In this document: piece after piece, positions 1 through 64,000 of the stretch
How the letters are laid out: each line of letters begins with the position of its first letter
Position numbering within the stretch: the first letter of the stretch is position 1
Source of the DNA: Eledone cirrhosa
Taxonomy: Eukaryota
NCBI GenBank assembly: GCA_964016885.1
Contig: OZ024748.1
Span: 13,950,001-14,014,000, forward strand
Direction: 5' to 3'
DNA: 64,000 nt
Translations under genes and position numbers: made by a program
The notes under the pieces: generated by a model
Database searches by the model: none
Seen by the model: the letters and a program-made list of their open reading frames with translations, nothing else
What the model was told of the DNA's origin: nothing

Positions 1-64
1 TCAAGGCAATTTCCAAATATGGCACAGGCTAATGGGTGCAACCAGGAAAAAAAAATCGTGTTTT

Positions 65-124
<60 letters not shown>

Positions 125-125
<1 letters not shown>

Positions 126-339
126 GAACGATCGACTTTCGTCAAATCGGACCGAGGGAATAATGTTTCCGTTAGTCTTTCCAATTGCTAATGCTATCTA
201 TCGGTCGCAACTCCAGGTAGAAGGAGCAATGTGAAATAAAGTGTCTTGCTCAAGGACATAACGCATCACCTGGTCCAGGAATCGAACTCACAACCTTACG
301 ATTGCGAATCCAATTCTCTAACCACTCAGCCACACGCCT

Positions 340-340
<1 letters not shown>
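125..340 (-). mobile_element. tRNA-derived SINE with CORE-like domain
   Basis: Minus strand reads AGGCGTGTGGCTGAGTGGTTAGA (A box) ... GTGAGTTCGATTCC (B box) ... TGTCCTTGAGCAAGACACTTTATTTCAC. Degenerate relatives at 57845-58230. Confidence 0.75.
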
Positions 341-376
<36 letters not shown>

Positions 377-529
377 TATATATATATATATATATAGCTG
401 TATTTATCCTTTGTGATTCTGTCTCTATGTTTGTACTCCTGGAGAAGAGCTAAACCTGACACGTCGAACGTTCTTCCCCCTTTTCCATGTAAAGACATTT
501 TTGTACCTCTGATTGTCATTTCCTTGAAC

Positions 530-602
<73 letters not shown>

Positions 603-716
603 TTGATCATAAATAGGATAAGACAGATACGTAGATGCATAGAAATATTCCTATACATTGATTTCTTGTTAGATTTATACCCACCCGTACTTCAATCTAT
701 CTTATTTCTCATTCTT

Positions 717-753
717 TCTTCTGATGAAGGACTACCATCCGAAACCTCAAGAC
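717..753 (+). ncRNA. Minimal type I hammerhead ribozyme motif (degenerate) in Penelope-like terminal repeat fragment 640-838
   Basis: TCTT-CTGATGA-AGGACTACCATCC-GAAA-CCTC-AAGA. Flanks are homologous to 36490-36645. Confidence 0.6.
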
Positions 754-837
754 CCTCTTCTTGTTATTTCAAGCGTTAACGTAATATATTCCTTCCATAT
801 ACTGTACTGATCGTGTTGTTATTTCTGTTTACTTTTT

Positions 838-879
<42 letters not shown>

Positions 880-880
<1 letters not shown>

Positions 881-1404
881 AGGACTAATTTTATTCATAT
901 GTAACCCATTTGCAACCACGCAGCACGCCATTTTTTCATATATTTATATATTTTCCTCCTCTGTAACCCGTCTGTTTCTTTCTTACTGCTTCCCTTTTCT
1001 CTGTATCTCTCACTTTCTTTTTACCCCCTCTGCCAGCCTCTCTCTGTTAGCCTCTTCCTCACACTTTCACTCACTCACTCTCTGCTACTCCTTCTCCATC
1101 ACTTCCTCCCGTTTGACCTGTACGAAATTCTTTCTCACTCACATTTCAACCAGGTTGGATGGTTTTTATCTCTCGTCTACGATTTCACAGAACTTATGTT
1201 CACCGATTTCAAAGACTTGACTCCTTCTTCCTCACTTTTCGTTGCTTTACCATCTTTGATTGTTTACTGTCTGGCTCGTTCCCCCTATTTACGTGTCCCA
1301 ACGACTTTCTTTAGCCGTTACTCGCACCAACCAGAGGTTTATGATCTTTAAAGCGATGAAATACCAATGAAGGCTGGAAGATCACTGATGAAGGACTAAT
1401 TTTA

Positions 1405-1410
<6 letters not shown>
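880..1410 (+). mobile_element. 511-bp unit with 21-bp terminal direct repeat between microsatellites; probable Penelope-like terminal remnant
   Basis: AAGGACTAATTTTATTCATAT at 880 and 1391. The 3' part resembles 5630-5970 (GCGATGAAATACC...ATCACTGATGA(A/G)GGACT). Confidence 0.45.
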
Positions 1411-1442
<32 letters not shown>

Positions 1443-1478
1443 GTATTCCGTAGAAAGGGTAAAGGAAGGGCTATTTAT

Positions 1479-1668
1479 TTATGTAATAAACAACACAATA
1501 CAATTATTCCATTTACCAAAGGTTTTACGAAGACAGGCGAGCTCAACAGAGACGTCTGAAATCGTTCATCATTCATTCTGATGGACGATTTCAGACGTCT
1601 CTGTTGAGCTCGCCTGTCTTCGTGAAACCTTTGGTAAATAGAATAATTGTATTGTGTTGTTTATTACA

Positions 1669-1671
<3 letters not shown>
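1479..1671. repeat. Fold-back palindrome (93-bp arms, 7-nt loop) containing a hammerhead motif
   Basis: 1479-1571 is the reverse complement of 1579-1671 with about 3 mismatches. TTCATT-CTGATG(G/A)-ACGA...TCGT-GAAA-CCTTTGGTA-AAT(A/G)GA at 1572-1642. Confidence 0.85.
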
Positions 1672-1758
<87 letters not shown>

Positions 1759-2086
1759 GAAGAGAAAGAGAGAAAGGAAGAGAGCAACAGCGAGAGTGTG
1801 GTGGAGAAAGATAGAAAGAGGGTGTGAGAGAGACCATCAAAAGGAAACTTATTCCAGTCTTCCCTAATCACGCGTACCACTGTAAATCATATTGTCATTT
1901 CGTCATAATTTTCTATGATATATTCAATTACTGTATTGCCACGCAGTAATCACTGCTATTGTAGAGTTGTCACTCAGAATTTTCTTCAGGGAACTCTCAG
2001 GAAATCGATATCAATACACAACATCTCAACATAACAATCTCGCAATGAAACAATACCGAATAAAAAAAATAACATATTAAGCAATA

Positions 2087-2305
2087 TGGTTTCTTATAGA
2101 GGCACAAGGCCAGCAATTTTGGGGGTAGGGGAAAGTAGATTAAATCGACCTCAGTGTATTACTGGTACTTTATCTTTATCGATTCCGTATGGATGAATGG
2201 CAAAGCTAACCTCGGCGGTATTTGAACTCAGAACATAAGGGGCTGTAACTCTATGCTGTAAAGCATGGTGTCCGACTATCTACCGATACTGCTAATCCAC
2301 CGACC
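2087..2305 (-). mobile_element. tRNA-derived Nin/Deu-domain SINE (long variant)
   Basis: Reverse complement of the family consensus GGCGGTGGATTGGCAGTATCGG...GAGTTCAAAT...GCCTTTCATCC...GTCGATAAA..AAGTACCAG...GCTGGCCTTGTGCC. Confidence 0.85.
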
Positions 2306-2345
2306 TTATAATAATACAAATAAAATATTAACTAAATACACAATA

Positions 2346-2428
2346 TATTGGATCGTCAAGTATGATATTTGTAGAAATTTCTTATTTTTCTATAAATTTC
2401 CACAAATTCCACACTTGACGACCTAATA
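2346..2428. mobile_element. ~85-bp MITE with ~18-bp TIRs
   Basis: TATTGGATCGTCAAGTAT ... ACACTTGACGACCTAATA. Second copy at 25382-25468. Confidence 0.65.
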
Positions 2429-2583
2429 ATAACATATTCAAAACAAAATATCAACACAATACATAACATTGAACAATACATAAGAAACAATAACATTAAA
2501 ACAATACACAATAAAAACAAAAACATCAACCCAATATAACAACATTGCACAAGTCAAATACAATATAAATAATATATTAATAT

Positions 2584-2772
2584 AATTGTTTCTACGTTAG
2601 GCACAAGGCCAGCAATTACCCAGTGTATTACTGGTACTTTATTTTATCGACCCCGTAAGGATGAAAGTCAAATTTAACCTTGGCGGGATTTGAACTCAGA
2701 ATGGCAAGGGCCGTAACTCTATGCGTCAAAGCATGGCGTCCGACCCTCTACCGATACTGCCAATCCACCGCC
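2584..2772 (-). mobile_element. Nin/Deu-domain SINE, full length with TSD
   Basis: Family consensus match. AATAATATATTAATATAAT on both sides (2568-2586, 2773-2791). Confidence 0.92.
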
Positions 2773-3922
2773 AATAATATATTAATATAATGTACAATAA
2801 AGATTCAATTTCATAATGATAGAGAAACTATCACATCACACATATAAAAACATCTCATAACATATCAAAATCATAACAGTACCTAACAAACAATAACACA
2901 ATAATGTAATAAAGAGCAACATTATAAAACGTAATGAAATCATACAACTTTAGTAAAGAAGGATTCTTAGTTGAAATGTTCCAAAATGGTGGCCCTGTTA
3001 CGCTACTTTGCACAAATTATTTACGAACAGCCTAACTTCTGCAATTGCTGTTGAGCTAGTAATGTAAAGTTGGTGACGCATACATTGTAGAGGGTCGTGG
3101 TGCTGGTGAGTGTCTTTGATTTTGGTGGTGGCGGGGAGCGTTTTTCGTTATGGTGGTGGTGGAGAGTGTCTTTGGTTATAGTGATGGAGGTGGTGGAATA
3201 AAGCTAAATATTATCAAATGTATAATTGTGATTTGAAATAGAAAGGTCTTCTCTGCATTTAAACATTGCACTTCATTCCTGAATTACTGGTGCTTTATAG
3301 CCGAACATACGATGACGAGAAAACACTACACTAGCCATTGCTTTTCAATGTTAGAACTGGTGGTTCTTATCATTAAAACAGCCTCAACTTTCTCGTTGGA
3401 TGACAGCTAAAACTGCATAAATTTCAATTTCGCAGTTTCAATGGTTATTGTAGAAAATATATTTACTTGGGGTACAATTTAACGTTACTTTCTCATAAAA
3501 AAAGGTAAGAAAAAAGCAATTGTTCAGTTAATGTTAACACACTGAACGTAAGTAGAAAAGTTTTTTTTTTCTTTATGTGGAACGGAGTGAATTCCATCTT
3601 GTCTCTTCGTTACCGAATCATGTCCAGTTTGTTATTTTATATAGGTAGCTGTACAAGGGAGGAAACCTATCTCTTCACAGTGCAAATGATGATTGATTGT
3701 CTACATTTTTTCTACAACAAATTAGAATGCGATCCTAGCCACCATCTTTACACTCACGAATGAAAATAAACAAAGAAACGACAATATGATTCCCGTGCCA
3801 GAAAACTGACATTATTGAAGGCAGCAACAGGTGTTCAGTAAGATCTCCTCCACCATTTTCTATCTATCTATCTATCACTATCTTTCTCACGCTCTCCCTG
3901 GCTCTCTCACTTACTACTACCC

Positions 3923-3924
<2 letters not shown>

Positions 3925-3974
<50 letters not shown>

Positions 3975-4026
3975 CCTGGCTCTCCCTCTCGCTCTCTCAC
4001 TTGCTACTACCCATATGTGTATGTAT

Positions 4027-4059
<33 letters not shown>

Positions 4060-4346
4060 AACACATATATACATATATAAATACATATATGCATATAAAA
4101 ATATATATATGCATATAAAAATACACATATACATATATATATACATATATATATATATATAAATACATATATATATATATATATAAATACATATATATAT
4201 ATATATATATAAATACCTATATATATAAATACCTATATATATAAATACATATATATATATAAATATATAAATACATATAAATATATAAATACATATATAT
4301 ATATAAATACATATATATATATAAATACATATATATATATAAATAC

Positions 4347-4413
<67 letters not shown>

Positions 4414-4432
4414 CATATATATATATAAATAC

Positions 4433-4471
<39 letters not shown>

Positions 4472-4510
4472 CATTTATATATATACACATACGTATATAT
4501 ATATTTACAT

Positions 4511-4560
<50 letters not shown>

Positions 4561-4735
4561 GAATATATAAGTATTCCAATCTATCCTGTATCTCCCATCA
4601 TGTCTATGGCCCAGTACACACTTCACACAGAAACACAGACACACAAACACCCTCACACACACATACACACGCACGTACACATGCACACACGCACGCACAT
4701 ACGTGCACACACACACACACACGCACACGCACACT
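3925..4735. repeat. Compound (TA)n/(TACA)/(CA)n microsatellite
   Basis: Direct reading. Confidence 0.95.
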
Positions 4736-5964
4736 GGCAGAGGATAATCAAGATTAATGCCTGATTTGTAAAGGTTTTTATTTCTTTAGGTTTACACCTC
4801 TAAAAAGTGGTTCGTTATCTGGTATCCAGCCCCTTAAGTCATCAACAAAAGAGAATAAAAATCAACAACAAAGTGAAAACTTGACTGCTTTTCATTTCTA
4901 ATTTGAAAACTGTTCTGACTTCAACTTTTGTGTTTCTCCATGTCAGAGTCTTGGCACCTTATCTATGCAGAGCATTGCAAAGACCATTAAAGCTAGGGTT
5001 TGGCAACCTCGTTATAGCACCTGACAAAAGCACGATCAAATAAGATAAAATAAAATGAGAATAAAAATAAATAATAAATAAATTGCCAGTTTTTCCCCAA
5101 CATTTTCCTGTGTTTATTCCAGTTCTAAACCTACCGAGGTCAACGTTTGCCTATTATAGTTTCTCGGCAAAATAATGCACTACATTGAATGAGAAAATTA
5201 ATGAGGAGGCTTCGCAGAGTTGCTACAACAAGAGTCATAAAAATAAATAATATTAACTTACTGTGTTCTCCCCGCTCTTTACGTTCAGAGTAGTGAGGTC
5301 AAATACATATATACATATATACACGCACACACAAACACAAACACACACACATGCATATACATACATATGTATATATATATATATATTACCAAAAGATAAT
5401 GAAATGAAAAGACTGGCATTTCCCGAAGACATTGTTTTCTTTTCTGCCCCTGCTAAATCTCCTATATCTATCTATTTCTTCTGTAAATTTTCATTCTATT
5501 TCCCGATGCAGGACTAATCTCCGAAACGTTAAGACTATTAAAAGTATATTAAGCGTGAAACTAATATTTATCTTCATTGAACGTCATCATCTGTTGTATT
5601 TTATTCGTTTAATTTTCATATACATATATATGACGGTTTTCCTTCTTTCTAACACCGGATTCACTAGCGAAAGGTCTGTTTCTGACTCGCGCATATATTC
5701 ACACAGCTTATGCTGAAAGAATAACTATGTTGTTGTGTTTATTTCCATCTTCGGTTACCTTCCCCCTGTGTTGTTTACTTGTCTCACTCGCTTTACGCGT
5801 TTCTATTGTCCTAATAACTTATTTTAGTTATTATCGCTCCAACGTGAGGTATATGATTTTTAATGCGATGAAATACCCATGATCGTTTGGTAAATCACTG
5901 ATGAGGGACTCATTTTATAACATGTTATCCATGTGCAACCACCAGTATTCTTCTCACCCATATT

Positions 5965-5996
<32 letters not shown>

Positions 5997-6000
<4 letters not shown>

Positions 6001-6141
6001 ATAAAAAATGTGAAGACTAAAATCCGAAGAGGGCTCAATAAGGATTATATATATAAGCAAATATTTATTAAAATAACAGATTAAACGGGATCTTCTGAAG
6101 ATCCCGTCAAGGGCGAAAGCAGCGATTCTTTTCTTAAACAT
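5997..6141. mobile_element. Rearranged fragment of a TA-associated family with HHR-like core (relatives at 22983-23210, 43960-44140, 44780-44960)
   Basis: CTGAAGA-TCCCGTCAAGGGC-GAAA at 6095-6118, preceded by an inverted piece of the same family. Mini-palindrome at 6085-6107. Confidence 0.6.
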
Positions 6142-6330
6142 TAATATGTTATTTTAATGAATATATATTTCACTCTCTCTCTCTCACTCTCACACACACA
6201 CTCTCTCTCTCATCCTCTCTCCCTTTCTCTCTCTCAACATATTTGTGTATGTGTGTGTTTATTTAGATATATAACTAGATTCATAGATAGATATATTCAT
6301 AGATAGATAGATATTATTATATGTTAGTTA

Positions 6331-6520
6331 GGGCGGTGGATTGGCAGTATCGGTGGAGGGTCAGACACCATGCTTAGACGTATAGAGTTACGGCCCTTGC
6401 CATTCTGAGTTCAAATAGCGCTGAGGTTAACTTTGCCCTTCATCCTTACGGGGTCGATAAAATAAAGTACCAGTAAAACTCTGGGTAATTGCTGGCCTTG
6501 TGCCAAAAGTAGAAACAATT
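6331..6520 (+). mobile_element. Nin/Deu-domain SINE with TSD
   Basis: Consensus match. ATGTTAGTT on both flanks. Confidence 0.92.
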
Positions 6521-6815
6521 ACTACATGTTAGTTTCAATTTAAAAGCTCCAAAACATGTTTTTTTTAAACTATGAAAGATATTCTAGAAAGTTAGGCATA
6601 TGAGACGCTAAGAATGAGAAAATGGCCATTGTGGGACTCGAGCTCACACGTTTTATTTAATGGATGTACTATCCATTTATTTCCATCTCTAGCGAGTTAC
6701 ATGCACATCTTTGATTATTTTCTAGGGCAAGATGCTACACTGCACCTGTTTGTTTCCTTTCAGCTAATATCATTTCAAATGCTATTTCTGCTCAACCTTT
6801 CCGAAAATAAGGTCG

Positions 6816-6817
<2 letters not shown>

Positions 6818-6870
<53 letters not shown>

Positions 6871-6875
6871 GCATG

Positions 6876-6908
<33 letters not shown>

Positions 6909-7265
6909 ATATTTATACATACATATATATATTTATACATACATATATATATATTTTTATACATATATATATATTTATATACATATATATATATATTTAT
7001 ATACATGTATATACATATATATATATATATACACACATATATATATATATATACACATATATATATATATATATATACATATATTTATACATACATATAT
7101 ATATTTATACATACATACATATACATTTATACATACATATATATATATTTATACATACATATATATATTTATACATACATACATATACATATATATTTAT
7201 ACATACATATATATATATTTATACATACATATATATATATATATAATATATATATATATACACGT

Positions 7266-7314
<49 letters not shown>

Positions 7315-7326
7315 ACGTACACACAC

Positions 7327-7374
<48 letters not shown>

Positions 7375-7375
7375 T
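6818..7375. repeat. Compound (TA)n microsatellite
   Basis: Direct reading. Confidence 0.95.
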
Positions 7376-7696
7376 TGACCTATAACATTCACGTTTATAA
7401 AAACTCATAATAATCGAGAACAATATATACATATCTAACAAACACTAACAGTCATACACTTACATATGCACTTACACACTTACGCAGGAACACACATGCC
7501 ATACAGGTTTATATAAGTTTATAAGTATAATTTGCTCTTTGTTTAACTCTATAATATATCCGTGCGCATCCTTGCATTATTCAATATTAATGGGCCGTGA
7601 GCTCTTTGTAAGCATTTTGTATAAACATAAAGATTAAAATATATTTATTATTTACCGACACATAAAACATACATAAGCGCACATACATATGTGTCG

Positions 7697-7753
<57 letters not shown>

Positions 7754-7848
7754 TACATACATAGATAGACAGATAGATAGATAGATATGTACATACATAT
7801 ACAAACACATATACTAACACATATACATAGATGCATGCATACACACAC

Positions 7849-7905
<57 letters not shown>

Positions 7906-9213
7906 AACTTACTGGCCACATTGTGCAGGGATACTATGGAAGAGAATAAAGAACAAGAAGGGAGCTAAACTACAAAACGACCTATTATATATATGATTCG
8001 TACATCAGGTTCTCAGAAAATCGAGAAAACAATTGCTATATCGAAGATCATGTCACGATAGAGAAAAGTGTTTAAAGCACAAGTTCATGTGGTAAAGATC
8101 AAAGTTAGTAAAAGACATTATCCATGCAAGGGATATTTTTGAATCGATAAAAAGACAAGTAATTCTTCTGAATTAAAACGAATGTCAGCATATATAGAAA
8201 TATTTTAAACTGTTTCAGCCTGTCTGAAGAATAAAACTGACCTTCTGAAAGACTATCGTGTGTTGGTATTTGTTCAATGGTAATGCGAAACACCAGAGGT
8301 GAGTATTATGAATTCTTACTCTCATTAAATATTTTATGGCTTAAGTAAAAATGTGTATATATGGAGCGTATGAGATACATCTGTGCGTATCTGAGAGCGT
8401 GCGTGTGTGAGAGCATGTGTGTGCGTGTATGTTTGAATATGTGTCTGTACGTGTGTATGTGCGTGTGTGTATATGTTTGTAGGTGAGTGTGTATGCTTGT
8501 ATGAGAATGTCCGTGTCTGTGTGTGTGTCTGTGTGGATAGGTATATGCGTGTGGGTGTGTTCGCGTGCTTGTATGTGTGTGTGAGGAAATTGAAAAAGAA
8601 GGCAAAGAAGAATGAGAAGAAGGCAAAGAAAGCAAAGAAGATGAATGCAAAGAAGAAGAAAAAGAAAAAAGAAGAAGAAGAAAAAGGATGAAAAGAAAAC
8701 GAAGAAGTAAAATTTAAAAAAAAAATAAAATAAAATAAAATAAACAAAGAAAAAGAAAAAGAAGCATCTCAGTCGAAATATATGTGAAACCTAAATATGC
8801 ATTAATATGAGCTTATTGGAGTAAATTAATAACAAATCTATTTTTGTAGATATTTGTAAGTCTATCAGCAGACAGATTAAAGTTAATTTGTGATATTATT
8901 TAAATAGAGATTTAGTAGTATAATTAATATGCAATTATGAAACCGTGTGTTGGCAACAGAACTTCTCAAGTCAAATATTTATCACTGATACTCTGTCTAA
9001 TTAGACTGAAGATAGGTTTACTCATCAATATATTATGATTCGGCAAAACAATATATAAATAGTTATAAATGTAGACGATCACAGACATATATATATATAC
9101 ATACATACATACATATATATACACATGCATACATACATATATTTATATACACCTGCATACCTACATTTATATATATATAATCATTTATATAAGTATAACC
9201 AATCTCTTATATA

Positions 9214-9270
9214 TTTTATCTGATGAAAACGTACTGAAACACCATTGTACCTTTGAAATATGTATAATAA
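9214..9270 (+). ncRNA. Type I hammerhead motif (related to the 43741 family)
   Basis: TTTTAT-CTGATGA-AAACGTAC...GTACCTTT-GAAA-TATGTATA-ATAA. Confidence 0.55.
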
Positions 9271-9335
9271 CATATACACTTTGGTTATGATATTATTTCT
9301 CATTTATTAATATTCTGAATATTATATATATCTAT

Positions 9336-10124
9336 CTAGGGCGGGTAAAATTCCCGAGATCCATGAACGAGTTCTCTCCAGTGGTCTCTGTCCCTCATTA
9401 TCGCTGCCATGTCCTGCGTCTCCAACAGACCAGTGCCTGTCCTTAGGGCATCAACATACGTTAACCTTGGTCTTCCTCTTCCAGTGTGCTCCCACAGGAG
9501 CACTGAGTGCAATGTCAACTCTGGATGTCGGTGAGCAAGTCCAGCTAATCTCAGTCTCCTCTGTGTCACTTTTGAGCTGACTTTTGGGAGATGCTGAATT
9601 TGCCGACGACATAGTTTTGGTGACAAATACAGTGAAGGAGGCAGAGGATTTGATGCGGGAGGTTGAGACTGTGTCGATGAGTATGGGGCTGTGAATGAAT
9701 GAGACTAAAACAAAATATCTGGTAGAAAATGTTGAGAAGCCAGAGGGGATCACTAATGTAGGCGGGAAGCCGCTAGAATTGGTTGAGGGCTTCCTGTATT
9801 CGGGAGCAAAGATTGGGAATACGGAGGATGATGTGGTTGAGAGGAAGAACAAAGTCTGGGCGGCGTGCCACAGCTTGAGATCGGTGTGGAAGTCGGACCT
9901 TCGTGAAGACCTTAAAATCCGCCTCTTCATTGCTGTAGTGGAGTCTGTGCTGCTGTACGGGTCTGAAATTTGGACACTGACCAAGAAACTCACTCAGATG
10001 GTGGATGGGTGCTACACGAGAATACTGAGGATGGCTGTGAACATTAATCAGTATACACTGAGGATGAAAAACTCAGAGTTGTATGGGAGCCTCCCAAAAG
10101 TCAGCTCAAAAGTGACACAGAGGA
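9336..10124 (-). pseudogene. 5'-truncated RTE-clade LINE reverse transcriptase fragment with inverted 5' segment
   Basis: Plus segment 9590-10124 encodes FADDIVL..MGL*MNETKTK..ESVLLYGSEIWTLT..LPKVSSKVTQR. Minus segment 9590-9336 continues LPKVSSKVTQRRLRLAG..GRGRPRLTYVD..DRDHWRELV. In-frame TGA at 9692. Confidence 0.92.
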
Positions 10125-10125
10125 T

Positions 10126-10193
<68 letters not shown>

Positions 10194-10340
10194 CGTGCGT
10201 ATGTAGTTAACGCACTAGAGAAATATTTAATTATTGTGGCTAAGTTATGAGACTTGTTACTCGGGAGTTTCACTTGCGTACACAATCACGTGATACTCCA
10301 GGCGAACAACACTCACTACTTAGCCATAATAAATGAATGC

Positions 10341-10447
<107 letters not shown>

Positions 10448-10778
10448 AAGGACTATATCTTCTGCGGACATTTATTTTAAAATGGCAGTAACAGGGCAGC
10501 ATGCAATAGATTCAGACTCATGCGAAGCCAATCTGATATCAAACACTCACTGTAGGCTTCATAATAACCTAGTTTCGTTGCACCAATCGTTTATAATACA
10601 ATATTTAATAGTTTATAAGCAAGTAGAGAAAACATGGAACGTATATGCGGAATGCGATAGTGACTCGACGAAATGAGACAATACAATACTCAGACAAGAG
10701 GAGCAATCGAAATTGAATTTAATAAAAACAGACCGCTGCCTGGTGCTTAGTAAAGCAACATGATCAAATATTTAATGT

Positions 10779-10830
<52 letters not shown>

Positions 10831-10879
10831 CATACATATATATGAATATACATACATACACACATATATATATATGAAT

Positions 10880-10924
<45 letters not shown>

Positions 10925-11339
10925 TACACATACATACATACATATACATGTATATATAGACACATACATATATATATATATATATATGAATACACATACA
11001 TACATACATATACATGTATATATAGACACATACATACATGCATTTAAGAACAGGAAATTTATCTTCTTTTTCTTATGCAAATCGTGACAGGATTTCACTG
11101 AGATACGTGTTAATACAGATATCTAGGGTAGATGGTAAAATGGAGACAAGTTGTTTCAGTAGAAATATCTACCCCGATATAACGATTTCTAAAGATTTAC
11201 ATTTGAAACACTTCTTTCACTGTTGGGTTTCTGTATTCCATACAATTCCATAAGGAAACAAAGGACCCTCCCATAACACATTACCACACATATAGCAAAC
11301 GTAACCTGATACATACACACACACAGATACACACTCACA

Positions 11340-11640
11340 CATACACACACAAACTTAAAAACAGGAGCACACATACAAACATACTCTCACACACACAAAC
11401 TTACAATCACGAGCACACATACACATACTCTCACACACACAAACTTACAAACACGAGCACACATACACACAAACTTACAAACACGAGCACACATACACAC
11501 ATACACGAGCACACACATACATACACAAATTTACAAACACGAGCACACATACACACATACTCTCACACACACAAACTTATAAACACGAGCACACATACAC
11601 ACATACTCTCACACACAAGCACAAACACTCACAGCCACAA
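11340..11640. repeat. CA-rich minisatellite, unit ~44 bp
   Basis: Recurrent ACACACAAACTTACAAACACGAGCACACATACACACATACTCTC. Confidence 0.85.
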
Positions 11641-11974
11641 CCAAACTGTGTGTGTGTGTGTGTATGTGAATGTATGATTATATACACATATATGTGTGTG
11701 GTGTGTGGTGTGGTGTGTGGGTGCCTGTTAACATATATCTAATCATAAGATTTGTCATGCTATCTATTTCAAAATTCCTCTTGTTATTTATGTCGTTATT
11801 GTTTTCTTCAATTGATATTTGCTTTGTTTCCCTCGGTCGTCGTTCTTGAATTCTCAGTTATTCAATTATCTATATATTTATGATGTCACATTTATTATTT
11901 CCTTTAAATATTTTGCTGGTATCAGTATTAGACTGCGGCCATGCTATGGCATCGGCTTGAAATATTTAAAATAT

Positions 11975-12343
11975 TCTTACGTTCTGAGTTCAAATTCCAC
12001 CGAGGTAAACTTTGTTTCTCATCCTTACGGAGTCGATAAAATAAAGTACCAGTAATACACTGGTTCGATTTAATTGACTTTACCCACCCCAAAAATGGTT
12101 AGCCTTGTGTTTAAATCGGAAACCGTTATTACAGTTTGGGAGAATCGGTAGTTTTATTGTGAATTGGCAGTATCGGTAGAGGGTCGGACGCCATGCTTTC
12201 CAGCATAGTTACGTCCCTTTACGATCTGAGTTCAAATCCCGCCGAGGTTGACTTTGCTTTTCATCCTCACGGGGTCGATAAAATAAAGTACCAGTAATGC
12301 ACTGGGTAATTTGCTGGCCTTGTGCCTAAAGTAGGAACAATTA
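11975..12343 (+). mobile_element. Two tandem Nin/Deu-domain SINE copies (11975-12130 partial long variant; 12158-12343)
   Basis: Consensus matches with B box and Nin core. Confidence 0.88.
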
Positions 12344-12579
12344 TGTATTGCACAACTTTACAACAACACCAAGAATAACACCTCCAACAGCAGCAACAAC
12401 AACAGCAGCTGTTGCTGCAACAACAGCAGCAGCAGCAATGTTCTGCGATGGGTGCTTTTGAAGAGAATCAGTTAATCTCATCTTGATATTATTTATTGAA
12501 TAGTTTTGGATATTTTAAGTTGTGGAAAAGACTTGAGATAACTTGTATTAAAAGATAGCAACGTGTGGTAGTGTTGTGT

Positions 12580-13255
12580 GTGAGAGATAGGGAGTGAGAG
12601 AGAGAGAGAGAGGTAGGAAGTGAGAGAGAGAGGGATAGAGAGTGAGAGAGACAGAGGGAGATGGAGAGAGAGAGAGTGAGAGAGACAGAATGAGAAAAAG
12701 AGAGAGAGCGAGAGAGACAGAAGGGGAAAAAGAGATAGAGCGAAAGAGACAGAATGAGAAAAAGAGAGAGAGCGAGAGAGACAGAAGGGGAAAAAGAGAT
12801 AGAGCGAAAGAGACAAGAGGAGAAAAAGAGAGAGAGCGAGAGAGACAGAAGGGGAAAAAGAGAGAAAGCAAGAGACAGCAGGAGAAAAAAGAGAGTGAGA
12901 CAGAGACAGAAGGGGAAAAAGACAGAGAGCGAGAGAGACAGGAGGAGAAAGAGAGAGAGAGCGAGAGAGACAGAAGGAGAAAAAGAGAGAGAGAGTGAGA
13001 GACAGCAGGAGAAAAAGAGAGAGAGCGAGAGAGACAAGAGAAAAAAGAGAGAGAGCGAGAGTGACAGAAGGAGAAAAAGAGAGAGAGCGAGAGAGACAGA
13101 AGGAGAAAGAGAGAGATAGTGCGAGAGAGACAGGAGGAGAAAGAGAGAGATAGTGCGAGAGAGACAGAGAGAGACAATGGGAGAGAGAGCGAGAGGGACA
13201 GAAGGAGAAAAATAGAGAGCGAGATGAAGAGAGAGACAGTGGGAGAGAGAAAGTC
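12580..13255. repeat. GA-rich low-complexity minisatellite (~30-34 bp units)
   Basis: Repeated GAGAGAGCGAGAGAGACAGAAGGAGAAAAA variants. Confidence 0.9.
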
Positions 13256-13285
13256 AGACAGGCGTGGTGGCCATGAGGTGGTTGT

Positions 13286-16200
13286 GATGGTTGTTGGTCA
13301 GTGGTGGTGGTGTAGTGTCGCTGGTAGTTGGTCAGTGGTGGTGGTGGTGTAGTGTCAATGGTTGTTGGTCAGTGGTGGTGGTGTAGTGTTGATGGTTGCT
13401 GGTCAGTGGTGGTGGTGGTGTAGTGTCAATGGTTGTTGGTCAGTGGTGGTGGTGTAGTGTCGCTGGTAGTTGGTCAGTGGTGGTGGTGTAGTGTCAATGG
13501 TTGTTGGTCAGTGGTGGTGGTGTAGTGTCAATGGTTGTTGGTCAGTGGTGGTGGTGTAGTGTCAATGGTTGTTGGTCAGTGGTGCTGGTGTAGTGTCGCT
13601 GGTAGTTGGTCAGTGGTGGTGGTGTAGTGTCAATGGTTGTTGGTCAGTGGTGGTGGTGTAGTGTCGATGGTTGTTGGTCAGTGGTGGTGGTGGTGTAGTG
13701 TCGATGGTTGTTGGTCAGTGGTGGTGGTGTAATGTTGATGGTTGTTGGTCAGTGGTGGTGTAGTGTTGATGGTTGTTGGTCAGTAGTGGTGGTGTAGTGT
13801 TGATGGTTGCTGGTCAGTGGTGGTGGTGTAGTGTTGATGGTAGTTGGTCAGTGGTGGTGGTGTAGTGTCGATGGTAGTTGGTCAGTGGTGGTGGTGTAGT
13901 GTCAATGGTTGTTGGTCAGTGGTGGTGGTGTAGTGTTGATGGTTGTTGGTCAGTGGTGGTGGTGTAGTGTTGATGGTTGTTGGTCAGTGGTGGTGGTGTA
14001 GTGTTGATGGTTGTTGGTTAGTGGTGGTGGTGTAGTGTTGATGGTTGTTGGTCAGTGGTGGTGGTGTAGTGTTGATGGTTGTTGGTCAGTGGTGGTGGTG
14101 TAGTGTTGATGGTTGTTGGTCAGTGGTGGTGGTGTAGTGTTGATGGTTGTTGGTCAGTGGTGGTGGTGTAATGTTGATGGTTGTTGGTCAGTGGTGGTGT
14201 AGTGTTGATGGTTGTTGGTCAGTAGTGGTGGTGTAGTGTTGATGGTTGCTGGTCAGTGGTGGTGGTGTAGTGTTGATGGTTGCTGGTCAGTGGTGGTGGT
14301 GTAGTGTTGATGGTTGTTGGTCAGTGGTGGTGGTGTAGTGTTGATGGTTGTTGGTCAGTGGTGGTGGTGTAGTGTTGATGGTTGCTGGTCAGTGGTGGTG
14401 GTGTAGTGTTGATGGTTGCTGGTCAGTGGTGGTGTAGTGTCGATGGTTGTTGGTCAGTGGTGGTGGTGTAGTGTCGATGGTTGTTGGTCAGTGGTGGTGT
14501 AGTGTTGATGGTTGGTCAGTAGTTGTGGTGTAGTGTTGATGGTTGCTGGTCAGTGGTGGTGGTGTAGTGTTGATGGTTGCTGGTCAGTGGTGGTGGTGTA
14601 GTGTTGTTGGTTGTTGGTCAGTGGTGGTGGTGTAGTGTTGATGGTTGTTGGTCAGTGGTGGTGTAGTGTTGATGGTTGTTGGTCAGTAGTGGTGGTGTAG
14701 TGTTGATGGTTGTTGGTCAGTAGTGGTGGTGTAGTGTTGATGGTTGCTGGTCAGTGGTGGTGGTGTAGTGTTGATGGTTGCTGGTCAGTGGTGGTGGTGT
14801 AGTGTTGATGGTTGCTGGTCAGTGGTGGTGGTGTAGTGTTGATGGTTGTTGGTCAGTGGTGGTGGTGTAATGTTGATGGTTGTTGGTCAGTAGTGGTGGT
14901 GTAGTGTTGATGGTTGCTGGTCAGTGGTGGTGGTGTAGTGTTGATGGTTGCTGGTCAGTGGTGGTGGTGTAGTGTCGCTGGTAGTTGGTCAGTGGTGGTG
15001 GTGTAGTGTCAATGGTTGTTGGTCAGTGGTGGTGGTGTAGTATTGATGGTTGTTGGTCAGTGGTGGTGGTGTAGTGTCGATGGTTGTTGGTCAGTGGTGG
15101 TGGTGTAGTGTTGATGGTTGCTGGTCAGTGGTGGTGGTGTAGTGTCGATGGTTGTTGGTCAGTGGTGGTGGTGTAGTGTTGATGGTTGTTGGTCAGTGGT
15201 GGTGGTGTAGTGTTGATGGTTGTTGGTCAGTAGTGGTGGTGTAGTGTTGATGGTTGCTGGTCAGTGGTGGTGTAGTGTCGATGGTTGTTGGTCAGTGGTG
15301 GTGGTGTAATGTTGATGGTTGTTGGTCAGTGGTGGTTTAGTGTTGATGGTTGTTGGTCAGTAGTGGTGGTGTAGTGTTGATGGTTGCTGGTCAGAGGTGG
15401 TGGTGTAGTGTTGATGGTTGCTGGTCAGTGGTGGTGGTGTAATGTTGATGGTTGTTGGTCAGTGGTGGTGTAGTGTTGATGGTTGTTGGTCAGTGGTGGT
15501 GGTGTAGTGTTGATGGTTGCTGGTCAGTGGTGGTGGTGTAATGTTGATGGTTGTTGGTCAGTAGTGGTGGTGTAGTGTTGATGGTTGCTGGTCAGTGGTG
15601 GTGGTGTAGTGTTGATGGTTGCTGGTCAGTGGTGGTGGTGTAGTGTCGCTGGTAGTTGGTCAGTGGTGGTGGTGTAGTGTTGATGGTTGCTGGTCAGTGG
15701 TGGTGGTGTAGTGTTGATGGTTGCTGGTCAGTGGTGGTGGTGTAGTGTCGATGGTTGTTGGTCAGTGGTGGTGGTGTAATGTTGATGGTTGTTGGTCAGT
15801 GGTGGTGTAGTGTTGATGGTTGTTGGTCAGTAGTGGTGGTGTAGTGTTGATGGTTGCTGGTCAGTGGTGGTGGTGTAGTGTTGATGGTTGCTGGTCAGTG
15901 GTGGTGGTGTAGTGTTGATGGTTGCTGGTCAGTGGTGGTGGTGTAGTGTTGATGGTTGTTGGTCAGTGGTGGTGGTGTAATGTTGATGGTTGTTGGTCAG
16001 TGGTGGTGTAGTGTTGATGGTTGTTGGTCAGTAGTGGTGGTGTAGTGTTGATGGTTGCTGGTCAGTGGTGGTGGTGTAGTGTTGATGGTTGCTGGTCAGT
16101 GGTGGTGGTGTAGTGTTGATGGTTGCTGGTCAGTGGTGGTGGTGTAGTGTTGATGGTTGTTGGTCAGTGGTGGTGGTGTAGTGTTGATGGTTGTTGGTCA

Positions 16201-19192
16201 GTGGTGGTGGTGTAATGTTGATGGTTGTTGGTCAGTAGTGGTGGTGTAGTGTTGATGGTTGCTGGTCAGTGGTGGTGGTGTAGTGTTGATGGTTGCTGGT
16301 CAGTGGTGGTGTAGTGTCGATGGTTGTTGGTCAGTGGTGGTGGTGTAGTGTCGATGGTTGTTGGTCAGTGGTGGTGTAGTGTTGATGGTTGTTGGTCAGT
16401 AGTGGTGGTGTAGTGTTGATGGTTGCTGGTCAGTGGTGGTGGTGTAGTGTTGATGGTTGCTGGTCAGTGGTGGTGGTGTAGTGTTGTTGGTCAGTGGTGG
16501 TGGTGTAATGTTGATGGTTGTTGGTCAGTGGTGGTGTAGTGTTGATGGTTGTTGGTCAGTGGTGGTGTAGTGTTGATGGTTGTTGGTCAGTAGTGGTGGT
16601 GTAGTGTTGATGGCTGCTGGTCAGTGGTGGTGGTGTAGTGTTGATGGTTGCTGGTCAGTGGTGGTGGTGCAGTGTTGATGGTTGTGGGTCAGTGGTGGTG
16701 GTGTAATGTTGATGGTTGTTGGTCAGTAGTGGTGGTGTAGTGTTGATGGTTGCTGGTCAGTGGTGGTGGTGTAGTGTTGATGGTTGCTGGTCAGTGGTGG
16801 TGGTGTAGTGTCAATGGTTGTTGGTCAGTGGTGGTGGTGTAGTATTGATGGTTGTTGGTCAGTGGTGGTGGTGTAGTGTCGATGGTTGTTGGTCAGTGGT
16901 GGTGGTGTAGTGTTGATGGTTGCTGGTCAGTGGTGGTGGTGTAGTGTCGATGGTTGTTGGTCAGTGGTGGTGGTGTAGTGTTCATGGTTGTTGGTCAGTG
17001 GTGGTGGTGTAGTGTTGATGGTTGTTGGTCAGTAGTGGTGGTGTAGTGTTGATGGTTGCTGGTCAGTGGTGGTGTAGTGTCGATGGTTGTTGGTCAGTGG
17101 TGGTGGTGTAGTATTGATGGTTGTTGGTCAGTGGTGGTGGTGTAGTGTCGATGGTTGTTGGTCAGTGGTGGTGGTGTAGTGTTGATGGTTGCTGGTCAGT
17201 GGTGGTGGTGTAGTGTCGATGGTTGTTGGTCAGTGGTGGTGGTGTAGTGTTGATGGTTGTTGGTCAGTGGTGGTGGTGTAATGTTGATGGTTGTTGGTCA
17301 GTAGTGGTGGTGTAGTGTTGATGGTTGCTGGTCAGTGGTGGTGTAGTGTCGATGGTTGTTGGTCAGTGGTGGTGGTGTAGTGTCGATGGTTGTTGGTCAG
17401 TGGTGGTGGTGTAATGTTGATGGTTGTTGGTCAGTGGTGGTTTAGTGTTGATGGTGGTTGGTCAGTGGTGGTGGTGTAGTGTTGATGGTTGCTGGTCAGT
17501 GGTGGTGGTGTAGTGTTGTTGGTCAGTGGTGGTGGTGTAATGTTGATGGTTGTTGGTCAGTGGTGGTGTAGTGTTGATGGTTGTTGGTCAGTAGTGGTGG
17601 TGTAGTGTTGATGGTTGCTGGTCAGTGGTGGTGGTGTAGTGTTGATGGTTGTTGGTCAGTGGTGGTTGTGTAGTGTCGATGGTTGTTGGTCAGTGGTGGT
17701 GGTGTAGTTTTGATGGTTGTTGGTCAGTGGTGGTGGTGTAATGTTGATGGTTGTTGGTCAGTGGTGGTGGTGTAGTGTTGATGGTTGTTGGTCAGTGGTG
17801 GTGGTGTAGTGTCGATGGTTGTTGGTCAGTGGTGGTGGTGTAGTGTCGATGGTTGTTGGTCAGTGGTGGTGGTGTAGTGTTGATGGTTGCTGGTCAGTGG
17901 TGGTGGTGTAATGTTGATGGTTGCTGGTCAGTGGTGGTGGTGTAGTGTCGATGGTTGTTGGTCAGTGGTGGTGGTGTAGTGTTGATGGTTGTTGGTCAGT
18001 GGTGGTGGTGTAGTGTTGATGGTTGCTGGTCAGTGGTGGTGGTGTAGTGTCGATGGTTGTTGGTCAGTGGTGGTGGTGTAGTGTTGATGGTTGTTGGTCA
18101 GTGGTGGTGGTGGTGTAGTGTTGATGGTTGTTGGTCAGTAGTGGTGGTGTAGTGTTGATGGTTGCTGGTCAGTGGTGGTGGTGTAGTGTTGATGGTTGCT
18201 GGTCAGTGGTGGTGTAGTGTCGATGGTTGTTGGTCAGTGGTGGTGGTGTAGTGTCGATGGTTGTTGGTCAGTGGTGGTGGTGTAATGTTGATGGTTGTTG
18301 GTCAGTGGTGGTGTAGTGTTGATGGTTGTTGGTCAGTAGTGGTGGTGTAGTGTTGATGGTTGCTGGTCAGTGGTGGTGGTGTAGTGTTGATGGTTGCTGC
18401 TCAGTGGTGGTGGTGTAGTGTTGATGGTTGCTGGTCAGTGGTGGTGGTGTAGTGTTGATGGCTGTTGGTCAGTGGTGGTGGTGTAGTGTTGATGGTTGTT
18501 GGTCAGTGGTGGTGGTGTAGTGTTGATGGTTGTTGGTCAGTAGTGGTGGTGTAGTGTTGATGGTTGCTGGTCAGTGGTGGTGGTGTAGTGTTGATGGTTG
18601 TTGGTCAGTGGTGGTGGTGTAGTGTCGATGGTTGTTGGTCAGTGGTGGTGGTGTAGTGTCGATGGTTGTTGGTCAGTGGTGGTGGTGTAGTTTTGATGGT
18701 TGTTGGTCAGTGGTGGTGGTGTAATGTTGATGGTTGTTGGTCAGTGGTGGTGGTGTAGTGTTGATGGTTGTTGGTCAGTGGTGGTGGTGTAGTGTCGATG
18801 GTTGTTGGTCAGTGGTGGTGGTGTAGTGTCGATGGTTGTTGGTCAGTGGTGGTGGTGAAGTGTTGATGGTTGTTGGTCAGTGGTGGTGGTGTAATGTTGA
18901 TGGTTGTTGGTCAGTGGTGGTGTAATGTTGATGGTTGCTGGTCAGTGGTTGTGGTGTAGTGTTGATGGTTGCTGGTCTGTGGTGGTGGTGTAGTGTTGAT
19001 GGTTGCTGGTCAGTGGTGGTGGTGTAGTGTTGATGGTTGCTGGTCAGTGGTGGTGGTGTAGTGTTGATGGTTGCTGGTCAGTGGTGGTGGTGTAGTGTTG
19101 ATGGTTACTGGTCAGTGGTGGTGGTGTAGTGTCGATGGTTACTGGTCAGTGGTGGTGCTGTAGTGTTGATGGTTGCTGGTCAGTGATGGTGG
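13286..19192. repeat. 5.9-kb minisatellite, 34-bp unit GGTCAGTGGTGGTGGTGTAGTGTTGATGGTTG(T/C)T (~175 copies)
   Basis: Period 34 (e.g. 13982 to 14016). 31- and 37-bp variants arise from GGT gain or loss. Confidence 0.98.
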
Positions 19193-19380
19193 CTATCATC
19201 GAAATATATATAGCAGTAAATAAAGGAATATGAGTTCATGCAATTGACTTATGTTTCGTCACTATCAGGCTAAATAATTTCTTTAATTTCTTTAATCAAA
19301 ATACGGCGATAGCTTACATTTCTAATAATTTCTAATAATAAAACTCGGTGTTTCGAAAATATCCTTACTTGATATATATA

Positions 19381-19388
19381 TACTCGTT

Positions 19389-19422
<34 letters not shown>

Positions 19423-19470
19423 AACGAGTAGGACCCCGACGGCTGAGCTCAAGCCGTTTCGACTGGGTTT
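19381..19470 (-). mobile_element. Fragment of the GAAACGGC..GCCGTC half-hammerhead family with TA-centred palindrome
   Basis: Minus strand GTCGAAACGGCTTGAGCTCAGCCGTCGGGGTC. 19381-19430 is a perfect palindrome around (TA)15. Confidence 0.7.
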
Positions 19471-19619
19471 ACTTGCCTCGTGGTGTCTTTGTTCTTTTTT
19501 CCTGTCTACCAGGGATTTTCTACCCGATTTTCTTAGACGTGTTCACAAATATTTCTACATTTTCTCACAAACCCGCGTGCACACACAGATACATAGAGAT
19601 AGAGATAAATAGATGTGTT

Positions 19620-19658
<39 letters not shown>

Positions 19659-19659
19659 C

Positions 19660-19861
19660 GGCGATGAATTAGTTTTGCGAGGTTTTTTATATGAAATCGT
19701 GTGTCGAAACAAATATTGTTATACTTGGGGAGGGTCATATTTGTGTAATATTGCCAGAATTAATTAAGACACAGAAGCGAGAAGCAAAAACCAACAAAAC
19801 AGTGAGTGTGTTCTGTTATTAATTCTGGCAATATTACACAAATATGACCCTCCCCAAGTAT

Positions 19862-19869
<8 letters not shown>
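19660..19869 (+). mobile_element. TA-associated element with intrinsic terminal hairpin (52-bp arms); second copy reversed at 52067-52270
   Basis: 19713-19764 and 19818-19869 are inverted. Preceded by GAAACAAATATTGTTA, resembling an HHR 3' half. Confidence 0.7.
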
Positions 19870-19900
<31 letters not shown>

Positions 19901-19903
19901 TAC

Positions 19904-19934
<31 letters not shown>

Positions 19935-19989
19935 TATATATACACATATATACATACATACACATATACACATATATACATACATACAC

Positions 19990-20054
<65 letters not shown>

Positions 20055-20056
<2 letters not shown>

Positions 20057-20633
20057 GTTATTGAGGCGGTTTGTATATTTTATCATTCTATCTGCTTCTT
20101 GGTTAAATATTTCAAACAAATGTGGTTTTTCAACCCTTGTAATTTTAGACACACGGTTTACTGTGTTTCTTACTATATATTATTAATCAGCTCAGTATTT
20201 ATACTTTGAGCTTAATAGTTACAGAGTTCCAATTGAGTTTTAACTCTAATTTTCATATATATTTCTGCTCCCTCACAAGTTGAGCTTATTAAGTTGTGTG
20301 TGTTGGACTGTTATTTCTATTCAATACACGCTTACCACGTTTGACTAGCGGCGCACGAGGTGACAAATTCATCTTTCTGTGTGAACGTTGGCAAATAGTG
20401 TTTGTGGCATTTAATCAGATTCTCTCGCTGATGAAGCCCAGGATTATCTGTTACAAACACACTCAGGGCGAAACAGATTAGGGATAATCTGTCCGAGAGA
20501 TATAATGGTTATTGAGGCGGTTTGTATATTTTATCATTCTGTCTGCTTCTTGGTTAAATATTTCAAACAAATGTGGTTTTTCAACCCTTGTAATTTTAGA
20601 CACACGGTTTACTGTGTTTCTTACTATATATTA
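20055..20633 (+). mobile_element. Retrozyme-like / non-autonomous Penelope-like element: 451-nt unit with 128-bp terminal direct repeat, in (TA)n
   Basis: 20055-20182 equals 20506-20633 (1 mismatch). Intact HHR inside, no credible ORF, microsatellite on both flanks. Confidence 0.85.
20421..20500 (+). ncRNA. Intact type I hammerhead ribozyme
   Basis: Stem I TCTCTCG/CGAGAGA; core CTGATGA (20428-34); stem II GCCC/GGGC; GAAA (20470-73); stem III ACAGATTA-GGGA-TAATCTGT; GUC triplet 20491-20493. Confidence 0.92.
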
Positions 20634-20672
20634 TATATATATATATACACATATACACACGCATATATAAAC

Positions 20673-20705
<33 letters not shown>

Positions 20706-21192
20706 CATACGTATATATATACCACATACACACATATATACATATACATATATATATACACACACATATATATACACACACACACATATACAAACACACA
20801 CACATATATATACACAGACACACATATATATACACATACACACACATATATATATATATAAATAATTGTTCTCTTCCATACAAATTAAATTAGTTGTCCA
20901 CTGAGACATTAATAAGATATTAGAATAAGTAAATGAGTCAATACAATGTTAATTGCTCTTATTCTCATTGCTATGTTACACTGTCCAAAGCTCTCATATT
21001 TTATGATTGTGTCCACATTTCACATTGGTGTATTAATTATTATTATAATCACTCTAATGAAATAAGTGGAATGTCACAGGAGGAAAATAAATGTTGAATG
21101 CTTAAAATCGAAGCCAATACTACATATGTATATATCTCCAAAGATTACACACACAAACACATATCTATTATATATATATATATATACACAAA

Positions 21193-21255
<63 letters not shown>

Positions 21256-21364
21256 GTACATAATATTATTTATTAATACATATACTATATTCAGATAATA
21301 TATATACATATATAACATAAAGTTAAATAAAAGTCAAATGATTAAAATTTAGTTTCGTTTATTA

Positions 21365-21417
21365 CTGCTATATATATTTCAGTGACAGCCATCTTTGGCT
21401 GTGACCTCTTCAAGCAG
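21365..21417 (-). ncRNA. Type I hammerhead motif (U3 variant)
   Basis: Minus strand CTGC-TTGAAGA-GGTCACAGCC-AAAGAT-GGCTGTCACT-GAAA-TATATATA-GCAG. Confidence 0.7.
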
Positions 21418-22241
21418 TTTGAAATAATAGGGTATAGACAAGTACATATGTAGTTTAGGTGTATAATATTGTCAATACTCTGATATGCCCAGTTCCTTGT
21501 TGGGTTGTTAATTCACTGAGGAACTGGAGTCATATGAATTCTAACAAACGAATTTCAGTGTCAAAGGTCCCCTCCTCCTCTCATTGGTCAGTTATTAGAA
21601 CATTCCTCATTCTACATATAATATATGTATATATATAATATATATAATACATATACACATAATATGTATACACATATAATCTCTCTATATATATAATTTA
21701 TATATATATATATATACATATATATTTTTATATATATAATTTATATATATATATATATATATGTAATATATTTATATATTATTTACATATGCATATATGT
21801 ATATATATATGTGTGTGTGTGTACGTGTGTATGGCGGTGGTTTGTGTTTGTGTGTGTGTTCTTACGTATATAATATTGGCATATTTAAATAATATTCATG
21901 TAACTACCTTCCATTTTGAAAGCAAGATTTTTTCAAACGAACTCAAAGTGTGAACCTGTATACACCGATAATTGCAGGATGTGAACTCGTAACACAATGG
22001 TTAAATCAAACCATTTAAATATGCATATGATGTGTGCCATGTCCCAACATTTTCTCAATGGTCAACCATAGTTTTTAAGATAAACAGTGAAGACCTGAAT
22101 GGTAGAAGTTTCTAAAACATTAATTGGAACTATTGTTTCAACATAAATTCACATTTACTCCAACACATTCATACATATACGCCTCACACACCTATTTATA
22201 CATATATTTATAGATATGCATGTTCTTCATTCATGTATGCA

Positions 22242-22279
<38 letters not shown>

Positions 22280-22282
<3 letters not shown>

Positions 22283-22466
22283 GGAACCAGTAAGACCCCG
22301 ACGGCTGAGCTCAAGCCGTTTCGACGACTAATTCTGAATTAGCCGTCGAAACGGCTTGAGCTCAGCCGTCGGGGTCTTACTGGTTCCTATTACCCACTAT
22401 ACTACCCTAAGTATTGAGTACTTTGGTGCGTTATGGTCCACCTGGTTCCTTACCACATTTCCTTCG

Positions 22467-22470
<4 letters not shown>
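22280..22470 (+). mobile_element. Half-hammerhead family copy with 55-bp fold-back palindrome at its 5' end
   Basis: 22280-22334 and 22336-22390 are inverted (1 mismatch). GAAACGGC-loop-GCCGTC followed by the family tail ...GGTGCGTTATGGTCCACCTGGTT. Confidence 0.8.
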
Positions 22471-22504
<34 letters not shown>

Positions 22505-22982
22505 GATATTAATAAATGTAAACTATATTTTAAAACCATATTTATTTCATTATATATATATCAAGGATACCAAGTTACATTATGGTATGCCTTCATCAGA
22601 CAAAATACAATATATAACAGTTTTATAAATAGACATTGACGTACCCCTTTTAAACATTGACCGTTGTTTTTGGAGGCCATCAGGATATATATATATATAT
22701 ATATATATATTAAACGGCAAAAATGAAACGAAATTTCATTTCCCACTCTTAGTACGGCTGTTACTTTAATATAAGTATGCATACGTACATACATATATGT
22801 ATACAGACGTACAGTAGTATGTATATATATATATATATACATGCACACATATATATATTTATATACGTACGGTGAATCCATACGTACATATATATATGTG
22901 TGCATGTATGTATATATATATATACATACTACTGTACGTCTGTATACATATATGTTTGTACGTATACATACTTATATATATA

Positions 22983-23210
22983 TATTAAAATAACAGATTA
23001 AAGTTTAAGCAAAGAATCGCTGCTTTCACCCTTAACGGGATCTTCTGAGTTTCAGAAGATCCCGTTAAGGGTGAAAACTGCGATTCTTTGCTTAAACTCT
23101 AATCTGTTATTTTAATAAATATTTGCTCTACGGTTCTTATATATTTGATATATATTTATCCTTATCGAGCCCTCTTTCGATTTTAGTCTTCAAATTTATT
23201 ATTATTACTA
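22983..23210 (+). mobile_element. HHR-like family copy with 66-bp fold-back palindrome
   Basis: 22983-23048 and 23052-23117 are inverted around a GTT loop. CAGAAGA-TCCCGTTAAGGGT-GAAA directly follows the turn. Confidence 0.8.
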
Positions 23211-23237
23211 TATATATTGTATATATATAGTATATAA

Positions 23238-23425
23238 GGGCGGTGGATTGGCAGTATCGGTAGAGGGTCGGACGCCATGTCTTCCAGCATAGTTACGTCC
23301 CTTTACGATCTGAGTTCAAATCCCGCCGAGGTTGACTTTGCCTTTCATCCGTACGGGGTCGATAAAATAAAGTACCAGCAATGCACTGAGTAATTGCTGG
23401 CCTTGTGCCTAAAGTAGAAACAATT
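23238..23425 (+). mobile_element. Nin/Deu-domain SINE
   Basis: Consensus match. Confidence 0.92.
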
Positions 23426-23480
23426 ACTATATATATATATGTGTGTACAACATATATGTATCTCTCTATCACTTTATATA

Positions 23481-23512
<32 letters not shown>

Positions 23513-23579
23513 AAGGGTTAATTTCTAAATTACCCAATACGCTAAAGAGGGTTTTCAAGTATGTCATATATATATATAT

Positions 23580-24230
23580 ATATAAAATATAAATATTTAC
23601 ACATACACCAATTAAACAAAGTCAGAGGTATATATGTGTTTTGGCAACTTTTCACGATGTGCCTCAATGAAGAATTAATAAATTAAATAATCAGAGCCAA
23701 ATACTATCGAGTAAAGCATGTCCAGAGAATTATTTGATAATATATATACATCATCTCTACTCCCAATCAGCATAATTAACCACACAAAAAAAATCAATTA
23801 GACCAGGCTATAAGAATAAAAGGCATCTATGAAGAAACAGTAAATAAATATACCATTGCAGCGTCTTCGCGCACAACGGCTATAGAATATTTACCCAACA
23901 TTTCAACAGCACGTGGAAATTAATTAAATATACGGTCAACCATACATAATTAGGTAAAAATGAATGTTAGAAAGTCTTATATACATACCAGGATTAAATC
24001 ACTAAATCCCATTAATTTCCACGTGCTGTTGAAATGTTGGCTAAATATTCTATAGCTGTTGTGCGCGAAGACGCCGCAGTGGGATATTTATTTACTGTTT
24101 CTTCATAGATGCCTTTTATTCTGATAGCCTGGTCTAATTGATTTTTTTTGTTTGGTTAATTATGCTGATTGGGAGTAGAGATGATGTATATATATTATCA
24201 AATAATTCTCTGGACATGCTTTACCCTATA
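23580..24230 (-). mobile_element. Diverged copy of the ~655-nt HHR element with ~215-bp inverted duplication
   Basis: About 23710-23924 vs 24011-24226 inverted. Homologous to 51677-52033. Confidence 0.8.
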
Positions 24231-24286
<56 letters not shown>

Positions 24287-24289
24287 TGG

Positions 24290-24700
24290 CTGCCAATTCG
24301 TTTTCAAGTACGGCCACTACTTTTTATCCATGTAGGAGAACTCCTACCGATGCGCTGAACGAGTGTGACTTTTTAGTCCAGCCAGCGACTTGAAAACTCT
24401 GGTACAAATACTACACTTGTGACAATTATTGGCACATAGTGCTGGGCCCATGGTGCCATGTGACGACAAGTGCAGAGAGATCTCCAGATATAAAGCAATG
24501 CCTGTGCCGTGAAGCGCTTATAGTGAGCAAAGGCACTGCACAAAGCCAGTCCCACTCTCTTAACCAAGATGATATTTACCAAAAAAGAAGAACAAGTCAA
24601 CATCATTGGATACCATCAGGGTTGCAGGTGTTATATCAGAGTTTTCCTTCTCCTAGAATTCTGCCTTGACAAAGGCTAAGGGTTCATCTCTCCCGGCGAT
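24290..24700. mobile_element. Interspersed repeat, probably RTE 5'-region derived; second copy at 45240-45680
   Basis: Shared CCTGTGC..GAAGC....AAGAAGAAC....ACATCATTGGAT....TTATATCAGAGT..CCTTC. RTE origin is an inference. Confidence 0.5.
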
Positions 24701-25381
24701 TTTGAACTATTGTTTCAACATAAATTCACACTTACTCCAACCCATACATATACGCCTCACACACCTATTTATACCTATATTTATAGATATGTATGTTCTT
24801 CATTCATGTATGCAACTCTGTATGTCTCTCTTATATATATATATATATATATACATACATACATATATATATACATACATACATACCTACATACATACAT
24901 ACATACATACACACATACATACCTAGCTATAGATACGCATTTATGTACCTCAAACTAATACGTTTATATGCATATATGTGTGTGGTCGTTTATCTCCGTC
25001 CCGCTCTCTCTCCTTCTCTCCCTCTGTAATCATACGTAGAAATATATTTTTGATATATTTTTTTTCAATGAAAAAATGTCAAAAAAAAAAGATTTATGAG
25101 GTCTAAAGTGAAAATAGACGAAGTAGATTTTAACTAAGGAAAATAAAAATGTTTCTTCTTAAATTACAATTTATTGATAATTCATATCTTCTTTGCCTTG
25201 ATTTTGTTTTCATTTTGTTTTGTATATTTTTATTATTATATTTTATTCATATATTTATGTCTGTTTTATTACTGATGAAATATCTTTATATTCTCAGTGA
25301 ATATCTTTATATTCTGGTATTTTATGAAAACTTGTGACGGAGATGACAAAAAAAAAATGACACGATATTATTCAAATATTA

Positions 25382-25468
25382 TATTGGGTCGTCCAGTATA
25401 CGATTTTATTAGTTTCTTTTTCTACAGAAGTTTCTTTTTCCACACATTTCATACTTGACGACCCAATA
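25382..25468. mobile_element. ~87-bp MITE
   Basis: TATTGGGTCGTCCAGTAT ... ATACTTGACGACCCAATA. Confidence 0.7.
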
Positions 25469-25705
25469 ATTATATACATTATGACGCTATAATATACTCA
25501 AATATTATACTAGGCGTCCCGAGCTCTCAACAATGGCGGCAATAATAGTGAATGCATTTAATATTTTTAGTTCCGGATTAAAAAGCCGCATATGCCCGGA
25601 TTACCAGATATATGCATAAGCATACACACTGCGAAATTCCGTTTTGATAAACTAATTATTTGCATTGGAGAAACTCTATAGTTTATGTTTATTATTGATA
25701 CAAGA

Positions 25706-25897
25706 GCGGTGGATTGATAGAATCAGTAGAGGGTCGGACGCCATGCTTTGCAACATAGAGTTACGGCCCTTTATGATCTGAGTTCAAATCCCGCTGAGGT
25801 TAACTTTGCCTTTCATCCTTACGGGTTCGATAACATAAAGTGCCAGTAATACACTGGGGTGTTTGCTGGCCTTGTGCCAAAAGTAGAAACAATTATT
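25706..25897 (+). mobile_element. Nin/Deu-domain SINE with TSD
   Basis: Consensus match. Flanks ATTATTGATACAAGAGC / ATTATTAACACAAGAGC. Confidence 0.9.
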
Positions 25898-26666
25898 AAC
25901 ACAAGAGCCTTTTCAATACGTCTAAATATATACCGATATATTTGAGAGATTTGGGTGCCATTACTAGCATCTCACGAGGGCACACAGAGGTTTCATATGT
26001 TGGCTTCAAGAATGTTTAGACAACAATAAAAAAAAAAAGAGAATTGAGATTTTGATATAATGTGATACTTATGGTCTTCTGTAGCGAAGATAAAAGATGT
26101 AAACGAAAGTTGTTTGATTACGGCCGGAAGTGTTCGGTTTACTGTTCTGCTTACGTTTCTGTGTCAACGTCACTTAGCGCTGAGTTAAACTATTGAACTA
26201 TTGATTGTCTCGTTCATCATAGAATCTAATATCAATGCGGGGCCCTATTTATCAGGATATTGATCATGTATTATCTTTTCTACTTCAAACAATCTCCTTT
26301 TTCCTGCAGATATTTAACACTACATCTTGTACAATTTTGTCACTGAATACAATACAACAACAATCTAAATGATTTATAGTGTTAAATTCCATTGTTCTAG
26401 GTTCGAAATTCTGCAGCGAGGTCTATGCCAGTGTCGTAAATTGCATCACGGTCACCTGAATATTTTATTAAATTCATTGTATATAGCGGATTAACAGTCG
26501 GTAGACCTTCAGACAAAGGCTTATCTATATGTGTACACTCTAGCTATGAGCTGTTCTTTTCTCAGTTGCAACCCAATTAGCTCATCGCGTAAGTGGTGGC
26601 CGGCGCTCGCCAGAGTCGCTTCGGTGACCTTCATAAATTAATGTTATATATATATATATATATATA

Positions 26667-26737
<71 letters not shown>

Positions 26738-26739
<2 letters not shown>

Positions 26740-27250
26740 TAAAATATGTCTTTAGAATCACTAGATATAATATATACCATTTCCTCTCCCAATTAGTATA
26801 ATTAACCATATAAAAAATCAATTAGACCAAGCTATAAGAATAAAGGCCCCTATGAAGAAATCTCCGACAAATAACCGAAAGCAGCCCCTTCGCGGTGGCT
26901 ACAATAGATTATTTATCTAACATTTCGACAGCATGTAAAAATCGACCAGATATACAGTCAACTAAACACAATTAGGTGTAAAATTGAACTTAGAAGAATT
27001 GCGTGCATACCTAATTACCTCTACCATGGTTCCATCCGTATTTTAAGACATCCGATAACAAGGAATGTCCAGAGCTTCGGAATCATCAGGAGCGAGCTCA
27101 AAATACGACATTTAATTTTCCAAAGTGATCGCGCCAAAAATACATTAAAAAATGGCTAAGAATCGTGACGTGGCAGCGCTCAAGTTAGAAAGGATGTGAT
27201 TAGTCGCTTACGGCGAGTAGGTTTATTGCTAGAAAGCGCAGCCTAATACC
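26738..27250 (-). mobile_element. Copy of the ~655-nt HHR element with degenerate ribozyme
   Basis: Homologous to 51425-51940. Minus strand CTC-CTGATGA-TTCCG...CGGAT-GGAA-CCATGGTA-GAG at about 27019-27093. Confidence 0.8.
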
Positions 27251-27274
27251 ACCAAATTGTATTTCAACCGAACT

Positions 27275-27410
27275 CGAATCTAGCTGTCGAAACAGCCGGA
27301 TCTCAGCCGTCGGTGTCCTGATTCTTTTCCTATTACCCACTCTACTACCCTAAGTATCGAGTACTCTGCTGCGTTATGGTGCACCTGGTTTCTTATCACA
27401 CTTTCTCTGA
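27275..27410 (+). mobile_element. Half-hammerhead family fragment
   Basis: CTAGCTGTCGAAACAGCCGGATCTCAGCCGTCGG plus family tail. Further pieces at 30808-30902, 37512-37660, 37842-37968, 40940-40990. Confidence 0.7.
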
Positions 27411-27848
27411 TATATATATATGGAAAGAGAGAGGGACTGAGTGCTCTATTTACTCATGATATAATCTCCCTGTTTTTTTAGCATTATATATATATATATA
27501 TATTGCTGCACTACTGCTAAAAGTAGAAATCATACTGTATAGCTTAATCAGAGTAAGGACAGCGAATATCCTATTTTTCCAGGGCCTACTAGTCTAGGAC
27601 TGGGTTAGATATTAGGCAGAGTCTCTACCTCCAACGTTGTATATATTTCTATTAAGTAAGTCATTAGGTTTACTCCACACCTTGACCTATGGCATGTCAC
27701 AGTGCCATCTAAATACTCAATCTTTTCTTCTTTGCAAGGCAAGATATACATTTGTGTGTACGTGTGCGTATGTGTATGCAAATGGAATTACGTATGTAAG
27801 CAACCCAATGTGTATGTGTGTGTGTGTGTGTGTATGTGTGTGTGTGTG

Positions 27849-27880
<32 letters not shown>

Positions 27881-27891
27881 GGTGTGTGTGG

Positions 27892-27926
<35 letters not shown>

Positions 27927-28775
27927 TGCGTGTGAGTGTGCGCGCGTGTGTTATTTGAAATTTAAGTAGTAGCCATTTTTTCTTTATTTAAATGGTTGCT
28001 TGATTAGAAAACATTAGAATCTGATCAAATCGTTGTTGCTAATGTTGTTAGTATCGATATGTTTCGTCACTTTCTTCTTCTTCTTTTACTACTACCATTA
28101 CTACTACTAATACTACCACTATTACTACTAATACCACTACTACTACTAATATTACTACTACTATATCCCAGTTTTTCTTTTCACCCTTTTAATACATTAA
28201 TTTTACGTCAGATCTTTTTTTTATTTCCAGAATGTTTTTACCCTTTCTTCTTAACCAATTGAATATCTTCATTTTAGTTAAGCCAAATCAATGGCATGGC
28301 TATTAACAAAAAAACCAGATAACAGCTGTCTACCACCATTTTTCTTCATTTATCATTAACGATTCCCTCCCTCTCTCTCTATAGCCCCTCTCTGTCTTAT
28401 ATACTCTATCACTATCTTATCTTTACATACGCCTCTATATGGCTTTAAATTGCTCTCTGCTTCTGCCTCATTATCTTTCTGTCCCTCCTCCCCCCTCTCT
28501 CTCTGTTTTATTCACTTAAGCACTTTCTTATGTTTACGTACCACTCTCTATCACTTTAAATAACTCTCTTTCTCCCTCTCATTATCTCCCGATTCTCTCT
28601 TATTAATCTACTTTTGTCATATTTTCCTCTGTATGTGTCTATATCCTCTATATATCTTTAAACCCCACTTTCTGACGTGCCTCCCCGTCGCTCTCTCCTT
28701 CCTCTCAGCAACACCCTCCCTTTCTTTCTTTCTCTTCCGCTCTCCATCCCTCTTTCTAACTCTGTCTATATCTCA

Positions 28776-28816
<41 letters not shown>

Positions 28817-28921
28817 ACTGTCTATATCTCACTCTCTCCTTCTCTCTAACTCTTGCTATATCTCACTCTCTCTCCCCCAACTCTTCTTGTATCTCACTCT
28901 CTCTCGATATATATATATATG

Positions 28922-28955
<34 letters not shown>

Positions 28956-28975
28956 TACATATATATACATTTATA

Positions 28976-29072
<97 letters not shown>

Positions 29073-29482
29073 ATTTACTTAATATATTCACTTCTCTATG
29101 TCTTAATATCCCACTGTCTAACAAACTAACTTTCAATCTCCTGTCTCCATCTCACTCTTTCATCCACTCTCTCTTCCCTCCCTCTGTCTCACTCACCGTC
29201 ACAACCCTTTCCTCTCTCTATCTGTACGTTGTTTCACAAAGTTTTCTTGTCCGCATGATCATTACCAAACACTGTTTTAGCAAACTTCGAATTACTTCGA
29301 ATTACTAAATTTCAATCATTACCTTTCCGAAGACTTAAGTTATTTTTTTCATGTCACATTTTAAGAAGTGACAGTCTAACAATACTAAGATAATTAGTGT
29401 GTAACACTTCACATTGGAAATGTCAAATTCTCCATCTAATGACTCTTAATTAAAAGAAACAAAAACATTCTATAAAACAATG

Positions 29483-29520
29483 TATTTATATATATATATA
29501 AACATATATATAAACACATG

Positions 29521-29552
<32 letters not shown>

Positions 29553-30066
29553 TATATAAACACATATATATATATCTATAAACATATATATATATATCTA
29601 TAAACATATATATATATATCTATAAACATATATATATATATATATAAACATATATATATATATATATAAACATATAAATATATATATATAAACATATAAA
29701 TATATATATATAAACATATAAACATATATATATAAACATATATATATATATATAAACATATATATATATATATATATAAACATATATATATATATATATA
29801 AACATATATATATATATATATAAACATATATATATATATATATAAACATATATATATATATATATATAAACATATATATATATATAAACATATATATATA
29901 TATAAACATATATATATATATAAACATATATATATATATATAAACATATATATATATATAAACATATATATATATATATAAACATATATATATATATATA
30001 TAAACATATATATATATATATATAAACATATATATATATATATATAAACATATATATATATATATA

Positions 30067-30141
<75 letters not shown>

Positions 30142-30202
30142 ATATATATATATATATAAACATATATATATAAACATATATATATATATATATATATATA
30201 TA

Positions 30203-30245
<43 letters not shown>

Positions 30246-30282
30246 TTATAAACATATATACATATATATATATATATATATA
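29483..30282. repeat. Compound (TA)nAACA microsatellite
   Basis: Direct reading. Confidence 0.95.
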
Positions 30283-30731
30283 AGTGTGTGCTTGTAGTAC
30301 ATCGATCGCTTGATGTGAAAAAGGAGAGAGGAAAACGGTGTTCGATCTGGTAGGAGAGCTGATGTAGTGTATCATTTATTTATGTTCATACACGGAAAAT
30401 ACCACAGAAGCGCTACCTATGGTTTCAAGATCTAATTACGATCATCTCCCCATATGGGGAAATTGCTAAATCTGCTCATAGGGTCATCATTGGACCATAT
30501 AGAACGCTTTTGTTCGGTATGAACATACATAAATAATATGTATATATATATATATAAATATATATACACATACACAGAGATTGATGTGGAAAGAGGGTGA
30601 GAGTGGGATGGAGAGAGTGAGAGGGACAGAAAGAGGGAGATATATGGGGAGAGGGGGGGGAGGGCGGGAGAGAGAGGGGATAGAGGGAGATAGAGAGGGG
30701 GAGAGATAAGGAGAGAGAGAGGGAGAGAGAG

Positions 30732-30800
<69 letters not shown>

Positions 30801-30903
30801 TATATAGCAAAGAAAGTGTGTTAAGAAACCAGGTGGACCAGCTATATCTGAACGCTGTCGAAACGGCTGGAGATCAGCCGTCGGGGTACTGACTCTTTTC
30901 CTT

Positions 30904-30944
<41 letters not shown>

Positions 30945-31016
30945 GTGTACAAACATGTAGTAGAGTTCATTATTTCCGACGATTCATTCTTCAGTACTAC
31001 TGATACAGAAGAAACA

Positions 31017-31086
<70 letters not shown>

Positions 31087-31734
31087 AACCCGTATACATG
31101 GATGAAATGGGCAAAATATTGCCTTACTGCAGTTACAAGTCAAAAGTGTTTTTTTCTGTTTATTTTTGTTGCGTTTATTTCCTTATTCTGCGATATGCAG
31201 TTAATCATATTGCTTGCAGCTATCACATTACCAATATTTACTATAGGCAGATAACGTTTTCGCTGCTGTTTTTGTTAAAGAGCTTCTGGTATTTATGAGC
31301 TGTTAGGTCATATTTTCTCATAAACACTACCAACTTAGCTGACTATATTGGAAGGCAGCTTAATGCTAAAAACTAGTTACAAGAGGCAGTTGATTTTTCG
31401 TTTCTAACGAGTAGTATTTTCTGGTGGTATATATTCCCCTTTTCTCTTGAAACTCACAATTTTCTTCGACATATATTTTAATATAAAAGTCTGTGAAATG
31501 GCAGAAACGTTAGAATGTAGGATATAATGTTTCATTGTATTCATTCTAGATCTCTGGCCCCTCGGTACGCATACCTCCTAGTAAAGAAACTCATATACAT
31601 ACATAAATACAGTGAGAGAAACAGTGAATTAGACAGATAGACAGACAGACAGACAGACATACAGACAGACAGACACACATACACACAGACAGACAGACTG
31701 ACAGACACTCAGACAGACAGACGGACAGGCGGAC

Positions 31735-31766
<32 letters not shown>

Positions 31767-32149
31767 TGATAGATAGAGAGATAGAGAGATAGAATGAAAT
31801 GTAAAACCATTGTCTCTCTCTACATCATTATAATTAGATTAAGCTAATAAATAGAATCGATGATGTTCAATTTCTGGTGACATAACCACGTAACAACACG
31901 ACACAACCAGGTAACGGTTTAATGAAGTAAGGCCGTAATTAAATAACAATGTAACGAGGTAATGATATATCCACATAACCACATAGCGACGTGACGACGT
32001 TACGACAGTAGCACCCACATAACCACATAATGACGTAACGACGCACCGTCATAAACAAATAATAACTACGTAACGATGTAACGCCATGAACACGCAACGA
32101 CGTAACGATGTAACGACAAACCACATAACGACGCAGCAACGTAACGATA

Positions 32150-32938
32150 TACCGTCATAACCACATAACGACGTAACGATACAACCTTACGACATTACCA
32201 CATAACGGCGTAACGATACAGCCACCTTACGACATTACCACATCACGACGTAACGATCCAACAAGCTTACGACATTACCACATAACGGCGTAACGATACA
32301 ACAACCTTACGACATTACCACATCACGACGTAACGATACAACAACCTTACGACATTACCACATAACGGCTTAACGATACAGCCACCTTACGACATTACCA
32401 CATCACGACGTAACGATACAACCACCTTACGACATTGCCACATACCGACGTAACGATACAACCACCTTACGACATTACCACAGCACGATGTAACGATAGA
32501 ACCACCTTACGACATTGCCACATAACGACGTAACGATGCAACCACCTTACGACATTGCCACATACCGACGTATCGATACAACCACCTTACGACATTACCA
32601 CAGCACGATGTAACGATAGAACCACCTTACGACATTGCCACATAACGACGTAACGATGCAACCACCTTACGACATTACCACATCACGACGTAACGATAGA
32701 ACGACCTTACGCCATTGCCACATCACGACGTAACGATACAACCACCTTACGACATTACCACATCACGACGGAACGATAGAACGACCTTACGCCATTGCCA
32801 CATCACGACGTAACGATACAACCACCTTACGACATTACCACATCACGACGGAACGATAGAACGACCTTACGCCATTGCCACATCACGACGTAACGATACA
32901 ACCACCTTACGACATTACCACATCACGACGTAACGATG
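32150..32938. repeat. 40-bp CpG-rich minisatellite CCACATCACGACGTAACGATACAACCACCTTACGACATTA (~19 copies)
   Basis: Period 40. Degenerate ACGACGTAACGAT precursors at 31880-32150 and 32940-33010. Confidence 0.97.
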
Positions 32939-33738
32939 TAATCTGATAACAACTTCATATAACGACACACCATATAACCACGTAACGATACAATGATATG
33001 ACCACACAACCATACAGTAATGTAACACAACAATGAATTCGAAAATAAATTTTAAAAATTGCCGGACTGCCAACCAATTATTCTTGTTATTATTTTTTTT
33101 TTCTTTAGTATGTTGTACATAATATTTCATCGATTTCACCGATTAGATTGGAAAACATATTAATCGAAGCCTGGAGTTGAAGATAGAAGAAGTATAATAG
33201 ATTAGGTTAATAGTCCGGAAACGAAAATTAGATTATTTCAACAATAACTCATCTTAGAAAGTTTTTCTGTTGTAGTTTTCTTTAACAAATGATTTCATCT
33301 GTTTGTGTTTGCTCGAACACAATTATATTATGGTACAATAATTGCAGCCATTAAAAAGCAGACACATGGGGGGTAGTTCCCACCTTTATTTTATTTATTT
33401 TGTAGCGAAAGTGTTGTGGATTGGTATCATAAATTTGTTCAGGATACTGTTTTACGATCTGATCTCAAATCCCGCTGATCTCCACTTTGTTTTTTATCCT
33501 TTAAGGGTGGAGGGTCAATGAAATAAAATAGCAATCAAGTATCGTGGTAAATTTAAACGAGATTCCCATTCCTTCACAATTGCTGACATTATCCCTAAAT
33601 CAAATCTGATTAAATGAGGAATCGGCAAAATCATGAGATTCTCGGACAAAATATCTAGCACTATTTGTTCTGAACCTTTATATTTTGAGCTCAAATCCAG
33701 ACGAGGGTCAATAGATTTATGTACCTGTTAAGTAATGT

Positions 33739-33860
<122 letters not shown>

Positions 33861-33884
33861 TGTATGTATATATATATTTTATAA

Positions 33885-34165
33885 TGGATTCGAAGTTTGA
33901 AAGCCACGACAATGCCGGTTCGACCGAAAATAATCTAATCGTAAGAAACAGGAGTTGTTTTTTTTCCTTAATTTATGGCCACCATAATATAGCAAGCCAC
34001 ATCAGACACTGAAATAGTTCCTTTATTTTCCTCGGAAGTGAATTAATCTCGACATATCAGGACGTATGAATAAATTAAGTTAAAAAAAAACAACCTCCGT
34101 TTCTTACGATTTACTTGTTTTCCGTCCAAACCTGCTTTGTGGTGGCTTTCACACTTTGAATTCTT
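33885..34165. mobile_element. Degenerate inverted-repeat (MITE-like) element
   Basis: GAAAGCCAC...AATCGTAAGAAACAGGAGTTGTTTTTTT vs AAAAAAACAACCTCCGTTTCTTACGATT...GTGGCTTTC. Confidence 0.5.
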
Positions 34166-34618
34166 TATACCATATACAATACTTCAAGTAAACTATAAAT
34201 TACTTCGATTTACAAATCCAGAAAAATATTTGGAATTGTGACTCAATTAGAAACAATTAACCTGCAGTGTCAAAGCAGATATTACGAGGTTTTGTAGAGC
34301 CAATCGCAATCATAAGACTTCAAGTTTGATCCCAATGAATCTTAGACAATAAAATATTGTTATATATTTCGCCAGTAAACATGGATAACGGAATGTCTGT
34401 GGAAGTTCTCGGTATGGAATGATTGTATCTGTAAGTTAAATGACTATCTTTCTCCCATATCGCGTCACCCTGGTGATACTGTAACTGAATATAACTCAGA
34501 AGTCAAGTTAATCGATGAACTGGGCGTTCATCGTTGAATCCGACGGAGGTTCCCTGATTATGTTGTTGCAAATAGATTTACTTTATAGGAATCATTATAA
34601 TGAAATACATCTTTCTTC

Positions 34619-34677
<59 letters not shown>

Positions 34678-34803
34678 TATGTATATATATATATATATAT
34701 ATGCATATATATATGTATGTTTGTATCTGTATATGATATATACACACGGATATGTATATATATATGCATATATATATATATATGTATATTTGTATCTGTA
34801 TAT

Positions 34804-34837
<34 letters not shown>

Positions 34838-36531
34838 TGTACATATACATATTTATCAGCATGCAATGTTAGTTACTTACTCCTAAATCGTACTTTTGTG
34901 AATTACTGCCAGCTTCCTCCGCGATGACTTGTTCAAACTTATTTCCTTCACTACCAAATGTTGCTCCTCCATTTTGTTTTCTCTCTCCTTTTTTGTTTTC
35001 TTTTTTCAATTTTTTATTATTAAATTATGAATTCTGTTTTCTATATATTATATTATCTCTCGATTTTCCTGTATTATTTTTAATGTTTGATTCAACTATT
35101 ATTGCAGATAGATTATAGTAGTAGCAATGTTGTCTGGAATACAGAGGTGATTCGGTGCAAGCCGTAGTGTTGTTTTTTTTATCATTTCGTCTGTACTGTT
35201 AAAGGAATGGAAAGGTCATTCAAGTCACGATTATTATGATAGACGGTGTTAGCAACTAACACAACAGGATTTTTTTTCACACTATTTCAAGGAACGAGGA
35301 AAAAAATTATAGAACGTTAAAAACATATTTCGCTCTGGCGTTTTATATTATTTATTTATTCATGGCTTCACATCGACCCACAGATTAAATACAGATCATC
35401 CTGTATGATGTAGACATTATTGTTGCTACGGTGATATTTAAAACACAGTTTACCGCTTTCCTGCAGTTCCCTTTGTATGTACTTTCTAATGGTTGTGCGG
35501 TGCATGTCTGGTTTTGTAACTCTCGGTGGAGTCGTAGAGTCACCGAATTGACATACAACGTTCTTGGGCATTTTTAAGCATGCAGAGAGCTGGTACGAAC
35601 ACCATAAAACAATCTATCCCACGTTCTAATGACTGCTATGTCATCGCTTAACTGTAGTATTGTTAAGGTTAATTTTCTTTCGTTGAGGCAAACTACAAGC
35701 ATGCTTTGTGTAAATGACCAGTTGGACAGCACGCCTAGGATTTACACGCTGCAGGGTAGGTAGACCGCAGGCTAATTTCTAAATGACCTAATAGACCCCG
35801 CACTAAAGTGTAAACGGGTATGAAAATCACATACTTAATTATATATGCCCAAGTATATTGTATACTAAAATGGCCGCATTAGATTTTATTGATAGTGTAG
35901 TGAGGGAATGGCAGAGCATGCATTAGTTAAATGCTTGGCAATATTTAAGTACATCTCTATTATTTTAAACATCAAATCTTATATGTTGGTGATAGATTCA
36001 GCTTTTCGTTTATCCAGATTTGATAAAATAAACATCATTAACACAATTTAATGATTAAATTATATATAATCATTGAAGTGCTTCTTGATCGATTTGCCAG
36101 TCTAAAATCAAAGTAATATATTTTTTAATGATACTTAGAAACGGATCATGTTTAAACATTTTGGAAATATAGATAGCTACAATATGGTCGTTGAAAACAT
36201 TAGTTGCTTTGTCTATACGTAAAGATGAATTATACTGCCGAACATCCCTGGACTTTCACCTCGAAACTGGATACCAACTCGGAGTACACCTGAACTTCCA
36301 CCAGGAAATCTTTCGTATCTTTGACATTTTCTTTGCTTCTTGCATTTAAATATTCCACGACTCTCTACCACTTTTCCTCTACTACAATCTTCCTACATCA
36401 TCTATTTCTCACCCGTCTATTTTTCACTCCCACCCTAGTACCATCAATAAGCCCAATCTCAAATCTTTTCTAAGACATTTTTTCCCATTCCATCCCGCCC
36501 GTCGCCTGAATCTATTTTATTTCTCATTCTT

Positions 36532-36567
36532 TCTTCTGATGAAGGACTAGCGTCCGAAACGTTAAGA
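36532..36567 (+). ncRNA. Minimal type I hammerhead with palindromic stem III (Penelope-type)
   Basis: TCTT-CTGATGA-AGGAC-TAGC-GTCC-GAAA-CGTT-AAGA. Confidence 0.75.
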
Positions 36568-36646
36568 CCCTCTTCCTGCTATATCAAGCGTTAACCTAAT
36601 GTATACTGTACCGATTGTGTTGTTATTTCTGTTTACCTTTTACATG

Positions 36647-36721
<75 letters not shown>

Positions 36722-36733
<12 letters not shown>

Positions 36734-37488
36734 GAGAATGTCTGTCTGTTTCTCTAAATCTCGAGAACCACCCAACCGATTATTTTCAAACATTACACAT
36801 GTAATACTTATGTTCGTGTGAGTGTTTTGACCATATTTTAGGATTTAAAGGCTTTTTTGAGGCATAACGGAACAATGATCCAGGCGATTTCTTCAAAATT
36901 TGCATTACTTATGTCGTTTAAAGTGTTTTGAACAAAAAAGATTTTCTCTTTTTTTTTTGCCTCAGGGGCCGCATTAGGCGAAAAACCGATTTTTTAAAGC
37001 ATTTTGGATGCGTTAGGGCCTGTAACTCGAGAAGTACCCAACCGATTTTTTAAAACTTTGCATATGCATTACTTATGTTTCCCAAATTTTCTTGACTGAA
37101 AAAGATTTCAAATGTTTGCACGGGAGCCGCATTGTTTAGCATTTTGGTTGCGTTAGAGCCTGTAACCTTAAAAGTATCCAACTAAATTCCTTCATGCTCT
37201 CCACCACTGCAGTGCCACATGCTTACTGAACAAATACATGTTCGGTTTGTCGAATGCCTTTTTACTTAACCCTATCGCCTTGGCTTTCGTGGGTTGCACA
37301 TTTTACTCTCAGGCACCCAATTAATTTAAACCCCTGGTAATCTACGACGATTTTTTTTTATAAGCACAAAATGTAAACACCATTCCCAGGCCGAGGTATT
37401 CTGTACTTCTCTGTACTGTTTCAGAAAGGAGGGATAAACATGCCAATCTATGTTTAGAATCCCGAGCAACGCCGGGCCATTCTACTAA
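36722..37488 (+). mobile_element. Non-autonomous Helitron-like element
   Basis: 5' TATATAAAA..GTCTGTCTGT start; internal subrepeats (36996-37050, 37135-37180); 3' hairpin CCCGAGCAACGCCGGG (37461-76) followed after 8 nt by CTAA (CTRR end). Confidence 0.7.
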
Positions 37489-37761
37489 TATATATATATG
37501 TATATATATATAACAAAGAAAGTGTGGTAAGAAACTAGGTGGACCATAACGCACCATAGTACACGGTACTTAGGGTAGTAAAGTGGGTAATAAGAAAAGA
37601 GTCCTGGAGTCCCCGACGGCTGAGCTCCGGCCGTTTCGATAGCTAGATCTGACCCAGCAGTGTATACATATATATATATATATATATATATATGTGAGTG
37701 AGTGAGTGAGTGAGTGAGTGAGTGAGTGAGTGAGTGAGTGAGTGAGTGAGTGAGTGAGTGA

Positions 37762-37803
<42 letters not shown>

Positions 37804-37965
37804 ATACACACACAAATATATATATATTTATTTATTTATGTATAACAAAGAGGGTGTCGTAAGATACCAGGTGGACCATAAGGCACCAAAGTACTCAATG
37901 GTGGCTTAGATCGGATCTAGCTGTCGAAACGGCCGGAGCTCAGCCGTCGGGCTCCTAGCGCTTTT

Positions 37966-38046
<81 letters not shown>

Positions 38047-38220
38047 TGTATGTCTTATTTGCGTATATATAAATATATATAAACGAAAACGTTTTCGTTT
38101 ATCGTTTTCGGTGCGCCCGGCCGATTACCTCACTCGATATGCAAATTAGGCTTCTCAGCAGTTAATATGCATAAGGAAAGTATATACTTTCATACGTTCA
38201 ATCATCTAGCAGGAAGGTAT

Positions 38221-38263
38221 ACGTTGCTGACGATAGCTAATAAGCTTGAAACTAGTACAGCGT
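38221..38263 (+). ncRNA. Type I hammerhead with palindromic stem III
   Basis: ACGTTG-CTGACGA-TAGCT-AATA-AGCTT-GAAA-CTAGTA-CAGCGT. Downstream sequence is shared with 22770-22975. Confidence 0.78.
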
Positions 38264-38459
38264 TCCTTTGTCAGTGTTGAACAAATGAGCAACGATGGTT
38301 GCTAGACACTGTACGGCTTAATTAGGGATGTTTGTTTACAAACACACCGAGCATTATAATAAATGTTCAGTGAATCCATACGTACATATATATATATGTG
38401 TGCATGTATATATATATATATACATACTACTGTGGGTCTGTATACATATATGTATGTAC

Positions 38460-38499
<40 letters not shown>

Positions 38500-38895
38500 T
38501 TATATACGCAAATAAGCCCGTTATTCTTCCAATCAGTCCCAAAGCACCCAGATAATACTCTAAACTGAATGCCAGCCTGCACTCATGACTCCTACTAAAG
38601 AAAATGGCTGCCCACAATCCAAGTTCGGCAAATCGAACGCGGACGACCAACCTTCCCAAAGTAAGCATGCCGAACTTTAGGGCAGCAGTCACTAAATGGG
38701 GAAGTTGGGCATTATCTACATTATCGTGCTACAGCTGTCATTGTGAAAATAGCACCACTATGCATTGTACACACATGTTACGTAAAGTACTACCAAGACA
38801 AAATAAATGAAAGGCAGTATGTGATGTATACAAAACACTGCACCAGGGATTGGCTTGGTTCTGAAGTGAAATCGTTCATTAAAACTACTTAGGAT

Positions 38896-39180
38896 AATGG
38901 TAGTAGTAGTAGTAGTAGCGGTGGTAGTAATAGTGGTGGTGGTGGTGGTGGTAATAGTAGTAGTAATGGTGGTGGTAATAGTAGTAATAGTGGTGGTGGT
39001 AATAGTAGTAGTAGAGGTGGTGGTAATAGTAGTAGTGGTGGTGGTAATAGTAGTAATAGTGGTGGTGGTGGTAATAGTAGTAGTAGTAGTGGTGGTGTTA
39101 ATAGTAGTAGTGGTGGTGGGAATAGTAGTAATAGTGGTGGTGGTAATAGTAGTAGTAGTAGTATTACTGGTATTAGTAAT
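38896..39180. repeat. Mixed (GTA/GTG/ATA)n trinucleotide repeat
   Basis: Direct reading. Confidence 0.93.
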
Positions 39181-39965
39181 ACATAATCTTATTCTACTCC
39201 TCCTCCTATTCCTTTTATTCTTCTTCATCTCCCCTTCCTCTTCATTTCTGCTTCTCTTATCGCTGTACACATTTTCACCGTCTTATTTTTCTTTTACACC
39301 TACACCCCCCACCACCACCGCCACCACCACCTTTTTCAGAGTCTTCTACTTTTCCTCCTCCTTTTTTTAATCATCATCATCATCATCATGTTAATAATTG
39401 TGATTCAGCTTTTTTTTTTTAACCTAAGAAATTGCGGATTTTTGTTGATATTATTGATGTTGTTATTGTTGTTGTTGTTATTTTGGAATTATTTCCTCCC
39501 TCCGTCTCCTCCTCATTCCCCCTTTCAATTCGTCGTCTCTCCATAATCACTTGCTGCTGTGTCTTATTATTATGGTTAATGTTGTTGTTGTTGTTGATTG
39601 CTTGTTGGTTGTTTTTTTAATGCTTCAATCTTCAAATAGCCTGGAATATCCACAATACTCAATTGCTTTTGCAAGTGCCATCTACAGAAAATGACAGCAA
39701 AGCAAAAACAAGAAATAGCAGAAGAAAAATAAAAGATATTTGCTGATAAACCATTTCATGGGATGCCAAGTGACAAAAACATAAAAGGCTAAACATATTT
39801 GTCTTCTATTTTTTTTTTCCTGCGAAATAAATTCATTTGGTAACGGCAGCCATGATGTATGAAAGAATTTAATGGTTAAATAATTCTCGAATTAGATTGA
39901 GAAATCGAGTGATTTTAGGTAAGAACAGATTGTAAGGTTTTACAAAAGAAAAACAAAAAAAAAAC

Positions 39966-40015
<50 letters not shown>

Positions 40016-40907
40016 GTACATGCATATATATATATATATATATATGCATATATATATATATGTATATATATATACATATATGCGTGTGTGTATGTACAAA
40101 TATATATGTATATATATATATATATTGTAAATGAGCGTGATATATATTGTAAATAAGCGTGAGAGAGAGAGAGACAGAGGGAGAGAGAGTCAGAGAGAGA
40201 GAAATAGAGAGAGAGAGGGAGAGAGAGAGAGAGGGGAATTGAATATTTTCGTAATTTATAATTCTTGGATTAATGAAGGATTAGCTTTCGAAACATCTAG
40301 ATACATTTAGTGCGACTTTTCACTAATATACTGTCAGTACAATGCGTTCTCCCCCGTTGGTTCTATTATATAAAGGTGATATATTTCGATGTTTATATAG
40401 AAATATCGTGGCTATATTAAAAATGTTGTATGCATACATATTTATATAAGCTTGTACACAACCACAAGCATGCACGCATATATACACACAAACATATATA
40501 CATATATATTGTAAGTTATTCATGGGAAATTGTACGATAAATATATAAATTCTCTACAAATTAGTTGATTACTAATCAGAATATATTACTGCTGTGTGGG
40601 ATTAGGAAGGGCACATCGTAATAGATCGACATTCAAGCGTAGACTCTGTGGTAAAGAGAGTGAAAGCGAGAGCGGAGGGGAGGTATTTATTAGTATATAT
40701 ATATTTAACCCGGGTTCAATCGGGGGTAACAACAGTAAGTAAGGTACTCAATACATAGAAGTGTGTAAGTATTTAATATAGAAATGAGTTCTAATGGACT
40801 AGAACTCTTTGATTCGGCAGAAATCTTCAGGGCTTCCTGATGATTTTTCCCAAATGAAACAGTTCTTATCCTGTACAAGCCATATATATGTATATATAAA
40901 TAAATAA

Positions 40908-40943
<36 letters not shown>

Positions 40944-41247
40944 TGGGTAATAGGAACCAGTAAGACCCCGACGGCTGAGTTCCGGCCCTCGTGGTCCTGA
41001 ATCTTTTCATATATATATTTGTGTGTGTGTGTATGCATGTACATTTATATATGTATGTATATTGATATACATATATGTAAGTATATATACATATATATAT
41101 AAAGATATATATATATATATATACATACATACATACATATATATATATATTTATATATACACATGTGTGTTTGTCCCTCTGTGTAAATATGTGCGTGTGT
41201 GTGTGTGCATGGTTATATGCCAGCATATACACACACATAATATAATA

Positions 41248-41291
<44 letters not shown>

Positions 41292-41711
41292 TATATATAT
41301 ACACATACATATATTCATACATTACATTCCTATATATCATGAATACATACAATATATTTATTCATCCCCTATATTGATATATGCCTACAATACATCAACA
41401 CACGTTTCATAGACTAACAGAAATCCATACATAAAAACGATAGATATCTCACATACAGTCATCAATAACATAGTAACATACCTCTATGATTAAATATCAA
41501 TACGTGCCTTTACATTGATCTATGTCATGGCCACATTCATCACGATATCAATCGTTCAAGAGCGAATATCATTTCTACAGATGTTTCATTGATATCTCAA
41601 TATCTCGATATCTCTCTTTTTGCCAAAACTACATTCTCTCCCATGCTGATATCAATCACCCAATAAACACACAATTATCAAATACACACTTACACACACG
41701 CTTGTGTGTGT

Positions 41712-41753
<42 letters not shown>

Positions 41754-41821
41754 GCATACACATGTATATATGTATATATACATATATACATACATATATA
41801 TATATATATATATACACATAT

Positions 41822-41979
<158 letters not shown>

Positions 41980-42166
41980 GTTCATTCATAATGTGACAGA
42001 CACCCATACATAATTACATGTGTGAATGTCTGTGAATGCGAATTTGTATATGTATATATGTATCTAAGTATGTATGTTTATATATATATATATGTATATA
42101 TATATGTATGTATATATATTTGTATCTATATATGTATGTGTCTATATATATATATATGTATGTGTC

Positions 42167-42198
<32 letters not shown>

Positions 42199-42200
42199 TG

Positions 42201-42320
<120 letters not shown>

Positions 42321-42682
42321 AATACATTTATGAAAATGTCTCTTCAGATATCATGTATTGATATGTCTATACATAAATGCTTTACAATGGTTGCAGCTTT
42401 AGGTATTAAAAGTGTGAATGTTAAACCGTTTGCCTAATCTCGCCGTCTGCATAAATAGACATGCCCCATCTTTGTGGCAGACATTTATTGCTGTATTAGT
42501 ATTCTCTTTGCTGTGGGTATTCAGTAATATTGACATACTTTCCAGTGTATGAAACATTCATATCTATCACGAATATATCTATATGTATATATCTATATAT
42601 ATATGTATATATATATATATATCTATATATCTATATATGTATATAAATATATCTATATATGTATATAAATATGTATATATAA

Positions 42683-42760
<78 letters not shown>

Positions 42761-42810
42761 GTATATATATATATATATATAAATATGTATATATAAATAT
42801 GTATATATAA

Positions 42811-42890
<80 letters not shown>

Positions 42891-42909
42891 ATATATATGT
42901 ATATATCTA

Positions 42910-42952
<43 letters not shown>

Positions 42953-43381
42953 CTATCTATATATATGTATATACATATCTATATATATCTATGTATATCT
43001 ATATATATGTGTATATATATCTATATATATCTATGTATATCTATATATATGTGTATATATATCTATATGTGTATATATATATATATATATGATAAAAACT
43101 TTGACACAAACAGAGATAAATATAAAACGAATCTTATTAGGTTCGCGCTTCACCATGAGAATACAACAGTTCAGAGATTAGAAAATATAATATAACAAGA
43201 GAGGGACATGTGAGAGAGTATGTTGGTTGTTTTTAGTCCTTTTGTTGTGTGTATCAGCGTATATATTGATGGAATGGTGAATGCATTGTCTGTGATTCCG
43301 GCTGAGTGTGTTTGGTTGTATTTATATTGTATATGCAAGGGGTTTGACTGAGTTTGTATGAAATATAAAAGAAATTAATAG

Positions 43382-43424
<43 letters not shown>

Positions 43425-43425
<1 letters not shown>

Positions 43426-43839
43426 GTAGGAGGTGAGTTTTATTGTAGTACAATAAAGCAATGCAGATATCGGATAAGAAGCACTCTACAGTTTGTGGGA
43501 CTGGAGTATGCATAATATAAGATCAAAAGATGGTTAAAGGAGTTCCATATATTTTATTATGCGCATTTCAAAAACAAACATCATCAAGCAATAATATTTG
43601 TGTTTTCATCAGATAAAACAGGAGAACATGATATGAAGGCTAAAAAACACTTGTGGATAGTGCAGTTTTAAATCAACATATGTTGATTTAAAACTGCACT
43701 ATCCACAAGTGTTTTTTAGCCTTCATATCATGTTCTCCTGTTTTATCTGATGAAAACACAAATATTATTGCTTGATGATGTTTGTTTTTGAAATGCGCAT
43801 AATAAAATATATGGAACTCCTTTAACCATCTTTTGATCT

Positions 43840-43847
<8 letters not shown>
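43425..43847. mobile_element. HHR element with perfect 336-bp spacerless palindrome (43512-43847)
   Basis: 168-bp arms, identical by eye, centred on CAACAT|ATGTTG (43679/43680). Confidence 0.9.
43741..43807 (+). ncRNA. Type I hammerhead with long stem II and palindromic stem III; mirror copy on minus strand 43552-43618
   Basis: TTTTAT-CTGATGA-AAACACAAATATTATT..GATGATGTTTGTTTTT-GAAA-TGCGCATA-ATAAAA. Confidence 0.8.
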
Positions 43848-43881
<34 letters not shown>

Positions 43882-44741
43882 CATCGGGGTTATTTATTAC
43901 GAATGAAACAGGTCTAGTGCTACAGAGATCATTTCAATAATATATATATATATATATAGTAATAATAATAACTTTGAAGACTAAAATCCAAAGAGGGCTC
44001 GATAAGGATAAATATATATCAAATATATAAGAACTGTAGAGCAAATATTTATTAAAATAACAGATTAAAGTTTAAACAAAGAATTGCTGCTTTCAGCGAT
44101 TCTTTGCTAAAACTTTAATCTGCTATTTTAATAATAAATAAAAATATATATATATATATATATAGAAAGGATGAATATAAAATGAAAGTGCTTTTGTTAA
44201 AAAAGGAATTTATTAGGTGTTGACATATGTTTCTGTAACAGACCGAATACCTATGTATCGCTGCTTGCGTAATCATATAATGTTAGCAAGTATTCGATAG
44301 CAAATGTATAATCAGTTGTCACTTCTTCAGAGATTTTGGATAAACTGGATAAAATCAGAAAAATTGAAGTATTTATATTAGTAAAAGAGGAAGGAACAGA
44401 GGGGATAGTATATGACAGATGGTAAAATAATTTACTCCTAGACAAGTATATAATGGGTTTTTAATGAGAATACCATGAGTAAATCTAAATAAGAATTTTG
44501 GGAGTGCCAATTTTAATCTCTACTTGACCAACTGGACAGTGGACAGGGCTGGTCATTTGGTGCAGTAGTATTAATATGTCAACACCTAATAAATTCCTTT
44601 TTTTAACAAAAGCACTTTCATTTTATATTCATCCTTTCTACATTTCTCCGGAATATAATTTATACTCGTTGAGCAAACCTGCACGTACGCTGTTCATCTC
44701 TAACGTAATGATATATTATCACTACATTATTGATAACCTGA

Positions 44742-44777
<36 letters not shown>

Positions 44778-45035
44778 TTATTTATTATTAAAATAGCAGA
44801 TTAAAGTTTAAACAAAGAATCGCTGAAAGTACCAATTCTTTGCTTAAACTTTAATCTGTTATTTTAATAATTATTTGTTCTACGGTTCTTATATATTTGA
44901 TATATATTTATCCTTATCGAGCCCTCTTTGGATTTTAGTCTTCAAATTTATTATTATTACTATATATATATATATATTATTGAAATGATCTCTGTAGCAC
45001 TAGACCTGTTTCATTCGTAATAAATAATCCCGATG
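43882..45035. repeat. Nested inverted repeats (outer ~270-bp arms, inner ~66-bp arms)
   Basis: 43882-44150 vs 44765-45035; 44163-44228 vs 44574-44640. Confidence 0.88.
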
Positions 45036-45806
45036 ACTTTTTTGGAAAGAAACAGTTCTAGTCCTGTAGAAGACATTTCTAAAATAAAATGAAGATTCCT
45101 ATTCCCTTCTGACGTATTGAGAACTTCTTAAAACTGTAGTAACCCCCTCCCCACCGAAATACATCTGGAATCCACACACAAACAGACACACATACAGACA
45201 TACATGCATATATACATACATACATACATACATTCATGGTAGCTCGATTGAGTATCACGAACGTGTCTTTATAGTCCTGTTAGGGATGTGCCTATGGCTA
45301 GCAATATAATTCATCGTAAAAGGTGTTATATTATGCGATGCCTGTGCTTGAAGCCCTTTTAAATGAGTAAAGGCTTTGTATGGGGCCTATCCCCCTTAAT
45401 ATCGAATGCATTTTCCCAAGAAGAAGAACTGGTGTACATCATTGGATGCAAACGATGTCACAGGTTTTATATCAGAGTGACCTTCCCCGATGGAGAAGAC
45501 TAGTAGCCTCTCACTCCACATCACAAAAGAAATTAATTCTTTATTCAATAGCCTTGAAACTCCTGAGTTCTTCCGCCGTTTCACGGGTTTTGTTTTTCAT
45601 CATGCAGGGGCGTCCAAAATCACCTCTCACCAAGCAAACTTGGTGGGGTTGCCGGTTTACTCGACGACAACCCGCCCATGCACAGGTTGTACTGGGTGAC
45701 ATGCTATCAGTAGCGCTGTAGAGTGACCTGACACAAATATATACATATATACATATATATGATAGATTTTGGAAAAAATGCTGCGAAGACGTTATTTTAT
45801 TTACCT

Positions 45807-45845
45807 GTTCTAATATTTCGGGACTAATGTCCCTTCATCAGAAAC
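45807..45845 (-). ncRNA. Minimal type I hammerhead motif
   Basis: Minus strand GTTT-CTGATGA-AGGGAC-ATTA-GTCCC-GAAA-TATTA-GAAC. Confidence 0.75.
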
Positions 45846-45949
45846 CGGTTCGAAGATTTGTGCTTTTATTTTAAGCATGCTACTGCATAAATATTTGAGC
45901 ATGGGCGCGTGCGTGAGTGTGTGAGAGTACATATTTATACATACATACA

Positions 45950-45981
<32 letters not shown>

Positions 45982-46047
45982 AATATATATAGAGTGAGAT
46001 AAGCAAGTATGTGCCTATATTTATATATATATATATATATTGATAAG

Positions 46048-46098
<51 letters not shown>

Positions 46099-46102
46099 TT
46101 GC

Positions 46103-46135
<33 letters not shown>

Positions 46136-46749
46136 TGTATGTGTATTTGTGTGTGTATTTGTACAGGATTGGCGCCCTTCAATCCATTTCGACACACAAC
46201 GGATAGAACAATCGGAACATTTAGTAGTAAACATTGGTTCCAGTATGTCGGGCATTTCACTTGACGGTGGATCACGTCTTTACTTATATTGTTGAACAAT
46301 AGTAGGAGGATTGTAGAGACTAAGGTAAAACAGATTGACCGAGATATTTGGATAGAGAAATAGAGAGATGTGGGGAGAGAGATAGTGGGTATTAGAGAGG
46401 AGTGACAGATGGATAAGAGGAGAAAGGGAGAAATAGAAAGACATACTGAACTGTTTTTGAGATATCTAATTGGTTTAATTGAAATAATCTTTAATACGTT
46501 AAATGACACGTTTTTCATTATAAATTAGAATTATAACTTAAGGCTTAACATAAAACTCTAATAAAAAAAGACACTGCAATGTACTTTATGATCTAGTCAT
46601 TCGGAATAAGTGCCTTATGATTTGTAATTGTTTACACATATTTTTAGTAGCATACTGTTGGGTTTTGCAAAATGTGACGCCATACGCATGCGTAGTTACA
46701 TACATCTGCACCTTTTTAAAGTTTGAAGCACGCTCACACACAGACACAT

Positions 46750-46796
<47 letters not shown>

Positions 46797-46800
<4 letters not shown>

Positions 46801-47052
46801 GGAGGTGAGTTTTATTGTAGTACAATAAAGCAATGCAGATATCGGATAAGAAGCACTCTACAATTTGTAGGACTGGAGTATACATAATATATAAGATCAA
46901 AAGATGGTTAAAAGAGTTCCATGTATTTTATTATGCGCATTTCAAAAACAAATATCATCATGCAATAACATTTGGTTTTTCATCAGATAAAATGTGAAGA
47001 CATGATATGAAGGTTAAAAAACACTTGTGAATAGTGCAGTTTTAAATCAACA

Positions 47053-47053
<1 letters not shown>
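46797..47053 (-). mobile_element. Second, non-palindromic copy of the 43425 HHR element
   Basis: Same termini (TGTAGGAGGTGAG ... AAATCAACAT), HHR core on the minus strand, (TA)n on both sides. Confidence 0.88.
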
Positions 47054-47112
<59 letters not shown>

Positions 47113-47236
47113 CTACCAAAAGTTTACGGTAGTGTCCAATCCGTATGAAGAACTCAATGTAATCTGGATATCATGGAAAGAAGAGATGCATTCAAAAATC
47201 ACTTTCGGTGAATGATAAACGGAATACAGAGTCAAG

Positions 47237-47670
47237 ATAAAATATTAAAAAAATAATGAATAAAACAATGAAACAGTTCCTTATATTAAACAAAAAAAGT
47301 TCATTATTTAACGATCGTTTCTAGGACATATATGTGTTAGAATTGGCATGCATATTCAAAAGATCTATGTACAAAATTATACAAACTATCAAAGAGAATA
47401 TACATACCATCACATATATATGCTGTCTTCAGAAATATTATTTCTTCAGAAATATTATTTCTTCAGAAATATTATTTCTGAAGACAGCATATATATGTGA
47501 TGGTATGTATATTCTCTTTGATAGTTTGTATAATTTTGTACATAGATCTTTTGAATATGCATGCCAATTCTAACACATATATGTCCTAGAAACGATCGTT
47601 AAATAATGAACTTTTTTTGTTTAATATAAGGAACTGTTTCATTGTTTTATTCATTATTTTTTTAATATTT

Positions 47671-47673
<3 letters not shown>
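47237..47673. repeat. Palindrome with 201-bp arms and triplicated 17-mer at the centre
   Basis: 47237-47437 vs 47473-47673. CTTCAGAAATATTATTT x3 at 47427-47477, then CTGAAGA at 47478. Confidence 0.92.
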
Positions 47674-47735
<62 letters not shown>

Positions 47736-47974
47736 CTGTGTGTGTGGAATCGAATGTTGAAACATATATTGGAAGGTTCATACTGCACGTAGAATAACAC
47801 GCAACGTATGTGTTTTCCTCTAGTTTTATTATAAGTTAGAGAACTAATCCATTGAAGTAGCAGGGTAATTCATAGACAATGACACAGAAGGTGTGACGAA
47901 AGAGTTGTGACAATTATATATGCTCATTTAAACAAACGGCCTGTTATTCAACTAAGCGATAAATGGATTAGTTA

Positions 47975-48160
47975 ATAATTGTTTCTACTTTTGGCACAAG
48001 GCCAGCAATTGCACAGTGCATTACTGATATTTTATTTTATCGACCCCGTAAGGATGAAAGGCAAAGTTAACCTCGGCGGGATTTGAACTCAGAATGGCAA
48101 GGGCCGTATATCTCTGCGTCAAAGCATGGCGTCCGACCCTCTACCGATACTGCCAATTCA
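47975..48160 (-). mobile_element. Nin/Deu-domain SINE
   Basis: Consensus match. Confidence 0.9.
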
Positions 48161-48486
48161 CAATAAAACTGAAGTGGATCTCGACTGCTGCATGCGTTTT
48201 AATGGGCAGTATGATTCTCCCAAACTGTAGCAATTATATATATATATATATATATATATACGTATATGATATGCATGTGTGTGTATGTGTGTCTTTATGT
48301 GTGTGTGCACGTATGTCTGCAAAAGGGAAACAGAAAAAACAAAACAAACGTTACAGTACATGGTATGTTTGTGTTTGTGTGTGTATATATATATATATAT
48401 ATATAGTTTGAACCTTGATATTTACCTACGCCTTGTTACATGCTCTATTTAGCATCCTGTCCAGCCAGTGGATTACCCACGGACCT

Positions 48487-48538
<52 letters not shown>

Positions 48539-48787
48539 AAGTAAAATAAGAAAAAAGTAGAAATGCTAATGGAATTTTCTAATAGATTAACTGCAAAACA
48601 TGTATTTACAAAAAAGGAATTTATCGTACCGGTTTTAGTCAAAGGTTGTAGGATTCTTCATGCTACAGAAGTGTATAAAAAAATTTATAATGGAGTTAAG
48701 GTGTATTATAATAAGAATATGAAATAAGAGAACATGGTCTACATACATATAAATATATATATTAGTAATTATAGATATAAATAGATA

Positions 48788-48930
48788 TACTGGTACTTTA
48801 TTTTATCGACTCCGTAAGGATGAAAGGCAAAGTTAACCTCGGCGGGATTTGAACTCAGAATGGCAAGGGCCGTACCTCTATGCGTCAAAGCATGGCGTCC
48901 GAATCCCTATTGATACTGCCAATCGAACGC
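48788..48930 (-). mobile_element. Nin/Deu-domain SINE, 3' part missing
   Basis: Consensus match up to AAGTACCAG. Confidence 0.88.
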
Positions 48931-49594
48931 CATATATATTAGTAATAACAAGGTGTAAGAAAGTAACATCAATATGAAATCATTATGCTTATTCACACAT
49001 AAGTTCATATACTTTTCAGCGTCTGATCCGGTATTTTAGGATTATTTAAGCCAAAATCGTTTTACTACGACATTTACTTTTGTAGCTGCCTAATACTTCC
49101 TTTTATCAGTCTTTCTAAATGAAAGGTCTAATCATTGATCTTTAAGCCTCTTTTCGTTGGCCCCTGATGACAAAAATTGTTTTATTATTGGATCTTCACA
49201 AGGATTTTACTCCTTAAATATTTAGCATCAACTCTAAAATTGACAAGGACTTGAGTTTCAACAAATTAGATTCAAACAAAAAATTGGATAACGGAAAAAA
49301 ATCTCAACCGAAAATTCTCAACAGAATATCAAAGAAAAGAGCAAATGGAAGAAGCCAAAAATTGCCAAGATACTTAGAAATCTGACAACGAAATGTATTT
49401 TTGCAGTTATCAAGGAAATAACATGGCAACGGGAATTGTGTTAAAAAAGAGAATCCTTGATTTCTACATAGATTTCTGGAATTTGTTTCGTAAAAACCAA
49501 AACAGCTTCCATACGGGTGTTTAGAGATCCTGTTATCTTGATTATAAATACTTTACACCATAAAATCGTGTATATGTTTGTATATATATATATA

Positions 49595-50480
49595 CAAGGT
49601 GTGTCAGAAAAGTTCCACGACTGATGTAACAAAAGATTTATTTCAAACGCAAACTTTACACTAAGAGTTTTCTCCTTCAAAGTAATCCCCCTGGAGTATG
49701 TAACTGTAATCTTAGGTCTCTGCAGCGATCAAACATTTGTATTCATAATTTTATATGCATGTCGTCTGTTTCAGATCGTCAAGCAATGAGCACAGAGCAA
49801 CGAACAAACTTGAACTTTCTGGTACGGTTGGGGAAAACTCCGTCAGAAGCACGGGGATTGCTGCAGCAAGTGTATGGAGATGAGACGATGTCATGCTCAC
49901 ATTTTTTTGAGTGGTGCAAGATGACCCCCGGAGCGGAAGGCACTCAACAACCAGGACTGAGGTCAACGTTGAGTGCGTCAGGCAGATGGTGCGTAACGAT
50001 CGTCGGCTGACTGTTCGACTGATGGCAAAAGAGCTGGGCATGAATCGGGACAGCGTCTGGAAGATTCTCACTGAAGACTTGGACTTGCAGAACGTGTGCG
50101 CGAAGAAGGTGTCAAAACTGCTGAACGATGACCAGAAGGGTCGACGCATGTAAGTGTGCCAGGACATTCTCGAGCGTCTTGAAACCGAACCAGACTTCCT
50201 AGAGACAGTCATCACCGGGGATGAGTCATGGATCTTCGAGTACGACTCGAAGGGGACACGTTTTGAAGACGTGGACGACATCAAAAAGGCTGTGACGACC
50301 GAACTGCGGAGGATCCCGGAAGAATCCTTCCAGGAGTGCATGCTAGCGTGGCAGAAAAGGATGGAAAATTGCATTAAACTCCAGGTGGATTACTTTAAAG
50401 GAGAAAACTCTTAGTGTGAAGTTTGTGTTTGAAATAAATCTTTTGTGACAATAGTCCTGGAACTTTTCTGGCACACTTCG
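49595..50480 (+). mobile_element. Internally deleted mariner transposon (886 bp) with ~103-bp TIRs and TA flanks; transposase pseudogene
   Basis: EQRTNLNFLVRLGKT (HTH), DDPRSGR, DRRLTVR, ITGDESWIFEYD, then a jump to KGTRFEDVDDIKK..WQKRMENCI..DYF. Frameshifts and a stop. TIRs 49595-49697 / 50378-50480. Confidence 0.95.
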
Positions 50481-50567
50481 TATATATATATATAAATATA
50501 TATAAACATATATTTATGTGCGTGCGTGCGTGCGTGCGTGCGCGTGTGCGTGTGTGTGTGTGTGTGT

Positions 50568-50771
50568 GTGATGCATCGGAACTCAATTTATTGTGTGTTG
50601 CAATTGTTTCCCGGGTCAGAAACCCCATAAAAAAGTATATGCTCCGAAATCAATAGGCGTGTCAGAGGAATCTGCGAGTCTAGTGTCATTTCAATCCACA
50701 TACAAATCGCACCTCGAGCAGTTCGCCGGGGAAACAATTGTAACACAATAAATTGAGTTCCGATGCATCAC
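50568..50771. repeat. Inverted repeat (~45-bp arms) with HHR-like 3' half GAAACAATTGTA
   Basis: 50568-50614 vs 50726-50771. Confidence 0.7.
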
Positions 50772-50900
50772 TGATTTTTCGTTTTCCATTCGATACATAT
50801 ATATATATAAAGATATATATATGTGCGTCCTTATATATATATATATATATATATATATGCGTATATATATATATATATGCGTATATATATATATATATGC

Positions 50901-50977
<77 letters not shown>

Positions 50978-50980
<3 letters not shown>

Positions 50981-52031
50981 TAAATCATGTCCTTAGAATT
51001 ATTAGGTAAAATATATACCATTTCCTCTCCCAATTAGCATAATTAATCATATAAAAAATCAATTAGACCAGGCTATAAGAATAAAGGCTCCTATGAAGAA
51101 ATATTTGATAAATAACCGAAAGCGGCCTCTTCGAGGTGACCCGATAGAACATTTACCCAACATTTCAACAGCATGTAGAAACTGACTAAATATACCGTCA
51201 ACCATACGCAATTAGGTGTAAATTTAAACTTAGAAGAAATGGTATATATTTTATCTAATAATTCTAAGGACATGATTTATGATATATTGCGCTGATTATT
51301 TAATTTATTAATTCTTCATTGAGCCACAACGTGACCGGTTGCCACATATATATCTGGGACATTATGTATATGTAAATCTTTATACTTAATAATCTCCCGT
51401 TGGGTTGAGATACATTTGGGCGATATTGGGCTGCGCTTTCTAGCAACCAGCCTACTCGCCGTAAGCAACTAATCACATTCTTTCTAACTTGACCACTGCC
51501 ACGTCACGATTCGTAGCCATTTTTTAATCTATTTTTGGCACGATCGCTTTGGAAAATTAAATGTCCGACTGAATTTGTCTCCTGATGAGTCTGTTACTCT
51601 AGGTTCATCCTTAATAGTAGGATATCTAAAAATACGGACGAAACAATGGTAGAGATGTAATTATGGCATGTACACGTTTCTTCTAAGTTTAAATTTACAC
51701 CTAATTGTGTATGGTTGACGGTATATTTAATCAGTTTCTACATGCTGTTGAAATGTTGGGTAACTACTCTATTGGGGTCACCGCGAAGAGGCCGCTTTCG
51801 GTTATTTATCAAATATTTCTTCATAGGAGCCTTTATTCTTATAGCCTGGTCTAATTGATTTTTTATATGGTTAATTATGCTAATTGGGAGAGGAAATGGT
51901 ATATATGTTATCTAATAATTCTAAGGACATGATTTATGATATATTGCTCTAATTATTTAATTATTCATTGAGCCACAACGTGACCGGTTGCCACATATAT
52001 ATCTGGGACTTTATGTATATGTAAATCTTTA

Positions 52032-52033
<2 letters not shown>
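50978..52033 (+). mobile_element. Non-autonomous Penelope-like/retrozyme element: inverted 5' piece plus ~655-nt unit with ~145-bp terminal direct repeat
   Basis: 51236-51384 matches 51893-52033; 50978-51239 is the reverse complement of 51677-51942; HHR at 51577-51656; (TA)n flanks. Confidence 0.87.
51577..51656 (+). ncRNA. Type I hammerhead ribozyme with long stem II
   Basis: GTCTC-CTGATGA-GTCTGT...ACGGAC-GAAA-CAATG-GTA-GAGAT. GUA triplet 51649-51651. Confidence 0.82.
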
Positions 52034-52074
<41 letters not shown>

Positions 52075-52268
52075 ATATTTGGGGAGGGCATGTTATAATA
52101 TTGCCAGAACACACTCACTCTTTGGATTGGGTTGGTTTTCGCTTCTGTATCTTTTACGTCTCCATAGTTAATTTATCTGGTAATATTATAACAATATGAC
52201 CATCCCCAAATATAACAATATTTGTTTCAACACACTATTTCATATCAAACACCTTGTAAATCAAAGAA

Positions 52269-52396
<128 letters not shown>

Positions 52397-52769
52397 GTGT
52401 CTCCCTATGTATGTAATGACAGAGAGACGGTGGTGTGGACACATAAAAAGGTGAATAACCGTTTGTGTTATGTTTATCAAGTATGATTACTATATCAAAG
52501 TTTTGACAAAATACTAAATTCAAAGAGAAATAGGAATAAATAAACTGCTGACGGTATATATGAGAAATTAGTTGAGGAGGTTCGTTACGTAACTGTATTT
52601 TTTTTATCCATAAACTCTGTATTATTTCATAATAGCTAATTGCCTCGTTAAGTGATTGGCGAGCGAAAATTTGGAAAATAGTGTGAAAGAAAAATACAAT
52701 CACAATTTCTCTGATCTTTAATGTGTTACCGTCTTCAGAAACTTATAGAAAGCTATCAACTTACATTCT

Positions 52770-53530
52770 TTTATCATAGCTATTACTATTGTTATATCAT
52801 CGCTATTATGGGGGTCTTAATATAACGACTATTTGTGCGTTATCTTAGCTATTACTATATCTTTATCTTACTAATACTAATGCTTTATCATAGTTACTAC
52901 TGTAGTTTTATCAAAGCTATAACTAATTTTATCATAGCATAGTTCCAACCAGTGTCATATCATAGTTAGTGTGGGGATTTATCATTGCTATTACTTTGAT
53001 ATTATCATAGTTACAACCCGTGTTATATTATAGTTATTGTTGTAGTTTTGTCATAGCTATTACTGTACGCTTATTATAGAGACTATCAATTTAATGTAAT
53101 GCCATAGTTATAGACGAAGTTTTTCACAGCTATTACTGTAAGCTTCTCAAATATACAACCAGTTCTTATATCATAGCTAATGTTGGAGTTTTATCACAAC
53201 TATTACTGTAAGCTTCTCAAAGATACAATCAGTTCTTATATCATAGCTAGTGTTTGAGTTTTGTCATAGCTATTACTGTAGCTTCTCAAAGACACGACAA
53301 GCTCTTATATCATAGCTAGTGTTGTAGTTTTATCATAGCTAATACTGTAAATATATAATAGATACAACCAGTGTTATATCGGCTACCGCTGGAGTTTTAC
53401 CGAAGTTTTACCAAAGATATTATATTGTATCACAGCAACAACTAAGCTTATATTATAGCTACTACTGGAGTTTTATCGTAGTTTCTATGATTTCATGATA
53501 GGTTCTTACTAAGTTCATATCATACCTACT
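52770..53530. repeat. Degenerate tandem repeat, ~23-bp subunits forming a 70-bp higher-order unit
   Basis: Recurrent TTATCATAGCTATTACTGTA. 70-bp period at 53111-53390. Confidence 0.8.
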
Positions 53531-54225
53531 TGTAATATTTTAATGTAGTCATATTTCTTGTACTGCTTGTGTAGGGACCGTTCAGATTTGGTGGGCCCTC
53601 ATATACCAACAACAAACACCTTAAGAGCGTCTTTCTAGTCGTGTTATTAAAAGTGACTAAGGGTACTGTTCGAAGATACAACTCCAGCAGTAGCTATGAT
53701 ATAACACTGGTAATATATATGCTATGACAGAATATTAGTAATGAGTCTTATTAGGAGGAGATGGGAGAGTGTGTAAGACAGTGTGGAAGAGAGATTCTGG
53801 AAGAGAGAGTGTGGAAGAGAGAGTGTGGAAGTAGTGTGGAATGAGTGAGTGTTAAATAAAAGTGAGAAAAATTTAAAAGTGTCTAAAGGAAAACTAGATG
53901 ATCATTAATTCATCAAGTAGTTGTTAATGAGACAAGGAGATATGGTGGTAACTATATATCGATAGAATTTCGGGGATAAATCAATGCTGCGTCGATGTTA
54001 AATTAAACATCCACATATAGGAACACAATCACGCAACATATACTGACATACATACATGCATACTTAGAGACATGAATACATACACACATACTTACATGTA
54101 TACATACATACACAAACACCACACATCTACACACACACAAACACGTTCACACAAACACACACAAACATGCTAACACATACACACTGACGCATACATACAC
54201 ATATATATCTACACATACATATAGT

Positions 54226-54990
<765 letters not shown>

Positions 54991-55949
54991 AGACACGGAC
55001 ACACGTAAACACATATTTCTAAAATGAAACCGATGTTTCTCGTTTTTACATAATTTAATAATGAATACAAGGAAAGCAAAATAGACATTTTAGATGTAAA
55101 AAATAGTAAATAGTGCAACAGAATTGATTCCTGACAATGCTCTAATGATTTATAGATCACTGATATTTTTAACTAATTTTTTCTATTAATTGTTTTGTAA
55201 CAAATTCTTAATTACAGGTTTAGAAAATCATGACCCTTTGGTTGAAAAATTTATATTTTTACTCATTTAATTTAACATGTCTCGATTGGTTTATTTCATT
55301 TTCTTTCTTGTTTTTATTACTAATGATGTACGTTTGTGGACAATACACGGCAAAGTTTCATGACAGAAATTCTATAAAATATTTTAACTAAAGAAAATTT
55401 CATTTTCGTTTTATTATTGCTTTCAATATATCCTCATTTAATATTCATAGTGTAAGGTGGAGAATTCTCAGCATGGTTAGTATGTCGCATATAATGCTTA
55501 GTGTTATTCCTTTCGGCTGTTTCCTCACAGAGTTCAAATCTTGCCAAAGTCAACTTTGCCTTTCACCTAGTCAGGCTTGATAAAAAAAGTACCAGTCTAA
55601 TATTGGGGTCGATTCTTCCTCTATATCTATAACTCGCTTCCATTCTCCCACTCCCTATCCTTCGTTGGAAGAAATCTGCTGTACATCAAACCTGGTGAAG
55701 AGATGAGCGACGCCAAGTTTAAAAAAAATCCATAGAAACGTACAATATCAATACAGCGCCCCTACGTCTCACACAGAGGTTACAAGGCATTTTTTACCAT
55801 TGTATCAATTATTAACCAACATTACGCTAAGTAGCCATTTCAGAGCCCTAAATATTATAATATTCAATATTATATAAATGAAAAGTATAGAAATTAGTGT
55901 AGCAAGAAGCCAACAGTATTCCATAATATATAATATATATATTATATAG

Positions 55950-56014
<65 letters not shown>

Positions 56015-56016
56015 TA

Positions 56017-56056
<40 letters not shown>

Positions 56057-56162
56057 CATATATATACATATATATACATATATATACATATATATATATA
56101 CATATATATATATACATATATATATATATACATATATATATATACATATATATATACATATT

Positions 56163-56362
<200 letters not shown>

Positions 56363-56365
56363 AAT

Positions 56366-56533
<168 letters not shown>

Positions 56534-57513
56534 CCGGAACACTAATATCAATAAAGACTTATTGTAAGGAATTGAATTATTAAAAATACCATCCCCCAAT
56601 GAAGTCATACTTCTCTTTTTTCAGAAATAGTTTGGTGTACCAAGGAATTTCCTTTTATTCTACTTCAATATATATATACATATATATACATATATACATA
56701 TATATATACACACACATGTGTATATATATACATGTTTATGTATATATATATAAATTGGGTGTGCAGGCGCGTGACAGTCAGATAGTTACTGTACTCAGTT
56801 GATTTAACAGCTTACATCTAAATTATGTCTGAAAGATAGCTTTATCTATGGAAGGTATTTCTAGAAACCATGTTCGTTCATTAATATGCACGTAGGGTAT
56901 TTGGGAAAGACGAGAATGGAAAAAGTGAGAAGTGACATCGCATGTGCTCAGGAATACTAGCTAAGCGAACTAATCCATCAAATACACACTGGATTGAAAG
57001 CAATTTATTTAAACAGATACAATATGCTGATTGACTTAGTATATTAGCATGAGGAAAGCGATAACTACTCATAAAAGAATATGTGTAGAGAATAAATTAA
57101 ATAGATTATTAACAGCACACTTACACACACACATATATATATATATATAAAAACATATATATTTATATATATACATATATATATGTGTGTGTGTGAGTGT
57201 GTGTGGGTGCGTGTGCGTGTGTCTGTAAGAAGAAGAAGAAGAAAAAGGAGGAGGAAAAGAAGAAGGTCTGTGGTTTAAATAATACACGTTCGAATCTAAA
57301 GAACCTAACAGAAAATATGAATACAAGCGTTAAATTCTTCAAGATCAATAACTACCATGATTGGTTATAAAGGGTTGGGACGAGAAGGAGGGAACAATAT
57401 GGAAAGCTTTTTAATAAAGGAAGAAAGAAAACATCTCATTTATATCCTTATTCAATGCTGATCCACAGAAACAGGTGAAAGGAATTTGTTGGGTAGAAGC
57501 AGCAGCAGACTTT

Positions 57514-57567
<54 letters not shown>

Positions 57568-57721
57568 AATAAATAAACAAAGATTTGGTGTTGCATCATA
57601 ACATATTTAATCACATATTACATATGTTTCACTATCGATCAGTCGAGGAACCACCTGTTATTGACCGAACCTGACTCTGTAAGCGAAAGATCATCAGATA
57701 TGTTTCCTATGTCATCTCGTG

Positions 57722-57759
<38 letters not shown>

Positions 57760-58758
57760 GTTGTGTGTATTTGTAATCGTAAATTAATAAGGGAAAACCT
57801 GCAGAGTTTGTAGTATTTGTTGTTTGTTATATATATATACATCCCAGATATCATTCGGTTACCAATTACGGGTGGAACTTGTCAGATTGGACCAAGGAAG
57901 CAATATTTACACTGTTTTTTCCTATTGCTAATACTGGCAACCGATGGCATCTCCTGACAGAAGGAGCGTCCCGAAATAAAGTACCTTGTTCAATGATAAG
58001 ATCGACAAGATTAAGTGAGGATGGAACTTGTCAGATCTTACCAAGTAAAAATTATTTATATTGGTCTTTAGTGTTTCTGATACGTGCAGTTGGAGTAATT
58101 TCCAGCCAGAAGGATCAACGTGAAATAAATTGCCTTGCTCAATTAAGGACATGACGCGTTTTCAAGTTTGAGAATCGAACTCGCAACAATTGTAAATCAA
58201 TCTCTCTACCCATTATGACGGGCACCTTCAGAAATTGAATTATTTGCGGTCGATTTAATTGACTTTCCCGCCTTCTTGCCTAAATTGTTGGCCTTGTGCT
58301 TAAACCAGAAACAATTATTCTAATCATTTGAATAATTATTTTCATAAATCAAAACAATTCCAAGTTCCAAGATATTTGACACATATTTTTTTTTAAATAT
58401 TTCCACAATCAATAAATCACCAATATGTAATGCTGTACTTTATCTTTAGCATAGCAAGCAGTATTTGATTCTCCGCCTACATTAATTGTGAAGAGAATGA
58501 TAAAAAGGTCGCTCTACCGAAGCAAGGACATCATATTTAAGCCCACTGCACACTAGTCTGCATCAACCTAAACTAAATGTATCTTTATTCCATCAGAATA
58601 TCCTCCTTCTCCTATGCAGAAAAATTATTATAAGAAAATTATTGCAACGCATGCGTGATTCTCATATCTTGCTACCTTGATTGATCAAGAAAAAACGCGT
58701 ATACAGACACATTATATATTTATATATTTATATATATATATATATATATACACATATT

Positions 58759-58789
<31 letters not shown>

Positions 58790-59020
58790 GATACATACAA
58801 ATAAATATACATATACACAAATATATACATACATATATATACATATATCTATATATATAGATATATACACATATATGTATACACACACATATATATACAC
58901 ATATATACACACACATATATATATATACACACATATATATATATACACACATATATATATATACACAAATATACATACATATACATATATATACACACAT
59001 ACACACGTACACACATACAC

Positions 59021-59087
<67 letters not shown>

Positions 59088-59107
59088 ATATTATATATAA
59101 ATATATA

Positions 59108-59161
<54 letters not shown>

Positions 59162-59203
59162 GGAGAGGGGGAGAGAAATATATATACATATATACATACA
59201 GAC

Positions 59204-59270
<67 letters not shown>

Positions 59271-59631
59271 CGTAATAATGGGCGGCAGTAGAGGGTGGTT
59301 ACGGAATAGTGAAACTATAAAACCTTCAAATCGATAACCTTCTGATCACAAATATCATTGTTATGTTTCTAGCGACTGTTATCTACATAACATCGATTTA
59401 TCGATCTCAAAGTTTTGTATGTCGAGGTTTTTCAAGCAAAAGCCATGCATGACTCCTTTGTTCTTGTTAAATTGTTTGGAGATGAAAGGATCACAATTCG
59501 GTTTTTTCCATTTACTTCCCCCTTTATTTCAATTATGCCCAATTATGTCTCCACGTGTTGATGATGTACAATTGTAACAATAGATGTAACAGCAGGAGAG
59601 AACGGAACACTGATTTTCCACACAAACGGAG

Positions 59632-59874
<243 letters not shown>

Positions 59875-60006
59875 GTATATATATATATATATATATACAT
59901 ATATTTACATATATAAATATATATATACATATATTTACATATACTTATATATATATATACACACACACATATATATATATATACACACACACATATATAT
60001 ATATAT

Positions 60007-60041
<35 letters not shown>

Positions 60042-60841
60042 GAGTTTATATGCATATACATCTATCTATGTAAATATAAACATATATATATATCTATATA
60101 CTATATGTACATACACATTATATATATATATAGATACATGTATGTATATATATATATATATATATATATAATTATATACTCTATGATATATATATATATA
60201 TATATATATATCAGTACATACATGTAAACTAATAACAAATATTAAGCGAAGAACAAGCAAAACACCATTTGTATGCGTTTGTATGATACCGAACAAAATA
60301 TCAAAAATAGACAATTTTGAATCAGTATCACAAACAACGATAATAACAGTAATAATATAACAAAAAACAACAAGCATAATAACCACAACAGCACTATATG
60401 AAGATAAAAAGACAATAGCAATGAGTGATATGTAGCTGGTAATAAAAAGAAATATATATATATGAAGGAAGTGATTATTAATATTGCCAAATTGATAAAT
60501 GTAGTTTCTGTTAGTTATTGATAGCGACTATGATGTGCTGCTGTGTTTGTTCAAAACCTCTTTGGTCTGCACAAACTATGGATTATCTTTGTAGCTGAAT
60601 ACTTAAACAGATTCATAAGTAACTTAAGGTAACAAGCCCTAGATATGACTTTCAATGAGGACGCGGTACAACTAATGGAAACACAATAGATTATCATATC
60701 ATTTGCCGACAATCATATAAATAAGCGCACACGAACACACTCACACATTATATAAACACACACACATATAAACACACATACATATAAACACACACACACA
60801 CACTCATAAACACACACACATATAAACACATACACACATAA

Positions 60842-60872
<31 letters not shown>

Positions 60873-60929
60873 AACACACACACGCACATATATATATGTA
60901 TATATATATATATATTTAATAATAATAAT

Positions 60930-61100
60930 AATTGTTTCTATTTTTGGCACAAGGCCAGCAATAACCCAGTGTATTACTGGTACCTTATATCATCGACCCC
61001 GTAAGGATGAAAGGCATAGTTAACCTCGGCCGGATTTGAACTCAGACCATAAAGGGCCGTAACTCTTTGCTTCAAAGCATAACGTCCGATCCTCTACCGA
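60930..61100 (-). mobile_element. Nin/Deu-domain SINE in (AAT)n
   Basis: Consensus match. Confidence 0.9.
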
Positions 61101-61467
61101 TACTGCCAATCCACCATCCTTATGAATAATAATAATAATAATAATAATAAAAATAATGTTTCCTTTATTAACCACAAGGGTTTACATAAAGTAGACATTA
61201 AGGACAGTACATGACAATACAGGACGGTACAAATGGGGATTTCTGCGTGTAAAAAAAACAGAGGATGTAAAAAAAAATAACAATAAAAATATTATCATAA
61301 CCAAAGTATACATTTTCGTATACATAATTCAAAGGTACAATGTTGTTTCAGTAGTACGTTTTCATGAGATAAAATATATAAGAGATTGGATATGCGACAT
61401 ACAGCTAAGGTCTTGAATCTTCAATTCCTGTAGTGGTTATATATATATATATATAACCACTACAGGA

Positions 61468-61500
<33 letters not shown>

Positions 61501-61526
61501 TAATGGATCGTAACTTGAAGAAAATT

Positions 61527-61714
61527 AATTGTTTCTACTTTAGGCACAAGGCCAGCAATTACACAGTACATTACTGGTATTTTATTTTATCGACCCCGTA
61601 AGGATGAAAGGCAAAATTAACCTTGGCGGGATTTGAACTCAGACCGTAAAGGGACGTAACTATGCTAGAAAGCATGGCGTCCAACCCTCTACCGATACTG
61701 CCAATTCACCGCCC
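61527..61714 (-). mobile_element. Nin/Deu-domain SINE with TSD
   Basis: Consensus match. GAAGAAAATTAAT on both flanks. Confidence 0.92.
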
Positions 61715-61928
61715 GAAGAAAATTAATGATGGTACTTTTGACACCTTGTTCCAATATAATATCATTGTTATCCCGCCGTGTTTAACTTTGCCTTTCATCC
61801 TTACATGGTCGATAACAAGTACCAGTCACGCACTGGGGTCGATTTAATCGCCTTTCCTCTCCCCCAAATGTGCTGCCCTTGTGCCTATATAAGTAATCGT
61901 TACTATTATTATTATTATTATTATTATA

Positions 61929-62122
61929 GGGCGGTGGATTGGCAGTATTGGGAGATGGTCGGACGCCATGCTTTGACGTATAGAGTTACGGCCTTTGCCA
62001 TTCTGAGTTCAAATCCCGCCGAGGTTAACTTTGCCTTTCATCCTTACGGGGTCGATAAAATAAAGTACCAGTAATACACTGGGTAATTGCTGGCCTTGTG
62101 CCTAACGTAGAAACAATTATTA
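61929..62122 (+). mobile_element. Nin/Deu-domain SINE (preceded by partial long-variant copy 61780-61900)
   Basis: Consensus match. Confidence 0.92.
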
Positions 62123-62244
62123 TTGCATGTCTTGTGTCTAAATCAAAAATATTAATTATTATTATTTATTTTATATATATATAAATATTCACACACACTA
62201 GAAAGAACAAGACGAGGTTTCACAATGATTATATATATATATAT

Positions 62245-62542
62245 AAATATTGTGGAAAGGTTTGCTTGAGCAAATCTGGTCTCAGGAGCCACAGTCGCAG
62301 CCATGTTCAAAGAGAACCAGTGAACTATGATCTCCACGGTGTTGTGAGGGTTCACAGTCAACCTGATGCAGGACCTCGAGCCAGAGAGATCCATAGTTGT
62401 CATCAGTGTACGAAGTAGTGCAAGTCACTAGTGGGCTTGAAAAGCCATATCCGAGCGTCACACATCCGAATCTGACAAGAAATTGCAATACTCTTGGCTG
62501 CCATCTCTTGGCAATAGTCTTGGTAGAGTTTGCAGCCATCAT
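62245..62542 (+). pseudogene. 3' end of an RTE-like LINE encoding two C2H2-like zinc fingers
   Basis: Frame 62245-62475: KYCGKVCLSKSGLRSHSRSH...HSCHQCTK*CKSLVGLKSHIRASHIRI*. Stop at 62416; short UTR ending GCAGCCATCAT; (TA)n on both sides. Confidence 0.65.
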
Positions 62543-62562
62543 ATATATATATATATATAAAT

Positions 62563-62593
<31 letters not shown>

Positions 62594-62596
62594 AAT

Positions 62597-62645
<49 letters not shown>

Positions 62646-62712
62646 AATATATATATATATAAATATATATATATATAAATATATATATATATAAATATAT
62701 ATATATATAAAT

Positions 62713-62770
<58 letters not shown>

Positions 62771-64000
62771 ATTGGAGGCTTAGTAAAATAGAATCTTTGG
62801 CGGTGTGCAAGCAAATTCGACCTACGATATGAATGAGTTAGCAAAGCACTAGGTCCTAAGAGTAATAACATACGTTTAAATAGCTTGACAAATTGAACAT
62901 TGTGGTAGGCAAAATCTAACACAATACCAAAGTAACGAAAGAACTAACAGGATCGTTCTTGTTACTAGCTTTCCGCCCGTCAGTTCATGTGTAGCTAGAA
63001 AACAACACCTCATTCTTGATGAAATTAGATTCATAGGATCTTTTTCTGGTCTCTTAGTAATTTGCTATATGAATTATTGGCCATTCTTCATAGAATTTGT
63101 AAAGTGCAGAACATATACAATTAGCCATTCCATTGAGATTAATTTTCGAACATTGTGATTCCAATGAATTTCTGTTTTAACTTGAAATTGGAAATATATT
63201 CTTCCCTCCTGATTTCCTCCTCTTCTTCCACTTCGCCCTCCTACTCTCTTCTTCATCTTATTTTTGTTCTTGTTTTTTGTTCTTCCTTCTCCTAATCCTA
63301 TATCCCCTACTCCTCCAGCTATCCCCCTACTCATCTTCCTACATTGCTTTTCCTTCTTTTACCTCTCCTACTGACCTCCTCATTTTTTCTCATCATATCA
63401 GCATCTCCTTCGGCATCCTCCGCTCCCATCCTTCTCTCCAGCTCTCTTCCTCCAATATCCTCTTTACTTCTACTATTTTCCTCTCACCATCTTCACATCA
63501 TCATCATCATCATCATCATCATCTTTATTCTCCGTTTGGTTGTTGTTTTTTTCTTCTATATTATGTAAGGTTGCTGAGGTCATTCTGATCTCTTTTCGTT
63601 TTCAATTTTTTTTTCAGTTTTTATTGGTTCCCCACCCACCTTTTGCCCTTTAAATCCTTGCTCCGAATCTCATAGAAAACCATTTTTCGCCAGCCATGTT
63701 CATCTCTGATTTCATTATTTAGTCGTTCGTTGCAAGAGCAAACATAACGAAAATAAAAATAAAAATAAGGCAAAAGTAACATACAAAAAACATAAGAAAA
63801 TAAATAAATTTTAAAAAAGCGGGAAAAATTCCCAAAGTTCTTGAAACCATGATTTTGTGGTAGAAATCGATCATATTTCTTATTGCTACAGAACCAATAA
63901 TTGCTTCGGAAATAAAAGAATTAACAGAGAAAAACTAAAATCAGATACACAACCATTTTCCCAATTTAGCTAATTAGTTATACATAAATATTGATTATAT

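Follow-up and report, generated by a model that had tools for sequence, protein, structure and literature searches.

How does a short non-coding repeat with a hammerhead-ribozyme motif come to be inserted, as one unit and part of the next, in a TA microsatellite? The question is raised by a stretch of 64,000 nt from Eledone cirrhosa (GCA_964016885.1, contig OZ024748.1, positions 13,950,001 to 14,014,000), here called the window, and by the element at its positions 20055-20634. An earlier note had taken the element for a young cephalopod retrozyme copied from a self-cleaved or circular RNA by a Penelope-type reverse transcriptase (RT). The explanation preferred here, to which a probability of about 0.6 is assigned, is that the element is a non-LTR retrozyme inserted by the RT/endonuclease of a Penelope element, with ligated circles as the probable template. 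Retrozymes are an already known class, of which the window family is probably a further member: it has a type I hammerhead in each unit, a short non-coding unit without an LTR-type ORF, head-to-tail copies with two ribozymes, and many dispersed copies.

The window copy and its family

The window copy lies on the forward strand and consists of a full, permuted unit of 451 nt (20055-20505), delimited by comparison of the repeat, of the hammerhead and of natural monomers found elsewhere, followed by the first 129 nt of a next unit (20506-20634), 1.29 units in all. The two 129-nt repeats (20055-20183 and 20506-20634) are offset by 451 nt and differ only at 20090 (A) and 20541 (G). The unit length and terminal repeat of the earlier note are thereby borne out, its 128 bp differing from the measured 129 nt only at the end that merges into TA. 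The same holds for insertion into (TA)n, as TA-rich tracts lie on both sides (19866-20053 and 20625-20858); the TA/CA microsatellites of the flanks (19866-20053 and 20635-20858) represent the target, and no target-site duplication is discernible in them. The unit is also non-coding as claimed: a long ORF is absent, and the longest stop-free stretch in a translation of the four-fold unit is 81 codons. The 3' end of the copy corresponds to a site, S1, which falls at ~20183 in the first unit and is the likely start of reverse transcription here. A second end site, S2, is placed by the arm ends of other copies at ~20262, and the 79 nt between them (20184-20262, forward strand) form a 'tail'. Both sites are TA-rich. 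Since the window copy carries one ribozyme, two cuts could not free a monomer from it.

Three patterns of the family have 328, 583 and 512 exact matches in the 3.0-Gb genome, whereas reversed controls gave 0; the family is thus multicopy, as the earlier note had supposed, and not single-copy. A non-random sample of 127 regions was drawn from the best DNA matches and the first listed pattern matches, mostly on contigs C1 and C2; 124 regions with 203 arms remained once three segmental duplicates and a stray piece at 75% had been set aside. Across these regions the copies are non-coding, permuted and variable at their 5' ends, and the permuted and partial-tandem copies with TA flanks that the earlier note had proposed to look for are present. 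Natural monomers, measured from cut site to cut site, span 424-487 nt and fall into several subfamilies, among which indels shift the length of the tail. The description of the family as young fits one wave of copies; an older wave, 78-79% identical to the window unit and using both S1 and S2, exists as well. Two intact ribozymes one unit apart occur in at least 13 of the 124 regions, and such loci could release monomers.

Longer arrays are also found. The C2 array (G000:C2:364.755-364.758 Mb, L012-L017) has 7.2 units, six of them identical at 457 nt, and its 5'-most partial unit diverges from these; it may have been amplified locally very recently or may result from the assembly. The C1 array is a mosaic. 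Arrays of more than ~3 units have been amplified at least partly as local DNA, and long arrays were rejected as proof of rolling-circle replication because the C2 and C1 arrays show such amplification. Separately, one head-to-head insertion occurs with identical flanks four times (G000:C1 217.43, 217.54, 217.63 and 217.66 Mb; L053-L060), either because the segment was duplicated recently or as an artefact of the assembly.

The genome also holds several molluscan haemocyanin gene copies (G000:C1:173.7-173.9 Mb; C26:21.9-22.0 Mb, an inverted pair; and C27). A haemocyanin unit of this genome has its best PDB match in 1js8 (855 bits, the next single-unit chains reaching 738 and 488 bits), an octopus haemocyanin, the next two chains being from a squid and a gastropod; this agrees with the cephalopod assignment of the earlier note and makes an octopod likely.

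Other repeats of the window resemble the element in one respect or another. A different TA-inserted family (19420-19620 and 22262-22470) carries the 3' half of a hammerhead-like motif and has two ends 17 and 97 nt downstream of it, an 80-nt tail, with the 22.3-kb copy arranged head-to-head. Between TA runs at 19660-19865 lies a short inverted-repeat remnant whose end matches another two-ended family, and hammerhead-like motifs of other families occur at 9220, 45841 and 51582. Spacings of 420-483 nt are found in three or more other hammerhead families (~482 in L012/L017 and L048, ~420 in L019 and L029, ~465 in L069 and L082; also near 38220 of the window), which are probably further retrozyme families. 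A 34-bp minisatellite of ~176 copies occupies 13285-19192.

The hammerhead and the helix of loop II

The type I hammerhead at 20421-20500 (forward strand) is identified by its motif, an Rfam match and conservation, with cleavage predicted after C20493. The stems and core of the intact ribozyme claimed earlier are all present: a stem I of 7 bp, a CUGAUGA core, a stem II of 4 bp, GAAA, a stem III of 8 bp closed by a GGGA loop, and the GUC site. The match to Rfam Hammerhead_1 (20422-20499; 22.9 bits, E 0.0013) appears when 161 nt are scanned and was missed in a 5-kb scan; the model search suggested in the earlier note thus recovers the motif, although below the gathering score of 34. A strict stem scan gives one match in the window vs none in 60 block-shuffled windows. 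Three features go beyond the earlier description, namely a nucleotide inserted between A9 and stem II (A20435; A or T among copies), a loop II of 26 nt, and an 8-bp helix, here helix X, formed between 20398-20405 and the loop II strand 20453-20460 (both forward strand), which was recognised by folding and conservation and is predicted to act as a pseudoknot or an off-switch. An extra nucleotide past A9 is shared with the (+) hammerhead of the CChMVd viroid, in which an additional A between A9 and G10.1 is tolerated by an active ribozyme (PMC1636495).

Comparison of the old and young waves shows that core and stems are kept at 48 of 49 positions (core 13/13, stems 35/36) vs 323 of 402 elsewhere (p=0.001). 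In loop III none of the four positions is retained. The ribozyme is under purifying selection. Helix X is likewise conserved, at all 16 of its positions. Among 15 sequences, neither the hammerhead nor helix X showed covariation above that of shuffles; the ribozyme has one compensatory pair in this set.

When the 5' flank is included, nested folding of both the insertion and the circle predicts helix X in place of stems I and II, and the probability of these stems is 0.0 in the full unit and the circle. In 11 of 15 diverse copies the fold of lowest energy contains helix X, with the ribozyme fold 0-8.5 kcal/mol higher, and the helix is worth ~-8 kcal/mol in most copies; from the order of the sequence, its strands are transcribed earlier than stems I and II can close. 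We put an activating pseudoknot and an off-switch at near-even odds. Pairing of loop II with the GAAAC core, as an alternative, was rejected (probability ≤0.01). The 20400-20520 construct of the earlier note cuts through helix X. Folded as circles, five monomers are predicted to be stable (z -2.2 to -5.8).

Ribozymes of Mytilus lack the usual contacts between loops 1 and 2 (PMC7229834), and in maybe ~40% of surveyed hammerheads a pseudoknot takes their place (PMC3088659). Unlike in these, loop II of the window family pairs with a segment of the 5' flank that precedes stem I by 15 nt. The long stem III also differs from the minimal, dimer-dependent hammerheads of Penelope-like elements (PLEs; PMC4209133), and folding predicts a blocked or clamped ribozyme in the circle, where most animal retrozymes are expected to keep theirs free (PMC7229834).

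Insertion ends and the Penelope elements

The 3' ends of the copies are strikingly uniform. Of 203 arms, 179 end at S1 (88) or S2 (91), ~141 and ~220 nt downstream of the predicted cut and hence ~79 nt apart, and 24 end elsewhere; a TA-rich run follows in 151 of the 179. Head-to-head insertions number 67, and in 12 of these one or both outer ends lie elsewhere. The remaining 55, with both outer ends at S1 or S2, almost invariably combine one of each: 54 are S1+S2, one is S1+S1 and none is S2+S2 (p=1.6e-15 vs a coin toss). In all 40 comparable pairs the two arms lie closer together than either does to the median other arm, and in 27 they are best or tied; the other 14 of the 54 pairs overlap too little to be compared. 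One dominant source could likewise produce this agreement.

PLEs generally leave inverted copies and tails and favour (TA)n (PMC8557442). A purified anole PLE starts reverse transcription at two internal sites, leaves a 'tail', cleaves AT-rich DNA and is predicted to be a dimer; it takes unprocessed RNA, and its own ribozyme is dispensable in vitro (PMC11167929). The window family resembles such endonuclease-bearing PLEs (anole Poseidon): past the hammerhead lie two fixed 3' ends, one of them with a tail, and 5' truncation, partial tandems, inversions and AT or microsatellite targets are common to both. Two such ends, truncation, partial tandems and inversions are the features expected of PLE-mobilised elements. 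It differs from them in having no ORF and in a tail of ~79 nt rather than 30-40 nt, the PLEs of this genome having ~89 nt.

An intact, young PLE-like family is present in the same genome as numerous near-identical open frames of 821 aa. The Penelope-like label of the protein rests on its motifs, on look-alikes in the Atlas, where GIY-YIG, RVT_1 or HTH_animal domains are found on some members of its neighbourhood, and on a weak RVT_1 match in another fragment. Pfam and PDB searches with the protein gave no useful match. The 821-aa family has a different, minimal hammerhead and ends ~37-41 and 126-128 nt past it (~89 nt apart), followed by TA, and each of the three head-to-head pairs seen combines the two. 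Copies of its terminal region with the minimal hammerhead also lie in the window (43420-43850 and ~46890-47000), that at 43.4-43.9 kb being head-to-head with one long and one short end. Two-end patterns with other tail lengths recur in other hammerhead families of the genome. Because the two fixed ends and the head-to-head pairs match the Penelope elements of the genome, the retrozyme was likely Penelope-copied, and mobilisation of the family by a PLE is considered very probable; the geometric part of the earlier inference, with its two fixed ends, head-to-head arms and TA flanks, is upheld.

The unit and the 821-aa family have this geometry in common and no sequence similarity (nothing better than E 0.5). 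Nor was a helper sharing sequence with the unit found in the two PLE families examined, the second only in part, from 52,650 PLE candidates at first look, of which a fraction was examined. Many PLE-like fragments lie in the flanks of sampled copies. By eye, a CTC...GAG motif recurs just past S1 in several families, and folding gave no consistent hairpin there.

Could the unit instead be the pseudo-LTR of an unsampled autonomous PLE, with the copies as its 5'-truncated pieces? Vertebrate retrozyme families have been linked to PLE pseudo-LTRs in a study that, by its own statement, did not look at other organisms in this respect (bioRxiv 10.64898/2026.07.22.740005), and those of Xenopus resemble such pseudo-LTRs; as a fraction of the candidate PLEs was covered, the same might hold here. 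However, the arms run head-to-tail into a previous unit and not into coding DNA, and the PLE hammerheads seen in this genome have short stems III. Moreover, one of the 127 regions joins the unit to PLE coding DNA without a TA run, and there the junction is atypical: at L075:2886-4300 a short microhomology links the unit, at a non-standard end, to endonuclease-coding DNA from another PLE family. None of 30 old-wave loci inspected by alignment is joined to PLE coding DNA. Continuity with an RT-GIY-YIG ORF is thus confined to that region, the sampled unit is more than a terminal repeat belonging to an autonomous element, a reading against which the earlier note had cautioned, and the pseudo-LTR explanation is very unlikely. 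Likewise, no PLE pseudo-LTR match was found for the window family among the PLEs examined, vs 21 PLE matches among the Xenopus families (bioRxiv 2026.07.22.740005).

The template and the explanations weighed

The 5' end of the window copy (20055, equivalent to 20506) does lie 12 nt past the predicted cut, as the earlier note had observed. Its reading as a mark of the cleavage site fails across the family. In the least 5'-biased set, 67 arms on C1 with an exact pattern upstream of S1, no arm stops 3 nt or less from the cut, and 66 of 73 passes (~90%) read through it; 5' ends at the cleavage site are not supported. A 22-nt zone around the cut contains 7 ends vs 4.0 expected (p=0.11), and other TA-rich spots have an equal or greater excess. 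The 12-nt offset is not diagnostic, because 5' ends do not cluster at the cut family-wide. Priming at S1 or S2 on a linear monomer after cleavage would yield copies of 141 or 220 nt that lack the catalytic core, so the template must have been ligated, uncleaved or jumped. The mean upstream run is ~405 nt. Between successive passes, 721 of 730 diagnostic sites are identical, where independent draws would give 286 disagreements, and pass-specific differences rarely recur. Such agreement fits a single circular template; one source dominating at a time would look similar. Rare variants common to all passes of an arm number 10, vs 113 confined to a single pass, which counts against the circular-template model. 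On balance a circular template is somewhat favoured.

Penelope mobilisation from ligated circles could then proceed as follows. A locus with two ribozymes one unit apart would be transcribed, the hammerheads would excise a monomer of 450-490 nt, as predicted, and the monomer would be ligated, as in the retrozymes of coral, mussel and axolotl. A PLE endonuclease would nick (TA)n, and the RT would begin internally at S1 or S2 and move upstream for ~400 nt on average, usually past the cut, leaving permuted copies of 0.1-2 units. Where a presumably dimeric enzyme primed from both target strands, one at S1 and the other at S2, head-to-head arms would result. A fuller version, offered tentatively, sees in the family a circular ribozyme RNA parasite copied by a dimeric Penelope protein, which would prime from both target strands at two fixed sites of one template and recognise that template by a short structural cue rather than a shared pseudo-LTR, with the conserved helix of loop II gating cleavage.

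The same enzyme and family would be retained if a tandem or partial-tandem locus were transcribed and its linear RNA copied uncleaved, with the ribozyme held off by helix X and serving another step, e.g. 5' processing or release from host transcripts. The predicted blocking by helix X in unit and circle would favour uncleaved templates, as would its predominance in minimum-energy folds and its early transcription, and read-through is explained equally well. However, copies made without a circle could only shorten, given their mean run, yet unit-length lineages span waves 22% apart, and successive passes of these persisting lineages agree. The energy of helix X could also add to the active fold as a pseudoknot, for which a precedent exists (PMC3088659), and comparable animal repeats form circles (PMC7229834); an uncleaved template is a real but less probable rival. 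An RT jumping from the 5' end of one cleaved linear monomer to the 3' end of another might account for the slight, non-significant excess of ends just downstream of the cut, the window copy included. This appears improbable, as no arm of the C1 set comes as close as 3 nt to the cut, other TA-rich spots show at least as strong an excess, and successive passes agree too well. Spread of a satellite or DNA-level mobile repeat by recombination in TA tracts, with the ribozyme as a relic, would suit the local amplification of the two long arrays and the TA-richness of both end sites. It is scarcely credible, as the 3' ends are fixed while the 5' ends vary, PLEs follow the same one-of-each rule and the ribozyme is under selection.

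The preferred reading, a retrozyme mobilised from ligated circles, has parallels in known systems. Circles of non-LTR retrozymes have been shown in coral, mussel and axolotl, with PLEs as candidate helpers (Cervera and de la Pena, 2020, PMC7229834), whereas the window family is known here from DNA copies. Circular PLE intermediates have been proposed (PMC4209133) and are unsupported in the one purified system; eight of nine predicted Xenopus retrozymes showed no cleavage in vitro (bioRxiv 2026.07.22.740005). The family shares with metazoan non-LTR retrozymes a non-coding unit of low GC content, a type I hammerhead, an arrangement as monomers, partial tandems and arrays, coexistence with PLEs and a stable predicted circle. 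In contrast, its unit slightly exceeds the 170-400 nt reported for invertebrates (PMC7229834), and most copies are dispersed pieces of 0.1-2 units or head-to-head pairs in (TA)n. The literature searched yielded no cephalopod retrozyme, no retrozyme insertion geometry, no insertion-footprint evidence and no conserved loop II helix, the supplements of PMC7229834, PMC4209133, PMC13282606 and the 2026 preprint lying outside the search; the main text of a 2026 Octopus vulgaris repeat annotation does not contain the words ribozyme, hammerhead or retrozyme.

No host function is indicated for the family. In the literature examined, PLE mobilisation of animal retrozymes has so far rested on co-occurrence and pseudo-LTR similarity. 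The window family adds evidence at the level of the insertions themselves, in a two-start, one-of-each geometry like that of young intact PLEs in the same genome. With a 451-nt substrate bearing a long-stem ribozyme and a candidate enzyme family of 821 aa, the choice between circular and linear templates and the two-site dimer model become directly testable. If the circular-parasite reading is true, the family would be a direct genomic record of Penelope enzymes reverse-transcribing RNA circles.

What the first reader, a model, noticed from the sequence alone, without database searches (positions are those of the whole stretch)
50978..52033. Second HHR family (~655-nt unit) with Penelope-style tandem plus inverted architecture; three copies in the window
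Seen: a 1.2-mer tandem with one HHR (51577-51656). It is preceded by an inverted 262-bp piece joined through GAAA microhomology, ending about 25 nt from the cleavage site. Diverged copies lie at 23580-24230 (also inverted-duplicated) and 26738-27250, where stem III is the palindrome ACCATGGT. Known: partial-tandem plus inverted 5' segments typify Penelope-like insertions, and palindromic stem III implies dimeric HHR cleavage. Inference: an ORF-less, larger-than-usual retrozyme-like parasite.
Basis: partly seen in the sequence, partly recalled or inferred. Interest (0 to 1): 0.82.

Follow-up and report, generated by a model that had tools for sequence, protein, structure and literature searches.

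The report
Penelope-borrowing hammerhead retrozyme family
This is one of thousands of copies of a roughly 660-letter, protein-free jumping element with a self-cutting RNA motif; the kind is known, but the ends of its copies suggest that Penelope-type enzymes write it into TA repeats from two fixed start points, and that some templates were cut by the ribozyme while most were read straight through it, likely as an RNA circle.

Summary
51236-52037 is a 1.23-unit arm of a 657-nt unit with one type I hammerhead (predicted cut 51651/51652), joined through GAAA to an inverted 262-bp arm, inside (TA)n. The family has about 10,000 insertions (wide interval) and at least five ORF-less subfamilies of 657-702 nt; the three window copies belong to three of them. 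All share a hammerhead with a lengthened helix II and a palindromic helix III; a ~240-nt paired rod follows it (four subfamilies tested). Copies end at two fixed sites about 100 nt apart, the Penelope 'tail'. In 56 of 57 two-armed insertions with both ends assignable, one arm uses each site. Most cDNA arms read through the ribozyme, but 6 of about 150 stop exactly at the cut (0.5 expected), indirect evidence of cleavage in vivo. Intact Neptune-type Penelope elements co-occur; none shares sequence with the unit, though one chimera joins the two. No RNA data were available. Verdict: a non-autonomous Penelope-like element (animal non-LTR retrozyme), new variant of a known kind; circular template about 55%. 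The scan noted the same two-armed pattern earlier in other hammerhead families of this genome.

The parts
50793..50977 (.). left (TA)n target microsatellite
   Evidence: 127 of 149 fixed ends in the family abut (TA)n
50978..51239 (-). inverted arm, unit positions 390-657, ending at the fixed 'core' end
51236..51239 (.). GAAA microhomology joining the 5' ends of the two arms
51236..51287 (+). partial upstream unit (pseudo-LTR-like overlap) of the forward arm
51288..51944 (+). one full 657-nt unit (subfamily A), no ORF
51469..51523 (+). CCAAT-like box and AGCCATTTT motif, in the same order before the hammerhead as in co-resident Neptune-type pseudo-LTRs; promoter role is inferred, motif names recalled
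51577..51656 (+). type I hammerhead with lengthened helix II; predicted cut between 51651 and 51652
51665..51907 (+). predicted ~240-nt rod-like paired domain conserved in four subfamilies
51945..52037 (+). 'tail': start of the next unit up to the second fixed end (unit position ~98-101)
52038..52070 (.). right (TA)n target microsatellite
23581..24010 (-). subfamily E copy, tail-ended arm whose 5' end is exactly the first base after the predicted hammerhead cut
   Evidence: L381
24011..24234 (+). subfamily E copy, core-ended second arm
26732..27273 (-). subfamily D copy, single 5'-truncated arm with hammerhead (core at 27089, palindromic helix III at 27023-27030)

Best explanation
This is a protein-free, hammerhead-bearing repeat of 657-702 nt with two fixed ends about 100 nt apart, likely copied into (TA)n microsatellites by the reverse transcriptase-endonuclease of a co-resident Penelope-like element from an RNA that is probably a circle made by ribozyme cutting and re-ligation. 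Steps. (1) Inferred: multi-unit loci are transcribed. (2) Indirectly supported: the hammerhead cuts, probably as a dimer through the palindromic helix III. (3) Inferred: monomers are ligated to circles. (4) Shown as a genomic pattern, enzyme inferred: cDNA starts at two internal sites (core end, tail end), 293 and about 390 nt 3' of the cut; both end in TATA-like letters that could pair with a nicked (TA)n. (5) Shown as a pattern: when both sides of the break prime, one arm starts at each site, both arms carry the same variants, and their random 5' ends join by microhomology or filler. (6) Shown: most arms run through an intact hammerhead and about 30% of those that reach it run on into the previous unit; a minority stop at the cut, as expected of cut, unligated RNA. 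The best candidate helper is the Neptune-type family of L067/L073/L079 (about 35%).
For: Fixed ends. Two-armed insertions: 82 junctions in A-D, 57 with both ends assignable, 56 core+tail, 1 tail+tail, 0 core+core (P 4e-16 at p=0.5); in E, 9 of 9 assignable among 15. [quoted passage not shown] (TA)n at 127 of 149 ends. Shared variants: 34-74% between tandem units, 33-72% between arms, 7-24% between insertions. Read-through: of 90 arms taken by queries just 3' of the cut, 83 pass it, 27 cross the unit junction, 4 pass a second hammerhead (a few loci are the same insertion). Stops at the cut: 8 in 744 nt of exposure at -5..+1 against 1.5 expected from the flanks (P 2e-4; 7 insertions); subfamily E 6 of 19 within 0..9 nt 3' of the cut; 6 of about 150 arms exactly at the cut (P 2e-5, or 8e-4 at twice the background rate). 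Structure: circular-fold z -3.6 to -6.1 against 25 shuffles each; hammerhead stems 86% paired against 31-53% when slid, 3 of 13 pairs with double-sided changes; rod 97% paired against 43-46%, 6 of 71 double-sided. Intact RT + C-terminal GIY-YIG frames with a CX4CX2C linker in the genome, also ending in (TA)n. One insertion joins 2.2 kb of such a Neptune-type ORF in the same orientation to a subfamily D 3' part, between (TA)n, with no rest of the ORF in the next 9.5 kb.
Against: No autonomous element shares sequence with the unit among 50 GIY-YIG loci, by BLAST or by a profile; these are 50 of 10,596 candidates. The chimera is a single case and could be an insertion with deletion. The circle is not shown: uncut multimer transcripts would also give read-through, and in the anole system hammerhead mutants did not change insertion in vitro and no RNA reads ended at the cut. 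The pre-stated replication in subfamily E was weak: 3 of 23 new arms in the 0..+9 window by consensus mapping (P 0.045), 2 of 23 by the script's own offset count (P 0.18); the -5..+1 window was chosen; secondary arms alone show 2 stops in 622 nt at -15..+1, not an excess; a three-arm pile-up also occurs 19 nt upstream in subfamily B. No A-to-G strand bias among private variants (124 against 165 T-to-C, P 0.81), so no editing scar of an RNA stage. The pair-count controls do not correct for relatedness: the 24 rows are 4 clades, and the rod structure was derived from the same alignment. All loci are top-scoring hits (40 scored per search, 20-30 fetched), not a random sample.
Confidence: 0.62

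Rival explanations
1. Same non-autonomous Penelope-like element, but the usual template is an uncut linear multimer transcript from a few multi-unit source loci; the hammerhead cuts only occasionally and no circle is used for insertion.
For: Read-through of the hammerhead and shared variants are equally expected; 2.3- to 3.5-unit loci exist; unprocessed RNA was the dominant substrate for the anole protein in vitro; a 2-bp helix III is a poor monomeric ribozyme; 8 of 9 Xenopus retrozyme dimers did not cleave in vitro.
Against: Multi-unit loci are rare (4 of 111 main arms over 2 units even in samples chosen by long queries) and linear copying loses length each round unless something re-duplicates the unit; no pile-up of 5' ends at a transcription start or at the unit junction; the hammerhead core and stems were kept through five subfamilies.
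Confidence: 0.28
2. The copies are only 5'-truncated pseudo-LTR remnants of an autonomous Penelope-like family that was not found, not an independent parasite.
For: The unit has the order CCAAT-like box, AGCCAYTTTT, hammerhead, fixed ends seen in the pseudo-LTRs of co-resident Neptune-type elements; only 50 of 10,596 GIY-YIG candidates were inspected.
Against: The unit closes on itself head to tail without a seam in every more-than-unit copy, including after the tail, where an autonomous element would enter its ORF; of roughly 300 family loci searched with eight PLE proteins only isolated neighbours and one chimera were found; five subfamilies keep the same closed unit.
Confidence: 0.06
3. A DNA-level satellite or palindrome-forming repeat spread by recombination or rolling-circle DNA replication; the hammerhead is a passive relic.
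For: No A-to-G editing scar; tandem units exist.
Against: Dispersed single insertions on many contigs, fixed 3' and random 5' ends, stops at the ribozyme cut, and one-sided changes in the rod that are mostly A/G opposite U, i.e. tolerated as G-U in the sense RNA (22 of the 24 pairs with five or more such rows, read; the predictor favours such pairs).
Confidence: 0.04

Closest known systems
Animal non-LTR retrozymes (Cervera and de la Pena 2020, PMC7229834, passages read; Li, Clavereau and Pollet 2026, bioRxiv 10.64898/2026.07.22.740005, parts 1-3 of 5 read)
   Same: Non-coding, low-GC unit with one type I hammerhead, head-to-tail copies, short palindromic helix III, co-occurrence with autonomous Penelope-like elements, which both papers propose as the mobiliser.
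   Different: Unit 657-702 nt (above the 170-400 nt of the first paper, inside the 51-972 bp of the second); mostly 0.4-1.5-unit dispersed insertions rather than long arrays; helix II carries an extra hairpin (about 50 nt between core halves); a ~240-nt rod follows the cut; and the insertions show Penelope end signatures, which the passages read do not analyse. Expression and circles are shown there, not here.
Penelope-like elements, EN+ clades, and their insertion structure (Craig et al. 2021, PMC8557442, passages read; Frangieh et al. 2024, PMC11167929, main text read)
   Same: Partial tandems, inverted 5'-truncated arm, optional tail at one end, (TA)n bias, hammerhead upstream of two internal start sites.
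   Different: No RT/GIY-YIG ORF; tail about 97-133 nt instead of 30-40; start sites 293-390 nt from the cut instead of about 100; strict one-arm-per-site pairing counted here, whereas the in vitro study saw no difference in start site between strands.
Non-autonomous Chlamys elements such as MRC1 of Chlamydomonas (PMC8557442, passage read)
   Same: Non-coding Penelope-type parasites forming pseudo-LTRs and multicopy head-to-tail insertions.
   Different: Those generally resemble an autonomous family at the 3' end and the clade mostly lacks canonical hammerheads; here a hammerhead is present and no sequence-similar parent was found.
Dimer-dependent minimal hammerheads of Penelope pseudo-LTRs (Cervera and de la Pena 2014, PMC4209133, passages read)
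   Same: Type I, 1-2 bp helix III with palindromic loop; that paper proposes cut-and-ligated circles as templates for more-than-unit copies.
   Different: Helix II here is interrupted by an internal loop and extended; position 10.1-11.1 is G-C in A and E, U-A in part of B, U-U in C and D (U-U occurs naturally, PMC3088659, passage read).

Membership tests
Animal non-LTR retrozyme | Type I hammerhead in each unit | tested here: met
   Pattern in 101 of 115 full units; stems covary; subfamily E
Animal non-LTR retrozyme | [quoted passage not shown] | tested here: met
   Met by the family (2.3-3.5-unit loci L010, L013, L107, L157, L399); this locus has only one hammerhead
Animal non-LTR retrozyme | No protein-coding capacity, low GC | tested here: met
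   Longest stop-free stretch 65-83 codons in five subfamilies; GC 0.36 at 50001-52000
Animal non-LTR retrozyme | Unit size 170-400 nt (2020) or 51-972 bp (2026) | tested here: met
   657-702 nt: outside the first range, inside the second
Animal non-LTR retrozyme | Self-cleavage of the RNA | tested here: inconclusive
   Only indirect: excess of cDNA 5' ends at the predicted cut; no assay possible
Animal non-LTR retrozyme | Expression as linear and circular monomer RNA | not testable with these tools
   No RNA holder listed
Penelope-like element (insertion type) | Partial tandem, inverted 5'-truncated arm, tail at one end | tested here: met
Penelope-like element (insertion type) | Microsatellite insertion bias | tested here: met
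   127 of 149 fixed ends abut (TA)n
Autonomous Penelope-like element | ORF with RT and GIY-YIG endonuclease | tested here: not met
Non-autonomous derivative of a named PLE family | 3' end or pseudo-LTR similar in sequence to an autonomous family | tested here: inconclusive
   No similarity in 50 of 10,596 GIY-YIG candidates; same motif order; one chimera
Hammerhead ribozyme type I | Conserved core CUGANGA/GAAA/UH with three helices | tested here: met
   Rfam match below threshold
Hammerhead ribozyme type I | Loop 1-loop 2 tertiary contact for fast cleavage | not tested
   Helix II is extended; no contact was modelled

The most novel reading that the evidence does not exclude
The genome holds a fossil record of the whole Penelope/retrozyme cycle: the hammerhead cuts in the germ line (cDNA arms stopping at the cut, more often in the subfamily with the more canonical ribozyme), the monomer is closed to a ~660-700-nt viroid-like circle with a long rod, and one helper-protein dimer holds one circle at its two start sites and primes each side of the DNA break from a different site. 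The family would have lost all sequence likeness to its helper and be recognised by RNA structure alone.
Probability: 0.3. Interest if true: 0.8.

Novelty: new variant of a known kind. Interest (0 to 1): 0.55.

Why it matters
Which enzyme moves animal retrozymes, whether hammerheads of Penelope-type elements cut in vivo, and whether a circle is the template are open in the papers read: PLE mobilisation is proposed from co-occurrence and pseudo-LTR similarity, the circle is a proposal, and the one in vitro study found cleavage dispensable. This family gives counted genomic signatures on all three points (one arm per start site, read-through of the ribozyme, a minority of arms ending at the cut) and a ready substrate pair (a short RNA and co-resident intact Neptune-type proteins) for a direct test. 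The class itself is not new.

Tried and rejected
Rfam: the whole-window scan listed only microsatellite and hairpin matches among the 150 of 300 rows shown; the local scan gave a sub-threshold hammerhead. Search for an autonomous parent: BLAST and profile of the unit against 50 GIY-YIG loci found only separate family insertions; a 20-nt likeness to a Neptune-type 3' region is antisense and not significant (E 0.61); a query on the tail plus the next 40 nt gave 30 loci with no coding sequence joined to the element. L383/L393 has a Neptune-type fragment abutting a cut-off tail, but in a nested, rearranged locus; not counted. RNA: no RNA holder listed; the three listed runs are contigs of unrecorded kind from one sample and tell nothing on expression, ends or circles. 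Recurrent differences between upstream and downstream units as a test of linear master versus circle: uninformative, because multi-unit loci inflate the counts. A higher stop rate at the cut in subfamily E than in A/B/D: 9 of 42 against about 9 of 106, P 0.048 by consensus mapping, 0.087 by the script's count; not established. Naiad as helper: considered because of (TA)n bias and 'half-core' hammerheads with 35-50 nt spacing, but the paper reports only remnants in cephalopods and I did not search for Naiads. Literature: 7 searches found no description of this family, of strict core/tail pairing of the two arms or of cDNA stops at the hammerhead cut; subscription papers, Repbase/Dfam entries and all supplements were not seen and may hold the family or such counts.

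Full report
Setting. The window lies in a 3.0-Gb animal assembly rich in (TA)n; that it is a cephalopod is my impression from recalled repeat types and from earlier scan notes, not a tested result. Unit positions below count from window 51288 (position 1) to 51944 (657).

Observation. Confirmed in all measurable points. The locus is (TA)n, an inverted arm (50978-51239; unit 390-657), a GAAA microhomology (51236-51239), a forward arm of 1.23 units (to 52037), and (TA)n. The forward arm carries one type I hammerhead (51577-51656), predicted to cut after 51651 (unit 364). Rfam scores it below threshold.

Family. A search with the unit gave 4,433 first-look candidates; the 40 scored include 42 near-full units at 93-100%. 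Diverged copies met by chance and in the window led to five subfamilies: A 657, B 691, C 702, D 659 and E 688 nt, 70-85% identical to A where compared. The window's three copies are A, E and D. In 60 evenly spaced 10-kb stretches, two clear insertions were found, i.e. about 10,000 genome-wide with a 95% interval of 1,200-36,000; the stretches came from ten large contigs. No consensus has a stop-free frame above 83 codons.

RNA anatomy. All subfamilies keep CUGANGA, GAAA and GUH, stem I, a helix II that is interrupted and extended by a second hairpin, and a palindromic helix III (ACCAUGGU in A, B, D; longer palindromes in C and E). On 24 aligned units the 13 named hammerhead pairs are 86% paired against 31-53% when slid, with 3 double-sided changes. 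Right after the cut a rod of about 240 nt is predicted in each of A-D (z -3.6 to -6.1 for the whole unit folded as a circle, 25 shuffles each) and in the consensus fold: 97% of cells paired, 6 of 71 pairs with double-sided changes, most other changes A/G opposite U. These counts rest on four clades and on a structure derived from the same alignment, so they show consistency, not a probability. Upstream of the hammerhead lie a CCAAT-like box and AGCCAYTTTT (exact in A, B, D), the same order as in pseudo-LTRs of co-resident autonomous elements; the promoter reading is inference.

Ends. 3' ends fall at two places: the core end (657) and the tail end (about 98 in A, 104 in D, 113-119 in E, 121-125 in B, 121-133 in C). 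127 of 149 such ends abut (TA)n. Of 111 insertions from the first four searches, 47 were two-armed. Over all A-D loci, 82 two-armed junctions were found; 25 had an end that could not be assigned; of the other 57, 56 pair a core end with a tail end. In E, 9 of 9 assignable among 15 do. Junctions show overlap of 2 or more nt in 27, blunt joins in 23 and filler in 32 of 82. Tandem units and opposite arms of one insertion share non-consensus variants far more often (33-74%) than different insertions (7-24%). This is the Penelope footprint: partial tandem, inverted arm, tail at one end, microsatellite bias (PMC8557442, passages), and the tail is the stretch between two internal reverse-transcription start sites of the anole Poseidon protein (PMC11167929, main text). 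The simplest reading, which is inference, is one RNA held at both sites by a protein dimer, each site priming one side of the break.

What the template was. With queries placed just 3' of the cut, 83 of 90 arms run through the hammerhead, 27 cross the unit junction and 4 pass a second hammerhead. A cut linear monomer cannot give these; a circle or an uncut multimer can. A minority of arms stop at the cut. In A, B and D, 226 arms were scored with left truncation: 8 stops at -5..+1 over 744 nt of exposure against 1.5 expected from the flanking rate (P 2e-4, 0.005 at the overall rate; two of the eight are the two arms of one insertion; the window was chosen). In E, 6 of 19 arms stop 0-9 nt 3' of the cut, and the window's own E copy stops exactly at it (24010). 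A prediction written before reading a second E search was met only weakly: 3 of 23 new arms in the window by consensus mapping (P 0.045), 2 of 23 by the script's offset count (P 0.18), 6 of 23 in a wider post hoc window. Pooled, 6 of about 150 arms in three subfamilies end on the exact first base after the cut, against 0.5 expected. Against this: secondary arms alone show no excess, and a three-arm pile-up occurs elsewhere in B. I take the signal as real but modest, indirect evidence that the ribozyme cuts in the germ line. No A-to-G strand bias was found.

Helper. The genome has 10,596 GIY-YIG candidates. Among 50 loci inspected are intact frames of 844-1,096 codons with RT and C-terminal GIY-YIG and a CX4CX2C linker, Neptune-type by the description (no tree was built); they also end in (TA)n and carry minimal hammerheads with palindromic helix III. 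None is similar in sequence to the unit. One locus (L304) has, between (TA)n runs, a fragment of a Neptune-type 3' region, 2.2 kb of its ORF (95% to L073), a 62-bp fold-back and a subfamily D 3' part (97% to its consensus), all but the fold-back in one orientation, with no remainder of the ORF in 9.5 kb downstream. A template switch within one insertion event fits; an insertion with deletion also fits. It is one case.

Comparison with what is known. It works like a non-autonomous Penelope-like element and meets the sequence-level definition of an animal non-LTR retrozyme; cleavage and circular RNA could not be tested. The size is inside the published range of 51-972 bp. PLE mobilisation of retrozymes and circles as templates for more-than-unit copies are published proposals. 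Seven literature searches did not find this family or the two counts reported here; supplements and repeat databases were not seen. Earlier scan notes report the same two-armed, two-end pattern for 310-, 422-, 467-, 483- and 591-nt hammerhead families of this genome; I read them after my own tally, did not test those families, and none matched this unit by sequence.

Verdict. Real feature; first reading supported; new variant of a known kind. Non-autonomous Penelope-type mobilisation about 90%, circular template about 55%, the L067/L073 family as helper about 35%. Interest 0.55.

Noticed in passing
L304:1-1790 (G000:C19:31284500-31287440): Neptune-type ORF fragment joined in the same orientation to a subfamily D 3' part, bounded by (TA)n: possible template-switch chimera naming the helper.
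   Followed up: partly
L061, L067, L079 pseudo-LTRs: Autonomous Neptune-type elements carry minimal hammerheads whose core reads TTGAAAA instead of CTGANGA (a U3-A8 swap, name recalled), with palindromic helix III ACCGGT; in L067/L079 the second core half reads GCA.
   Followed up: partly
window 43612(-), 43747(+), 46986(-); also L079:5462: Another hammerhead-like repeat family, 36 nt between core halves, palindromic ATGCGCAT helix III; the two copies at 43.6-43.7 kb are back to back, giving the perfect hairpin at 43631-43728 that Rfam calls a microRNA.
   Followed up: no
window 20418-20510 (+): Type I hammerhead of a different family with 7-bp stem I, 4-bp helix II and a long helix III, cut triplet GTC.
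   Followed up: no
window 721, 1385, 5898, 9220, 36536 (+), 22599, 45841 (-): Short CTGATGA motifs, some with a 13-15 nt spacer to GAAA, resembling minimal Penelope pseudo-LTR hammerheads.
   Followed up: no
window 13285-19192: 34-bp satellite, about 176 copies, 92% matches, strongly G/T-skewed.
   Followed up: no
window 49750-50420: Broken transposase remnant reading ITGDESWIFEYD on the + strand, Tc1/mariner-like by recall.
   Followed up: no
window 9451-10210: 171-codon frame resembling the end of a LINE reverse transcriptase (recalled), running into (TA)n.
   Followed up: no
window 23239-23425 and 25705-25890: Two copies of a ~185-bp SINE-like repeat that also recurs in many fetched loci.
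   Followed up: no
A1 columns 96-100 with 383-387 (window 51650-51654 with about 51919-51923): A conserved 5-bp pairing in the consensus fold would cover the hammerhead cut site and could act as an off-state; predicted only, no double-sided change.
   Followed up: no
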